Assembly: GCA_026004395.1 (NCBI GenBank)
Contig: BPJB01000001.1
Coordinates: forward strand, 455,343-519,342
Direction: 5' to 3'
Origin: Patescibacteria group bacterium
Lineage (GTDB): Bacteria > Patescibacteriota > Microgenomatia > Levybacterales > UBA12049
DNA: 64,000 bases
Positions 1 to 64,000 of this stretch are shown here, one piece after another. A program made the position numbers and the translations under genes. The notes beneath the pieces are model-generated. The model saw only the letters and a list, made by a program, of their open reading frames with translations. It made no database searches and was not told the DNA's origin. The number at the start of each line of letters is the position of its first letter. Within the stretch, counting starts at the first letter, position 1.

Positions 1-1073
1 CTCATATCTTTGCATCTATAGGAGGAAGCCAAATCGAGAGTCAGAATTCTCGAGGGGTTGTTGCTGTTTCTACTCCTCAAGGAGAAATTACCCAATCTGA
101 TCTTATACGTGTTATTGATGCAGCAAAAGCTATATCACTTCCTTCAACACGAGAGATTATCCATGTTCTTCCGCGAAATTATATTGTAGATGGTCAAGAA
201 GGAATAAAAGATCCAATTGGTATGTCTGGAGTAAGATTGGAGGTAGATACGCACATCATAACAGCCAATAGCATTGCTGTTAGAAACCTTGATAAAGCTT
301 TTTCAGAGGTTGGAGTGGACGTTGATGGATATGTATTCAATGGTTACGCAAGTTCTCTTTCAGTTCTTTCTGAAACAGAACGAGAGCTAGGAGTTGTTTT
401 GGTGGATATAGGAGCTGGCACTACAGATATTTCAATTTATACAGAAGGTTCGGTTGCCTACTCATCAGTTCTTGCAATTGGAGCACGGCATATTACAAAT
501 GATCTTGCGATTGGTCTTCGGATTTCATTGGAGAGTGCTGAAAAGATAAAACTTTTCCTTTCTCAACAGGCAAATAAGCGTATTGTTCGTCCAGAGATTG
601 ATGAAGAAAAGAAAGAAACTAAAACAAGTGATGAAATAGATCTTTCTGCTTTAAACCTGCCGGAAGAAGTAAGAAAGGTATCCTATAAAACACTTGTTGA
701 TGGCATTATAAGACCTCGCCTGAATGAGATATTTACTATGGTAGGTATTGAGATAAAAAAGAGCGGTTATGGTGGACAAACTCCAGCGGGACTTGTGATA
801 ACTGGAGGAGGAGCATTGACAGTTGGGATAAAAGATGCTGCCAAAAGAATGCTTGCAATGCCTGTGAGAATAGGCATGCCAACAGATATGAAAGGGATTA
901 TTGATGAGATACAAAATCCTGCTTATGCCACAGTTGTAGGTCTTCTGATGTATGGAGCAAAAAATGATGTGAGGCATTCCTCAACGCCTTTTGGATTCTC
1001 AATGCCCAAAATTGGAGGATCAAATCAAATGCTAAGAAAAATACTTGAGATTATTAAATCTTTTATCCCATGA
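1..1073 (+). CDS. ftsA: Cell division protein FtsA, 5'-truncated at window edge (frame 3 is open from nt 3; annotated ORF 222..1073 is an internal Met)
   Basis: Frame-3 translation from nt 3 reads ...VVAVSTPQGEITQSDLIRVIDAAKAISLP...DIGAGTTDISIY..., an actin-like ATPase/FtsA C-terminal region. It lies directly upstream of ftsZ. Confidence 0.85.
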   Translation, partial: HIFASIGGSQIESQNSRGVVAVSTPQGEITQSDLIRVIDAAKAISLPSTREIIHVLPRNYIVDGQEGIKDPIGMSGVRLEVDTHIITANSIAVRNLDKAFSEVGVDVDGYVFNGYASSLSVLSETERELGVVLVDIGAGTTDISIYTEGSVAYSSVLAIGARHITNDLAIGLRISLESAEKIKLFLSQQANKRIVRPEIDEEKKETKTSDEIDLSALNLPEEVRKVSYKTLVDGIIRPRLNEIFTMVGIEIKKSGYGGQTPAGLVITGGGALTVGIKDAAKRMLAMPVRIGMPTDMKGIIDEIQNPAYATVVGLLMYGAKNDVRHSSTPFGFSMPKIGGSNQMLRKILEIIKSFIP

Positions 1074-1133
1074 ATACTTTATTGCTTTTAACTTCTTGCA
1101 ATTGTATACTATATCTGATAGGATTGACCCACA

Positions 1134-2312
1134 ATGCTCATTAGGCCTCAAACCTCAAATTTTGCAAAAATTCGCGTTATAGGAGTGGGTGGTGGAGGCG
1201 GAAATGCAATAGCTTCCATGGTATCCCAAAATGCTATACAAGGTGTTGACTTCGTTGCCATCAATACAGATGCACAGGCTCTTCTGCGCAATCCGGCTAC
1301 TACGAAAATTCAAATTGGTGAAAATCTGACACGGGGACTTGGATCAGGAGGAGATCCTGAGATTGGTCGTCAGGCTGCAGAGGAGTCAGCAGAAAAAATC
1401 AAAGATTTTATTGAGGGATCAGATATGGTTTTCCTAACTGCTGGCATGGGGGGTGGATCAGGAACTGGAGCGACTCCTGTTATTGCAAAAATTGCTAAAG
1501 AGGTAGGAGCTCTCACAGTCGCTGTCGTTACTAAACCATTTGCATTTGAAGGTACAAGAAGAATGGTCACAGCAGAGGAAGGAATTGAGAATCTGAAAGA
1601 TAAAGTAGATACATTAATCGTCATCCCAAATCAGCGCATTATGGATGTTGTCGACCGTAAGCTTTCTCTACTTGAGGCATTCAAGGTAGCTGATTCAGTT
1701 CTTTCTCAAGGAGTTCAAGGAATATCAGAGATTATTACACTTCCAGGTCTTATCAATGTTGATTTTGCAGATGTGCGTACAATTATGTCTAATGCTGGAT
1801 CAGCTTTGATGGGTATAGGAACTGGTATTGGAGAAAATAGAGCTCAAGCGGCTGCACGAGCTGCTATTGCTTCACCTTTACTGGAAATTAGTATGGAAGG
1901 TGCAAGAGGAGTATTATTTAATATCGTTGGAGGACCAGACCTTACAATGGCTGAGGTTGATGAAGCTGCGAAGATCATTTCCAGTTCGGCAGATTCGGAT
2001 GCCAATATCATTTTTGGAGCCACCATTGATGAATCAATGCATGATCAAATCAGAATCACTGTTGTCGCAACAGGTTTTGATCAGACCAAGCAGAGACTTC
2101 AGCAACTGATGACACCTTCCCAATTCCAACGTCAAATACCTGAGGTAAGAGAATATAACAACACTTCTGAGAATAATAACAATCCTTATCAAAATCAATC
2201 TCAACAAACAACACAACAATCAGATCCTCTAAAACAGACACTTACAGGGCAAAAACAAGACACTGAAGAAGATGAATGGGATATCCCTGCATTCTTGCGT
2301 CAGAGAAATTAA
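1134..2312 (+). CDS. ftsZ: Cell division GTPase FtsZ with Q/N-rich C-terminal linker
   Basis: Tubulin signature GVGGGGGNA and the FtsZ core ([22 protein letters not shown]); 392 aa. Confidence 0.95.
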
Positions 2313-2386
2313 GATCTACTAAGAGAGAATCTCTAAGTAGAATTATTTCTACAGCAGAGAAACTAATTCAAAGAAATTACATTACA

Positions 2387-2412
2387 TAAAAGCGCTGATG
2401 AAGCGTTTTATA
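2387..2412 (+). terminator. Possible weak rho-independent terminator after ftsZ (aaaagcgc-tgatgaa-gcgtttt followed by T-rich stretch)
   Basis: Imperfect GC-containing hairpin followed by tttatattt in the 340-bp gap downstream of ftsZ. Confidence 0.25.
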
Positions 2413-2652
2413 TTTGATTAAAATTTGATAAGTTTAGTCAGTTTTTTATTTTCTAGATTATCTAATTCACTTGTTCAGTTAGATTTTACTTTTTCTTGTT
2501 TTCCTTTTTGAATGGGATAGGGTTAGTGGATTGATGTTTTTCACGCATAGAAGCAACATAAATTTAATTAAATCAGAAGATAGATTTAAAATTGAGGACA
2601 GAGAACTGATAATTCTTATATGTTATAGTATATTTAAGATCAAGTTTTATTC

Positions 2653-4071
2653 ATGAATTCATATTCCTCTAATTTTTTCAAAAAGAAAACTGTCCACAAT
2701 TATATTGCAATTTTTTCAACTTTTCTTTTTGCTTTAGTGGGGAGCATTGTTTCATTAATAAGATACTGGCAGTATGAAGTTTATTATTTTGATTTTGGTA
2801 TCTTCGATCAAGCTATCTGGGAAGTTGCTCATTTCAGACTTCCTCTGATAGAACACTTTATTCCAGGAATACAAGGTAAAATAATTTTTGCGGATCATTT
2901 TAATCCCAGTATTTTTTTCCTCTCTCCAGTTTATTGGTTTACTGACAGAAGTGAAGCTCTTCTTATAGCTCAAGCAGTTATAGCTGCTTTAAGCGGATAT
3001 ATTCTCTATAGAATTTCGCTTGAAGTCATAAAAAACTCATTTATTTCTTTAGCAATTATGTTGTGTTACTTTCTTTTTGTAGGTCTTCAGAATGCTGTTA
3101 TCACCGAGTTTCATGAGTTGACAATCATGACGCTACCTCTGACACTGCTTTGGTGGAGTGTAATAAAGAAAAAAATTTGGACATATTTTTTATTACTTAT
3201 AATCACTCTTGGGTTTAAGGAATCCCTTTTTTCTTTAGGTATAGGAGTAGGTATTGCGATTTTTATTTTATATAAAAATTGGCGAAAAATTGCAGTGATG
3301 ACAATAATCATATCTTTGATATGGGGAATAGCAGCAATTAAGCTGTTAATTCCATACTTTTCAGGGGGAAGTTATCTTTATTCACCTAAACTTCCAGATA
3401 CAATTTCTGGAATGCTTTTGTCTTTAATTAATGAAGAGGAAAAGAGGAGGACATTATTTTTTAGTTTTGCAAGTTTTGGATTTTTGCCTTTATTTTCTCC
3501 CGCATTTTATCTTACTATGCTTCAAGATTATGCTCTTAGGTTTATGCCGGAAGGATTTTGGACTCGATGGGGTCTTGGGATGCATTACAATGCACAGTCT
3601 GCTGTCATCTTAGCTTTATCATCAACTTATGGAGTAAATTTTATATTAAGATACAAGATAATAAAGCAATATTTATTACATTTAGCGATATTTTTAGTGT
3701 TTTTCGCTTTATTTTTGAATTTTAAAATTCTTCGAGGGCCATACAATCTTATATATAATCCTGCATTTTATAATCACACTAAGAATTTTTCCTATCTTAA
3801 TCAACTGATTGCAAGAGTTCCTAAAAAATCTACAGTTATGACCCAAAATGTCCTTGCATCTCGCTTCACACATCAAAAAGTTTGGTTGTTAAGTATGAAT
3901 TACCAAAAATTTAGACCAGAATATATTCTTATAGATTTTCGTCAAGGACAAAACCCCAATAATTTTTTTGGTACACCAAATGCATATGAAATCTATCTTG
4001 CGTTACTCAATGATCCTACCTATTCAGTTTATTATCAACAAGGCGAACAGGTAATTTTCAAAAGTAAATAA
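2653..4071 (+). CDS. Large polytopic integral membrane protein (>=10 predicted TM segments), function unknown, possibly glycosyltransferase-like/DUF-type
   Basis: 472 aa, highly hydrophobic with many aromatic-rich TM helices; no soluble catalytic motif recognised. Confidence 0.4.
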   Translation: MNSYSSNFFKKKTVHNYIAIFSTFLFALVGSIVSLIRYWQYEVYYFDFGIFDQAIWEVAHFRLPLIEHFIPGIQGKIIFADHFNPSIFFLSPVYWFTDRSEALLIAQAVIAALSGYILYRISLEVIKNSFISLAIMLCYFLFVGLQNAVITEFHELTIMTLPLTLLWWSVIKKKIWTYFLLLIITLGFKESLFSLGIGVGIAIFILYKNWRKIAVMTIIISLIWGIAAIKLLIPYFSGGSYLYSPKLPDTISGMLLSLINEEEKRRTLFFSFASFGFLPLFSPAFYLTMLQDYALRFMPEGFWTRWGLGMHYNAQSAVILALSSTYGVNFILRYKIIKQYLLHLAIFLVFFALFLNFKILRGPYNLIYNPAFYNHTKNFSYLNQLIARVPKKSTVMTQNVLASRFTHQKVWLLSMNYQKFRPEYILIDFRQGQNPNNFFGTPNAYEIYLALLNDPTYSVYYQQGEQVIFKSK

Positions 4072-4196
4072 AAGTAAATAAGCTTTTGAAGGATGTTATC
4101 TATTAAATCTTCTAAGAATTTCATCAATTATTTTACTAACTATAAATTTTTATTTTTATCATTAAACCACTGATAAAAATTAAGTTCTTAAAAAAA

Positions 4197-5438
4197 CTAG
4201 ATACCCAAAAAATGTCCCAATCCTCCAAGGAGAGCGCCAATAGTTATGATTATTCCTGAGGAAATAAGTAGTATATTTTGTAATTTTGTATTTTTATATT
4301 TACCCATAAGTTCTTCGTTGTTAGCAATTTTATAGAGAAAAAAGAAGATAACAGGTAGAAATAAACCATTCAGAAAGTCAGCTAATATAGTAAATTGGAA
4401 TAGTTGAAATTGAGGAAGAAGTGTAAAAAACATACCAATAATAATCTGAGTGAAAAAAATCCCGTAAAATAGTTTACTTTTATTAAAATCGACATCAAGG
4501 CTTCCTTCATACCCAAAAAACTCAGAAAAAGCATATGCAGTTGCTAAGGGTACTATGGCTGCTCCCATAAATCCTGCAATAATCAGGCCCGCACCAAAGA
4601 GTGCACTTGCAAATTCTCCAGCAAATGGTTTGATTGCCAGTGCGGCTGATGCGGCATCATTTATTTTAATATGATTTATCCAAAGAGTTGAAATAACTGC
4701 TATCATCATAAGCATTGAAACAGCATTTGTTAAAAAACCACCTACATACATTTCCAACTGATTTATTTTTAATTTATCAATGCTAATTTTTTTATCTTTT
4801 ACATAGCTGTTGATAAAAAACTGACCCCATGCAGTTACTGTTGTTCCTAGTACAGCAATTGCTGTATATAAGTAATTAAAGTTTATATGTTCATAAGGAA
4901 TTATTATTGATTTAAAATGAAGTTTCCAATCAGGCTTTGCCAGAATTGCAGAAAATAAATATGCAATATAAAAAAAAGTTAGAAGCAAAAAAAATTTTTC
5001 AATCTTTGCATAAGAAGTTCTGGTAATAAAATATAAAAGTCCTAATAGGATAAGTGGGAGGAAAATAAAAATATTAATATTAAATAACTCTAGACCTGCT
5101 TTTAATCCTCCAATATCTTGTAATATAACAGCAAAGTTTACCAATGATAATAAGAAAAAGATAAGAAGTGAAATTCGTATGCCATAGCGTTCTCGAATTA
5201 AATCAGCTAATCCTTTTCCAGTAACAACTGCAATCCTTCCGCCTATTTCTTGACTAATAATTAGAATAAGAGTAATAGGTATGAATGTAAGGTGGATGTT
5301 ATATCCAAACTTTGCCGCAGCTACAGAGTATGTTGCTACACCCCCTGCATCATTATCAGCAAATGCTGTAATAATTCCAGGACCTATTACAGCAAGTATT
5401 ATCAATAATTTAATTTTTAGAGAATTTAAAAAATTCAT
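4197..5438 (-). CDS. Nramp-family permease with non-canonical metal site (NRMT-like, putative Mg2+ transporter rather than Mn2+/Fe2+ MntH)
   Basis: N-terminal Nramp signature IGPGIITAFADNDAGGVATYSVAAAKFGY (canonical ...DPGN...QAGAQFGY); TM6 region AVLGTTVTAWGQFF aligns to canonical GATVMPHNLYL. Asp is retained, Asn becomes Gly, MPH becomes TAW. 413 aa polytopic. Confidence 0.75.
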   Translation of the reverse strand: MNFLNSLKIKLLIILAVIGPGIITAFADNDAGGVATYSVAAAKFGYNIHLTFIPITLILIISQEIGGRIAVVTGKGLADLIRERYGIRISLLIFFLLSLVNFAVILQDIGGLKAGLELFNINIFIFLPLILLGLLYFITRTSYAKIEKFFLLLTFFYIAYLFSAILAKPDWKLHFKSIIIPYEHINFNYLYTAIAVLGTTVTAWGQFFINSYVKDKKISIDKLKINQLEMYVGGFLTNAVSMLMMIAVISTLWINHIKINDAASAALAIKPFAGEFASALFGAGLIIAGFMGAAIVPLATAYAFSEFFGYEGSLDVDFNKSKLFYGIFFTQIIIGMFFTLLPQFQLFQFTILADFLNGLFLPVIFFFLYKIANNEELMGKYKNTKLQNILLISSGIIITIGALLGGLGHFLGI

Positions 5439-6655
5439 AATTTTTCAATAATATCTTCGACTAAATCATCATAAGTTACTATACCAATCATTTTTTGGTT
5501 ATCTTCAATGACAGGTAAAGCATATAATTTGTAGCGAAAAAGTTTTTTAATTGCGATCTCTTTTGGGGTAGTGAGATGGATAACTACTACATTTTGTTTC
5601 ATAATAGTATGTATTGGTGTATTATGAGGTTTGGTAATTAGTTCTGATAAATTTAATACTCCGACAAGTTCTTCATTTTTATTTACAACATAAATATATG
5701 CTGAAAAATGTGAGTTAGTAATTTTATTTTTAAACTTTACAATTGCAGATCCTACCGTATCATCGGCAGAAATTGTAATAAATTTGGAATTAATTAATTC
5801 GCCAATTAGAGTTTTTGAATATTTAATCAATTTATATATTTCTTTTCTTGTTTTTTCTGAAACAAGATTGAGTATCTCTTCTCGTTTTTCTTTTGTCAAA
5901 GCTAATAAAATATCTACTGCTTCATCGGGATCAAGATGTTCTATAATCTTTGCATTTTTTTCTGAAGGAAATCTCTTAAATAATGATGTTTGGTAATTTA
6001 CGTTTAAATCAGAAATAACATCGGCTGCAAATTTGTCTTCAAAATTTGTAATAATTTTGTCAACATTGCGTATATTTGTTTTTTCAAGATAAATCGCCAA
6101 ATCTTCAGGCCGCATTCGTTCGAGCTCCTCAATTGATTTTTTAAGCTTTACTTTTCCTGAAGAAAGTTCTATGGGTTCAATATCTCCCCATGATAAAAAG
6201 TGTGGATGGGAATAGATTCCCAGTAATCTATAGAATGGTAAAGCAAATTTTTCAAGACCAATCCAGCGTAAAATACCTCTAATGCCAATATCAACACCGG
6301 ATATATAATATTTGTTTTTATCATCTTTGTACTGAATTGCTACATCATTGACACGAACAACTTTGCCACCTTTAACATCAATGATTTGTTTATCTAAAAG
6401 ATTTTTAACTATGTATAATTCGTTTTCTTGACCATTTTCAATAATCTTATATTCAGGACTGATATTGATTACCTTATCTATTCTCTGGACGAATTCAATA
6501 GGAATTATGATTTTTTTCTTGTTAGAAGTTTTTATAATTATTTTTGTAATAATAGGAGCTTCACTTGCTAAAAAAATAATATCAGTAAGATTACCAATAT
6601 ATGTATCATTTTGAGTGATGACTTTTTTATTTTTGAGTTCTGAAAAGTAGAACAT
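5435..6655 (-). CDS. Soluble MgtE-type cytoplasmic sensor: PRC-barrel-like N-term + MgtE_N domain + CBS pair, no transmembrane domain
   Basis: MgtE_N-like helical region (RPEDLAIYLEKT...HLDPDEAVDILLAL...KREEILNLVSEKTRKEIYKLIKY) followed by two CBS motifs to the C-terminus (..VTYDDLVEDIIEKL). No hydrophobic segments. The stop overlaps the downstream Nramp start by 4 nt (ATGA). Confidence 0.65.
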   Translation of the reverse strand: MFYFSELKNKKVITQNDTYIGNLTDIIFLASEAPIITKIIIKTSNKKKIIIPIEFVQRIDKVINISPEYKIIENGQENELYIVKNLLDKQIIDVKGGKVVRVNDVAIQYKDDKNKYYISGVDIGIRGILRWIGLEKFALPFYRLLGIYSHPHFLSWGDIEPIELSSGKVKLKKSIEELERMRPEDLAIYLEKTNIRNVDKIITNFEDKFAADVISDLNVNYQTSLFKRFPSEKNAKIIEHLDPDEAVDILLALTKEKREEILNLVSEKTRKEIYKLIKYSKTLIGELINSKFITISADDTVGSAIVKFKNKITNSHFSAYIYVVNKNEELVGVLNLSELITKPHNTPIHTIMKQNVVVIHLTTPKEIAIKKLFRYKLYALPVIEDNQKMIGIVTYDDLVEDIIEKL

Positions 6656-7145
6656 ACACTTTCTTCAACAGGCAAATATCTATGGAATATAAGAAGGCAT
6701 ATTCTATATAAATGGTAGATTTTATAAAATCATCAGTATTTTTAGAGAATAGCTAATATTCCCAAGTTTATTCTCTCCTTTTTATATAACAATTGTCTTC
6801 CTATATCTAATTGAAGTTTAGTCTTCATTTTTGTTCATTGTCAAGGAGTAATTATATCTAGATCAAAATATTGAGGAGTTGCAGTATTGATAATATTAAT
6901 TTAAGCATTATTGGCTGAATGTGATTTGCGAATATGAAGATAGAGTTATATATAAAAGTGAATTATTTACTTAATAAAGCTTTGTTATGATTATTCTAAA
7001 AGATTGATCAAGACAACTATTGTAATGAAATTAAAATTTGCAAATAAGAAAATTTAGTACATATATTCCTAATTTTAGAAATCTAGGAGTATATATACAT
7101 ATTTAATTTGTTGAACAAATCAATGATTTGAGTTAAAATTGATTT

Positions 7146-9965
7146 ATGTTTAAGAGCGTTTCGCCGAATGTAGTTTTTCCAGATCTTGAAAATAAGATTC
7201 TTAAGTTTTGGAAAGAGAAAAAAATTTTTGAAAAATCGATTACCTCTCGTCCTAAAAATAAAAAATGGACGTTTTTGGATGGCCCACCGTTTGTAACAGG
7301 GATGCCTCATTATGGACATCTACTTGGAAGTATACACAAGGATCTTTTTGGTAGATACTGGACAATGAAAGGTTATCGCGTACGCAGGGTTTGGGGATGG
7401 GATGGTCATGGTCTTCCTATTGAAAATAAGGTTGAAGGAAAACTCAATATAAAACGAAAAAAAGATATCGAAAGAGTTGTTGGTATCAAACGATTTATTG
7501 AAGAATGTAAAAAGTATGTCGAAAATGTATCTTCAGAGTGGGAATGGTATGTAGATCATGTAGGTAGATGGGTCGATTTTAAGAATGCCTATAAAACATG
7601 GGATATCAAATACATGGAATCTGTAATGTGGGTCTTTAAACAGATGTATGATAAGGGGCATATATATAAAGGATTAAAGGTAACTCTTTATTGTCCTCAT
7701 TGTGCGACGCCAATCTCTAATTTTGAAGTAGCTATGGATCCCGATAATTATAAAGAAGTTGCAGATTTTGGGACAACATATAAGTATCAACTTGAAGATG
7801 ATAAGGATATTTTTATTCTTGCATGGTCAACTACACCTTGGAACAAGATTGTGACTCCTGCATTGGCTGTCAATCCAAAGATTATGTATGTAAAAGTAAA
7901 GCAAGGGGATCAATACTATATTCTAGCAAAATCAGCAACAAATATGCTCAAGAGAGAACCAAAGTATAAAATCATAGAAGAGTTTTCAGGAGAAAAATTG
8001 GTGGGTAAGAAGTTTGTGCCTCACTATAATTATTACCCAATTGAAAAAGGAGAAAAAGCATTTGAAGTAATTGCTGGTGATTTTGTTACAGCAGAGGAGG
8101 GTACCGGAGTTGTTACTATTGCTGCATACGGAGAGGAAGACTTAAAGGTAATGCAGGAACAAAATGTACATATTGAGTTGCATCTTGATGAAGAAGGTGT
8201 GGTTAAAGAGAATGTGCCTCTGTTTGGAGGAATGTACTACTTGGATGCTAATAAAGCTGTAAATGAAGATCTGGACAAACGAGGTCTTATTTACAAAGAT
8301 GAACAGATCATTCACAATGTTCCACTTTGTTGGCGATGCCACACAAGGCTTTATTATGCACCTATAAACGCATGGTATGTAAACGTTCAAAATTTGAAAG
8401 AATTAATGAAACGAACAAATGAAAGAGTTAATTGGTTTCCCAAACATTTCAAATATGGTAGATTTTTAAAAAGTCTTGAAAATGCACCTGATTGGAATAT
8501 TTCTCGCAATAGATATTGGGGATCACCAGTTCCAGTATGGGAATGTAAATGTGGAGAAAGATTTGTTCCAGGATCAATAAAAGAGCTAGAAAATGTTTCG
8601 GGACAAAAAATTACTGATCTGCATAAACCGGACATTGACGAGGTGACAGTGACTTGTCAAAAATGTGGAAATAAGGTACGTCGTGTTCCAGAGGTACTTG
8701 ATAGTTGGATAGAAGCTGGGTCAGCATCTTTTGCAGAACGACATTATCCATTTGAAGGAGATGAAAAACTAGAGGATTTTTTTCCAGCTGATTTTATAGC
8801 TGAGTATACAGGTCAGATCCGTGCATGGTTTTATGTACTACATGTTATAGGTGCAGCACTTTTTCAATCAGAAGCATTTAAGAATGTTTGTGTTGAAGGA
8901 GTAATACTGGGAACTGATGGCCGTAAAATGAGTAAAAATCTTGGGAATTATCCAGATCCCAAAGAACTACTGCAAAAATATGGGGGAGATGCACTTAGAT
9001 TATATCTTATGGATAGTCCAGTAATGCATGGAGAAGATATTATTATTTCAGAAGAACAATACAAAAACCAAGTAAGAGGGATGATGCTTATTCTTTGGAA
9101 TGTCTATAACTTCTTTATCACTAATGCAAATCTTGATAAATGGGAGCCTCAAAAATATACCAAAGAATATTTAAGCATTCTTGATCAGTGGATACTCTCA
9201 CGTCTTAATAACCTTATAAAGGATGTTACACGTAATCTTGATGGTTATGATACGATAGCAGCAATTGATCAGATAAAAAAATTTATTGATGATCTTTCAA
9301 CATGGTACATCAGAAGAAGCAGGGAAAGAGTTGGGGTTGCAGCAGAAGATAAAAAAGATAAAGATGCATTTTACAATACATCGTATGAGGTTTTGATTAC
9401 TTTGAGTAAACTTCTTGCTCCGATTACACCTTTTCTTGCAGAATCAATTTTCCTAAATCTTACGAACAAAGAATCAGTTCATTTGGAGTTTTGGCCCACA
9501 TTTGATAAGTCCCGAATAAATAACTCTCTTGAGCGACAAATGGAAAAAATAAGAAAAATTGTTGAGGTAGGACATGCAAAAAGAAAAGAGTTGGGAATAA
9601 AAGTTAGACAACCTTTGGCAAAAGCAATAATAACAGTAAAAGGTAAAGATGAATTTATGGATGTATTGAATTACTTAATTAAAGATGAATTAAATGTTAA
9701 AAATATTGAATTCAAAGAAGGTAAGGATGAGATTTATGTAGAATTTGATACCCAACTAACGGAAGATCTAATTGAAGAAGGTAGGTCTCGCGAAATTATT
9801 CGTATGATTCAGGAGGAAAGGAAACGCTTGGGTACAGCTCAAAACGAACCAATAGATGTTGTCTTACCTGATTGGCCAAAGTCATTTGAGAACATAATAA
9901 AGAAAAAGACTCTAATAAGACATCTGACAAAAGGCGATTTATTAGAAGTAAAGAGAATCTCATGA
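7146..9965 (+). CDS. ileS: Isoleucyl-tRNA synthetase, type 2 (eukaryote/archaeal-like), compact 939 aa
   Basis: N-terminal FLDGPPFVTGMPHYGH (type-2 IleRS HYGH motif), KMSKNLGN (KMSKS) and a class Ia editing/CP1-like insert. ValRS was rejected because it lacks the PPNVTG..HMGH pattern. Confidence 0.75.
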   Translation: MFKSVSPNVVFPDLENKILKFWKEKKIFEKSITSRPKNKKWTFLDGPPFVTGMPHYGHLLGSIHKDLFGRYWTMKGYRVRRVWGWDGHGLPIENKVEGKLNIKRKKDIERVVGIKRFIEECKKYVENVSSEWEWYVDHVGRWVDFKNAYKTWDIKYMESVMWVFKQMYDKGHIYKGLKVTLYCPHCATPISNFEVAMDPDNYKEVADFGTTYKYQLEDDKDIFILAWSTTPWNKIVTPALAVNPKIMYVKVKQGDQYYILAKSATNMLKREPKYKIIEEFSGEKLVGKKFVPHYNYYPIEKGEKAFEVIAGDFVTAEEGTGVVTIAAYGEEDLKVMQEQNVHIELHLDEEGVVKENVPLFGGMYYLDANKAVNEDLDKRGLIYKDEQIIHNVPLCWRCHTRLYYAPINAWYVNVQNLKELMKRTNERVNWFPKHFKYGRFLKSLENAPDWNISRNRYWGSPVPVWECKCGERFVPGSIKELENVSGQKITDLHKPDIDEVTVTCQKCGNKVRRVPEVLDSWIEAGSASFAERHYPFEGDEKLEDFFPADFIAEYTGQIRAWFYVLHVIGAALFQSEAFKNVCVEGVILGTDGRKMSKNLGNYPDPKELLQKYGGDALRLYLMDSPVMHGEDIIISEEQYKNQVRGMMLILWNVYNFFITNANLDKWEPQKYTKEYLSILDQWILSRLNNLIKDVTRNLDGYDTIAAIDQIKKFIDDLSTWYIRRSRERVGVAAEDKKDKDAFYNTSYEVLITLSKLLAPITPFLAESIFLNLTNKESVHLEFWPTFDKSRINNSLERQMEKIRKIVEVGHAKRKELGIKVRQPLAKAIITVKGKDEFMDVLNYLIKDELNVKNIEFKEGKDEIYVEFDTQLTEDLIEEGRSREIIRMIQEERKRLGTAQNEPIDVVLPDWPKSFENIIKKKTLIRHLTKGDLLEVKRIS

Positions 9966-11044
9966 GATCACGAAGTCTACTCAATATTGATTGGTGGTTA
10001 ATTCTACCTGTTTTTATCCTTCTTATAATTGGGTTAACAACTATTTTTTCTTTAAATAGTGCACTTTTTGCTAATCAACTTTTTTCCTTAGGGATAAGCC
10101 TTGCTACATTTATAGTATTTGCTAATCTACGCTATGAGTTCTTCAAACAATTTGCACTCCCTATCTATGTAGTCTCTGTTGTTCTTCTTTCAATTGTTTT
10201 CATTATTGGATTTGAAAGCAGGGGAGCAGTACGTTGGATTAATGTCTTCGGATTTCCTATACAATTCTCTGAAGTACTTAAACCATTTCTTGCTATTGCA
10301 TTGGCTTCTTTTTTGGCTACACAAAATAATACATCTCTTAGAGCTTTTATAATTTCATCTATTCTACTTTTGCCAATCTTCTTTCTTATTGCTTTACAGC
10401 CGGATTTGGGAAATGCGCTTATTTATGTAACTGTATTTTTATTTGTGTTATTAGTGTATGGATTCCCTTTTCGCTTCTTTATTATCTCTGCGATTCCTTT
10501 TCTAATAGCATCTCCTTTTATTTGGCATTCTCTTCGAGGATATCAGAAACAAAGAATTCTAACTTTTATTAACCCAACATCTGATCCTCTCGGAACATCA
10601 TACAACGTGGTACAGGCTATGATAGCAGTTGGATCTGGAATGTTTTTAGGAAAAGGCATATCGCAAGGAACTCAATCTGGATTGAGGTTTCTCCCCGAGC
10701 GTCATACTGATTTTATTTTTGCAACACTTTCTGAGGAAATGGGATTTGCAGGATCATTGATAGTTATTCTTTGTTTTATTTTTCTGTGTTTTCGGATCTA
10801 TAAAATTGTTAATTCTAGTGACGACCTCTTTACACGTATTTTTGCAACAGCGGCATTTGGATTTATTTTAGTTCACTTTTTCGTTAATATTGGAATGAAT
10901 ATTGGTCTAGTACCTATTGTTGGCGTTACACTACCATTTGTTTCTTATGGAGGAAGTTCGCTTCTTTCCAATTTTATTTTATTGGGGATTCTTTCATCAA
11001 TGAGTACTAACTTGAACAAAAGAAACGTGCTGGAAATCAGATAA
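9962..11044 (+). CDS. SEDS-family peptidoglycan glycosyltransferase (FtsW/RodA)
   Basis: 360 aa, 10-TM SEDS-like sequence (..NPTSDPLGTSYNVVQAMIAVGSGMFLGKG.. LPERHTDFIFA..); 4-nt overlap with ileS stop. Confidence 0.75.
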   Translation: MRSRSLLNIDWWLILPVFILLIIGLTTIFSLNSALFANQLFSLGISLATFIVFANLRYEFFKQFALPIYVVSVVLLSIVFIIGFESRGAVRWINVFGFPIQFSEVLKPFLAIALASFLATQNNTSLRAFIISSILLLPIFFLIALQPDLGNALIYVTVFLFVLLVYGFPFRFFIISAIPFLIASPFIWHSLRGYQKQRILTFINPTSDPLGTSYNVVQAMIAVGSGMFLGKGISQGTQSGLRFLPERHTDFIFATLSEEMGFAGSLIVILCFIFLCFRIYKIVNSSDDLFTRIFATAAFGFILVHFFVNIGMNIGLVPIVGVTLPFVSYGGSSLLSNFILLGILSSMSTNLNKRNVLEIR

Positions 11045-11072
11045 TCTATTTGGTATAATCATTTTCGTTCAT

Positions 11073-11474
11073 ATGAAATACGCAGTTATCAAGACAGGCG
11101 GAAAACAATACAAAGTTGCAGAAGGAGATATAATCGAAGTTGAAAGACTCCAAACTTCTCCGAATAACAATGTTACATTTTCAGATGTACTTTTATATAA
11201 AGACAATGAGAATGTGATGTTTGGTCAACCTACTGTTGAAGGTATATCTGTAATTGGTAAAGTTCTTGATCATATTAGAGGTGAAAAAATAAGAGTTGCT
11301 ACCTTTAAGTCAAAAGTGCGTTATAGAAGGGTGAAAGGGCATAGACAAGAATTGAGCAAAATAAAGATAGAGTCAATAGTTAGTAGTGATAAACTTCTAA
11401 ATAAAAAAACAGAGAATAGTACTAAAAAAGATGAAGCTAAACCTACAAAAAAGACAACTAGAAAAAATACTTAA
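11073..11474 (+). CDS. rplU: 50S ribosomal protein L21 with Lys-rich C-terminal extension
   Basis: MKYAVIKTGGKQYKVAEGDII.. is the canonical L21 N-terminus; the ~30 aa basic tail KKTENSTKKDEAKPTKKTTRKNT is extra. Confidence 0.9.
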   Translation: MKYAVIKTGGKQYKVAEGDIIEVERLQTSPNNNVTFSDVLLYKDNENVMFGQPTVEGISVIGKVLDHIRGEKIRVATFKSKVRYRRVKGHRQELSKIKIESIVSSDKLLNKKTENSTKKDEAKPTKKTTRKNT

Positions 11475-11481
11475 ATAATCC

Positions 11482-11510
11482 TTGACATTTGTGAAAACTA
11501 TGTTTATGAT
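11482..11510 (+). promoter_or_regulatory. Sigma-70-like promoter inside the rplU-rpmA spacer (TTGACA-17 bp-TATGAT), flanked by 9-bp inverted repeat TGTGAAAAC/GTTTTCACA (11490-11498 and 11517-11525)
   Basis: Perfect -35 TTGACA (11482-87), 17-nt spacer, -10 TATGAT (11505-10). SD AGGGAGG at 11532-38 lies 9 nt before the rpmA ATG. The palindrome arms bracket the -10. Confidence 0.55.
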
Positions 11511-11547
11511 AAAGGTGTTTTCACAGTAAAAAGGGAGGAAAATTACA

Positions 11548-11799
11548 ATGGCACACACAAAAGCACAAGGAGCAGTTAAAGGCAATAGAGATTCTATAGC
11601 AAAGCGTTTAGGCGTGAAAGTCTATGCTGGTGGTAAAGTCCAACCCGGAAATATCATCGTCAGACAAAAAGGTACTAAATTTTTTGCAGGTAATGGCGTA
11701 TCTATGGGTAAAGACTATACTCTTTTTGCTATTACAGAAGGAACAGTATCTTTTAAACAAAGACAAGGCAAAAAAATAGTTGAGGTAATCAATGGATAA
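11548..11799 (+). CDS. rpmA: 50S ribosomal protein L27 (no N-terminal pro-peptide)
   Basis: [31 protein letters not shown].. matches the L27 consensus (AHKKGGGSTRNGRDS..). Confidence 0.95.
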
Positions 11800-12673
11800 T
11801 ACAAAAGGTGTAATAACCGAGCTTGATACAAATCAGCTACAATCAAATCCACTTCAGCCTCGTGGAGTTATACTCCAAGATTCTCTTACTGATTTAGTTG
11901 AATCAATTCGAGAACAAGGAATTTTAGAGCCAATAGTAGTTGCTAAGACGCCAGCAGGTTATCAAATAATTGCTGGAGAGCGAAGATGGAGAGCAGCTAA
12001 AATTCTTGGATTGCCTAAGGTCCCTGTAGTAATTAAAGAGACAACCCCTCAAGGTATGTTGGAGATGTCTATTGTTGAAAATGTGCAAAGAGAGGATCTT
12101 AATCCTATTGAACGAGCTTTAGCATATAAGAGACTTATTGACGAGTTTGGATTGGGTACAAATGAAGTAGCCAAAAGAGTCGGTAAAAGTGCACCAACGA
12201 TCTCTAATACAATTAGGCTTTTATCACTTCCTGATGCAATAAAGGATGCACTAGTAGCAGGAGTAATTACTGAAGGACATGTACGACCTCTTATATCTTT
12301 GGGTGATCCAAAGTTAATGCTTGATTTATTTAAGAAAATCTTACGAGATAATTGTACAGTTAGACAGACAGAGGAGCTTGCGCGCAAAATAAAGGGTGAG
12401 GTACAGAAAAGAGAGCCTTCGAGCAAAAAAGATCAGCTTTGGGTACCTGAGCAAGATGCAATGGCAAAGCAAATACAAGAGAGGTATCATTTTGATGATG
12501 TTAAAATATTTCAGTCCAGCAAACTTGCTCGTATGACATTGGTCATAAAAGGCGATGTAGATGTTACGACCAAAAAGATCAAAAAAATTCATGAAATTCT
12601 AATGTCTCATTTTGATGAAGATGATAAAAATGAAGAGCAAATGGAATCCTCTAATGATATGATATCTCAATAA
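11792..12673 (+). CDS. parB: ParB/Spo0J-family CTPase-type partition/nucleoid protein (orphan, no ParA adjacent)
   Basis: ParB N-terminal box with GERRWRAAK (CTP-binding motif), HTH region (..[23 protein letters not shown]..); 8-nt overlap with rpmA stop. Confidence 0.8.
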
Positions 12674-12753
12674 TTATCATCCCTATTTTTCTTTCTTTGT
12701 TAATCATTAATAATGCATGAAAATAAAATTAGAATTAATACAGTATTAAAATA

Positions 12754-13317
12754 TCAATGAGTATATGGATTTTGTACAGCACGAGCTTGATTTATTGGCC
12801 AATAGACAAAGAATGATTTGCCAATAATGTCTTCTTTTTTAAGAAATCCCCACTCTCTAGAATCAGAACTATATGGCCTATTATCTCCCATTACAAAGAC
12901 ATATCCTTCAGGTACAACTTTTGATTCGCCTTCTTGCAAAAAGGATCCACCATTTGTTTTCACTTCTGGCCGAAGATAACTGCTTTCATTAAGAGGTAAG
13001 CCATTAAGATATACCTTTCCTCCTTTAATACTTATTGTATCTCCTGAAATTGCAATTACTCTCTTAATAAAATCTTTTTCTTTGTCAAGAGGAGATTTGA
13101 AAACTATCACATCTCCCCGTTTTAAATCTCCCAATTTTAGACCAATAATATTTGTAAAAATATATTCGCGATCTTTGAAAGTAGGATACATCGAGTCTCC
13201 ACTAACTTGAAATGGTCTCATTATGAAAAGGTAAATTACTAAGAAAATAGAAGCTGCCAGCAAGAATGTCTGTATTGTATCAACGAAGAATTCATAGATT
13301 TTTTTTATTACTTCCAT
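12754..13317 (-). CDS. lepB: Signal peptidase I
   Basis: N-terminal TM anchor, catalytic Ser box GDSMYPTF and Lys box region, GDNRPYSSDSREWG C-terminal box. Confidence 0.85.
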   Translation of the reverse strand: MEVIKKIYEFFVDTIQTFLLAASIFLVIYLFIMRPFQVSGDSMYPTFKDREYIFTNIIGLKLGDLKRGDVIVFKSPLDKEKDFIKRVIAISGDTISIKGGKVYLNGLPLNESSYLRPEVKTNGGSFLQEGESKVVPEGYVFVMGDNRPYSSDSREWGFLKKEDIIGKSFFVYWPINQARAVQNPYTH

Positions 13318-13440
13318 CAGTTAATTATTGGCTATTTATACCTAATTGTCAATGAGATTTGTTTTTGCTAAGATTTAATCTATCAAAATTTTATACTGAT
13401 TTTAATACTCATTTTTTATTTAAATAAAAGATCTAATTTT

Positions 13441-13513
13441 GGACCCTTAGCTCAGTTGGTAGAGCGTTGCATTCACATTGCAAAGGTCAGAAGTTCGATC
13501 CTTCTAGGGTCCA
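13441..13513 (+). tRNA. tRNA-Val (anticodon CAC)
   Basis: Cloverleaf: acceptor ggaccct/agggtcc, D-arm gctc-agttggta-gagc, anticodon stem ttgca/tgcaa with loop ttCACat, T-arm agaag-ttcgatc-cttct; CCA not encoded. Confidence 0.85.
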
Positions 13514-13535
13514 CAAATTGAATTTATAAGATTTT

Positions 13536-14216
13536 TTAACAGTCAGGACCATCCATATTCTCTGCCTCTTGGTAAGGTACTCTACGTGGAGGAATATCCC
13601 ACAATCTATTTAATTTTTCAACAGATAATGTTTCTGGTTCTCCTGTTATTTCATCTAAAGGTGGACTTTGAGCTTCAAATCTCCATAATTCCTCGTATAT
13701 TGTTGCACTTAATTTAGAGTAAAAAGGCATGAATCCATCATAGACTCCTTTAAGATATGCTTTTCTAAGAAATTTGTCTTCTGTTTTCATACATTCACTT
13801 ATGACTTGTTCGTATATTGCAGGTATTGATTCTGATAATGTTTGGATAAAAGATGCGAACATAGTATCTTCTTGAGGTTGTATAGGATTCCATCCATTTT
13901 GATAATTGACTATTGACTGAAATACATCTTGTGAGTTTCTTTTATGGATCAGTATATCTTCATACGTGAAGTTAATATATATACCACGATCTTCCAAAAA
14001 TTTTGTAATATGCGCATATGTATTATATGCAGTATTTTTGTATATCTGTCCATATTTACCACGTGAATTTTCTTGAATATAAATATATAAGTGAGGATTT
14101 TTATCTTTAATAATTTTTTCCAAATTCCTATTTTTAAAGGAATTATGTTCACTAGCTATTTGTAGAGATTTATCAATGTGTCTTGACTGGATATGAAATC
14201 GCGGTTTCTCTAACAT
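13536..14216 (-). CDS. Hypothetical protein (226 aa, soluble, no recognisable motif)
   Basis: Long ORF in a coding-dense context immediately 3' of tRNA-Val; no family assignable from sequence. Confidence 0.4.
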   Translation of the reverse strand: MLEKPRFHIQSRHIDKSLQIASEHNSFKNRNLEKIIKDKNPHLYIYIQENSRGKYGQIYKNTAYNTYAHITKFLEDRGIYINFTYEDILIHKRNSQDVFQSIVNYQNGWNPIQPQEDTMFASFIQTLSESIPAIYEQVISECMKTEDKFLRKAYLKGVYDGFMPFYSKLSATIYEELWRFEAQSPPLDEITGEPETLSVEKLNRLWDIPPRRVPYQEAENMDGPDC

Positions 14217-14324
14217 AGTATATATAATAGCTGATTATTGTAGCATCTCTAAAAATGATGAGCAAGTTAATTATAATTAAGTAAAATACAAAATTTGATC
14301 AAAATTTACTAAGGAATTTATAAT

Positions 14325-16136
14325 TTATAATGAAGACTTTAAATAAGTAAGATCCTGCATTAGGATATCAAATACTGATTGTTTTATAAGGATACCTTTG
14401 TTTGCTTTTAAAAGCACTATTGCAGTTTGCAGTTTTATTTGCGCACTAATCTTGTTATTTGATTGGATATCTTTTTGAGCATTTGATAATATTCTTTTTA
14501 ATTGATTACCTAAGATCATATTGAGTTGTTTAAGGGATATGGCTTCATTGATATCTGCAATGACTGTTTGAAATGTAATGATTCTGTTTACTTGTGATTG
14601 ATTTTCATTATCTTTATCAAATTTGATTGTAATAATTTCAGGATTATTTTTGCTAATCAAAATTTGCTGTCTTGATGTTGCAACATCTCCCAATGATGAA
14701 TAAAGATAAAGATCCACTACATTTTTTTGGGTAGAATCAGATGTTATTTCCATATGATATATTCCAGAGGATGGTTTTTTAAGGTAAATTATTTTTAACG
14801 GGTCGCCAGATTTTTCTTCTGAGTTAGTTTCGTTTTCGAGTGGTAATTGACTAAAAGATTCACTTAAAATATTCTCAAGATTATCTTTCAATTTGATGTG
14901 TAAATTTTGGTCATTTATAGCCATAATATAAGAAAGATCTGTATTAGAGGGAATATATCTTCCAAGAGAAATAAAGTTATTATGATAACCATCGCTAAGA
15001 CGTTCTCGATTATAAAAAGGATCGTTAATTAAAAATGTATTGTCCTCAATACCTTTAGCTACAACAAAATGTCCAGGCACTTCGAGAATTCCGGGTCGGT
15101 CATCATTTAGATCATTAATTAATTGTTGTCTTTTATTTTCACCTGAATTACGATCATATTCTAGTGCATCGAAAGAAAAATCTGGATTATTTCCGCTCTC
15201 TTTTGCAAGTCGTGAAAATCTTGAAATTGCAAGCCAATTAACAAGACCATTACCGATATATCCATCTGGCTGAGATCTAAGCCAATTATTCAATGTTCCA
15301 GGATCGAGTCTGGTACCATAAGGAGTTTTATCAATTCCATAGTACTGAAGAATCATTGCAGCTGATGTGAGAGCACATCCCCAAGAATAAATTGTTGGAG
15401 AAGAAGGACTCCATTTATTTGCAGAATCATAAACCATTGATTGCCAAGGCTCACTTGTTTGCTTCAAAAGTGGAACATCCAAATTAGGCTCATTATCAAT
15501 ACTAGTAACAACTATGTTGTCAAAATGTGTTTCTAATTCTCCTCCTCCTGGAGCAGCTTGTGGAGCAATCCTTCCTGTAGGAAAGTTAGCATTTACATGA
15601 GGATTGTCAATAATTAAAATTGGAGGATTTTTTCCTCTATATACAGAGACATGTCTTCCATTAATAATTAATTTAAAATGGATTGTTTGACCATTTGAGT
15701 AATCACCATAATGCACGCTGCCTGAGCTATCTAGTATTAATCTTCCTGGAGTTTGTATATGGAAATCGTACCAATGTTCAGGATCTGTATATCTAAAAGC
15801 TATTGTGTGGTCTGCTCCTGTAACAAGCGTCATATCAAATTCTACAATGTAGTTATCTCCTATCCCATTCCATAAATCATCATCTGGCATTATTTCAGTG
15901 AAACAACGACCTCCGTTAGTTTTTATAACTAATTTTCCATTTATGACTCTCCATACGGCAGGGTTTCCGTTATATAAACATTGATTTCTTGTTACAATCC
16001 ATCCATTTAAATCACCATCATCAAAGTTTTCATATAAAACTTTATGTGATGCATAAGAGATAAAAAATAAAGGGAAAATAAAGCTTGTAATGAAGAGAAG
16101 AATAAAACTGTAAAAGATACTATTCATTATTAACAC
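14325..16136 (-). CDS. Secreted/anchored protein: N-terminal signal/TM + concanavalin/LamG-like (DUF1080-like) domain + C39-like cysteine peptidase domain + long C-terminal coiled/low-complexity region
   Basis: Hydrophobic N-terminus (SIFYSFILLFITSFIFPLFF). Cys motif PTIYSWGCALTSAAMILQYYG and downstream GHFVVAKG are typical of C39-like/papain-like peptidase domains; 603 aa. Confidence 0.5.
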   Translation of the reverse strand: MLIMNSIFYSFILLFITSFIFPLFFISYASHKVLYENFDDGDLNGWIVTRNQCLYNGNPAVWRVINGKLVIKTNGGRCFTEIMPDDDLWNGIGDNYIVEFDMTLVTGADHTIAFRYTDPEHWYDFHIQTPGRLILDSSGSVHYGDYSNGQTIHFKLIINGRHVSVYRGKNPPILIIDNPHVNANFPTGRIAPQAAPGGGELETHFDNIVVTSIDNEPNLDVPLLKQTSEPWQSMVYDSANKWSPSSPTIYSWGCALTSAAMILQYYGIDKTPYGTRLDPGTLNNWLRSQPDGYIGNGLVNWLAISRFSRLAKESGNNPDFSFDALEYDRNSGENKRQQLINDLNDDRPGILEVPGHFVVAKGIEDNTFLINDPFYNRERLSDGYHNNFISLGRYIPSNTDLSYIMAINDQNLHIKLKDNLENILSESFSQLPLENETNSEEKSGDPLKIIYLKKPSSGIYHMEITSDSTQKNVVDLYLYSSLGDVATSRQQILISKNNPEIITIKFDKDNENQSQVNRIITFQTVIADINEAISLKQLNMILGNQLKRILSNAQKDIQSNNKISAQIKLQTAIVLLKANKGILIKQSVFDILMQDLTYLKSSL

Positions 16137-16379
16137 TAATTTTAGGGTATTAAAATATAATTTAAATTGTCAAGATGAAATTGTAATAGCAAATCACAAA
16201 TTCACACTTGAGTTCATACTTGAGCCGATATTTGTGATTTTATTGTAGAATTTTGATTCTATGCAGATCTAGACAAAATTATTTCACTATTATTTATTTT
16301 GAATAATATAAACTAGTTTAGCAAAATATATTTTATGAGAGAGCTTTGTTACTTGAGTATATAGTGATGAGAGGATAAA

Positions 16380-16410
16380 GGTCAGAAATAAAATATGAAA
16401 TAGATAGTTT
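16380..16410 (-). terminator. Probable intrinsic terminator downstream of atpC (hairpin gaaatatagaaact/atctatttc followed by U-rich tract on minus strand)
   Basis: Read on the minus strand after the atpC stop: ..ctgaaatatagaaactatctatttcatattttatttct. Confidence 0.35.
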
Positions 16411-16845
16411 CTATATTTCAGAATGGGGGAGGGTGGTTACTTTTCTTCGTCTTTTGGCTATTCGCAGTTCTAACAACGCTCTTCTTAAATCAGCTTGCGC
16501 AATTGCAAAATCCTTTTCACTGATTTCTTCTCTCTTTCTCTTGAGAATTTCCTCAGCTCTTCTTTGAGCTTCTAATGCTTTTTGGGTATCAATTTCTTCT
16601 GAACGGATTGCATAATCTGCAAGAACAGTTATTAAATCATTTTGTACTTGCAAAAAACCTCCAGTAACAGCAAGATGCTGTTCTCTACCTTTAATTTTAA
16701 TTGTCATTTCACCTTCTTTTAATTGTGTAATAAGGTTAATATGATGCGGAAGAATGGCAATTTCTCCTGTAACTGTTGGAGCAATTAGCTCATCAATTTG
16801 ATCATCATAGATTACTTTTTCTGGGGTAACAATTTTTAGATGCAT
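16411..16845 (-). CDS. atpC: ATP synthase F1 epsilon subunit
   Basis: MHLKIVTPEKVIYDDQIDELIAPTVTGEIAILPHH.. canonical epsilon N-terminal beta-sandwich; last gene of the atp operon. Confidence 0.9.
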   Translation of the reverse strand: MHLKIVTPEKVIYDDQIDELIAPTVTGEIAILPHHINLITQLKEGEMTIKIKGREQHLAVTGGFLQVQNDLITVLADYAIRSEEIDTQKALEAQRRAEEILKRKREEISEKDFAIAQADLRRALLELRIAKRRRKVTTLPHSEI

Positions 16846-16856
16846 ACTCTTAGAAG

Positions 16857-19131
<2,275 letters not shown>

Positions 19132-19185
19132 AGTTAATATTTTCCTAACTATATGTTATAGATATCTATTTTGGATACTTACTAG

Positions 19186-20709
19186 CTAGATACTAAATCC
19201 TTTCTTAAATTCTTCTATCATTTTATCTACCTCTTTTAGATCTTCTTCTTTTAATTTTTCACCTGTTGCAAGTCTAGTTAGGATTTTGGTATATTTTTTA
19301 CCCTTAGCAAACTCATGTAGCTCTTGTTCAAAACGTGAAACTGACTCAACAGGTATATCATCAACATGTCCACGAGTGACAGCAATGATGCTGAGTATCT
19401 CTAGTTCTTCGGGAAGGGGTTTATATTGAGGCTGTTTAAAAATTTCTGTGGTTCTTTTACCTCTCTCAAGTTGTCTAGCAGTTGCTGGGTCAAGTTCAGA
19501 TCCAAATTGTGCAAAGGCTGCCAGCTCTCTATACTGAGCGAGTTCAAGTTTCATTTTACCAGCAACAGATTTCATGGCTCCTGTTTGTGCAGCACTACCT
19601 ACGCGAGATACAGATATTCCAACATTTATTGCCGGACGGATACCAGCATTGAAAAGATCTGATTCAACAAAAATTTGACCATCGGTAATAGAAATAACAT
19701 TGGTTGGAATATATGCAGATATATCGCCTGCTTGTGTTTCAATAATAGGAAGCGCTGTTATTGATCCTCCTCCGTGTTTTTTGTTAAGTTTTACTGCTCT
19801 CTCAAGTAATCTGCTATGAAGATAGAATATATCTCCTGGATATGCTTCGCGTCCAGCTGGTCTTCCCAAAACTAGCGATATCTGCCTATATGCCCATGCC
19901 TGCTTCGTCAAATCATCATAAACTACAAGAACATCTCCACCTTTTTCCAAAAAATATTCAGCAATTGCAGTACCAGCATATGGAGCAAGATATTGGAGAG
20001 ATGCAGGATCAGCAGCATCAGCAGCAACAACAATAGTATTCTCCATAGCTTCCTCTTCTTTAAGTTTTCCTATTATTTGAGCTATAGTACTTTGTTTTTG
20101 TCCAATAGCCACATAGACACAGATTACAGGTTTTTGGCCTTTTTGGACATTTTTTTGGTTAATAATTGTGTCTATTGCTATTGCTGTTTTTCCCAATCCA
20201 CGATCTCCAATAATCAACTCTCTTTGTCCGCGTCCAATAGGTATCATCGCGTCAATTGCTTTGATGCCTGTTTTAAGTGGTGTATCAACAGGCTCTCTCT
20301 CAATTACACCAGCTGCAATTCTTTCAAGAGGCATGAGTTTCCCATTTTTGATTGCTGGACGACCATCAAGTGGTATGCCAAGAGGATTGACAACTCTTCC
20401 TAGCAATTCTTCTGATACTCTGATACCTAAAAGTTCACCTGTAGTTTTTACGGTATCTCCTTCTTTGATATCAGTTGCTTGATCAAGAAGGATTATAGAT
20501 ACTTTATCTTCATCAAGATCAAATACAACACCTGAGATATTATTTTTGAATAGAACTTTTTCTCCCATGACAGCACGTGAGAGACCAGATGCTACTACGA
20601 CGCCATCATGGTTTATCTCTACTGTCCCAATGTTCTGCATTTTTGCGTCATAGGTAAATCCTTTTACGCGTTTTTCGAGTTGTTTTATGATATCGTTACT
20701 ATCAATCAT
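19186..20709 (-). CDS. atpA: ATP synthase F1 alpha subunit
   Basis: Walker A GDRGLGKTAIA, alpha-specific C-terminal domain; 507 aa. Confidence 0.95.
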   Translation of the reverse strand: MIDSNDIIKQLEKRVKGFTYDAKMQNIGTVEINHDGVVVASGLSRAVMGEKVLFKNNISGVVFDLDEDKVSIILLDQATDIKEGDTVKTTGELLGIRVSEELLGRVVNPLGIPLDGRPAIKNGKLMPLERIAAGVIEREPVDTPLKTGIKAIDAMIPIGRGQRELIIGDRGLGKTAIAIDTIINQKNVQKGQKPVICVYVAIGQKQSTIAQIIGKLKEEEAMENTIVVAADAADPASLQYLAPYAGTAIAEYFLEKGGDVLVVYDDLTKQAWAYRQISLVLGRPAGREAYPGDIFYLHSRLLERAVKLNKKHGGGSITALPIIETQAGDISAYIPTNVISITDGQIFVESDLFNAGIRPAINVGISVSRVGSAAQTGAMKSVAGKMKLELAQYRELAAFAQFGSELDPATARQLERGKRTTEIFKQPQYKPLPEELEILSIIAVTRGHVDDIPVESVSRFEQELHEFAKGKKYTKILTRLATGEKLKEEDLKEVDKMIEEFKKGFSI

Positions 20710-21055
20710 ATAGTTCTTCTACGTGTTCTGTAATTTTTTCCAGCGCATCTTTAAGACTCATTTCATAAACATTATCATTTTGATGTATTCTTACTCCCAA
20801 GATAAGTGAAGGGTCAGTATTGATTACTATTTGTTTTCCCGGAAAAAGTTCCTGAATTTTTCCTTTAATATCATTTGTTACTACCGGTACATCAACAATA
20901 ACTTTTTGCTGTTTTTCCCAGTTTTTAAGTCCTTTTATATATAATTGTAGCTCTTTTTTCGTTAAAAGATCAGCTATTCTATTTACTTTCTCTGGATCGA
21001 GTTTACCATTGGTATAGCTTTGAATAACAAGCTGTTGTAAAAATTTTTTATTCAT
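20702..21055 (-). CDS. atpH: ATP synthase delta (OSCP) subunit, unusually short (117 aa)
   Basis: Position between atpF and atpA; C-terminal ..LILGVRIHQNDNVYEMSLKDALEKI resembles the delta C-terminal consensus; the N-terminal helical domain is largely absent. Confidence 0.6.
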   Translation of the reverse strand: MNKKFLQQLVIQSYTNGKLDPEKVNRIADLLTKKELQLYIKGLKNWEKQQKVIVDVPVVTNDIKGKIQELFPGKQIVINTDPSLILGVRIHQNDNVYEMSLKDALEKITEHVEELYD

Positions 21056-21070
21056 ATTTTATTCTAAGTA

Positions 21071-21583
21071 TTAGTTTATTTTTTTTATCTTTTGTAAAAA
21101 TCGATTTAAGGCAATTTCTTGTTCTTTCTCTGTTAATAACTCTGCAGATACTTTTTGTAAAAATTGTAGAGCAAGAGTGCTAACATGTTGTGATAATCGT
21201 TTTTCAGCTTCTTTTGTTTCTGATGCTATCTGCTCTCTTGCTTCTTCAAGCATCTGTTCAGTTTGCTTTCTTGCTTGTTCCTCAGCCATGGCAATTATTT
21301 CTTGAGATTGTTTTTGAGCATCTTCAAGAAGAATTTTTGCTTCTGCATGGGCTTTTTTCAAAATAGCTTTTTCTTTTTCTGTAGCTTGTTCAAGACGGAT
21401 ACGAGCTTCTTCAGCAGATTTTAAACCCTCCTTGATCGTTTCCTCTCTCTGTTTTAAAACTTGCATGATAGGCTTGAGAGCAAAGCGTTTTACAAGAAAG
21501 AGTATAATCAAGAAATTTACAATCTGTGCTCCCAACAAAACTGGATTAATTCCAAACTGATTCAATATTTCCATATTAGTCAA
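21071..21583 (-). CDS. atpF: ATP synthase Fo b subunit
   Basis: Single N-terminal TM helix then a long charged coiled coil rich in E/K/A/Q (170 aa); operon position. Confidence 0.85.
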   Translation of the reverse strand: MTNMEILNQFGINPVLLGAQIVNFLIILFLVKRFALKPIMQVLKQREETIKEGLKSAEEARIRLEQATEKEKAILKKAHAEAKILLEDAQKQSQEIIAMAEEQARKQTEQMLEEAREQIASETKEAEKRLSQHVSTLALQFLQKVSAELLTEKEQEIALNRFLQKIKKIN

Positions 21584-21586
21584 CTC

Positions 21587-22590
<1,004 letters not shown>

Positions 22591-22637
22591 GCTATTTTAT
22601 TTAATTGAAAAATCGTGTATACTAAAATTTTATAAAT

Positions 22638-25600
22638 CTAATCTTGCAAATTTTTAATATTTGAAATCTTATCAACAATAATTACAGGTCTTTCATCTTT
22701 CATATCTAACTTTCCTTCAATAAGTACGACAGTATCTTGTACAAGAAGAGACTTATACTTTTCATAAATTTTGGGGAATACCACACATTCTATAGTGATT
22801 CCTTTTTCATTCCCTAGAGAAATAAATGCCATCTCAGAGTTAGATTTTTTGGTTAAAATTTTACGGGTGACTTCTATTATCCCGCCCACTTTTACATATG
22901 TTCCTTCACGTTCTGTTTCAAGAATCTCAATCTCATGAGTGATAATATGTTTAATATAAGAAAGAGTTTCCATGTGTGGATGAGAGCTCAGATAGAATCC
23001 TAAAAATTCTTTTTCAAATGACAGCTTTTCTTCTAATGTAAAATCTTCAACATCTAAGTATGATAAATGAAATGAGCCATTGGAGTCTGTTGGATCATCT
23101 CCAAAAAGTGAACTTTGTCCATCAAGCTCTTGTTTTTTAATCTTATTTACTTTATCAACAATTTCAGGAAGGGTAATTAGAAGGCTTGCTCTATTGCCAA
23201 ATAGATCCATTGCACCAGCTTTAATCAAACTCTCAAGAGTTTTTTTGTTGACTTTACTCAGATCTACTCTCATACAAAAATCTTGAAAGCTTGTAAATGG
23301 CTTATTTTTTCTTGCATCAAGAATTGTCTCAATTGCTGCTTGTCCAACGTTTTTTATCGCTGAAAGTCCAAAGCGTATCTTTGTTTTATCCTCAATACTA
23401 AATTCACTTTCTGATTTGTTTATGTCGGGAGGAAGTACCGCAACGCCAAGCCTTTTACACTCTGCAACAGCTTGTGCAATTTTTTCATTTTTCTGAGGAC
23501 CGGATGTACCTCTTGACTCTGCTGTAAGAAGTGCTGTCATGAATTCAACAGGAAAATGCGCCTTAAGATAGGCTGTGCGAAATGCGATCATGGCATAACA
23601 TGCAGCGTGTGCTTTGTTAAATCCGTACCCTGCAAATGGAGCAATAAGATCAAATATTTCTTTAGCTTTCTTTTCTGATATCCCATTTTTGACACATCCT
23701 TTAATAAATAATTCCTCTTGTTTTTTCATCTCAGATGGTATTTTTTTACCCATCGCTTTTCTAAACTTATCAGCATCTAACCATGAATAACCAGCAAGGA
23801 TAATAGCTGTTAAGAGTACATCATCCTGAAAGGTAAGTACGCCATATGATTCTTTAAGAATACTTTCTAATTTAGGATGAGGATAGGTAATGAGAGCAGG
23901 ATTGCGTTTGCGTGCAATAAATTCAGGAATATTTTGCATGGGACCAGGGCGATAAAGAGCCACCATTGCCTGTAAATCAAAAATAGTTGTAGGTTTAAGC
24001 TCTTTAATGTATCTGCGCATTCCCGAAGACTCTAATTGAAATATACCTGTTGTTTCTCCTTGACCAAGTAGCTCATAGGTTTTTTTGTCATCAAGTGGTA
24101 CTTTATCTAAATTAAGATCAATTCCTTCATTTTGTCTAATAAATTTGAGGGATTCTTCGATAATAGTTAAGTTTCTAAGTCCAAGAAAATCCATTTTCAA
24201 AAGTCCCACTCCGTCTTCTCCCACTGTATACATATCGTATTGTGTAACAATTTTGTTGCCGTTTGTTTCTCTCTGAACTGGGGTGTACTCAGTAATATCT
24301 TTATCAGCAATTACGACACCTGCTGCATGGACTGATGCGTGTCGAGCAACACCTTCTAGTTTTTTAGCAATATCAAGGAGTCTTTTTGTTTCTGGTTCAG
24401 TATCATAGGCTCTTTTTAGTTCTGGACTTTGTTGAAGTGCCGTGTCAATAGTCATAGCATGTCCTTGCCATCCTGGTGGAATCATCTTTGCTATCCTATC
24501 AGGAAAAGCATAGGGCATTCCTAAAGCTCGTCCAGCATCTCTAACTGAACCACGCGCTTCCATCGTTCCAAAAGTAATAATTTGTGCAACTTTATCTTCC
24601 CCATATTTTCTAGTTACGTAGTCAATGACTTCTTCTCTTCGTGTATCTGCAAAGTCAAGATCAATATCTGGTGCTGATGGACGATATGGGTTAAGAAAAC
24701 GCTCAAAAGGTAGTTTGAAAAAAAATGGATCAACATCAGTTATACGCAGACAATAAGAGACCACAGATCCAGCTGCTGATCCTCTTCCTGGTCCAACAGC
24801 GATACCATGATCTTTGGCCCAGTTGACAAAATCTGCGACAATCAGAAAATACGTTTCGTACCCTTTTTTTTCTATAACAGAAAGTTCATAATCCACCCTT
24901 TTTTTGATTTCTTCTGTGATATGTGAGTAGCGTTTTTTCATGCCTTCATAAGTTAATTCACGCAAATAATCTGCAGCTTTTTTACCTTGAGGTACATCAA
25001 AAATGGGCATGTGCCATTTTCCAAGTTCTATCGTTAAATTACAACGGTTTGCAATCTTTACTGTATTTTCAATGGCTTCGGGAATATCCTTAAATAACTC
25101 ATACATTTCATGAGGAGACTTAATATAAAAATCAGGAGAGTCAATCATTGATAGTTTGCGATTTTTGTCCAAAAGAGTAGTTTGTGTTTGAATACAAAGG
25201 AGAACTTCTTGAGCTTCAGCATCCTCTTTGCGTGTGTAGTGATTATCATTGGTAGCAACAACAGGTATTCCTAATTTTTTTGATAGAAGAAGCAATTTTT
25301 TATTGGCTATTTCTTGTGGTGGTACATTAAGGTGACGCTGTAACTCAAAGTAAAAATTGCCTTGTCCAAAAATAGCATTCAGTTTTTTTGCCCGTTCTTC
25401 AGCAATTGTATCCTCTCCTTTAACCAAAGGATCAGTAACAAATCCATTAACACATGCTGAAAGACAGATGAGACCATCATGATATTTTTCAAGTAATGAA
25501 AGATCAACTCTAGGCTTATAATAATATCCTTCAAGCCATGAAATAGAAACAATCTTCATAAGGTTTTTATAACCTTTTTCATTTTCAGCAAGGAGAATTA

Positions 25601-25865
25601 GGTGATTATAATCTTTATCAACACCAGCTTCTTTATCATGGAGATTTCTTTTGGCAACATACACTTCGCATCCTATAATTGGTTTGATCCCTGATGCATG
25701 ACATTCTTGATAGAATTTAATCGCACCATATAGATTTCCATGATCAGTGATTGCCAATGCTTTCATCCCTAAAGATTTGGCATAACTGACCATATCTTTC
25801 ATTTTTTGCAGTCCATCAAGCAATGAATACTCGGAGTGATTGTGCAAGTGAACAAAATCAGTCAT
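22638..25865 (-). CDS. dnaE: DNA polymerase III alpha subunit (DnaE-type, with N-terminal PHP domain)
   Basis: N-terminal PHP (FVHLHNHSEYSLLDG), polymerase core and OB-fold C-terminus; 1075 aa. Confidence 0.95.
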   Translation of the reverse strand: MTDFVHLHNHSEYSLLDGLQKMKDMVSYAKSLGMKALAITDHGNLYGAIKFYQECHASGIKPIIGCEVYVAKRNLHDKEAGVDKDYNHLILLAENEKGYKNLMKIVSISWLEGYYYKPRVDLSLLEKYHDGLICLSACVNGFVTDPLVKGEDTIAEERAKKLNAIFGQGNFYFELQRHLNVPPQEIANKKLLLLSKKLGIPVVATNDNHYTRKEDAEAQEVLLCIQTQTTLLDKNRKLSMIDSPDFYIKSPHEMYELFKDIPEAIENTVKIANRCNLTIELGKWHMPIFDVPQGKKAADYLRELTYEGMKKRYSHITEEIKKRVDYELSVIEKKGYETYFLIVADFVNWAKDHGIAVGPGRGSAAGSVVSYCLRITDVDPFFFKLPFERFLNPYRPSAPDIDLDFADTRREEVIDYVTRKYGEDKVAQIITFGTMEARGSVRDAGRALGMPYAFPDRIAKMIPPGWQGHAMTIDTALQQSPELKRAYDTEPETKRLLDIAKKLEGVARHASVHAAGVVIADKDITEYTPVQRETNGNKIVTQYDMYTVGEDGVGLLKMDFLGLRNLTIIEESLKFIRQNEGIDLNLDKVPLDDKKTYELLGQGETTGIFQLESSGMRRYIKELKPTTIFDLQAMVALYRPGPMQNIPEFIARKRNPALITYPHPKLESILKESYGVLTFQDDVLLTAIILAGYSWLDADKFRKAMGKKIPSEMKKQEELFIKGCVKNGISEKKAKEIFDLIAPFAGYGFNKAHAACYAMIAFRTAYLKAHFPVEFMTALLTAESRGTSGPQKNEKIAQAVAECKRLGVAVLPPDINKSESEFSIEDKTKIRFGLSAIKNVGQAAIETILDARKNKPFTSFQDFCMRVDLSKVNKKTLESLIKAGAMDLFGNRASLLITLPEIVDKVNKIKKQELDGQSSLFGDDPTDSNGSFHLSYLDVEDFTLEEKLSFEKEFLGFYLSSHPHMETLSYIKHIITHEIEILETEREGTYVKVGGIIEVTRKILTKKSNSEMAFISLGNEKGITIECVVFPKIYEKYKSLLVQDTVVLIEGKLDMKDERPVIIVDKISNIKNLQD

Positions 25866-26830
25866 TATCTTGGTAATGGTTTTGATGTATCAAGAGAAGC
25901 CATTGTTTCATCATAGACTGCTACAGCATTTCTTCCTGAACTTTTGACAACATACAGTGCTTTATCAGCTTTTTTGCGTAGTTCATCTTCAGTAAGAGGA
26001 TTTCCTTGATTTAGAGCTACTCCAATACTTAAAGTTAAATGATCGCTTTCAGGATATTTATCTTTTGCTTTTAATCTCAAGCCTGTTTCTTTTGTTGTTG
26101 ATGCTACAGCTTCTTGAATTAACTTTGCTATTTTTAATGCATTATCTTGATCAGTGTCAAAAAGCACTAGTGTATATTCGTCGCCTCCACTTCGCACAAG
26201 AATATCATCTTGACGAATACTCGATTGAATTCCTTGTGCAACTGCTTTTAGTATCAAATCACCAAAAGAATGACCGTTCTCATCATTTACTTGTTTGAAT
26301 CTATCAAGATCTATCATCAAATAGGCAATATTTCTTCCTGCATTTGTTGCTTGTTCGACACGGAAAGGAAGAATTTCCTTGGCATAATTTTGATTCCTTG
26401 TTCCTGTAAGCTTATCAATATAATTACCTTTTAAGGTATTCTTTAATTCCAGTTTATCTATATACTTTTCATGAGCTACTCTTAAAGCGGCAGCCAATAG
26501 CTTTTTTTGATCACTTACCAGACTGTCTAGAGTCGCAGGTGGATTTGTGAGAGCACTTTCTATTTCCAGATCTTTAGATAATTTCTCTCCCTCCTCAAGG
26601 ACTAATTCTATAAAGAAATCATCATTAATAAGTGGATCTGGGAGTTTTTCAGCGTACCCAACAGAGTTTTGAGGATTGATAACTGCCTTAGCACGCAGTT
26701 GGAGGAGAAAATTTCGGCTTTGTTCTATTGCAAGATCGCGCTCCCGTGTTCTCTCTTCTCTTTTCAAAGATTTTGGTAGAAGATGAGAGAGTTCAGCAGT
26801 CTTAATCTGTGATGTATTACGGTCCTCCAT
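25865..26830 (-). CDS. GGDEF-domain protein (putative diguanylate cyclase; active-site motif reads GGDEY) with ~130-aa N-terminal region of unknown function
   Basis: GGDEF domain landmarks: DKLTGTRNQNY (DxLTGLxNR), AYLMIDLDRFKQVNDENGH, RSGGDEYTLVLF. The stop overlaps the dnaE start by 1 nt, and the start abuts the gatB stop. Confidence 0.8.
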   Translation of the reverse strand: MEDRNTSQIKTAELSHLLPKSLKREERTRERDLAIEQSRNFLLQLRAKAVINPQNSVGYAEKLPDPLINDDFFIELVLEEGEKLSKDLEIESALTNPPATLDSLVSDQKKLLAAALRVAHEKYIDKLELKNTLKGNYIDKLTGTRNQNYAKEILPFRVEQATNAGRNIAYLMIDLDRFKQVNDENGHSFGDLILKAVAQGIQSSIRQDDILVRSGGDEYTLVLFDTDQDNALKIAKLIQEAVASTTKETGLRLKAKDKYPESDHLTLSIGVALNQGNPLTEDELRKKADKALYVVKSSGRNAVAVYDETMASLDTSKPLPR

Positions 26831-26831
26831 A

Positions 26832-28190
26832 TTATTTTTTCAATCTTTCCTCAAGTTTTTTTCTTACTATCTGCGCATCAATTTTACGTTTAATAGCACG
26901 CATCGTCATCCCAACTAGGAACATTATGACAGATTCTTTTCCAGATTTGTAGTCTTGAACAGCTTTTGGATTTTCCATTAAGACTTTTTCTATAACTGAT
27001 TGTAACTGATCATCTGATATTGTCTCAATTTTTGTGCTCTCTTCGATCTCTGTAATTAATCTCTCAGGAGGAGTTTTTAAATAATCAATTTTTTTATTGA
27101 TAATTGCATTTCCTATTTGTTTGGGGGTTATCCCTTTTGGGTGTCCAATCTTTACAGCTTCCTCAAAATAATCAGCAAGAGCTTTTTCTCTTGTTAAGAT
27201 TTCTGCATCATAGTAGGGTATTGCAAATTGCTTGACAAATCGTGCTATTTTTTCTTCCTGTAATTCTGGCACTTGAGATTTAAGATTGCTAATTTGATTC
27301 AAAGAATATCTAATAGGAGGAATATCAGGTTCTGGAAAATAACGATAATCATTGGCTTCTTCCTTTACTCTCTGAGAAAACGTCAGTCCTTTGTCCTCGT
27401 CCCATCCTCGTGTTTCTTGTTGAGGAGTACTGCCTTTTTCAAGAATTTCTCTTTGTCTTGAGATCTCATAGTTTATAGCTTTTTCAACGAATCTAAATGA
27501 ATTTATATTTTTGACCTCTACTTTGTAAGAAGGAAAAGCATCTTGATCTATTTTTTTGAGTGAGATATTTGGTTCTAAGCGCATTTCACCTTTTTCCATA
27601 TCTGCATTAGAGACTTCAAGATAACGAACAATCTGTCTGAGTTTTTGTAAATACTCAACAACTTCTTTTGCATCAGTAAAATCTGGTTCAGTTACTATCT
27701 CAACTAGAGGCACTCCACTGCGGTTGTAGTCAATAAAAGAAACTTTTGATTTATAATTGCTATTATTAAGATTAGTATTTTTAGTTTTGAGATAACCATG
27801 TGTGAGTTTGGCAGTGTCTTCTTCCATATGAACGCGTCTTATGCGAATTTTTTTGCCATTTTTGAGGGTAATATGACCATTTGCTCCAAAAGGTAGATCA
27901 TATTGACTTATCTGAAATCCTTTTGGTAGATCAGGATAGAAATAATTTTTTCTATCAAATTTAGAAAATGTATTGATCTCACAGTTTAGTGCATGGGCAA
28001 TCATCATGCAGTATTCGATCGCAAGTTTATTGGGAACAGGTAAAGCTCCGGGAAGACCAAGACAAACAGGACAAGTTAGCGTATTCGGACTTTTACCGAA
28101 ATAATCTGTGCTACATCCGCAAAACATTTTGCTTTTTGTATTTAGTTCTACATGGACCTCAAGACCGATAACAGGTAGATATTTATTCAT
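26832..28190 (-). CDS. gatB: Asp/Glu-tRNA(Asn/Gln) amidotransferase subunit B (true start at internal Met MNKYLPVIGLEVHVEL, 28190; the 488-aa ORF to 28298 is an upstream in-frame extension overlapping gatA)
   Basis: GatB N-terminus YLPVIGLEVHVELNTKSKMFCGCS and C-terminal YqeY-like tail; choosing the Met at 28190 leaves a 4-nt gap after the gatA stop (28183). Confidence 0.9.
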   Translation of the reverse strand: MNKYLPVIGLEVHVELNTKSKMFCGCSTDYFGKSPNTLTCPVCLGLPGALPVPNKLAIEYCMMIAHALNCEINTFSKFDRKNYFYPDLPKGFQISQYDLPFGANGHITLKNGKKIRIRRVHMEEDTAKLTHGYLKTKNTNLNNSNYKSKVSFIDYNRSGVPLVEIVTEPDFTDAKEVVEYLQKLRQIVRYLEVSNADMEKGEMRLEPNISLKKIDQDAFPSYKVEVKNINSFRFVEKAINYEISRQREILEKGSTPQQETRGWDEDKGLTFSQRVKEEANDYRYFPEPDIPPIRYSLNQISNLKSQVPELQEEKIARFVKQFAIPYYDAEILTREKALADYFEEAVKIGHPKGITPKQIGNAIINKKIDYLKTPPERLITEIEESTKIETISDDQLQSVIEKVLMENPKAVQDYKSGKESVIMFLVGMTMRAIKRKIDAQIVRKKLEERLKK

Positions 28191-29631
28191 ATATGATTTT
28201 AGGCCTCTCTTTCCAATAGGGATTAGCTTGTTCAAAAATATATCCAACTTGATAAAGAAGGTCTTCTCTGAAATGTGGTCCAAGTATCTGAAGACCAACT
28301 GGAAGTGAATGTTTGAAACTATCTGCAGTGTTTATGAATCCAGCAGGGACTACAAGGCCGGGAACTCCGACAAGATTTGCATGTACGGTAAAAATATCTG
28401 AAAGATACATGCTAAGAGGATTTGCTGTTTTTTCTCCAAATTTCCAAGGAGGGGTGGGAGAAGCAGGAGTCATAATTACATCCACAACTTTGAACGCTTC
28501 TTCAAAATCGCGTATAAGAAGTGTTCTTACCTTCATAGCTTTTTTGTAGTATGCATCATAATATCCAGCTGAAAGGACGAATGTTCCCAGGATGATACGC
28601 CGTTTTGCTTCATCTGAAAAGTATGATCTATCTTTTCCATACCTTATCCCATCATATCTGGCAAGATTGGATGAGACTTCTGCTGTTTGAATAATATAAT
28701 ATACTTCAATAGCATAAGTTGTGTGGGGGAGTGATATCTCTATAAGTTCTGCACCTTGTTCTTGATAAAAAAGAAGAGCTTTTTCTATGCATGCTTTTAC
28801 TTTTGCATCTAGTCCTTGTATAAAATATTCTTTAGGCACGCCAATCTTAAGTCCTTTTACACCTGCTTTAAGTTTTTGCAGATAATCTGGAACTGGTACA
28901 GGAGGAGTAGTGGCATCCATTGGATCTTGACCTGCGCTTACGCTAAGATAGAGCGCATTATCTTCAACGGTTTTGGTAAAGTGGCCTATTGAGTCGAGTG
29001 AGGAAGCCATTGCAATAACACCGTACCTGCTTACTCTTCCATATGTTGGCTTTAGTCCAACGACATTGCAAAAACTTGCCGGAAGTCTTATGGAGCCTCC
29101 TGTATCAGTACCACTAGCTGCCAAAGCAAGATCAGCTGCGACTGCAACTGATGATCCACTACTTGACCCACCAGGAATATAATCAAGATGATAAGGATTT
29201 TTGGTGGGTTGGAAATCTGAGTTTTCACCGCTTGAACCATGTGCCCATGCATCAAGATTGGTTTTTCCCAAGATAATTGCTCCTGCATCTTTAAGTCGTT
29301 TTACTACAGTACCATCGTATTGAGGAATATAGTTTTCAAGGACTTTAGAAGCAGCAGTTGTGCGAATGCCGCGAGTTATGAAAAGATCTTTTAGAGCAAT
29401 AGGTATTCCTAAAAGAGGAGTAGATTCTCCTTGTACAATTCTTTTGTCTGCTGCTTTTGCAGCTTGCAGGGCTTCGTCTTCACAAACTGTTAAAAAAGCA
29501 TTAAGTTGGCTATCTAGTTTTTTAATTCTTTCAATATAAGACTTTGTTAGCTCAAATGATGAGATTTCTTTTCTATCTAACATTTCGCGTGCTTGTTTAA
29601 TTGTAAGATTTATATAACTACTCATTTTCAA
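28183..29631 (-). CDS. gatA: Glutamyl-tRNA(Gln) amidotransferase subunit A (amidase signature family)
   Basis: Amidase signature GGSSSGSSVAVAADLALAASGTDTGGSIRLPASF with catalytic Ser-cisSer-Lys triad context; 482 aa. Confidence 0.9.
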   Translation of the reverse strand: MKMSSYINLTIKQAREMLDRKEISSFELTKSYIERIKKLDSQLNAFLTVCEDEALQAAKAADKRIVQGESTPLLGIPIALKDLFITRGIRTTAASKVLENYIPQYDGTVVKRLKDAGAIILGKTNLDAWAHGSSGENSDFQPTKNPYHLDYIPGGSSSGSSVAVAADLALAASGTDTGGSIRLPASFCNVVGLKPTYGRVSRYGVIAMASSLDSIGHFTKTVEDNALYLSVSAGQDPMDATTPPVPVPDYLQKLKAGVKGLKIGVPKEYFIQGLDAKVKACIEKALLFYQEQGAELIEISLPHTTYAIEVYYIIQTAEVSSNLARYDGIRYGKDRSYFSDEAKRRIILGTFVLSAGYYDAYYKKAMKVRTLLIRDFEEAFKVVDVIMTPASPTPPWKFGEKTANPLSMYLSDIFTVHANLVGVPGLVVPAGFINTADSFKHSLPVGLQILGPHFREDLLYQVGYIFEQANPYWKERPKIIYE

Positions 29632-29902
29632 GAATACCTTTGACTACAAATAAACCGTTGTATGTTTGTTTTGCTCCTGATAGCGCATCTTTTTGCTTAA
29701 GACATTCTTTTAGATTATCCTCTCTAAAAACATTTTCCAGTCCTGTTACTTGACTTGTTTCAGGAATATTATCAGTGTTTACTTCGTTTAGTTTTTCAAT
29801 ATATTCAATAACTGTTGAGAGTTGGGATGTAAATCGTTCTTTTTCTTCATCTGTAAGAGTTAGATTGGCTAGTTTTGCTACATGGGAAATGTTGATTTTC
29901 AT
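29618..29902 (-). CDS. gatC: Glutamyl-tRNA(Gln) amidotransferase subunit C
   Basis: 94 aa, MKINISHVAKLANLTLTDEEKERFTSQLSTVIEYIEKLNEV.. typical GatC; overlaps the gatA start. Confidence 0.8.
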   Translation of the reverse strand: MKINISHVAKLANLTLTDEEKERFTSQLSTVIEYIEKLNEVNTDNIPETSQVTGLENVFREDNLKECLKQKDALSGAKQTYNGLFVVKGILENE

Positions 29903-29909
29903 GAGGGTA

Positions 29910-30671
29910 TTATACTCTAATCTTTAACTTTCTGACAATTACAGAGTGAGCTTTTATTTCTAATTCATCATCCAATTTTTGTAGATGAATGTTCTCTTGA
30001 TATTTTCTTTTTAATGCTGCTGCAAGAAGAAAATCAGCAACATGAGGATTTTTCGGTAGCATTGGACCATGAAGATAGGATCCAATAGTATTTTTATAGA
30101 TTGCTCCTTCAGAGCCATCAACACCATTGTTACCATATCCTTTCAGTACTTGTCCAAGAGATTTTACTTTTTTACCAAGATATGTTCTTCCGCCATGATT
30201 TTCAAATCCAACTATAGTTGTATTTTCTGGTAAAAATGAAGATCTAAAGACAATGTTTCCTATAAGGCGAGGTACATTAATACCGGGATTTTCTGTGTAG
30301 AGATCAAGAATACCTAATCCTTCAATAACGGTTCCATCAGCTTCTTTATAATATTTCCCCAAAAATTGATATGCTCCGCAAATATAAAGACCTGGAACAA
30401 AGTCTTCAATCATTTCTTTAAGAATCTCTGATTTTCCTTTACGAAAATCCTCTGCTACTATTTTTTGTTGTCTATCTTGAGCTCCTCCCATAAATATAAG
30501 ATCTGATTTTCTGAGTTCTTTTGAAGAAGATCCTACTGAAAGACTAATAATTTCAGTATCAATATCGCGCCATTTTGCGCGTTTTTGAAGAACAATTATG
30601 TTGCCTCGATCTCCATAAGTGCTCATAAGATCAGGATACAACCATCCAATTATAAGCTTCATTTTTTTCAT
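29910..30671 (-). CDS. gatD: Lipid II isoglutaminyl synthase glutaminase subunit GatD (CobB/CobQ-like class-I glutamine amidotransferase)
   Basis: GATase nucleophile context LYICGAYQFLG and C-terminal His (YLHGPMLPKNPHVADF); ~250 aa; 4-nt overlap with upstream murT. Confidence 0.7.
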   Translation of the reverse strand: MKKMKLIIGWLYPDLMSTYGDRGNIIVLQKRAKWRDIDTEIISLSVGSSSKELRKSDLIFMGGAQDRQQKIVAEDFRKGKSEILKEMIEDFVPGLYICGAYQFLGKYYKEADGTVIEGLGILDLYTENPGINVPRLIGNIVFRSSFLPENTTIVGFENHGGRTYLGKKVKSLGQVLKGYGNNGVDGSEGAIYKNTIGSYLHGPMLPKNPHVADFLLAAALKRKYQENIHLQKLDDELEIKAHSVIVRKLKIRV

Positions 30672-31960
30672 AGTATTTTTCTCCCTGTTAATATTTTTCT
30701 TACTTCAAGCATAGCTGTGTAAGTAGGGAGAATAAAAAGAGTGTCATTGCTTTTTGTTGCATTAATAGCTGCAACAACAGCTTTTGGGAGATCATCAATA
30801 ACAGTAAATGTGTTTTGAGGAAAATCTGCGTACTTTATTCTCAATCCTAAATCCCACGCACGATCTCCAGAAATAAAAATGTTAGTGTGAGCATTTCTGA
30901 GAAGTTCTACATCTGTGTCCCAGATCCAAGAGATATCATTGCCATCGGCAATCCTATCATTAAGTAAAAGTAATACTACTTTAGGATTTTGATCGATTAT
31001 TGTTCTCAGTGCTTGATTAAAACCAGATGGATTTTTCGCAAGAATTATCTGAACTTTTTTGTTGTCAATAATTAACGTCTCTTGTCTGCCGAAGACAGGT
31101 TTGAATGTAGTTAGAGATTGTTGTAGCGTAGTATCTAGAACACCAAGTGTTTTGGCAACAAGTACAGCAGCATGAATATTATATTTGTTATAAAGACCAG
31201 AAAGGGGGTAGAAGGGAGCATTTCTAAAAACATGGTTGCTATGTTTATAATGACATTTAGTGCAGTTCCAAATTCCCAGATGTGAGTAAAAAACTCGAGA
31301 ATAATGAAGCTTTTCCCCGCAATTTGGACAGTAAATTGAGTCTGATGCATGTTCTACATTTTTTTCTTGTGCATCATTTGGATCTGCACCAAAAAAATAC
31401 ACTTTGTGTTGTGAATTTTTTTCAAGGTAGGCAATCTGAGGATCATCTGCGTTAAGAAAAAGATCAACTGGAGGAAGAGAATCAAGCGTTTTTTTCCATT
31501 TTAGGGCAATTGTGTTGACTTCTCCGTATCTATCGAGTTGATCACGAAAAAGATTAAGTACGACTATTGCATCAGGAGTGACCATGTTGGCGACTGTTGA
31601 AAATGCATTTTCATCTACTTCAAGAATAGCAATATCTGCTCTTATATTTCCGAAAATTGATGAATTAAGGAGAAAAACAGATGCAATACCATTGGGAAGA
31701 TTTGCTCCTGATTCATTCTGAATTACATTTTTACCTGCAGATGTGAATAGATGACGAAGAAGACTTGTGGTTGTTGTTTTTCCATTTGTTCCTATAACCA
31801 ATATCACAGTAAGATTAGATTTCTTTTTGAGATCATTTATAAATTGTGGATTAAATTTAAGAGCGATATGTCCAGGCCAAGTAGTTCCATTACCCGCATT
31901 AATCAATCTAATAAATTTTGAGATTATTTTTCCTGTTGTGATAATCAGCGAATTTAGCAT
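30668..31960 (-). CDS. murT: Lipid II isoglutaminyl synthase ligase subunit MurT (Mur-ligase fold with Cys4 ribbon and DUF1727-type C-terminus)
   Basis: Mur-ligase P-loop VIGTNGKTTTTSL, Cys4 motif CPNCGEKLHYSRVFYSHLGIWNCTKCHYKH characteristic of MurT; 430 aa. Confidence 0.75.
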   Translation of the reverse strand: MLNSLIITTGKIISKFIRLINAGNGTTWPGHIALKFNPQFINDLKKKSNLTVILVIGTNGKTTTTSLLRHLFTSAGKNVIQNESGANLPNGIASVFLLNSSIFGNIRADIAILEVDENAFSTVANMVTPDAIVVLNLFRDQLDRYGEVNTIALKWKKTLDSLPPVDLFLNADDPQIAYLEKNSQHKVYFFGADPNDAQEKNVEHASDSIYCPNCGEKLHYSRVFYSHLGIWNCTKCHYKHSNHVFRNAPFYPLSGLYNKYNIHAAVLVAKTLGVLDTTLQQSLTTFKPVFGRQETLIIDNKKVQIILAKNPSGFNQALRTIIDQNPKVVLLLLNDRIADGNDISWIWDTDVELLRNAHTNIFISGDRAWDLGLRIKYADFPQNTFTVIDDLPKAVVAAINATKSNDTLFILPTYTAMLEVRKILTGRKIL

Positions 31961-32012
31961 ACAAAAGTTTTCTGATTATACCTAGATTTTGCTCATAAAT
32001 ACATTTGTTATT

Positions 32013-32903
32013 TTACATTTCTCGGAGTATTTTTATCCGTTCTTCTATTGGTGGATGTGTATTAAAAAGTGAAGAAAACCAGTGTGAAATTTCTTTATCT
32101 CTAAATGGATTTACTATAAATAAATGTGCAGTAGCATTTGTAGCGTATTTTAGAGGTCTTTTATTAGAAGCAATTTTTTCAAGAGCGTTGGCAAGACCAT
32201 CTGGATAGCGAGTTAACAGTGCTCCTGAAGCATCTGCTAAAAATTCTCTTTTACGAGATATAGCAAGCTGGAAAAGTGTAGCAATTAATGGAGAAATAAG
32301 GGCAAAAATTATTCCTATTAGTACAAATAATGCCGATCCTCCTCGATGACTTTTTTCTCCAGAATTCCAGATATGTCTTGTAAAAATGTCAGCAAGTAGA
32401 GCGACAAAACCTACAAGTACAGCAACAACTGTCATAAGTCGAATATCATAGTTTTTAATGTGTGATAATTCGTGTGCAATGACTCCCTCCAGTTCGACTT
32501 TGTTGAGTAATTGAAGTAATCCCGAAGTTACTCCTATGGTTGCATGTTGGGGGTCGCGTCCTGTTGCAAAAGCATTAGGTGAGGTATCTTCAATAATATA
32601 TATTTTAGGCATGGGAATTCCTAAACCAATTGAGAGATTTTCAACAATTCTAAAAAGTTGGGGGTTGTCAGAAAATTGAATTCTTTTTGCTTGAGTTACT
32701 CTTAATATTGCTTGATCTGAGAAATAATAGCTAAGGATACTTGATAACAAAGCAAGACAAAATGCTACTCCTGCATAAAAAAATCCAGCATTGGCAAATG
32801 CTTTTCCATAGATGAATCCTAAAGTGGAAATAAACAAAATAAATAAAATCATAATTATCCAGGTTTTTCTGACATTACTGGAGATTACAGAATAAATGTT
32901 CAT
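32013..32903 (-). CDS. htpX: Membrane zinc metalloprotease HtpX (M48)
   Basis: N-terminal TM helices, HEXXH as IAHELSHIKNYD, second TM pair, C-terminal ..FNTHPPIEERIKILREM. Confidence 0.85.
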   Translation of the reverse strand: MNIYSVISSNVRKTWIIMILFILFISTLGFIYGKAFANAGFFYAGVAFCLALLSSILSYYFSDQAILRVTQAKRIQFSDNPQLFRIVENLSIGLGIPMPKIYIIEDTSPNAFATGRDPQHATIGVTSGLLQLLNKVELEGVIAHELSHIKNYDIRLMTVVAVLVGFVALLADIFTRHIWNSGEKSHRGGSALFVLIGIIFALISPLIATLFQLAISRKREFLADASGALLTRYPDGLANALEKIASNKRPLKYATNATAHLFIVNPFRDKEISHWFSSLFNTHPPIEERIKILREM

Positions 32904-32923
32904 AGATCAACTTTTGATAATGA

Positions 32924-33475
32924 TTAAAATGTCACTTTCACAGCCTTTTGTTCTTCTTTTGTGGCAGTAAAGAATTCTTCGGGTTGAAAATTAAATATTT
33001 TTGCGATTATTACGTTTGGGAAAAAACCTATTTTTGTATTGTATTCAAGCACATTGGAATTATAAAATTGCCTGGAATAAGCTATTTTATTTTCGGTATC
33101 TGTTAACTCGTCTTGTAATTTCCCAAAATTTTCGTTTGCTTTTAGTTCAGGATAATTCTCTGCAACTGCAAAGAGTGACTTTAAGGTATCTGAGAGTAGG
33201 TTATTTGCCTCAGCCTTTTCGTGTGTTGTTTTTGCTTGCATCAGGCTTGATCTTGCATGTGTAATATTTTCAAGAAGCTCTTTTTCATGTTTGGCATATC
33301 CTTTGACTGTTTCTACAAGATTTGGAATAAGATCAGTTCTCCTTTTAAGTTGTACATCAATATGTGATAAAGCTTCTCTGATGCGCAATTTTGAAGCCAG
33401 CAAGCTATTATAGATAAACCATGTATAAAGTAGAATAACTCCCAAAATACCAATGATAATTAAGTATATGTTCAA
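32924..33475 (-). CDS. lemA: LemA-family membrane protein
   Basis: Single N-terminal TM then the LemA consensus (..[36 protein letters not shown]..); 183 aa. Confidence 0.75.
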
Positions 33476-33540
33476 ATTCCCACCCCCTTTCCTAAATATT
33501 AATAGTTATTCGTAGGAAACTAATTTATGTGAATTTTCTT

Positions 33541-35307
33541 TTACTGTTTGAACCATAATTCTACATTATTATACTCTTGTGTATTTATAATGTCATCTTT
33601 AGTTAACCATCCTCGACGAGCAACATATACACCATATCTGATCAAATCCATCTGATCTTTTGAATGACTATCTGTATTGATGACAAATTTAACACCTTTC
33701 TCTTTACCTATTTTTACAAGGACATCTGGCAAATCAAGACGCAGCGGCCAACTATTAATCTCTAGAGCTTTATTATACTCTTTGCAAAATGCAAATACTT
33801 CATCCCATTCCAAGTCATACCCTGCTCGTTGATTAAGCAGTCTTCCTGTTGGATGAGAAAGAATTTTTGCTTTTGGATGACTTAAACCTTTTAATACGCG
33901 TTTGGTCATTTCCAATTTACTCATTGAAAATCCGCTATGGATCGAGACAAGCGTTGCATCAAGTAGATTCAAAGATTCATCGCTAATTGCGAGATCTCCA
34001 TTGGGTAAAATATCAGTTTCGAGCAATGAAAATATTCGAATATTTTTATTATACACTTTAATTTGTTCAATATATTTATTTCTTTTTATAAGAATTTGAT
34101 AAATTTCTTTTTGCGAATGTTTTGAAATACTTGGATTATGTTCTGAAAACCCAATGTATTGATAATTAAGAGATTTTGCTTTTTCTATCATTTCTTCCAT
34201 CGAATTCTGTCCCATGTCATGGCTAGGTTCTATTGGATAGCTGGAGTGAATATGAAAGTCTCCTTTGATGTCACTAACTTCTACTAGTTTTGGCAGTGAG
34301 TGTTTGCTAGCAAATTCTATCTCTCCTTGATCTTCTCTAATTTCGGGGGGTATCCAATCTAGACCTATAGCGTTATAAAAATCTTTTTCATTAGCAAACT
34401 TTATAAGCTTTTCTCCATTAGTTTTTTTCTTAATTCCATACTCTGATAAAGACAAGCCTTTACTAATTGCAAACTCTCTTAAATGAATATTATGTTGCTT
34501 ACTACCAGTGAAATGTTGTAATAGAGAACCAAAACTTTCAGGAGGCTGAACCATAAGATCAATATGTTTTCCTCCTGATACCAAAATAGAGGCAGTTGCT
34601 TCTCCTTTTTCGAGAATGCGTTCTTTATATGGATATTTGACGAAGTAATCTATCACTTTTTGGGGGTAACGTGTAGCAACAGCAATGTCTATATCTCCAA
34701 TAGTCTCTTTTTTTCTTCTCAAGCTTCCTAGAGGTTGCGCTTCGATAACATCGGGTGATTTCTTAAGATAAGATAAAACTTTCTCTGCAAGCTCAGTCGC
34801 ATAGGGAAGTACCATTCTCGCAGTTTTACTTGCTCCCATTTTGTAATCTTCAATAGCTTCAATAATATCTTGTTGGGACTTCTCTCCAAATCCTTCAATT
34901 TGTGCAATCTTTCCTTCTCTTGCTAGTTTTTCAACATCTTCAATAACTGTATCAGGATTATTTAGATTGAAGTAAGAAACAATTTTATAGGCTTTTTTAG
35001 GACCAAATGAAGGAATATTTAAAAGAGGAAATACTGCTTTTGGGATATCCTTCATCAAATTTTCAAAATGCTTTACATGGCCTGTTTTGATTAACTCTTC
35101 AAGATGATCTTGGATTGATTTACCTATACCTGGAAGATCAATCGCTTTACCATCTTTTATAAGATCCTGTATTTCTGTTGCGAAATTTTCTACCGCATCA
35201 GCAGCTTTTTGATAAGCTATTATCTTAAAACGATATTGAGCATCGTTTTTTATGGCATAAGCTGCAGCAACATTTCTAAGAATGGTAGCAATCTCGGAAT
35301 TGGTCAT
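33541..35307 (-). CDS. Family X DNA polymerase with C-terminal PHP phosphoesterase domain (PolX)
   Basis: Helix-hairpin-helix Pol-beta-like N-terminal (..GFGEKSQQDIIEAIE.. GDIDIAV..) and PHP domain (DFHIHSSY.. HSGFSM..); 588 aa. Confidence 0.8.
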   Translation of the reverse strand: MTNSEIATILRNVAAAYAIKNDAQYRFKIIAYQKAADAVENFATEIQDLIKDGKAIDLPGIGKSIQDHLEELIKTGHVKHFENLMKDIPKAVFPLLNIPSFGPKKAYKIVSYFNLNNPDTVIEDVEKLAREGKIAQIEGFGEKSQQDIIEAIEDYKMGASKTARMVLPYATELAEKVLSYLKKSPDVIEAQPLGSLRRKKETIGDIDIAVATRYPQKVIDYFVKYPYKERILEKGEATASILVSGGKHIDLMVQPPESFGSLLQHFTGSKQHNIHLREFAISKGLSLSEYGIKKKTNGEKLIKFANEKDFYNAIGLDWIPPEIREDQGEIEFASKHSLPKLVEVSDIKGDFHIHSSYPIEPSHDMGQNSMEEMIEKAKSLNYQYIGFSEHNPSISKHSQKEIYQILIKRNKYIEQIKVYNKNIRIFSLLETDILPNGDLAISDESLNLLDATLVSIHSGFSMSKLEMTKRVLKGLSHPKAKILSHPTGRLLNQRAGYDLEWDEVFAFCKEYNKALEINSWPLRLDLPDVLVKIGKEKGVKFVINTDSHSKDQMDLIRYGVYVARRGWLTKDDIINTQEYNNVELWFKQ

Positions 35308-35451
35308 GGACTCAGTCTAGCATGATGATTGACTCTTCTGCAATTATTTGTTACCATACCCTCCTAAATGAGGTGATTCAGTGTATGGAAAAACATCTAA
35401 CTTTAAGCTATAATCGAAACATACTGCTGGATCAATATCTGCCTCATAATA

Positions 35452-35525
35452 GGGGTGGTAGCTCAGTTGGTTAGAGCGTCTCCCTGTCACGGAGAAGGCC
35501 GCGGGTTCGAGTCCCGTCCATCCCG
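35452..35525 (+). tRNA. tRNA-Asp (anticodon GUC)
   Basis: Acceptor ggggtgg/ccatccc, D-arm gctc-agttggtta-gagc, anticodon stem tctcc/ggaga with loop ctGTCac, T-arm gcggg-ttcgagt-cccgt; CCA not encoded. Confidence 0.85.
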
Positions 35526-35589
35526 CTTACAGCCATTGAGTTGAAATAAATTTAGTGGTATTATCTCTCCTGCCTTTTAAAAAAATAAT

Positions 35590-36294
35590 ATGGCAGCAAA
35601 AAGACAGAGAAACACATCACAAAAAGAGCAGAAGTCTAAACGAACGGTATATTCAAAACCACAAAAAGTAACGATATCTAAACAATATACCTCTCAAAAT
35701 AGTATTTTAGATTATTTTCGATTTGGCGAATCATATACAAGTCTTGTTTTAGGTATTGTAGTCGTCATCGTGACAACAATTTTGGTTATTTCAACTATCA
35801 GAGATAGAAATCTACAAAATACCCCTAAAAAAGAGACATCTTCTACTAGCACAAGTAGAGATAAAGAGATAGAAAGTGATCAGTTAAAAGAAAAAGTAAC
35901 ATATAGAGTCAAAACAGGAGATACTCTATGGAGTATTGCTGAGAAAGAATACAATAATGGTTATCAATGGACACTAATTGCTCAAGCAAATAAAGTTCAA
36001 AATCCTGATGTAATTGAAGTAGGTGAAGTTCTCGTAATTCCACCTGATAACAATTCTTACACTCAACAAACTACTCAGGAAAATACTATGACTTCACCTT
36101 CTTCTGAGCAGACAAAGATATTAAAACAGCCTGAAATAAAAAAATATATTGTAAAACGTGGAGATTATCTTTGGGCAATTGCTGAAAAAGAGTATAACAA
36201 TGGATACAGGTGGGTGGATATAGCTCGTGCAAACAATCTAGCCAATCCTGATATAATTCACGCTGGAAACGAACTTATTATTCCTGATCCCTAA
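35590..36294 (+). CDS. Membrane-anchored protein with two LysM peptidoglycan-binding domains
   Basis: Basic N-terminus, TM helix (LVLGIVVVIVTTILVISTI), then two LysM repeats (VKTGDTLWSIAEKEYNNGYQWTLIAQANKV..; VKRGDYLWAIAEKEYNNGYRWVDIARANNL..). Confidence 0.8.
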   Translation: MAAKRQRNTSQKEQKSKRTVYSKPQKVTISKQYTSQNSILDYFRFGESYTSLVLGIVVVIVTTILVISTIRDRNLQNTPKKETSSTSTSRDKEIESDQLKEKVTYRVKTGDTLWSIAEKEYNNGYQWTLIAQANKVQNPDVIEVGEVLVIPPDNNSYTQQTTQENTMTSPSSEQTKILKQPEIKKYIVKRGDYLWAIAEKEYNNGYRWVDIARANNLANPDIIHAGNELIIPDP

Positions 36295-36554
36295 GATACT
36301 TTAACTACAGTTTTCTTCTAAATTTTTCAATTTTGTGATTGAGTTTTTTAGATTTAATGCAGCAATAATTACCCTATTTTAAAAATTTTTTTAATTCATT
36401 GTTTTAATAATCATCAGATTAATTTTTATTAAAAAAAGTGATATTTTTCAAGGTATCAAAAACAATACACAATTTGTTTAAATATTAGTTTAAATTTATA
36501 ATTATTTAAAAAATTTGATAGAATTAATTTGATTTAAGGATATTGTTGATATGG

Positions 36555-36629
36555 GCGGTGGTAGTTCAGTGGTAGAATGCTTCCTTCCCAAGGAAGAGGT
36601 CGCCGGTTCAAATCCGGTCCACCGCTCCA
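36555..36629 (+). tRNA. tRNA-Gly (anticodon CCC), CCA encoded
   Basis: Acceptor gcggtgg/ccaccgc, anticodon stem cttcc/ggaag with loop ttCCCaa, T-arm gccgg-ttcaaat-ccggt, 3' tCCA. Confidence 0.85.
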
Positions 36630-36761
36630 AATAAAATGTAATATATTTTTAAGCTTAAATGTGTACTAATCTAAATATTAGACTTTCAAACTTTTTCTAA
36701 TTGTGAATTTGAATCTAATAAAAATTTTTTCTTTTAATAGACAATCTCTACTTCTTTAGCT

Positions 36762-37427
36762 ATGAATGAAGGAAAAGAAAACCGTCAATATATTACACAA
36801 ATTGAGCGTAACAAATTACATGAACCTACCATATCTTCTTGGCGTTTTAGAGTAGCCATGAAGGCAAATGTTGAGTTAATCACTGATAGCGTTGAAGTAA
36901 AAGGATGGGAAAATTATTATGCACTGCCTGAGAATATCAATCCAGTAATTGCAACTACTCATCTTACAGATACCGATGTGCAAATAACAGCACTTGCTTT
37001 TTCTCAAGTAGCCGATATAGCTGTAGCAAGTATGAAGACAAATCAACAAGATAAGTTTATAGGCAAATTAATATCCTTAGCAGGACGAGAAAACTTTTAT
37101 GATATCTCAAATAAATTTGCAAACAAAAAAGCCAACTTTAAGTTAGATGCTATGAATTTTTTAGCGATGGCTCGTGCTGTTTGTGAAAAGGGCAAGACGA
37201 TGGTTATTCCATCACACAGTCCTCATTATATTGGATATGGTAATCGAGTTCTTCCTGATAATCCTGGTCTTGCAGCTGTTATTGTAGCCAATCTGACAGA
37301 TAGAGTTGTTTTACCAGTAGCGGTTGATTTTCAGACAGATGATAGAGTGGGTATGGCAGATAATCTTTTAGATAATGTAATTAAAAAAGCTAGAGAAAAA
37401 TCTAAGTCAACTGTATTCACAGCATAA
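36762..37427 (+). CDS. Putative lysophospholipid/glycerol-3-phosphate acyltransferase (PlsC-like) or other acyltransferase
   Basis: HX4D motif in VIATTHLTDTDV and a downstream ..VLPVAVD.. (motif IV-like PV); 221 aa. No TM; assignment tentative. Confidence 0.35.
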   Translation: MNEGKENRQYITQIERNKLHEPTISSWRFRVAMKANVELITDSVEVKGWENYYALPENINPVIATTHLTDTDVQITALAFSQVADIAVASMKTNQQDKFIGKLISLAGRENFYDISNKFANKKANFKLDAMNFLAMARAVCEKGKTMVIPSHSPHYIGYGNRVLPDNPGLAAVIVANLTDRVVLPVAVDFQTDDRVGMADNLLDNVIKKAREKSKSTVFTA

Positions 37428-37703
37428 TCTCTTGTTCTTGATAAAGATAAAAGTAAGTCTGCAAGCTTTGCTTACTGGCTAAACTGGAGCAAAATAAGAT
37501 AACGACGACATACATCAATATTTAACTTTGATCTTATTACTGGACCTGTGAGCTTGATAGAAATCTTATGTCAAACAGTATGATAAAGAATCTATTGTGA
37601 TTGTCATCTGAGCATTGCTCCTAAATATTATTTCTAACCCTCTTTGCTCATCCTATTATTACAAGATGCACCTTAAATAATTCTCAAATACAATAGATGC
37701 AAC

Positions 37704-38981
37704 TTATACTTTTTGAGGAGATGTTGTGGGGTTATTTTTTTGCTGAATCGTTTTAATGATTTCATTCCATTTTTCATAATGACGATAAATCCAGAAATGA
37801 AAACCGTGTTTTGTTGGATAATGAGTTGATCTACCTTCATCAATAGCTATTAATCTCTTGCCTTCTTCTTTAATTGCTTTACGTTCTCGAACCTTATCAA
37901 AAACTGTTTTTAACCGTGTAAATCCAGTTGTAAGCGGATCTTTCATTGACTCTCGAATATGTAGTCTGTTATTATCTACGTCAAGTGGTGTTCCGTGAAG
38001 CAAGTGAAGTCCTTCTGAGGCTACTGCAGCAATTTTCATAATCTTTTGTTCACGGCTATCTGATGGAAGTTGCATTTTGCTGCGAAGTGTATTCTTAAAG
38101 GCAGATGACTCTTTCATAACTCGTTTAGCAACGTTTGTTTTAATGGATGTAACTACAAATTCTCCAACTAATCCAGCTAGTAGTTGAGCGCTTTTAATTT
38201 TACCTGAAACTCCTTTAGGATTGTGTACGCCAGCAGGGTTATCAAGTAATATCTGCGTATGTTTTTTTAAATCTTGTGGTAATCTACTGATAGTTCTATC
38301 CGCTAGTATTGTTCCTCGGGAAACTCCATGAAGTGTCACTGCTATCTCATCGAGAGACGAAGCTTGTTCTGCAGCAATTTTTTGTACAAATTCTGAAAAC
38401 AGTTGTCCATAGGCATCAAATCCTTTTTGATCAAGTACATTCAACCACTCCTTTGTCAGATGTCCTCCAAATCCACTTGGCGTACTAAGAAGTATAAGCT
38501 TTACATTAGGAACTTCTTCTCCATTTCTTAAGGGATTAGCTACTCGAGGGAGTGCTCTTATGAAATCATTGATTGCTATGTCAATGCCTGAGAGCGCTTC
38601 ATCTGGTTGAGTGAAAGCAGGAAAAATAAAGGTGAGATCGTGTTTTGGACGGTTATGTCTTGATAAAGATTTTTCAGTTTGATTTTGAGGAGATAAGTCC
38701 ATGTTGTTGTTATTTGATGTATTGACAATTTTATGGATGAGTTCAGGAGTTATATCAAACGTTGTATATCCGAAACGGACGTCAGGGAAGGCCTGTGAAG
38801 AAAAGATTTGAAAATTATCTACTGCCTGGCGATCAATTGTGTTAATGATTAAATCCATTACTTGTTTCTGTTCTGGGAACATAGCGACGAATTCATCACG
38901 AACTGCTTCACTGTATGGATGATGTATAATCTTTGAGTGATAGTCTTTTTCGATTGGAGTAACAGATACTTCGCTTTCCAT
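37704..38981 (-). CDS. Hypothetical alpha/beta-hydrolase-like protein with GXSXG nucleophile motif (HGVSRG); possible lipase/esterase
   Basis: 425 aa cytoplasmic-looking; motif TLHGVSRGTILAD resembles a nucleophile elbow; no signal peptide; no closer family recognised. Confidence 0.3.
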   Translation of the reverse strand: MESEVSVTPIEKDYHSKIIHHPYSEAVRDEFVAMFPEQKQVMDLIINTIDRQAVDNFQIFSSQAFPDVRFGYTTFDITPELIHKIVNTSNNNNMDLSPQNQTEKSLSRHNRPKHDLTFIFPAFTQPDEALSGIDIAINDFIRALPRVANPLRNGEEVPNVKLILLSTPSGFGGHLTKEWLNVLDQKGFDAYGQLFSEFVQKIAAEQASSLDEIAVTLHGVSRGTILADRTISRLPQDLKKHTQILLDNPAGVHNPKGVSGKIKSAQLLAGLVGEFVVTSIKTNVAKRVMKESSAFKNTLRSKMQLPSDSREQKIMKIAAVASEGLHLLHGTPLDVDNNRLHIRESMKDPLTTGFTRLKTVFDKVRERKAIKEEGKRLIAIDEGRSTHYPTKHGFHFWIYRHYEKWNEIIKTIQQKNNPTTSPQKV

Positions 38982-39575
38982 TTGTTTCTAATTATAGAAT
39001 AAAAAGCAATTACAAGCAATCATTATAAAAATTATTTTTTGTGTCAATAAGAGTTATAGTAATTTTTTCAGAAATAATTATAGAGTCGACAACACATAGA
39101 TAATAAACATTTTCTTTACTATAATCGTATTTAACTTCAATAATTACTAGTATAGACTGGCTTTGAAGTGCTAAGCTTCGTTTAACTTAGCATGTTGAAT
39201 TAACAGCCTTAGGAGAAGGAGATGACAGTGATTACTTGACTATCCAAAGTTGTTAAGCTATTTTACCGCCATGTAAAACTTTGACAGTTATTTTGATATG
39301 CTTCTTCTCAGTTTTCACAGTATGATGTTTGAAGATTTTAAAGTGTATTTGTATCTGTTTCGGTAGAGGGCGTTTCTAATAGGTAATAGTATATATTTTG
39401 CGATTTTAGACCTTTTTGCTTCGTATTCCTGTAAGACTACATACGCAATGATTCTTAGAATGACAAGCGATAGTTTCGTTGGATTGCTCACTTATTTGGG
39501 TTATTCATCAATTTATTCTTACTTATGGTTAGGATAAGGAACTAAAAAGTCAGTTTGGGGGAGGATGTAAATAAA

Positions 39576-39659
39576 GTGAAGATTATTCAAAACTTTAGCG
39601 ACGTATTTAATATGACACTAATAATTGTCACAACATTCTCGTTTTTTCTTCGTTGCTGA
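39576..39659 (+). other. Candidate 27-codon mini-ORF (VKIIQNFSDVFNMTLIIVTTFSFFLRC) with strong SD GGGGGAGGA 10 nt upstream of GTG; 3' end overlaps a 9-10 bp inverted repeat (39625-39634 / 39664-39673)
   Basis: Seen directly in sequence; hydrophobic single-helix peptide reminiscent of type I toxin/leader peptides. It is the only strong RBS in a 0.9 kb ORF-free stretch. Confidence 0.2.
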
Positions 39660-39843
39660 AAAAGTTGTGACAGAAAAAATAATCGGCACACTATTTTGTA
39701 TTTTGATATATGTGTTTCCTCTCAGTTATACGTGTTCTTTATCAATTTAGAAAATATTCTTAACGCAAAGACGATAAATTAATTATAAAAAGTATTCTTT
39801 GAGCTCTACTTTGGAGGATACCATTTTTTTCAAAATTCGTCAC

Positions 39844-39873
39844 TTGACGAGAATTTTGTGAATTTGTTAATAT
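39844..39873 (+). promoter_or_regulatory. Candidate pyrG promoter (TTGACG-17 bp-TTAATA/TAATAT)
   Basis: -35-like TTGACG at 39844-49, 17-nt spacer, A/T-rich -10 at 39867-73, ~35 nt upstream of the pyrG start codon. Confidence 0.3.
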
Positions 39874-39908
39874 AAATCGTGCCCCGTAGTAAAGTTGTCC
39901 CTAACAAA

Positions 39909-41573
39909 ATGAAATATATTTTTGTTTCTGGAGGAGTAATCTCTGGAATTGGAAAGGGATTAACCTCATCGTCTATAGCTCTTCTACTAAAATCTGCAGG
40001 ATATAAAGTAGCCCCTATAAAATTTGAGAATTACCTTAATATCGATGCTGGAACAATTAATCCTATAGAACATGGTGATCCCTTTCTTTGCGAGGATGGT
40101 ACTGAGACAGATATGGATATTGGATCCTACGAGAAATTTCTTGATGAAGATATGGGGAAAGATAACTTTGTTACCATGGGAAGAATCTATCAAACTGTTA
40201 TTGAGAAGGAGCGACGGTTTGAATATAATGGAGAAGATGTTGAAGCTATTCCTCATATAACAGATGAGATTATTTCAAGAATACAAAATCTAGGAAAGAA
40301 GAAAAAAGCAGATATTGTTCTCATCGAATTAGGAGGTACTGCGGGAGAGTATCAAAACATTCTTTATTATGAAGCATCACGTATCTTAACTCTTAAAAAT
40401 CCTGGTGATGTTATTCATATTCATGTTAGTTATGTTCCAACACCTCCTCATTTAGGAGAGCCTAAAACAAAACCTACACAATTATCAGTTAGAACTCTCA
40501 ACTCAATGGGAATTCAGCCTGATTTTATCATTGCCAGATCTGAGAAATATTTAGACAAAAGAAGAAGAGATAGATTCGCTCTATTTTGCAACATGCATCC
40601 TGAAGATATTATCTCCAATCCTGACTTACCGACTATTTACGATATACCCCTTATGCTTCACAAACAAGATCTCGATAAGAAAATACTTCAAAAACTTGGT
40701 CTTCCTGCCAAAAAACCAAAACTGAAGCAATGGGAAGCATTAGTAGAGAGGGTAAAAGCTCCAAAGAAAAAATCAGTTGAAATTGCAATTGTTGGCAAGT
40801 ATTTTGCAGCTGGAGATTATCAACTTAAAGATTCTTATGCAGCACTTTTTGATGCTCTAGATCATGCCGGAATACATGAAGATGTGACAGTTAAGACGCG
40901 TTGGGTTGATGCTGAAAAAGTAACTGAAGATACATTAGAAAGCACAATTGGACTTCCAGATGGGATTATTGTACCAATCGGTTGGGGTGAAAGAGGAGCA
41001 GAAGGTATGATAACAGCAGCTAACTATGCTCGAGTAGCCAAAATTCCATATCTTGGATTATGTTATGGAATGCAGTTGGCTGTTGTTGCATTTGCTCGGA
41101 ATGTATTAAAACTACATGGTGCAAATACAGAAGAAAATGATCCTAAAGCTCAGCATAAAGTAATACATTTTATTCCCACACAAAAAGAGCTTGTTGAAAA
41201 ACGAGCCTATGGTGGAACTATGAGACTTGGTGGATGGGAAGCAATTGTAAAAAAGGGTACGCTAGCATATGAACTCTATGACAGATATAATGGTTTTATC
41301 AACAAAGCAAAAGGACTTACGAGTGAAAGACATCGCCACCGTTACGAATTTAATAATAAATACGCAAAGGAGTTTGAGAAAAATGGCTTTATCATAAGCG
41401 CACGTTCTGTTAGTGAAAATCTTGTTGAAATTGTTGAACTTTCTCGCAATATACATCCCTTTTATCTAGGCACTCAAGGACATCCTGAATATAAGAGTCG
41501 TCCTCTGCGTCCACATCCTATTTTTTTGGGATTTATACAAGCAACAGTTGCTCAAAGCTTGCAAGGAAAATAA
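39909..41573 (+). CDS. pyrG: CTP synthase (start taken at MKYIFVSGG, 10 codons inside the annotated ORF)
   Basis: N-terminal synthetase P-loop YIFVSGGVISGIGKG, C-terminal GATase with GLCYGMQ (Cys nucleophile) and H/E dyad region. Confidence 0.95.
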   Translation: MKYIFVSGGVISGIGKGLTSSSIALLLKSAGYKVAPIKFENYLNIDAGTINPIEHGDPFLCEDGTETDMDIGSYEKFLDEDMGKDNFVTMGRIYQTVIEKERRFEYNGEDVEAIPHITDEIISRIQNLGKKKKADIVLIELGGTAGEYQNILYYEASRILTLKNPGDVIHIHVSYVPTPPHLGEPKTKPTQLSVRTLNSMGIQPDFIIARSEKYLDKRRRDRFALFCNMHPEDIISNPDLPTIYDIPLMLHKQDLDKKILQKLGLPAKKPKLKQWEALVERVKAPKKKSVEIAIVGKYFAAGDYQLKDSYAALFDALDHAGIHEDVTVKTRWVDAEKVTEDTLESTIGLPDGIIVPIGWGERGAEGMITAANYARVAKIPYLGLCYGMQLAVVAFARNVLKLHGANTEENDPKAQHKVIHFIPTQKELVEKRAYGGTMRLGGWEAIVKKGTLAYELYDRYNGFINKAKGLTSERHRHRYEFNNKYAKEFEKNGFIISARSVSENLVEIVELSRNIHPFYLGTQGHPEYKSRPLRPHPIFLGFIQATVAQSLQGK

Positions 41574-41650
41574 CATTAGGATAGACAAGAAATCTTCAAG
41601 ATTGAAGCATTTATAGTTATATTGAAATAATAGTTTATTTCAAGTATAAT

Positions 41651-41929
41651 TTGAACATTATGATTCAAACTATAAATTTTGCTCCTGGTGATGTTGTCAG
41701 AGTCCACCAGAAAATTAAAGAAGGTGATAAAACACGTATTCAAGTTTTTCAAGGTACTGTTACTCAAATTCGTGGACGTTCTGAAAATAAAAGTTTTACA
41801 GTTAAAAAGACAGTTCAAGGTGTTGATGTGGAAAGAATTTGGCAGGTTAACTCACCTAACATTGAAAAAATTGAAGTCAAAGAACATCCCAAAAAGAGAG
41901 TGAGAAGAGCGCGTTTAACATACTTCTAA
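41651..41929 (+). CDS. rplS: 50S ribosomal protein L19
   Basis: ..[67 protein letters not shown].. matches the L19 consensus (PGDTVRVHVKVVEG..RIQ.FEG). Confidence 0.9.
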
Positions 41930-42013
41930 AATTTAGTTTTAAATTATTGGTGTAGTTTTAAATATTTACAGAGAATATATTTTTTTCCTCAATGCATATT
42001 CTAAACTAAGATT

Positions 42014-42388
42014 ATGCGTATCACTAAACAAGAAGAAGGTAAGAGGGGAGAAGATTATGCAGTATCTTATCTTCAAAAAAATGGATATAAAATAATTGAA
42101 CGTAATTTCCGTACAAGAAACGGTGAAATTGACATTATTGCCGTGGATACAACTGAAAAACCATCTGTACTAGCCTTTATTGAGGTTAAGACTAGATCTT
42201 CTCAACAGTTTGGTAAACCCATTGAATCAATAAACTATTTTAAGCTTCAAACTTTGCAAAAAACTGCAATTTTCTATGCTCATACACATCCTAATTTACC
42301 AACTCAGTTGAGAATTGATGCAGTAACGGTGCTTTTTGATTATTCTAATAATTTGAAAGAAATCAGTTTAATTAAAAATATCAGTTAG
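42014..42388 (+). CDS. yraN: YraN/UPF0102-family predicted endonuclease
   Basis: GEDYAVSYLQKNGYKIIERNFRTRNGEIDIIAVD...LAFIEVKTRS, the hallmark of the UPF0102 (Holliday-junction-resolvase-like fold) family. Confidence 0.75.
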   Translation: MRITKQEEGKRGEDYAVSYLQKNGYKIIERNFRTRNGEIDIIAVDTTEKPSVLAFIEVKTRSSQQFGKPIESINYFKLQTLQKTAIFYAHTHPNLPTQLRIDAVTVLFDYSNNLKEISLIKNIS

Positions 42389-42427
42389 TTCTTGCTTTGT
42401 GGAGTGAGTCCTGATATGCTTCGCTCT

Positions 42428-43828
42428 ATGGGAGAGAAAAAAGTAAAGATAGTCGCTACAATTGGACCAGCAAGTAACTCGTATAAAATTCTTCTAGAGT
42501 TGGCAAAAGCAGGTGTTGATGTATATAGGATAAATCTTGCCCATCAACCACGAGAATCAATAGTCGAGTTAATTAAGACAATAAGACGTGTTGAAAAAGC
42601 AATAAAAAGACCATTGGCTATTATGGGAGATCTTGCAGGTCCAAAGATTAGAGTGGGTAGAGTAGCCCCCAATATTATCCTTGCTAATAATCAACAAATT
42701 CTAATTACCAAAAAGACAGTAATCGGAAACACTGAGGCTATTTCTATAAATTACCCAACAATTATCCCTCAACTGAAGAAGAATGCAGAAATTTACGTTG
42801 ATGATGGAAAGATTCGTATGCTTGTTGAAAAGGAAGGGGAAGATAAAGTACTTGCACGAGTTATTGTTGGTGGTACTCTTCTCTCCTATAAAGGATTCTA
42901 CGCACAAGGGCTAACCCTTGCCAATCATGGTCTGACGAAAAAAGATAAAGAAGATATTCAACTGATTGTAAATGCAGGAGTAGATGCTCTTGCAATATCT
43001 TTTGTACAAACAGAAAAAGATGTTGACGCTGTTAAAAAACTTCTTCCTCAAGATTCAGCTATTATGCTCATTGCAAAAATCGAAACGTCCAAAGCAATTG
43101 AACAGATAGAAAAAATTCTTACTATCTCTGATGGAATTATGGTAGCACGAGGAGATTTAGGTCTTGCTGTTCCTATGTCTCAAGTTCCACATTTGCAAAA
43201 ACGTCTCATAAGTCTTGCACTCCAAAGAGCAAAACCGGTAATCACAGCAACACAAATGCTTGAGTCCATGACTACTAATCCACTTCCAACAAGAGCTGAA
43301 GTGACTGATGTTGCCAATGCTATTTTGGATGGAACAGATGCCGTGATGTTATCTAGTGAAACTGCTATGGGGAAATTTCCGGTAGAAACAGTAAAAATGA
43401 TGTCTCAAATTATCCATGATGCACTGCCTTATATTCCAAGACGACAATTCGACGATGAACATACACTGGGAGGTGCGTTAAGTTCAAATATTGGAAGGAT
43501 TGCAGATCAGTTAAATGCAAGACTAGTAGTAGCATTCACACATACAGGTCGTGCAGCTCATCGAATAGCTCGACATAGATATCCGCAAACAATTATAGCT
43601 TTATGTCCAGTCCCCTCGAGGATTAGATGGATGTGTTTTTCCTGGGGGGTATCACCTTTTCTTATCAGTCCGACACAAGGATTTAGCGATATGCGATCTC
43701 AAGCAAGAGATATAGCAATTAAAAATCCAATTCTCAAACTTAAAAAAGGAGAACCATTTCTTATTGTTGCTGGTATGCCATTTGGACAAAGCGGTACAAC
43801 TAATATGATTTTTATTGATAGAATATAA
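42428..43828 (+). CDS. pyk: Pyruvate kinase (start likely at MGEKKVKIVATIGPAS; annotated ORF begins 36 nt upstream at 42392)
   Basis: KIVATIGPAS N-terminus, ..MVARGDLG.. active-site loop, C-terminal allosteric domain; ~466-478 aa. Confidence 0.9.
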   Translation: MGEKKVKIVATIGPASNSYKILLELAKAGVDVYRINLAHQPRESIVELIKTIRRVEKAIKRPLAIMGDLAGPKIRVGRVAPNIILANNQQILITKKTVIGNTEAISINYPTIIPQLKKNAEIYVDDGKIRMLVEKEGEDKVLARVIVGGTLLSYKGFYAQGLTLANHGLTKKDKEDIQLIVNAGVDALAISFVQTEKDVDAVKKLLPQDSAIMLIAKIETSKAIEQIEKILTISDGIMVARGDLGLAVPMSQVPHLQKRLISLALQRAKPVITATQMLESMTTNPLPTRAEVTDVANAILDGTDAVMLSSETAMGKFPVETVKMMSQIIHDALPYIPRRQFDDEHTLGGALSSNIGRIADQLNARLVVAFTHTGRAAHRIARHRYPQTIIALCPVPSRIRWMCFSWGVSPFLISPTQGFSDMRSQARDIAIKNPILKLKKGEPFLIVAGMPFGQSGTTNMIFIDRI

Positions 43829-43853
43829 TCTATCTTGCAATAAATTGATGCAG

Positions 43854-45857
43854 TTATTTTCTTTGCAGCATTTTGATTTGATCACGAAGAATCATTGCGG
43901 TTTCAAAATCCAATCTATCTGCAGATTCTCTCATTTCTTTTCGCAGTTTTTTTATGAGATCTTCTTTTTCATCGGGTAAAAGTACATCCTTTTTCCCCAT
44001 TTGAATTAGAAAATCAATTGACAATTTTTTCTTTTCATCTTCATTATCTTCACTTTCAATAAGCTTTGCTTTAATTGCTTTTTCAACACTTCTGGGAGTT
44101 ATTTTGTGTTTTTTATTATATTCAAGTTGGACAGCTCGTCTTCTCTCAACCTCTGATATTGCTTCTTCCATTGAGTAAGTCATATTATCAGCATAAAGGA
44201 TGACCTCTGAATCAACATTGCGAGCGGCACGACCCATTGTCTGTATCAAAGAAGTTTTACTGCGAAGAAATCCTTCTTTATCAGCATCAAGTATAGCCAC
44301 TAGGGTAACTTCTGGAAGATCAATCCCCTCTCTTAGTAAATTAATCCCGACCAAGACATCTACATCTCCAAGTCGTAGTTGATCTAAAATGTCTTGCCTA
44401 TCCAAAGTTTCGATATCTGAATGTAGATAAGTAACTTTTATTCCTTGTTCCTCAAGATACGAGGATAATTCCTCAGCCATACGTTTTGTAAGAGTAGTAA
44501 CTAGTACTCTTTGATTTTTATTAATTCTTTTTTTTATCTCATTCATGAGATCTTTTATTTGTCCTTGTGTTGGTCGTACACTCACTTTGGGATCAACAAT
44601 ACCTGTTGGACGAATTAATTGTTCAACCACTCCGTCTTCTTCCTTTGCAAGAGAGAGTTCATATTCATCAGGAGTCGCCGAAACATAAATTGCCTGTTTG
44701 ACTCTTCTTAGAAACTCTTCAAACTTCAGTGGACGATTATCTAGTGCAGAAGGCAAACGAAATCCATACTCTATAAGGACTTCCTTGCGTGCTTTATCTC
44801 CATTGTACATTCCTCTAATTTGGGGAAGTGTAATATGTGACTCATCAATAACAAGTAGCCAATCTTTTCCTTTATGATCGAAGTAATCAATTAGTGTATA
44901 TGGTGGATCGCCTGGATTTCGTCCATCAAAGTAAACAGAATAATTTTCAATTCCATTAACATAACCTACTTCCCGAATCATTTCTAGATCAAAATTGGTT
45001 CTTTGTATTAGACGTTGTGCCTCAAGTATTTTTCCTTTTGATCGAAGCCATGCTGCATGTTTATGAAGATCTGAGCGAATTTTTGCAAAAGCTATATCAT
45101 ATGTTTGAGGATCTGTCATATAATGTTTGGCAGGATAAATTACAGTTTTTTTCATAATTTCAATAGTCTCTCCTGTAAGCGGATCAAATTTTCTGATATC
45201 GCTTACTTTGTCCATCCAGAGTTCTATTCGTAGACCGCTGTCAAGATATGCTGGAAATACTTCGATTGTTCCTCCTCTGACACGAAAAGATCCGCGCTTA
45301 AACTCGTAATCATTGCGATCATACTGAAGGTCAGCCAGACGAAGAAGAATATCTCTTTGAGTCGTTTTCATGCCTACTGCAACTTCAAGAATAAATTTTC
45401 CGTACTCAATAGGTGAGCCAATATTGTAAATACACGAAACAGAAGCAACAACGATAACGTCGTCTCTTGTAAGAAGATTTGTAGTTGCTGAAAGTCTGAG
45501 TTTATCTATCTCTTCATTAATCTCTGCTTCCTTTTCGATATATGTATCTGTTTGAGGAACATAGGCCTCTGGTTGATAATAATCGTAGTAAGAAACGAAA
45601 TAAGATACAGCGTTGTTGGGGAAGAAATCTCGAAATTCTTGATATAATTGCGCAGCAAGTGTTTTATTGTGAGAAATAACAAGGGTAGGTTTTTGAACTT
45701 TATTGATGACATTCGCTATAGTAAATGTTTTCCCACTACCTGTGACGCCCAATAACACTTGGTTGCGTTTTCCATTGATGATGCCACTGGAAAGTTTTTC
45801 AATAGCTTGTGGTTGATCACCGGTTGGTTTAAAATCAGAAACAAGTCTGAAATTCAT
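43854..45857 (-). CDS. uvrB: Excinuclease ABC subunit B
   Basis: Walker [11 protein letters not shown], helicase motifs, beta-hairpin region and C-terminal UVR domain (..[12 protein letters not shown]); 667 aa. Confidence 0.95.
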
Positions 45858-46048
45858 GGCTGTATTGTATCATAAAGTGCTTATTCAACTGAGATCATCA
45901 ATTAAAATTTTTGGATAATTAAATAAAAACATGAATTTATATCTAGCGTTATTTTTTAATATTTGCATTTTATAATTTGTAATCTTTTGTTATATTTCGT
46001 CTTATTGACAAAAATACACGAATAATCGTATATTTTTTACAGACATAA

Positions 46049-46073
46049 ACAAACTATTAGCAAATAAGTTTGT
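46049..46073 (+). promoter_or_regulatory. Candidate LexA operator: perfect inverted repeat ACAAACT-N11-AGTTTGT, 13-37 nt upstream of lexA ATG in the uvrB-lexA divergent region
   Basis: Seen in sequence: acaaact (46049-55) / agtttgt (46067-73), spacer attagcaaata. A second weaker dyad acga-ataa-tcgt lies at 46018-46029. Confidence 0.35.
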
Positions 46074-46085
46074 GTTCTAACTCTT

Positions 46086-46715
46086 ATGCCCGGAGTATTA
46101 TACAGAAAAGAAAGAGAACTACTTGAATATTTAGCACAATTTCAAAAAATACATGGATATTCACCTACACTTAGAGAAATGGCAGATGCAACAGGTCATC
46201 GAAGCGTTTCTACGATCCATACGATTATTCGCAATTTAGTGGATAAAGGATATATTCAAAAAGTAGATGGCAATGCCCGGATATTAAAGATTCTTGATGA
46301 GAGTATAATTCCTACAATGTCTGGTGTTCAACCATCTATTGAGCTTCCTTTAATGGGTTACATTGCAGCTGGGAAGCCACTTGAACCTCATACAGATCCT
46401 AATGCAACTTTTCAAGTTTCAGCTTCAATGATGTCAGGGCTAAAGACGTCATATGTACTTCAAGTAAAAGGAGATTCCATGATAGAGGATGGCATACTGG
46501 ATGGAGATTATGTTGTGATTGAGAAAGTAAATGATGCCCAAAATGGAGAGATTGTAGTTGCGTTAGTAGATGATAATTTAGCGACACTCAAGAGGTTTTA
46601 TAGAGAAAATGGAAAAATCGTTTTGAAACCTGCTAACTCCAAAATGGATCCAATTTATCCAAACAGCATACGCATACAAGGTAGAGTAGTTGGTCTTGTG
46701 AGACGTTATATATAA
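46086..46715 (+). CDS. lexA: LexA repressor (S24 autopeptidase)
   Basis: N-terminal winged HTH (..LREMADATGHRSVSTIHTIIRNLVDKGYIQK..), cleavage-site region and Ser/Lys dyad (VKGDSMIEDGI.. ..ATLKRF); 209 aa. Confidence 0.85.
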   Translation: MPGVLYRKERELLEYLAQFQKIHGYSPTLREMADATGHRSVSTIHTIIRNLVDKGYIQKVDGNARILKILDESIIPTMSGVQPSIELPLMGYIAAGKPLEPHTDPNATFQVSASMMSGLKTSYVLQVKGDSMIEDGILDGDYVVIEKVNDAQNGEIVVALVDDNLATLKRFYRENGKIVLKPANSKMDPIYPNSIRIQGRVVGLVRRYI

Positions 46716-46754
46716 ATATTTTTTATTTTTTCCTCCCCATGATACAATACCGTC

Positions 46755-47480
46755 ATGGGAACACTATATATCGTCTCTACTCCAATTGGCAATTTAGAAG
46801 ATATCACAATTCGTGCAATTAAAACTCTTTTCTCAGTTGATGGTATTGCTTGTGAGGATACACGCAAAACCGGGATTCTCATGCAAGAACTTCAAAAACG
46901 TTATCCCTCTATTATCAATTCTATTGAGAATAGGCAATATCAAAGGCTTATTTCCTATTATGAAGAAAACGAAGATAAGAGAATTCCTGAGATTATTACA
47001 GCTCTTAAAAATAATTTAGAGATTGCTTTGGTGTCAGATGCTGGAACACCACTCATATCAGATCCAGGATTTCGACTCGTTCGAGAGTGTATCAAAGAGG
47101 GGATTAAAATTATCTCTATTCCTGGTGCATCCTCTATTTTGGCTGCGCTCACTAGCTCAGGTCTCCCAACTGATAAATTTATTTTTGTGGGATATCCACC
47201 CCGAAAAGAAGGCAATCGTATCAAATTTTTTAATAATATCAAAAAATCACAAGAGTCATTAGTATCAACTATCATTATTTTTGAATCGCCACATAGACTT
47301 CTTAAGACCTTACAAGAGTTGCATTCAATATTTGCAGATATTCCGATTGTCATCGCACGAGAACTAACCAAAATTCACGAAGAAGTGAGATTTGAGAGGA
47401 TAAGTGAAGCGATTGTTCATTTTAGTACACATTCTCCTAAAGGAGAGTTTGTCTTACTTATGAATACAGCTTTAGCATAA
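46755..47480 (+). CDS. rsmI: 16S rRNA (cytidine1402-2'-O)-methyltransferase RsmI (tetrapyrrole-methylase fold)
   Basis: GTLYIVSTPIGNLEDITIRAIKTL..VIACEDTRKTGIL.. and LVSDAGTPLISDPG.. are characteristic of RsmI. Confidence 0.8.
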   Translation: MGTLYIVSTPIGNLEDITIRAIKTLFSVDGIACEDTRKTGILMQELQKRYPSIINSIENRQYQRLISYYEENEDKRIPEIITALKNNLEIALVSDAGTPLISDPGFRLVRECIKEGIKIISIPGASSILAALTSSGLPTDKFIFVGYPPRKEGNRIKFFNNIKKSQESLVSTIIIFESPHRLLKTLQELHSIFADIPIVIARELTKIHEEVRFERISEAIVHFSTHSPKGEFVLLMNTALA

Positions 47481-47484
47481 ATAT

Positions 47485-47742
47485 ATGAATGAAGATATTA
47501 AACGCGAGATAGAAATTATAAAAAAATACCAAAAAAATAGAGAGTTAGAGAAGTTATGGGAGATCAGTTTGACAAGAAAGATCAGCTATTTTATTCTAAC
47601 TTATAGTAGTGTGTCACTCTTTTTTATTATCATTGGAATTGATAGACCACTCGTGAGAGCTATTATTCCGTCTGTTGTATATTATTTATTCCTAGTATCA
47701 ATAGACCTTGTTAAGAAGTGGTGGATAGAAAGTCATAAATAA
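47485..47742 (+). CDS. Small membrane protein (85 aa, two predicted TM helices), hypothetical
   Basis: Charged N-terminus then hydrophobic helices (ISYFILTYSSVSLFFIIIGI / AIIPSVVYYLFLVSI). Confidence 0.35.
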   Translation: MNEDIKREIEIIKKYQKNRELEKLWEISLTRKISYFILTYSSVSLFFIIIGIDRPLVRAIIPSVVYYLFLVSIDLVKKWWIESHK

Positions 47743-49386
47743 TTAATATTCTTCAAGTGTTGAGGTGTCACCGATTGGCTGTCTTAGTTCTTTTGCTCTT
47801 AAGATTCGTCTCATAATTTTACCACTTTTTGTTTTAGGCAATTTATCTATAAATTCTATTTCTCGTGGATATGCGTGGCCTGCTAAATGTTGTTTTACAT
47901 GTTCTTGAAGTTTAAGTTTTAATTCATCAGTTGGTTTAACTCCAGGTTTTAGAACAATAAATGCCTTGATAATTTCTCCTCTTATTGGATCTGGTTTGCC
48001 TATCACTCCTGCTTCAACAACACCTTCATATCCGACAAGTACACTCTCAACTTCAAAAGGGCCAACTCTTTCTCCTGATGTCTTGATAACATCATCTGCT
48101 CGACCGATAAACCAAAAATATCCATCTTTATCTTTCCAAGCTCTATCACCTGATATATACCAACCGTTTTTAAAGTATGAATCATATTTTTCTTGGTTTT
48201 GCCATACTGTTCGCATCATTGATGGCCAAGGAGGACGAATAGCTAAATTACCTTCTTCTCCTACTGGGACTATGTTTCCATCATCATCTACGATTTCAGC
48301 CACTATCCAGGGTAAAGGTTTACCCATAGAACCTACTTTAAGAGGAATATTAGGAGTATTGGCAATCATAATTGAACCCGTTTCTGTTTGCCACCAAGTG
48401 TCATGAAAATATTTTCCACCAAATGCAGATCTACTCCAGATGATTGCTTCTGGGTTGAGAGGCTCTCCAACTGAAGCTAGGTGACGAAGAGATGATAAAG
48501 AATATTTTTTAAGAAGTTCGTTACCTTCTGCCATTAGCATGCGAATTGCGGTTGGAGCAGTGTACCAAACAGTAATTTTATATTTGTCAATAAAAGAATA
48601 CCATTTCTGAGGATCAAATCTACCATTATAAACAAATGTTGTAACACCTAGTGAGAGATTGGCTAGTATTCCATACACTATTCCAGTTATCCATCCAGGG
48701 TCTGCTGTGCACCAGTAGATATCATCTTCTTTTAAGTCTAGTACAAGTTTTGCACTTTCTACTTGTTGAATTAGACCATAGTGGGCATGGACAATGCCTT
48801 TTGGTTTGCCTGTTGTTCCTGAGGTATAGAGCATAAAAGCATAATCTTCAGCTCTTGTGTGGTAAACTGAATAGACATCAGATTGAGATTTAATTTCTTT
48901 CTGATATTCTTCACTATCTATAATAAAAATATGTTCTAAATCAGGGAGTTCTGAACGAATAGGCTCTATTCTCTTTGCCAGTTCGTAGGTAGTAAAGATT
49001 GCTTTAGCTTTGGAATTTGTAAGGCGGTCTCTTAAAGCTTCGGTACCGAAAGTGGCAAACATAGTCCCAGCAATTGCACCTGTTTTGATAATTCCTAAAA
49101 AATTAATATAGAGCTCAGGAATACGTGGAAGAAAGAGAAAGATTCGATCGCCTTTATTGATTACATAGGAGCTTAGCAAATTAGCGACTTGATTAGTTTT
49201 TCTTACTAAATCACCATAGCTTAATTTAGTGACCACACCATTATCATTTTCAAATATAAATGCAGTTTTATCTTCATTTCCAAGATCAAGATGTTTGTCC
49301 AAAACAGAGTAAGCTATATTGAGATTTCCATCAGGAAACCATTCAAGATTTGCTGCTTTTTCTTCCCAATTGTATGTTTTATTCAT
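47743..49386 (-). CDS. AMP-forming acyl-CoA synthetase (acetyl-CoA synthetase-like, compact 547 aa)
   Basis: AMP-binding signature LYTSGTTGKPKG, adenylation core motifs (..YGxTE-like WWQTETG.. , ..GDRAWKDKDGYFWFIGRADDVIK..), C-terminal ..PKTKSGKIMRR. Confidence 0.75.
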   Translation of the reverse strand: MNKTYNWEEKAANLEWFPDGNLNIAYSVLDKHLDLGNEDKTAFIFENDNGVVTKLSYGDLVRKTNQVANLLSSYVINKGDRIFLFLPRIPELYINFLGIIKTGAIAGTMFATFGTEALRDRLTNSKAKAIFTTYELAKRIEPIRSELPDLEHIFIIDSEEYQKEIKSQSDVYSVYHTRAEDYAFMLYTSGTTGKPKGIVHAHYGLIQQVESAKLVLDLKEDDIYWCTADPGWITGIVYGILANLSLGVTTFVYNGRFDPQKWYSFIDKYKITVWYTAPTAIRMLMAEGNELLKKYSLSSLRHLASVGEPLNPEAIIWSRSAFGGKYFHDTWWQTETGSIMIANTPNIPLKVGSMGKPLPWIVAEIVDDDGNIVPVGEEGNLAIRPPWPSMMRTVWQNQEKYDSYFKNGWYISGDRAWKDKDGYFWFIGRADDVIKTSGERVGPFEVESVLVGYEGVVEAGVIGKPDPIRGEIIKAFIVLKPGVKPTDELKLKLQEHVKQHLAGHAYPREIEFIDKLPKTKSGKIMRRILRAKELRQPIGDTSTLEEY

Positions 49387-49398
49387 AATTTAAATAAT

Positions 49399-50667
49399 TT
49401 ATTGACGTTCAATCATCTGAAGTTGTTGATCAATCTGAAGAAGACGGTTATATTTGGCAACACGCTCTCCACGTGCAGGAGCACCAAATTTCACATAATC
49501 TGCAGATGTGGCCACTGCAAAATCTGCTATAAAATCATCATTGGTTTCACCGCTTCTGTGAGAAACAACTATTTTAAGACCTGAGTGACGAGCTATTTCC
49601 ACTACTGCAAGTGCTTCTATAACCGTTCCAATTTGATTAGGTTTGATGACAATACTATTAATAGACTTCTTGTAGAGAGCCATTTGGAGACGAAAAGGAT
49701 TTGTTGCTGTCAAATCGTCTCCAACAATCAATGCATATTGACTTATCTTGGGAAATACTGTTTCCCAACCATCCCAGTCATCTTCACTAAGCGGATCCTC
49801 AAGATAGAGAATATGGTATTTTTTTACCAATTCTTCATACCATGAGATAAGTTCAGCTGAATTGAGAGACATTGATTTATCTTTAATTTTATAATGCTGG
49901 TCGGTGTAAAAAGAATTGGCTGCGGCATCTATGCCTAAAAAAATATCATAACCTAGCCTTAAATTTGATTCTTCTACAGCTTGCACCATAAGAGAAAGTG
50001 CATCTTCATTTGTATCAAGGCTAGGACTAAAGCCTCCCTCATCTCCAACAAGCGTTGATAAATTATTACGTCTTAAGACGTCTTTTGTAGTCTGATAGAC
50101 TGTGACTCCTAGTTGAAGAGAGTCTGAAAAAGTCTTAAATGTTGCTGGGATAATATGAAATTCTTGAATATCCAATGTATTTTCAGTATGAAGCCCACCA
50201 TTAATGATGTTAAAAATAGGAGAGGGGATTTTAAGTTCTTGATTTTCTCTTTTTATAAAATTTCTAAGGTAAAGAAATAAAGGAAGAACAGAGCTTTTTG
50301 CGGCAGCTTTAGCTACTGCCATAGAAACTGGTAAAGTCGCATTAGCGCCGAGCTTTGATTTTGTTTGTGTACCATCAAGTTCAATCATCGTTCTATCTAT
50401 TCTTTGTTGATCAGAGGCTTCAATACCTATAAGAGCAGGAGCAATTTTTTCATGAATAATTTGTACAGCTTTAAGAACACCTAAACCTTTGAAACGACGC
50501 AAATCATTATCGCGAAGCTCAAAAGCTTCATAAGTACTTCTTGAAATTCCAGAAGGTGAGGACGCAACAGCTGTTGAACCATCAGAAAGGATTACTCTTG
50601 CCTCAACAGTAGGATTTCCTCTTGCATCTATGATCTCACGAGCAATGATTTGTTTGATTTTAGCCAT
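49399..50667 (-). CDS. eno: Enolase (start at MAKIKQIIAREIIDARGNPTVE; the ORF has a 9-codon upstream extension to 50694)
   Basis: Canonical enolase N-terminus and active-site regions (..SHRSGETNDDFIADFAVA..). Confidence 0.95.
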   Translation of the reverse strand: MAKIKQIIAREIIDARGNPTVEARVILSDGSTAVASSPSGISRSTYEAFELRDNDLRRFKGLGVLKAVQIIHEKIAPALIGIEASDQQRIDRTMIELDGTQTKSKLGANATLPVSMAVAKAAAKSSVLPLFLYLRNFIKRENQELKIPSPIFNIINGGLHTENTLDIQEFHIIPATFKTFSDSLQLGVTVYQTTKDVLRRNNLSTLVGDEGGFSPSLDTNEDALSLMVQAVEESNLRLGYDIFLGIDAAANSFYTDQHYKIKDKSMSLNSAELISWYEELVKKYHILYLEDPLSEDDWDGWETVFPKISQYALIVGDDLTATNPFRLQMALYKKSINSIVIKPNQIGTVIEALAVVEIARHSGLKIVVSHRSGETNDDFIADFAVATSADYVKFGAPARGERVAKYNRLLQIDQQLQMIERQ

Positions 50668-50713
50668 ACTTAATATAAGTAAACAAAAAAGCAATCTCTA
50701 TATTTAAATACGA

Positions 50714-52987
50714 TTATTTCTCAAATAATTTCTTTTCTGCTTCAGCAACTGTCTTGCGTACAGAGTCAATTGCATCTTCGGATACAGAGATACTGGTAAT
50801 ACCCCATTGCACTAGCTTTTCAACTAATAATGGATAAAGAGATGGCGCTTGACCACAAATTGAAGAAGTAATTTTATATCTATTGCATGTTTTGATCACT
50901 TTCTCCAATGCCCAAAGAATTGCCTCATTTTGTTCATCATAAATACTTGCAACTTCGCTGTTATCTCGGTCTGTACCAAGTATAAGCATAGTAAGATCGT
51001 TTGAGCCAATGGAAACCCCATCAATTCCAGCTGCAATAAATTTATCAAGCAAAATAACATTTGCAGGAATCTCAACCATCATCCATAATTTAAAAGTTGG
51101 GGAACGATGAAGACCATTTTTGGAAAGGATTTTTTTAACTTGTAAAAGTTCATTAACTGTTCTAACAAAAGGAATCATGAGTGAAAGATTTTTTAATCCT
51201 TTTTTTTCACGAACATATTTTATAGCTTCAAGTTCTAGCTCAAATACTTTTGGATCACTGATATACCTGAATGCACCTCTGTACCCAAGCATCGGATTTG
51301 GTTCAATTGGTTCATAATCTTTACCACCTACAAGTCCTCTATATTCATTTGTCTTAAAGTCGGATGCTCGATAAATAACTGGTCTGGGATTAAAAGCTAT
51401 GCAGAATTTTTCTAATGCATTTGCCATTGTATTTACAAATAAATCTTTTTTATGATCATGAATAAGTTTTTTAGGATGTATTCCTATATTAGCCATAATA
51501 AACTCTGCTCTCAAAAGTCCTATACCATCAACATTTTTAACTGCAACCTTTTCAGCAAAATCTGGTTGAGATAAATTGACATATATTTTCGTAACTGTTG
51601 TTATTTTGTTGCTTGGAACTACAGTTGAAGATTGATTTTGTATAAAAGATTTGACAATACCTCCTCTGTAAACTTCACCTTTTTCTCCATTTACAGTAAC
51701 CACCATCCCGGTTTTGAGTATTGATGTAGCTTTTTCTGTTCCAACTACTGCCGGAATTCCCAGTTCACGTGAGACAATTGCTGCGTGAGAAGTACGACCT
51801 CCTTTATCAGTAATAATTGCTACTGCTTTTTTCATTGCAGGTACATAGTCTGGATTAGTTTGAGAAGCCACAAGGATTTCTCCCATCTGAATTTTGGGGA
51901 TGTCATGAATAGAGTTAATGATACGAACTGGTCCTGAAGCAATTCCAAATGATGCAGGTGCTCCTTGTAAAATAAGAGGAAGGGTAATACTTTTTTCTGA
52001 ATTGAGATTTTTCTTTTTTGAGGTATCAATTGTTGTAATCGGTCGTGTTTGGACAATATATATTTTATCCTTCTCGATTGCCCATTCAATATCTTGAGGG
52101 AAGTAATAATGTCTCTCTAATTTCTTACCAAGTAATGCAAGATCGAGAATTTGGTTGTCAGTTATCTTTTGTTTATAACTATCTTTTTTATTTATTTTAA
52201 CTTCTTTGTTAGTTTCTTTTGTTCTTACAAGCATTGTTCCCTGATGTGCAATACGTTTTGTGATTATTTTCATTTCATTCTTATCAACCTCATAGTGATC
52301 AGGAGTCACTGCTCCTTGTACTATGAGTTCTCCAAGACCGTAAATTGCTTCAATAACAATTTTTGATTTTTCATTGGTGACTGGATCAATGGTAAACATC
52401 ACTCCTGATTTTTCAGACTCTATCATCTTTTGGACAACAATAGCGATACCAACTCTAAAATGATCAAATTTTTGTTCATGTCTATAGAAAATTGCGCGAG
52501 GTTCAAATAGAGATGCCCAAGCTTCTTTTACTTTTAGAATAAGAGAGGTCTCTCCTATAACATTCAAATATGTTTCTTGTTGTCCAGCAAATGATGCTCC
52601 AGGTAAATCTTCAGCTGTCGCGCTAGAGCGCACAGCAACTAGCGCATCTTTAAGAGGTCCGCTGAGTATTCTATAATTTCTTATTATCTCTTTTACTAGA
52701 TCCTCAGATATTTCTGAAGATTTAATCAACTTTTGAATATGAGAAGCAACCTGTAAAAGGGATTCTGATTTATCGAAGTTAACCGTTCTTAGAAGATGAT
52801 TAATTTTGGTTGTGAGATTATTCTCGCGTAAAAAATTGAAATAAGCAGTAGAAGTTATAATAAATCCGTCTGGGACTGGAAATCCTGCTTGTGTTATTTC
52901 GCCTAGGTTGGCTCCTTTCCCTCCAACTAAGGCTATATCTTCTTTATTTACCTGTCTAAACCACAAAATTGAGTTAGAAGTGGGCAT
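50714..52987 (-). CDS. ppsA: Phosphoenolpyruvate synthase (PEP-utilising enzyme: ATP-grasp N-term, phospho-His swivel domain, C-terminal TIM-barrel)
   Basis: N-terminal pyruvate-phosphate-dikinase-like ATP-grasp, mobile domain GGRTSHAAIVSRELGIPAVVG (catalytic His), C-terminal PEP-utilisers_C with IGSNDLTMLILG; 757 aa. Confidence 0.8.
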   Translation of the reverse strand: MPTSNSILWFRQVNKEDIALVGGKGANLGEITQAGFPVPDGFIITSTAYFNFLRENNLTTKINHLLRTVNFDKSESLLQVASHIQKLIKSSEISEDLVKEIIRNYRILSGPLKDALVAVRSSATAEDLPGASFAGQQETYLNVIGETSLILKVKEAWASLFEPRAIFYRHEQKFDHFRVGIAIVVQKMIESEKSGVMFTIDPVTNEKSKIVIEAIYGLGELIVQGAVTPDHYEVDKNEMKIITKRIAHQGTMLVRTKETNKEVKINKKDSYKQKITDNQILDLALLGKKLERHYYFPQDIEWAIEKDKIYIVQTRPITTIDTSKKKNLNSEKSITLPLILQGAPASFGIASGPVRIINSIHDIPKIQMGEILVASQTNPDYVPAMKKAVAIITDKGGRTSHAAIVSRELGIPAVVGTEKATSILKTGMVVTVNGEKGEVYRGGIVKSFIQNQSSTVVPSNKITTVTKIYVNLSQPDFAEKVAVKNVDGIGLLRAEFIMANIGIHPKKLIHDHKKDLFVNTMANALEKFCIAFNPRPVIYRASDFKTNEYRGLVGGKDYEPIEPNPMLGYRGAFRYISDPKVFELELEAIKYVREKKGLKNLSLMIPFVRTVNELLQVKKILSKNGLHRSPTFKLWMMVEIPANVILLDKFIAAGIDGVSIGSNDLTMLILGTDRDNSEVASIYDEQNEAILWALEKVIKTCNRYKITSSICGQAPSLYPLLVEKLVQWGITSISVSEDAIDSVRKTVAEAEKKLFEK

Positions 52988-53031
52988 TATTTTAATTATG
53001 AGAATTTAAGGTGAAAATATCAAGTGCAGAG

Positions 53032-54078
53032 TTAGCTCTCTTTTAGTTTTTGTTTAAACCAATCTACCCAGGGATTTACAGCCGGATTCTGATCATACCT
53101 AAGTGCTAAGTAAAGCGTTAGAAAACTTCCGTATACAAGTGTTTCTAAAAAATCATCATAGACAGTCTGACCTGAAGTTGAAAACTCATGCAGATCGTGT
53201 TTGTTTTGTTTGATTACGCTCATTGTCAGTTCCATTCTTTTTTTAATTTTGAAAGTATAGTTAGGAGAATTCAAAATCAGAAAATGAAGGTTATGTTTAG
53301 TTGGAAACTGGAGTCCTTCCATTAAATGGTGATTGAGATCTGGTACAAGAAAATAGGCAGAGAAAGTTTTACTTGTCTCATTAAACTGATTTCGTAAAAT
53401 TTGGGCGTTGCCTGATAGATGTTCTGCGGAAAAAATAATTGGAATTTTCTCTTCGAAAAGTTCAAAGTCAGTTAGAGCTTGATTTTTAATTTCAGGAAGT
53501 TTCTCTTCTAATCGAATAATTGAGTTTGTAATCTCTTTTTCTTCAAGAGTAATGATACGTGCTTTATTTAGTAGGCCTAAAAGACCAAGAATTGTGTATC
53601 CATTGCCAAGTCTGGGAACGTTAGAAGGATTTAACTTGCCATCGAAAATATAAGATGGAATATTATTTGTTTTTGCAAAATGCGCAAGTTGACCTCCTTT
53701 TGTTAAAATCAGCATCTTAGCTCTTTTTGCTTTTGCTTCTTCAGCGCAAGATAAAACTTCCTCAGTTGTCCCTGAGTAAGAGGTTAGAACGACAAGAGTA
53801 TTTTCATCAACATATGCAGGTAAATGATAATCTGTGACAATCTCAGTAGGGTAGAGAAGTTCGAGTCCAAGAAGTGATTTTACAACGAGTGCACCATATA
53901 TTGATGCACCCATTCCACAGAAAACTATATTTTCGATTGAAGAAGCATCAAATGCTAAATCGAGTGTGCTAACTTCCTCCCATGCGACTTTACATTGTTT
54001 GACAAGAAGTTCAGTGGATTCTACTGTATTTTGTGGGTCAATTTTTTTTACAGCTTCTTGATCAAGTACATTTTGCAT
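53032..54078 (-). CDS. SIS-domain bifunctional phosphoglucose/phosphomannose isomerase (archaeal-type PGI/PMI) candidate
   Basis: Two SIS-like halves (..IVFCGMGASIYGALVVKS.. ; ..VVLTSYSGTTEEVL..); ~348 aa fits the PGI/PMI family size. Confidence 0.55.
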   Translation of the reverse strand: MQNVLDQEAVKKIDPQNTVESTELLVKQCKVAWEEVSTLDLAFDASSIENIVFCGMGASIYGALVVKSLLGLELLYPTEIVTDYHLPAYVDENTLVVLTSYSGTTEEVLSCAEEAKAKRAKMLILTKGGQLAHFAKTNNIPSYIFDGKLNPSNVPRLGNGYTILGLLGLLNKARIITLEEKEITNSIIRLEEKLPEIKNQALTDFELFEEKIPIIFSAEHLSGNAQILRNQFNETSKTFSAYFLVPDLNHHLMEGLQFPTKHNLHFLILNSPNYTFKIKKRMELTMSVIKQNKHDLHEFSTSGQTVYDDFLETLVYGSFLTLYLALRYDQNPAVNPWVDWFKQKLKES

Positions 54079-54116
54079 ATCTTAATTTAACTAACAAATA
54101 AAGTTGGTCTGAAATA

Positions 54117-54554
54117 TTATTCTTCTCCACGTTCTAATTTACGTTGTTGAGGTGTTTCATCAGGGCGATGATAATCATCCTCCAAACGATAAGTTGTTCC
54201 TGTTTCTGGCGTTGATACTTCAATAATATCACAATCTGTTATCCCAATGAGCCTATGACGTTGTCCGATGGAACATGTATATCCAACACCGGGTTGTAAC
54301 ATTGTCTCTACTAAATTACCTTCATCATTATCCCAGAGAACTTTTGCCTGTCCATTTATTAAAAGCCAACTTTCCTGCTTGGTATCATGTACTTGAAGAG
54401 AAAGACGCGTACCTTTATTAATATGCAGTATTTTCCCCATGTAGGGAAGTGTACTAGGTGTCCAGTGCAACTCATAACCCCATGGTTTTTCTATTTTACG
54501 AGAGAATGGTTCGATATTAAATGATGTTTTTTTGAAATTTTTGTAGTCAAGCAT
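54117..54554 (-). CDS. Cupin-domain protein (mannose-6-phosphate isomerase type-II-like cupin)
   Basis: 145 aa small beta-barrel with His-rich metal site context (..LSLQVHDTKQESWLLINGQA.. ..GQRHRLIG..). Confidence 0.45.
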   Translation of the reverse strand: MLDYKNFKKTSFNIEPFSRKIEKPWGYELHWTPSTLPYMGKILHINKGTRLSLQVHDTKQESWLLINGQAKVLWDNDEGNLVETMLQPGVGYTCSIGQRHRLIGITDCDIIEVSTPETGTTYRLEDDYHRPDETPQQRKLERGEE

Positions 54555-54680
54555 TTATAATATTTTTAATTTATCATTCTCTTTTTTATAGCGCAAGATC
54601 TAGTTTTTTCCTTATTTTAAAAGTTTTCCAAAATAACAAAAAAAACTAATTTGTATAAAGCTTGCAGTTAAAAGTTGCAT

Positions 54681-55496
54681 TCAGTCAGACTCTACAGTAC
54701 TTAGGATAAGAGACTTAATCTGTGAGAACATCACTTCATTCGCACTTACAAGCAAATGACGTTTACCATATTTTATATATTCAGTCGTCAATCCCGCTTC
54801 GCGGAAAAGAATTATTCGAGGAGCTTGATCTACTAGTTTTGTTTTTTGATTTAAGACTAAATATCCGTCAATTGCTCCAGTTAAAAGATAAGGTGGAAAT
54901 GCACCACCAGAAATACGTACTCTATATACATTATTAAAAATAGTCGTTAAGATATTGCAGTTCTCATCTGAGTATATATCTTTTCCACCCAGATCAATAT
55001 CAATAATTGCTTGTTGAATATTTCGTTGATTACTAACGTTAGAAGATAATTGTTTCCCATTTAAAGATACACCATTTCCGTAACTTGCTGAAAAAAGTTG
55101 ATCAGAAAGAGGATGATAAATATGTCCAAGAATAGGATTTTCTTTATAGAGAAGTGCTACTTGAACAAAAAACATAGGAAGTTGAAACGCAAAATTTTTT
55201 GAACCATCCAGAGGGTCAATTGTCCAATTGTATTCAGATTTTTTATTTGATTCTCCTTCTTCAACAATAAATCCAGCATTAGGGAAAATAGCTTGCAACT
55301 CAGTTCTTAAAAAATTTTCTGATTCTAAATCTACTTTTGTGAATAGATCTCGTTTGTCTTTGTAGGAAACGTCAATTATCTTACCCCATGATTCAGAAAC
55401 TTTTATACCTGCCTTTTTTATAATTTCAGCAGACTGCAGTTCTAATTTTTTAAGTTCAGATGAGGTTATCACGGCAATTTTACTGAAATACATCAA
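54681..55496 (-). CDS. Inositol monophosphatase / fructose-1,6-bisphosphatase family (IMPase/FBPase) enzyme
   Basis: Metal-binding motifs ..FIVEEGES.. and WTIDPLDGSKNF (WxIDPLDGT consensus), ..GGAF.. C-terminal region; 271 aa. Confidence 0.75.
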   Translation of the reverse strand: MMYFSKIAVITSSELKKLELQSAEIIKKAGIKVSESWGKIIDVSYKDKRDLFTKVDLESENFLRTELQAIFPNAGFIVEEGESNKKSEYNWTIDPLDGSKNFAFQLPMFFVQVALLYKENPILGHIYHPLSDQLFSASYGNGVSLNGKQLSSNVSNQRNIQQAIIDIDLGGKDIYSDENCNILTTIFNNVYRVRISGGAFPPYLLTGAIDGYLVLNQKTKLVDQAPRIILFREAGLTTEYIKYGKRHLLVSANEVMFSQIKSLILSTVESD

Positions 55497-57300
55497 CTTT
55501 TATAGTTGAAAGTATCTCATCAAATTTTTGGGCAATATCTTTCTCAATTGCTTCTGCTTCTTTATCAAGCTGTTCTTTTGTTTTATTCTTAAGACTTCCT
55601 TTAACAGCAGTATAATACTTCATCTTAGGTTCAGTTCCAGATGGTCTAACATGAACAACTGTCCGTTCGTCATCGCTAAAGAAAAAAGAAAGCATATCTC
55701 CTTTATCCCAGTTACGTTTTTCAATTACTTCATTTGTTTGTCCATCTTTTACTTCTCCAGTCAGTCTATCAAGTACTTTGACAACTTTTCTTCCAGCAAT
55801 CTCTTGAGGAAGATTTTTTCGTAGTCTCTTCATAGCAAGGTTCATTTGATCAAAAGCTCCAAATCCATCAATAACTTTGTAATACAGCCTTTCTGCATAA
55901 TAACCGTATTTCTGATAAATAAACTCTAAAAGTTCGATGGGAGTAATCGAATTGTCTTTACAGTAGGCTGCCATCTCAGCTGCTATGACAGCTGGTGTCT
56001 CGGCTCCTTTATCTCTATAAGCAGTTCCGAAAAGATAGCCAACGCTCTCCTCAGCTGCAAAAATAAATTTTTTGTCTTTGGGAAGATTTTCAATTCTATC
56101 ACCAATAAACTTGAATCCTACTAACAAATCTCCTATAACTTCAACACCAAAACTTTCTGCAATATCACGAAAAAGATCTGTCGTCACTGAGGTTTTTATC
56201 ATGACAGGATTTTTTGGCAAAAGCCCTTTCTTTTTTAGTGTATCAAGAATAAAATATGCCATTATAACTGCACCTTGATTACCATTAAGAGGTACCCATG
56301 TACCATTGTTATCAGGAACTGCCATTCCTAATCTATCAGCATCAGGATCAGAGAGAAGGACGATGTCAGCTTTTTCTTTTTTAGCAAGTTCAATTGCTTG
56401 ATTATAAACTCTCGGAAATTCAGGATTGGGGAATTGGCCTTCTACATTAGGAAAGTCCCCATCTAAACTCATTTGTTCTTTAACAAGGACGATGTCCTTA
56501 AATCCTAACTCTCTTAAAACAGGAAGAACAGATTGCGAACCTACTCCATGCATTGGAGAATAAACTATTTTTACATTTCTACCCCCATAAATAGAAGCAG
56601 CTTTTGCCGCGTTGGCAAATGCCTGATCTACCTCTTGACCAATAGTATGCACAAGTCCGCAAGAAACTGCTTCTTCAAAATCCATTTTATTTATCTTGGT
56701 AATAGAGTTAAATTCTTGTTCTATAAGTCGTCCTGTATCAGGTAAAACTTGAACACCATGCTCATCATAGACTTTGTAACCATTGTATTGTGGGGGATTG
56801 TGACTTGCTGTAATGACGATGCCACCAACACAGCCTAAATATCTTACCGCAAAGGACAATTCAGGAGTAGCTCGATAATAATTAAACATATAGACAGGAA
56901 TACCGTTTGCAGCTAAAACTCTTGCAGTTTGATAAGCAAATTCCTCGGAGTTGTGTCTACTATCATATGCAAGAGCAACACCTTTTTTGACCTTACTTTT
57001 TTTGTGTTTTAACAGATACTGTGAATATGCTTGCGATGCCCATCTAATCATGTAGTTATTAATACGATTTGTGCCAATATCCATGATTCCCCGAATGCCT
57101 CCTGTTCCAAATACAAGTACACGATAAAATTTATCCATAAGTTGCTCCCAATTATTACTCTCAATTTCTTGAACTAATTGAGGTACAAATTCTTTAAATT
57201 CATCATCAGTTAGCCATTTAACGATTTCATTGTACGAAGTGCTATTGAGTTTTTTATCTTGAAGAGCTTGATTGAGGTGGTTGAAAATCTTTTGACTCAT
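55480..57300 (-). CDS. Phosphoglucomutase/phosphomannomutase (alpha-D-phosphohexomutase superfamily)
   Basis: Active-site phosphoserine loop TASHNPPQYNGYKV, metal loop DPDADR, sugar-binding ..GEESVG-like AAEESVGY.. ; 606 aa. Confidence 0.85.
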   Translation of the reverse strand: MSQKIFNHLNQALQDKKLNSTSYNEIVKWLTDDEFKEFVPQLVQEIESNNWEQLMDKFYRVLVFGTGGIRGIMDIGTNRINNYMIRWASQAYSQYLLKHKKSKVKKGVALAYDSRHNSEEFAYQTARVLAANGIPVYMFNYYRATPELSFAVRYLGCVGGIVITASHNPPQYNGYKVYDEHGVQVLPDTGRLIEQEFNSITKINKMDFEEAVSCGLVHTIGQEVDQAFANAAKAASIYGGRNVKIVYSPMHGVGSQSVLPVLRELGFKDIVLVKEQMSLDGDFPNVEGQFPNPEFPRVYNQAIELAKKEKADIVLLSDPDADRLGMAVPDNNGTWVPLNGNQGAVIMAYFILDTLKKKGLLPKNPVMIKTSVTTDLFRDIAESFGVEVIGDLLVGFKFIGDRIENLPKDKKFIFAAEESVGYLFGTAYRDKGAETPAVIAAEMAAYCKDNSITPIELLEFIYQKYGYYAERLYYKVIDGFGAFDQMNLAMKRLRKNLPQEIAGRKVVKVLDRLTGEVKDGQTNEVIEKRNWDKGDMLSFFFSDDERTVVHVRPSGTEPKMKYYTAVKGSLKNKTKEQLDKEAEAIEKDIAQKFDEILSTIKVDVFQ

Positions 57301-57320
57301 ACAAAAGAATATCTCGTATA

Positions 57321-58013
57321 TTACATCTCTAATAGAAGCATGTCAATGGCTGTGTCTAATGTAACTGGTAAAATACCTGTTTTTTGTTGATAATCTATCA
57401 TATAAAGTCTTTTATGCAAAAATCGCAGTTGATCTTCTGAAAAAAACTTTGCTTGTTTTTGATACTTATTCAACTGCCAAGGAGCTAGCCGCTTGATTTC
57501 ATCGATAAATTCTCCTTTGGAATTAACCAATGAGAGAAGAATGCGTACTTGCCTGACTAACATGTGAAAAACCATCTCAGATTCCACTGTTTCCAATGTT
57601 TTATGATGCAAAGATATAAGCTTTATACCGTTTCCTGGACGAAGGCTATCCAAAAAAAGAAATAGTGTTTGAGGAAGATTACAGGTTTTAACTACTGAAT
57701 GAGGAAAAAGTGAGAGCACTTTTTTATCTAGTTGTCTACCTTCCCAAAGAATTATATCTTTTTCAAGTGTTTTTTCTTTAATAATATCAAGTAGAGTATC
57801 TGATGGTTTCAAAGGTTTTTTTCTTGAGAGAATTTGTTCGATTATGATTGTTTTATTTTCATTAAAAAGTCCATCACCCTCTAATATTTGTACAAGATCT
57901 GTAAGTGATACATTTTCTCCATTGATAGTAATTGCCTCTGGAAATTTTCTTTTAAAATCAAGAAGAAGATTGCGCGATGTTGCTATGTCATCTCCGTGAA
58001 TAATGGTTAGCAT
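57321..58013 (-). CDS. Possible DNA polymerase III delta subunit (HolA-like), short (230 aa)
   Basis: N-terminal MLTIIHGDD.. resembles the HolA start (YGDD-type clamp-loader delta); otherwise weak. Position directly before a metabolic cluster is uninformative. Confidence 0.3.
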   Translation of the reverse strand: MLTIIHGDDIATSRNLLLDFKRKFPEAITINGENVSLTDLVQILEGDGLFNENKTIIIEQILSRKKPLKPSDTLLDIIKEKTLEKDIILWEGRQLDKKVLSLFPHSVVKTCNLPQTLFLFLDSLRPGNGIKLISLHHKTLETVESEMVFHMLVRQVRILLSLVNSKGEFIDEIKRLAPWQLNKYQKQAKFFSEDQLRFLHKRLYMIDYQQKTGILPVTLDTAIDMLLLEM

Positions 58014-58022
58014 AATTAGTAA

Positions 58023-58403
58023 TTATAATTGATTATTTTTTTTGTAGTCTTGGAAAAGCCTCTTGACCAGAGTATTGAGATTTCGCGATCGAGTACGGTG
58101 TGGGAGAAGAGAGCCAGAAAAGTTTTTAGGAATATGAAGAAGTTCATGAATAAGTACTTTTTTCTTGGTATCACTATCTAATTTATCATATTTTTCTGAG
58201 ATTACTTCAATGACATAGGCAGAGTGAATATTCAGAGCTTTTTGAAATATTTTGGGAAAACACCATATTCGTGCATAAGCTCTAGATTTTGATCCGTAAG
58301 TTCTATATACGAAAATTCTATCCGATTTAATATACGGTAAATTGATGTACCGCAATAATTCTTCAAGGTCATTTTTTACATCTTGAGCTTCTTCCCATCG
58401 CAT
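58023..58403 (-). CDS. Small putative zinc metallo-hydrolase with HEXXH (IHELLH), DUF45/SprT-like
   Basis: 126 aa; single HEXXH motif LIHELLHIPKNFSGSLLPH near the C-terminus; no TM. Confidence 0.3.
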   Translation of the reverse strand: MRWEEAQDVKNDLEELLRYINLPYIKSDRIFVYRTYGSKSRAYARIWCFPKIFQKALNIHSAYVIEVISEKYDKLDSDTKKKVLIHELLHIPKNFSGSLLPHRTRSRNLNTLVKRLFQDYKKNNQL

Positions 58404-58410
58404 AGTTATC

Positions 58411-59559
58411 TTACAACTTCATCATCCACTCAAATGTAGTTTGCAAGACATGTGAAAGAGATATTGATGAGTTTTTTTTATTTGTAGTCTGACGAAAATC
58501 AATTTCATATTTAGGTGCTTGTTCAGTCGCTACACCTAGAATCTTTTTCATAAGCGATGGTTCACCTTTTATTTTTTTCATTTTCTCAATAAAATTGTAC
58601 TGAGCAGTTTTAGATCCATTCTCAGCAAGAAATGAAAATTGTGAGAATATACCTGATGCTTTCAGAAGAAAAGGAACAATAGCTACTATATCAGGATCAT
58701 TCCACGTTGTCTCAAATGCTTTCTGATAATATTGAGCGCGCGTTGCATCATCTACTGCATTGGCTGACCACCCGGTTTCTGTAATAAAAATGGGAAGACG
58801 TTTATTAGCAAATTGTTTAATTAATTCACGCTCGTATGCAAAGCTGCTAATACTTCTGCTGTTTTGTATGTGGGGTGGTTGAGAAAATGCTGGATTTGGG
58901 TAGGAATGGCTTGCATAACCATCTATTTGATTAAATATACCCGGGACTGCATCATTCATCATCCTAATAAATCTATACTGGTCTATATAATCTGTACCTT
59001 TATTAGGAGCAGCATTATCAAATCCTCCTCCTATGATAAAAAAATCCTGATTTAAAGATTTGAAAAATGTAACAGCAAAACTAAGAATATCAGCATATTC
59101 GGCAGGATTTGCGGCACCACCCCATTCATCTCCTCGATTTGGTTCGTTAAAAACAACAACATACCTGTTTTTGGTTGGCCAATCAAGAGAATTGAGAAAA
59201 TTGGCAAAATCAATGATATCTTCATAACGCGGTTTTCGCCATACATGTGTATTAAAATAATCACCTTCTGTTGCTAAACGAATTATGGGAATTACATGTA
59301 ATCTTGCAGCTTCATTCATAAAATGTTGCCACTTTTCAAGATCTCTATCATTTGCTTGAAGAGGTATTACTACATATCCCCAATCTCCGCCATTGGTATT
59401 AATCAATTTTGCAGCATCTTCTAACTCAGTTGTAAAAAGGATATGAATACCTATTTTGTTGTTGGGTTTGCTTAGCGGATCTTCAATAGCAAGTGCTTGA
59501 GTAACATTGCCAAGATTAAAACACACAATAAAAATGATTGAAAATAATAGCCGCTTCAT
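58411..59559 (-). CDS. Secreted clan GH-A glycoside hydrolase (GH5-like (beta/alpha)8 barrel)
   Basis: Signal peptide MKRLLFSIIFIVCFNLGNVTQALA; acid/base motif VVFNEPNRGDEW (NEP) and nucleophile motif IFITETGWS (TExG). Confidence 0.5.
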   Translation of the reverse strand: MKRLLFSIIFIVCFNLGNVTQALAIEDPLSKPNNKIGIHILFTTELEDAAKLINTNGGDWGYVVIPLQANDRDLEKWQHFMNEAARLHVIPIIRLATEGDYFNTHVWRKPRYEDIIDFANFLNSLDWPTKNRYVVVFNEPNRGDEWGGAANPAEYADILSFAVTFFKSLNQDFFIIGGGFDNAAPNKGTDYIDQYRFIRMMNDAVPGIFNQIDGYASHSYPNPAFSQPPHIQNSRSISSFAYERELIKQFANKRLPIFITETGWSANAVDDATRAQYYQKAFETTWNDPDIVAIVPFLLKASGIFSQFSFLAENGSKTAQYNFIEKMKKIKGEPSLMKKILGVATEQAPKYEIDFRQTTNKKNSSISLSHVLQTTFEWMMKL

Positions 59560-59729
59560 TGCAGTTTATTATATCAGTTTTAGATGATAGTCTCGTATGA
59601 CAGTACTTAATCCAAATTTTTAGTATGCTATTATTTTTTTCAGTCTTTCAGTGAATATTGACTAAGTTGTTAAAATTGTCACTATTATATTCAAAATAAG
59701 TTTTATATTATGAAAGTTTTTAAGGTATA

Positions 59730-60497
59730 TTAATCTGCAGCTGTTTTAAGTGGAATATATGGTATGTTTTTTTGAAGTGCTTTTTCAGCTAGGTGATAAA
59801 AACAGTCTGCTAAATTGCTACTCAGCTTTGTTCCTTTTGCTATACCATTATCCTCTGGAGTTCTAAACCATCTAGCTATTTCTATTTGCATGCCGACCAC
59901 ATGCGGAAGATCTGCGCGCAGCATTTTTTGCATAAGTGTTCTCTCAAGTGTTGCTCCCCATACTTCACCTTCTTTAGGAACAGAAGATGGAATATACACT
60001 CTATAGCCTCTCTGGGTAAGAAATTCTTCTAGATCATAATCAAGAGTAGTTTCCTTTACAGTTCTTCTGTGAGCAGTTCCTGCAATAAGATCATATGTAC
60101 CAAAATAAGGTTGTTTTGTGCAACCATGTAAATCGATAAAAAGCAAACTTTTTTGATAAATTGATGATTTAAGCGCTTCAATAACAGTCTGATCATAAAA
60201 TTGGGCTATCTGAGGGGTGATTCGTCTTCGATGAACAAGTTGATTGATAAAAAGTGGTGTTTTGCCGTATCTCTCAGTCATGAAATGATATATTTCATAA
60301 CCAATTTTTCGGACTGCTAGATCACGTTTGCCTTGAGATAACTGATACGGTAGTTTTACTCCATCAAGTTCACTCAAATCTCCATCATGGGGTATAGTGA
60401 TGATAAGAGGTAAAGAACCATCTCCTAGTATCTCGATCGTGTTTTCTAATGCATGCTCAGGAAAAATTGGAAACTCAGTTTCTAGAAATTCTTTCAT
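59730..60497 (-). CDS. N-formylglutamate amidohydrolase-family (FGase-like) zinc hydrolase candidate
   Basis: 255 aa with ..IPHDGD.. and ..IDLHGC.. metal-site-like motifs in the typical FGase order; tentative. Confidence 0.3.
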   Translation of the reverse strand: MKEFLETEFPIFPEHALENTIEILGDGSLPLIITIPHDGDLSELDGVKLPYQLSQGKRDLAVRKIGYEIYHFMTERYGKTPLFINQLVHRRRITPQIAQFYDQTVIEALKSSIYQKSLLFIDLHGCTKQPYFGTYDLIAGTAHRRTVKETTLDYDLEEFLTQRGYRVYIPSSVPKEGEVWGATLERTLMQKMLRADLPHVVGMQIEIARWFRTPEDNGIAKGTKLSSNLADCFYHLAEKALQKNIPYIPLKTAAD

Positions 60498-60536
60498 GTT
60501 AATGATTTTACGTAATAGGTTGTATAATTACAAGTT

Positions 60537-61523
60537 GTGATGGATAATTTTTGGCAAAAGCTACCAAAACCTATATTTGCTTTAGCACCAATGGAGAACG
60601 TCACAGATACTGTTTTCCGACGTATTATTATAAGTTGTGGCCGACCTAGTGTAGTTTTTACTGAATTTACAAATGTTGATGGTCTTTTTTCAAGAGGATC
60701 AGAGATTGTAAATAAAAGGTTAATATTTACAAAAGAAGAAAGTCCAATCGTCGCACAAATTTGGGGAGTAAATCCTGAAAATTATTTTAAAGCAGCAAAA
60801 TTGATCAAAGAGAAAGGGTTTCAAGGAATAGATATTAACATGGGGTGTCCTGATCGTAGCGTTATTAAGAAAGGTGTTTGTTCTGCACTAATAAATAATA
60901 GATCTTTGGCAAAAGAAATAATAGAAGCTACGAAAGAGGGAGCTGAAAATCTTCCTGTAAGCGTAAAGACAAGAATAGGATTTCAAAACATAATTACTGA
61001 AGATTGGATTGGTTTTTTACTTGAACAAGATCTTGCATGTATCACTATCCACGCTCGTACTGTAAAGGAACTTTCAAAGGTACCTGCTCATTGGGACGAA
61101 ATAAAAAAAGCAGTAAAACTAAAAGACAATATAAATCCAAAAACAATTATTATTGGCAATGGTGACATAGGTTCATACGAAGAAGCAATAAAAAAAATCA
61201 ATCTTTATGAAGTTGATGGAGTAATGATTGGTCGTGGAGTTTTTCACGATCCTTGGATATTTAATCCTTCTCATCATGGAGCTGATGTTACCTTTGATGA
61301 AAAAATAAAAAAATTTAAGGAGCATATTGAACTTTTTGAAAAAACTTGGGGAGAAGAGAAGCCATTTCATGAAATGAAAAAACTCTTTAAGTGTTATATT
61401 AATGGTATAAAGAATGCAACTATTATTAGAAATAGATTAATTAAACTCAGTACAAGCAATGACTTAAAATCTGAACTTCAAAAGTTACAGGCAGAATTTC
61501 TACTTGGTAAAAATATTACTTAG
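60537..61523 (+). CDS. tRNA-dihydrouridine synthase (Dus family, TIM-barrel FMN enzyme)
   Basis: LAPMENVTDTVFRRII.., ..DINMGCP.. (catalytic Cys), ..ITIHARTVKE..; 328 aa. Confidence 0.85.
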   Translation: MMDNFWQKLPKPIFALAPMENVTDTVFRRIIISCGRPSVVFTEFTNVDGLFSRGSEIVNKRLIFTKEESPIVAQIWGVNPENYFKAAKLIKEKGFQGIDINMGCPDRSVIKKGVCSALINNRSLAKEIIEATKEGAENLPVSVKTRIGFQNIITEDWIGFLLEQDLACITIHARTVKELSKVPAHWDEIKKAVKLKDNINPKTIIIGNGDIGSYEEAIKKINLYEVDGVMIGRGVFHDPWIFNPSHHGADVTFDEKIKKFKEHIELFEKTWGEEKPFHEMKKLFKCYINGIKNATIIRNRLIKLSTSNDLKSELQKLQAEFLLGKNIT

Positions 61524-61816
61524 TAGAATATTTCTAGAAATTCTTGCTCTTACTCAGTATTATTTTTATCCCTATTGTAAATACAATTAAAATAATGAAG
61601 ATAAAGAGTATGAATTATCCACATTTAGCCTTCATCTATTGCTGAGATCTACCGAAAGTTTTACTTAATAATTTCATAATTAATGTATGTTTAATAAATA
61701 TAAATTGTAGTTTTGCAAAAGATAATGAAGCGCTAGAAAGAAATATGTAAACAATTAGCTGTTTTTGAATTCTTAAAGTACTTAATTTTTTTAGATTCGT
61801 GTAAAATTCAAAAAAG

Positions 61817-61890
61817 TACCCCGTAGGGGATTCGAACCCCTGATTACCTGGCTGAAAACCAGGTGTCCTAGGCCACTAGACGAACGGGGC
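61817..61890 (-). tRNA. tRNA-Glu (anticodon UUC)
   Basis: Reverse complement gives gccccgt-tc-gtc-tagtggccta-ggac-a-cctgg-ttTTCag-ccagg-taatc-agggg-ttcgaat-cccct-acggggt-a, very close to bacterial tRNA-Glu. Position 1:72 is a G.U pair. Confidence 0.85.
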
Positions 61891-61979
61891 GATAGAACTT
61901 TTAAAACTACTACACAAATCAGACCGTCTCTTACGAAACGGTCTGATAAATTATATCGAAAACTGAAAGTGAAAACAAC

Positions 61980-62642
61980 CTACTTCAGCTTTCTGCGCAG
62001 TGCTTCAAGAATAGCTCGAGCAGTATCTTGTCCTCCAAGACCAAAAGCAATTCCACCTGCTATAGCTACCATGGCAACAAATCCTGTAAAAAGAATTCTT
62101 ATTAGATCAGCTGCAACACCAAGCTGTGATAAAACAGCTAAAATAACAAAGACAATGACTGCCCATCTAGTTATTGATGCTATCAATTTTGATCCATCAG
62201 GAGAGATCCCTCTACTTGCTCCCAGAACTACATCATGAGCTATATTAGCAAACGCAAACCCAACAACACCAATAATTGCCGCCACAAATACATTGGGAAG
62301 ATAAAGTAAGAAAGAATTAAGTACCACTATTATTTGTGGAAGGCCCCAGACATCTGCTGTTGGAATCAAGAAAATAATTATCACAAACCAACGAGCGACC
62401 TCACCAAATATGTTTGCCCAGCTGTACTCTTTTTTCCCTTCCGGAACACCGTATTTGTGTAAGTATGACTCAAGATTAAAACGATCAAAAATCTCTTTAA
62501 CCAAACGTTTAACAATGGATCCTACAATAATACCAATGAGAAGGATTATAAGACCTGTCAAAAAATTCGGGAGAAAAGAGGCAGCGGAATAAAATCCCTC
62601 ACGAAGTGAGTTCAGGAGAGTGTCTCCTATACTGTTTCTCAT
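61980..62642 (-). CDS. Integral membrane protein (4-5 TM), possibly MscS-like/conserved-TM-helix family
   Basis: 220 aa, N-terminal amphipathic segment then TM helices (FLTGLIILLIGIIVGSIV..; ..WAVIVFVILAVLSQLG..; ..GFVAMVAIAGGIAFGLG). Confidence 0.35.
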   Translation of the reverse strand: MRNSIGDTLLNSLREGFYSAASFLPNFLTGLIILLIGIIVGSIVKRLVKEIFDRFNLESYLHKYGVPEGKKEYSWANIFGEVARWFVIIIFLIPTADVWGLPQIIVVLNSFLLYLPNVFVAAIIGVVGFAFANIAHDVVLGASRGISPDGSKLIASITRWAVIVFVILAVLSQLGVAADLIRILFTGFVAMVAIAGGIAFGLGGQDTARAILEALRRKLK

Positions 62643-62739
62643 GTAATCACCTCCTTTCTTCAGTATTTATTCGGCTTAATATTCAATATGACAAATTAAA
62701 ATATAGATCTCATCCGTAGTCTATGCTTCTTTGTTTTGC

Positions 62740-62769
62740 TTGTCAAGATGTATATAAGACTGGTATAAT
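62740..62769 (+). promoter_or_regulatory. tRNA-Lys promoter: TTGTCA-18 bp-TGgTATAAT (extended -10)
   Basis: -35 TTGTCA 62740-45; extended -10 TGgTATAAT 62761-69; ~35 nt upstream of the mature tRNA 5' end. Confidence 0.5.
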
Positions 62770-62804
62770 TTGTAATGCTCTTAGTTAAACTCTATGAAAT
62801 AGAA

Positions 62805-62879
62805 GGGCCGTTAGCTCAGCGGTAGAGCAGGAGCCTTTTAAGCTCTTGGTCGCAGGTTCGAATCCTGCACGGCTCACCA
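62805..62879 (+). tRNA. tRNA-Lys (anticodon UUU), CCA encoded
   Basis: gggccgt-ta-gctc-agcggtag-agc..ggagc-ctTTTaa-gctct..gcagg-ttcgaat-cctgc-acggctc-a-cca; near-identical architecture to E. coli tRNA-Lys. Confidence 0.9.
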
Positions 62880-64000
62880 AATAGTATTAAAACAGAATAT
62901 AAATTAAAGAGATATAAAAATTTGAATAAAATGTTCCATTTTATGTCATTTATCCTTCTGTTGTCCACAATTAAGGTTTAAAAAAAATCTTATGTTTATA
63001 AAGCGGGCTGAAGTATCCGAAATATTTAAAGTTTGTAGAAATTTCTGGCATTTTACAGTTTTATTTAAAATTATCGATTAGAATTATTCCTTCAATATCT
63101 CATTAAATCTGTTACTGTGACTATATAAAAGTCTTTTTGAATATTTTCAGCTTTATATAACACAAATCTTTATCTATCAGACATTCAAACCTGTCATCAA
63201 GTAATTATTGTTACTGATACTCAAGTTTTGATATCTCTGATAGCTCATCTTTTTTTTGGTAAATCTGTACGTTCTGTTTTCCTCAATTTGGTGAATCTGT
63301 CATCTTGCAATAGTGATAAAAAATTTATGTAATTGCATTTTTTTGAAAAATTGTTAAAAAAATTAATCTTGAATTCGATTATGCGGAACTGTTTTTATTG
63401 CAGTGTAAGACACAACGAGAATCAGAACTACAATGGTAATAATAAATACCTTGTTTGTAGGTCTTTATAGCATATTACTTCCAATATTTAGTAAAAGTTA
63501 AGATTCCTCTTAAAGAAAACTATACAGAACATTTTTTGATTAATTTGTTTTAGGAAATGCAAAACATCTTGTAATCTATAAAAAATTCATAAGAGATTAA
63601 ATAATAAAAAATTTAATCTATTCTTCATACTAATCGCAAATACTCTATTTTAAGGATTGTGAGTTTAAATTATGAAAAGTATAGAGTTATAGGCTTATGA
63701 ATAAAGAATTCAGATTCTTAATTATTGTTTAAATTGATAGTCTTATAGCTGTTATGAAGCCATTAAGTCTGACACCATTATCTATTGAGATTTCCACTAT
63801 TTTTTTAATCATGTATTTATTAGTACTTTAAAGACATCTGCTGAATTTGAAGCCAGAAGTATCGTCAGAAAGGCTTTAGTCATTAATGCTATGTCACTTC
63901 ACAATATTATTCATGTTCTTCTTATTTCTCTACTCATCTGGATAAAAGCATGAAGTACATGAATTAATGGAGTAAGGTGTTTATGTTCCCTTGATGTTTA

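Follow-up and report, generated by a model that had tools for sequence, protein, structure and literature searches.

Two adjacent genes in a Patescibacteria genome of about 1.08 Mb raise the question of whether a transporter of the Nramp superfamily can be governed by a sensor that belongs to a different class of magnesium transport proteins. The genes lie in the window, i.e., the whole stretch of 64,000 nucleotides that was analysed, and code for a permease and for a soluble protein, hereafter the partner, located directly upstream (Table 1). A preliminary description read them as a split Mg2+ uptake system. NRMTs, with which the permease was compared, form the fourth class of bacterial Mg2+ importers. 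They are uncoupled carriers (Ramanadane et al. 2022 eLife 11:e74589); therefore, something should limit the influx of the ion, and a conserved MgtE-like partner is an obvious candidate for this role.

Table 1. Features of the permease and partner genes and of the region upstream of them (positions in the window).
Feature	Position	Strand	Basis or remark
Permease, NRMT-type SLC11/Nramp, 413 aa	4197..5438	-	ORF, Pfam, and EleNRMT match
D354 on TM10, clade-specific substitution at the EleNRMT Q379 position	4377..4379	-	Alignment
TM6 motif G198-T199-T-V-T202-A-W204, in place of G-A-T-V-M-P-H	4827..4847	-	EleNRMT alignment
TM1 metal-site motif D30-A-G-G33, in place of canonical D-P-G-N	5340..5351	-	Alignment to EleNRMT D55...G58
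ATGA overlap, partner stop / permease start	5435..5438	-	Sequence
Partner, 406-aa soluble protein: tandem PRC barrels, MgtE_N, and CBS pair, without pore	5435..6655	-	ORF, Pfam, TIGR00400
CBS pair, residues 282-404	5444..5812	-	Pfam CBS x2, E 3.8e-19; residue mapping
MgtE_N helical domain, residues 181-281	5813..6115	-	Pfam, E 4.2e-19; alignment to 2yvy
Second beta-barrel, residues 79-124	6284..6421	-	Holds the family's most conserved motif
PRC barrel 1, residues 1-65	6461..6655	-	Pfam PRC, E 6.6e-10
AT-rich intergenic region, 490 nt, shared with divergent ileS	6656..7145	-	No Rfam match

Identity and metal site of the permease

The permease described earlier as an Nramp-family protein was recovered as an open reading frame on the reverse strand and matched the Pfam Nramp family PF01566 with an E-value of 9.5e-69 over profile positions 1-356 of 357. 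Its best solved relative was EleNRMT of Eggerthella lenta (PDB 7qia/7qic/7qji/7qjj), aligned over residues 10-403 with 34% identity (E = 1.8e-75 and 258 bits for 7qia), whereas the MntH structures gave E-values of about 1e-14 (2e-14 or weaker) and at most 57 bits for any MntH chain; this placement with the NRMTs over MntH is one by HMMER scores. The score with the NCBIfam MntH model NF001923 was 81.8 bits (cut-off 430), and that with TIGR01197 was 50.5 (cut-off 272.5). A classical MntH identity was rejected, as these scores fell far under the cut-offs and the DPGN and MPH motifs were replaced. With DraNramp, ScaDMT, and EcoDMT the permease shares the Pfam family, the LeuT-type fold, and the metal-binding Asp of TM1; unlike them, it lacks the DPGN and A-x-x-M-P-H ligands and the histidines of the proton pathway.

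Comparison of the motifs led in the same direction. The published NRMT signature is DxxG / TxxA-or-T, and EleNRMT carries Mg2+ and Mn2+ but not Ca2+, has no H+ coupling, and requires T224 for Mg2+ (Ramanadane et al., 2022). In the HMMER alignment to 7qia, FADNDAGGVATY was placed on MAGNDAGGISTY and GTTVTAW on GTTIAPW, so that the motifs aligned by eye in the preliminary description (D-A-G-G and G-T-T-V-T-A-W) proved to be correct. The D and G of TM1 were invariant among 77 proteins from the studied loci, 120 CPR clusters, and 40 Eggerthellaceae clusters. On TM6, T199-T-V-T202 aligned to T224...A227 of EleNRMT, with T199 at the position of T224 and T202 in place of the soft Met ligand, and both TM6b histidines were absent (W204 and I209 occupy the positions of EleNRMT W229 and N234). 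Common to the two proteins are the D-x-x-G of TM1, the TM6 Thr needed for Mg2+, and a Trp for the first TM6b His. Judged from these alignments, the DxxG / TxxT signature and the HMMER scores support an NRMT-type permease rather than MntH, as had been suggested before.

The permease differs from EleNRMT at T202/A227 (both within TxxA/T), A203/P228, D108/E133, and D354/Q379. The last position, on TM10, was termed conserved but not clade-defining in EleNRMT (Ramanadane et al., 2022). The conserved Gln is not kept in the permease; the position is D in the subclade of the window, N, Q, or S in other Patescibacteria, and Q in all sampled Eggerthellaceae.

A pore-less partner related to long MgtE

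The upstream gene product had been taken for the cytoplasmic part of MgtE, with a PRC-barrel N-terminus, MgtE_N, and CBS domains but no pore, and the Pfam, TIGR00400, PDB, and fold matches agree with that description. The partner covers only positions 20-253 of the 450 of the NCBIfam mgtE model TIGR00400, i.e., the cytoplasmic part, and thus has no pore; the five-helix pore domain PF01769 was not matched in the partner by Pfam, and the protein stops at the CBS pair. All its PDB matches were cytosolic domains of MgtE and were confined to residues 176-403, while the fold models, among them an AF2 model with a pLDDT of 81.8, gave structural matches to the MgtE cytosolic domain and to the PRC-barrel. 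The MgtE_N domain and the CBS pair are shared with MgtE of T. thermophilus (PDB 2yvx/2zy9; cytosolic structures 2yvy, 2oux, and 8gpv), with E-values of 1e-22 to 1e-24 for sequence and 1e-16 to 1e-17 in Foldseek against the cytosolic module. Unlike MgtE, the partner has no transmembrane pore, its plug helix ends after the first turns, and a tandem PRC-barrel module is added at the N-terminus. PRC-barrel and MgtE occurred together in no paper of the literature searched.

The second barrel contains the motif with the highest conservation in the partner family, Q90-I-I-D93 ... K98-V-V-R101-V-N103-D104. The same PRC-PRC-MgtE_N-CBS N-terminus is also present in proteins that do have a pore. These "long" MgtE proteins (about 600 aa, e.g., P0401 and P0442) aligned with the partner over its full length at 25-31% identity, including both barrels and a QIxD...VVRVND motif; unlike the partner, they continue into the five-helix pore (PF01769). 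No Nramp neighbour was found in the one long MgtE locus examined. On the strength of these alignments, the partner is a truncated derivative of PRC-extended ("long") MgtE.

The alignment to 2yvy placed D212, D244, and D248 of the partner at the T. thermophilus MgtE positions E59 (Mg7), D91 (Mg4), and D95 (Mg6), and D397 of the CBS pair at that of D247 (Mg4). Among 75 family members, D244 was D in 71, D248 in all 75, and D212 was E or D in 53. The acidic residues of sites Mg4 and Mg6 were kept in 61-75 of the 75, and Mg7 was mostly kept. Site Mg5 was half lost (K376), and sites Mg2 and Mg3, which involve the plug, presumably cannot form in a protein whose plug helix breaks off within its first turns. 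Of the ATP residues Y170, R187, D188, N203, and F227, whose counterparts are Y320, S337, E338, K353, and L377, Y320 alone was kept; the position of F227 was Leu, Ile, or Val in 69/75 family members. ATP sensing by the CBS pair was rejected, as the counterparts of F227, R187, and N203 are not conserved, and the earlier suggestion that the module binds Mg2+ and ATP is weakened on the same grounds.

A C-terminal membrane anchor is absent from the partner of the window, whereas the Eggerthellaceae partner has 450 aa and a hydrophobic helix at its C-terminus. Such a helix was found in none of the 116 partner representatives of 395-470 aa.

Linkage of the two genes and signals upstream

The partner and the permease were found together in 78/78 testable related genome loci, and in the two loci in which the gene order was inverted the genes were still adjacent. 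The same pair occurred in Eggerthellaceae, where the permease was 91% identical to EleNRMT and where close relatives of EleNRMT have an upstream PRC-MgtE_N-CBS gene, as in the window. Among distant stand-alone partners sampled, 5/6 belonged to such a pair, and in one case (locus L091) an M-box Mg2+ riboswitch precedes the pair. The conserved synteny that the preliminary description had asked about is thus borne out by the gene-neighbourhood survey, and the pairing is real, very conserved, and essentially obligatory across phyla. The spacing was compared in 74 related loci: the same 4-nt overlap was present in 17, any overlap in 25, and a distance of at most 10 nt in 57. The overlap in the window had earlier been read as a sign of both coupled expression and a complex; the overlap itself and the co-expression stand, but a complex is not implied by the overlap alone.

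Such linkage bears on the reading that the two proteins are co-expressed only and act separately, so that the partner could regulate another target, a transporter or an enzyme. At least one stand-alone PRC-MgtE_N-CBS protein (P0429) has no adjacent Nramp gene, the top motif of the partner also occurs in pore-containing long MgtE and hence is not specific to NRMTs, and the published co-expression test, described below, was negative. On the other hand, a near-universal linkage across phyla with mostly conserved order and often overlapping reading frames, the persistence of adjacency in the inverted loci, and the C-terminal helix of the Eggerthellaceae partner, which would put that protein at the membrane, make separate action improbable. 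A fusion of partner and Nramp was not present among 240 NRMT clusters or the best 150 partner representatives; an apparent 1117-aa open reading frame in one locus (L011) was rejected, since a stretch of N had produced it artificially.

The 490-nt region upstream of the pair presumably holds the promoter. One consensus promoter-like site was detected at 6844-6815, with a site count no higher than in shuffled sequences, and the scan revealed no terminator-like site. No conserved leader was found between this region and all the other loci with nhmmer or blastn, and the M-box riboswitch RF00380 was detected neither in the window nor in 16 related loci under Rfam gathering and permissive scans. Riboswitch control was rejected on these grounds.

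The pairing itself has been reported. Operons named "mgtE-nramp" were described by Shin et al. 2014 PLoS Genet 10:e1004429, together with the speculation that the MgtE fragment exerts cytoplasmic feedback regulation; the arrangement that the preliminary description considered new for the Nramp superfamily, provided that the physical coupling was real, was therefore already known. In the operons of C. acetobutylicum (Ca_c0685) and A. capsulatum (ACP2976-ACP2977), as in the window, a permease of the Nramp-related outgroup directly follows a gene that codes for the N-terminal, cytoplasmic portion of MgtE, and gene order, strand, and the proposed feedback role are alike. In contrast, the partner gene is split in C. 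acetobutylicum and single in the window, an M-box precedes a subset of the published operons and is absent from the window and the sampled Patescibacteria relatives, and the present host, a Patescibacteria member with a small genome, is unlike those of Shin et al. The pair is an ordinary new example, in a Patescibacteria genome, of the pairing reported in 2014. What the analysis adds is the recognition of the partner as a truncated long MgtE with tandem PRC barrels (the term CBS has no occurrence in the main text of Shin et al., 2014), its Mg4/Mg6 acidic sites alongside the loss of the ATP-binding residues, the lack of a detected M-box in the clade (the window and 16 related loci), and the presence of the pairing beside relatives up to 91% identical to EleNRMT, whose structure is known.

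Substrate and possible regulation

In the published work, the pair of A. capsulatum acted as a transporter of Mn2+, and in the sole published co-expression test, with that pair in B. subtilis, the partner was without effect (Shin et al., 2014). The A. capsulatum NrmT, likewise encoded beside an MgtE-like gene and without a riboswitch, restored a Mn2+-transport mutant completely and a Mg2+ mutant only weakly, and high-affinity Mg2+ transporters make up only a subset of NrmT proteins, often riboswitch-linked (Shin et al., 2014). The Mn2+ transport by this pair and the missing M-box in the window weaken the earlier designation of a Mg2+ uptake system. The pair might accordingly be mainly an importer of Mn2+ or transition metals, with a partner that senses Mn2+ or another ligand and not Mg2+; the missing M-box in the window and 16 related loci, the transport of Mn2+ by EleNRMT, and the NCBI label of the permease would fit this. 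We consider it unlikely, since the permease carries the full NRMT signature, including T199 at the position of the Mg2+-specific Thr of EleNRMT, and has lost the soft Met ligand, the partner keeps the Mg2+-bridging acidic residues of MgtE, and a distant orthologous pair (L091) stands behind an M-box.

The reading that we favour by a small measure is that of a bicistronic module of the known NrmT/NRMT type for the uptake of divalent cations, with a probable translational coupling of the two genes and with the partner as the likely feedback regulator. The permease is a LeuT-fold SLC11 protein with an enlarged metal site of hard ligands only, and by homology with EleNRMT we infer that Mg2+ (and Mn2+) enter through it with no coupling to protons. 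The partner corresponds to a long MgtE reduced to its cytoplasmic half, with the pore missing. At high cytosolic Mg2+, the ion may bridge the acidic residues of MgtE_N and the CBS pair (D244/D397 and D248) and bring the partner into a compact state, and we infer that this state restrains the otherwise unregulated uniporter by non-covalent contact with its cytoplasmic face. Transport assays of EleNRMT (Ramanadane et al., 2022) and of C. acetobutylicum NrmT (Shin et al., 2014) showed Mg2+ transport by both permeases and a partner that is dispensable for it, as would suit a regulator better than a core subunit.

In heterologous cells and in liposomes, the permeases function when the partner is absent, which also speaks against a partner that, instead of being a gate, serves as a metal chaperone or buffer or helps the permease to assemble or to remain stable. 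In favour of such a role, Shin et al. (2014) name metal chaperone activity as an alternative, EleNRMT on its own proved unstable in detergent, so that consensus stabilisation was required (Ramanadane et al., 2022), and PRC barrels in general mediate contacts between proteins (CdpB heterodimers, RimM). The conserved residues of the partner, however, are the inter-domain Mg2+-bridging positions that MgtE uses for sensing, and such a role has, in our estimate, a low probability.

Several observations run counter to the favoured feedback module: the null result of co-expression for the A. capsulatum pair and the Mn2+ transport by its permease, the absence of partner-Nramp fusions among the clusters and representatives surveyed, the loss of sites Mg2, Mg3, and Mg5, the non-conserved ATP-site residues, the lack of an M-box in the window and 16 related loci, and the Asp in place of the TM10 Gln that is important in EleNRMT. 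In MgtE, the sensor works through a covalently attached plug helix. The partner of the window, unlike the covalently plugged MgtE, stops at the start of this helix, which likewise runs counter to the favoured reading.

A broader idea, which we put forward tentatively and hold to be somewhat less probable than its opposite, is that PRC-PRC-MgtE_N-CBS is a portable Mg2+-sensing cassette that came from an MgtE whose pore was lost and that docks non-covalently on NRMT, a LeuT-fold carrier of unrelated structure, and gates it. If this were true, one sensor family would control two different transport architectures, and in Patescibacteria no layer of Mg2+ control other than the cassette would be visible, since no riboswitch is present. 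It would also answer the question of the "ancillary gene" left from 2014; the structural work on EleNRMT was made without the partner (Ramanadane et al., 2022).

In the NCBI annotation, the permease is labelled "Mn transporter" and the partner "hypothetical protein"; both labels could be improved.

Identity of the permease and its metal site

The two genes occupied exactly the coordinates that the preliminary description had assigned to them, on the minus strand and with a 4-nt ATGA overlap, and no further ORFs of at least 80 aa were found on either strand within the interval of both genes. In the 100%-identical database records, the permease is annotated as "Mn transporter" and the partner as "hypothetical protein."

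Coordinates of the two-gene unit and the neighboring features in the window
Feature	Position	Strand	Size or remark
Permease ORF	4197..5438	-	413 aa
Codon of permease D354 (helix 10, at the position of EleNRMT Q379)	4377-4379	-	
ATGA shared by partner stop and permease start	5435-5438	-	
Partner ORF	5435..6655	-	406 aa
Intergenic region between partner gene and divergent ileS	6656-7145		490 nt, 76.5% A+T
DUF2079 multi-pass membrane protein, downstream of and convergent with the permease	2653-4071	+	472 aa

The whole permease was assigned to Nramp by Pfam (E 9.5e-69), and its score with the curated MntH model NF001923 was far under the cut-off (81.8 vs. 430 bits). Among all PDB chains, the Eggerthella lenta transporter EleNRMT (7qia) was the top match (E 1.8e-75, residues 10–403), whereas all MntH/DMT structures gave values of 2e-14 or weaker. 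Thus, the permease is of the NRMT type, not MntH, as had been proposed. The manually aligned motifs (DAGG; GTTVTAW) also agreed with the alignment to EleNRMT, in which D30-A-G-G33 corresponds to D55-A-G-G58, and G198-T-T-V-T-A-W204 to G223-T-T-I-A-P-W229. The NRMT clade is defined by DxxG in helix 1 together with TxxA/T in helix 6; EleNRMT, in which both helix-6b histidines are substituted, requires T224, the position of permease T199, for Mg2+ transport and accepts Mn2+ as well as Mg2+, though not Ca2+, with no H+ coupling (PMC8806188).

Conservation was assessed in three sets: 120 clusters from Patescibacteria, 40 from Eggerthellaceae, and 77 permeases encoded at related loci. No variation was seen at D30, G33, and W204 in any set, and T199 was nearly invariant (118/120 Patescibacteria clusters); T202 was invariant across the Patescibacteria sets, with Ala at the same position in Eggerthellaceae. 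At the position of D354, where mutation of the EleNRMT glutamine Q379 strongly impairs transport, 117 of the 120 close Patescibacteria clusters have Asp; more distant members of the group carry Asn, Gln, or Ser, and every sampled Eggerthellaceae cluster carries Gln. The added acidic side chain close to the ion site could shift the Mg2+/Mn2+ preference. A Mn2+-centered system is considered unlikely. In published work, the A. capsulatum permease looked like a Mn2+ transporter, and high-affinity Mg2+ transport was concluded to be likely in only a subset of NrmT (the published name for NRMT), often riboswitch-linked (Shin et al., 2014; PMC4072509).

Linkage of the permease and partner genes

An NRMT alignment, used to scan species-representative genomes, yielded 80 loci (42–78% identity), whose record titles mostly referred to Patescibacteria/Microgenomates lineages. 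HMM searches of their ORFs revealed a full PRC, MgtE_N, and CBS gene beside the permease gene and co-oriented with it in 78 loci; the remaining two are cut less than 150 nt from the start of the permease. The proposed neighborhood was borne out by the survey. Spacing was measured in 76 pairs, with the partner upstream in 74 and downstream in two. The latter (L063:4001-6482 and L067:3992-6484, titled as Rickettsiales MAGs) preserve adjacency in inverted order, the partner following the permease by 3–4 nt. The genes overlapped in 25 pairs, 17 of them with an ATGA/GTGA arrangement as in the window, and the gap was 10 nt or less in 57 of the 74 upstream pairs. Many of the loci L003–L080, encoding proteins 45–70% identical to the window pair, are TPA assemblies titled "uncultured Gammaproteobacteria bacterium," which looks like a placeholder or wrong taxonomic label. 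A 16S rRNA gene lies near the pair in L020 (5380-6895, within ~150 nt) and L044 (1-1081, 1.7 kb).

The linkage extends to Eggerthellaceae, where permeases 91 and 88% identical to EleNRMT are preceded at 3–4 nt by a 450-aa PRC/MgtE_N/CBS gene. Five of six distant stand-alone partner-like proteins (25–29% identity to that of the window) were directly followed by a permease with the NRMT signature, and one such pair (L091) was located directly downstream of an M-box riboswitch (94 bits, L091:1-144). Further downstream in L091, a c-di-GMP-II-type riboswitch (3887-3971) precedes an unrelated surface-protein gene. The stand-alone PRC-MgtE_N-CBS protein P0429 (L086:891-2168) had no adjacent Nramp gene on its 4.3-kb contig, its neighbors being GidB and GreA; thus, the partner family is not always NRMT-linked.

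The preliminary description was right about the identity of the parts and wrong about novelty: what it regarded as a new regulatory arrangement had been reported by Shin et al. (2014; PMC4072509), who found NrmT through M-box riboswitches. The pairing is an already published association, of which the window is a further example. The partner is not discussed in the 2022 structural paper on EleNRMT, and we found neither later literature on it nor solved partner structures; in the library of papers searched, none mentions both the PRC-barrel and MgtE.

Architecture and origin of the partner

The partner comprises the Pfam domains PRC (1–65), MgtE_N (181–281), and two CBS. The NCBIfam mgtE model matched it at model positions 20–253 of 450 only, confirming that the gene encodes just the cytoplasmic part of MgtE, without the pore. 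Both sequence and fold searches of the PDB matched only MgtE cytosolic domains (residues 176–403). The C-terminus corresponds to the first turns of a would-be MgtE plug helix, and no hydrophobic segment was found in the window partner. The Eggerthellaceae form differs in its length of 450 aa and its ending (L081:2644-3996, L083:2645-3997), where an acidic plug-like stretch leads into a single, strongly hydrophobic helix (...AAKIVGGIIGAVLFLVLYTMALFQIIGYDWR), probably a membrane anchor. This tail was absent from the window partner and from 116 other representatives of 395–470 aa.

Functional residues of T. thermophilus MgtE (PMC5882242, PMC5529423) were mapped through a HMMER alignment and an alignment of 75 partner family members. 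At the Mg2+ site Mg4, D91 and D247 correspond to partner D244 (D in 71/75) and D397 (61/75); D95 of Mg6 corresponds to D248, conserved in all 75, and E59 of Mg7 to D212 (E or D in 53). Mg5 is half lost, D226 being replaced by K376. Among the ATP-site residues, Y170 alone is retained. The F227A mutation abolished ATP binding of MgtE in a published ITC assay, and 69/75 members have Leu, Ile, or Val at this position; the R187 and N203 positions are not conserved. Hence, ATP sensing by the partner, assumed earlier for the sensor module, was not supported.

An exhaustive HMMER search returned 322 clusters of homologs at E <= 1e-30. Among the best 150 of these, about 18 proteins of ~600 aa align over the entire partner, including both barrels, and continue into a five-helix region, which in several of them is the Pfam MgtE pore. 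The most conserved block, the second-barrel motif QI[IV]D..G.[KR][IV]V[RK]VND, is common to stand-alone and pore-containing forms. The description that fits the partner best is a PRC-extended MgtE that has lost its pore. MgtE channels of ~600 aa with the partner-type N-terminal tandem PRC-barrel extension include P0401, P0405, P0411, and P0442, among others (locus L087:2615-4429). In P0427 (611 aa) and P0480 (622 aa), the PRC-MgtE_N-CBS N-terminus closely resembles the Eggerthellaceae partner; their C-terminal ~200 residues contain five hydrophobic segments without a Pfam MgtE-pore match and may therefore represent a divergent pore domain.

Possible regulation and genomic surroundings

Homology and linkage suggest, with moderate confidence, that feedback gating of the permease by the partner is the most likely explanation. 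An uncoupled Mg2+/Mn2+ carrier would be held back by the cytosolic partner, which would take on a closed form once Mg2+ connects its N domain with its CBS domains; the contact, the direction of regulation, and the substrate are what we infer in this model. The coupling route poses its greatest problem: in MgtE, the signal is relayed via a covalently attached plug helix, which is absent from the window partner, and coupling would therefore have to be non-covalent. Shin et al. speculated that the fragment serves "cytoplasmic feedback regulation of transport" or, alternatively, has metal chaperone activity, and co-expression of the A. capsulatum fragment with its own permease left Mg2+-mutant rescue unchanged (PMC4072509). 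We consider a chaperone or stability role improbable, and mere co-expression of the two proteins equally so.

No Rfam matches were found in the intergenic region upstream of the partner gene, nor was its conservation detected among related loci. On the other side of the unit, no terminator-like hairpin was detected between the permease and the DUF2079 gene, the stop codons of which are 125 nt apart. In relatives, the spacer upstream of the unit measures anywhere between -18 and about 1000 nt; that of the window is long for a 1-Mb genome.
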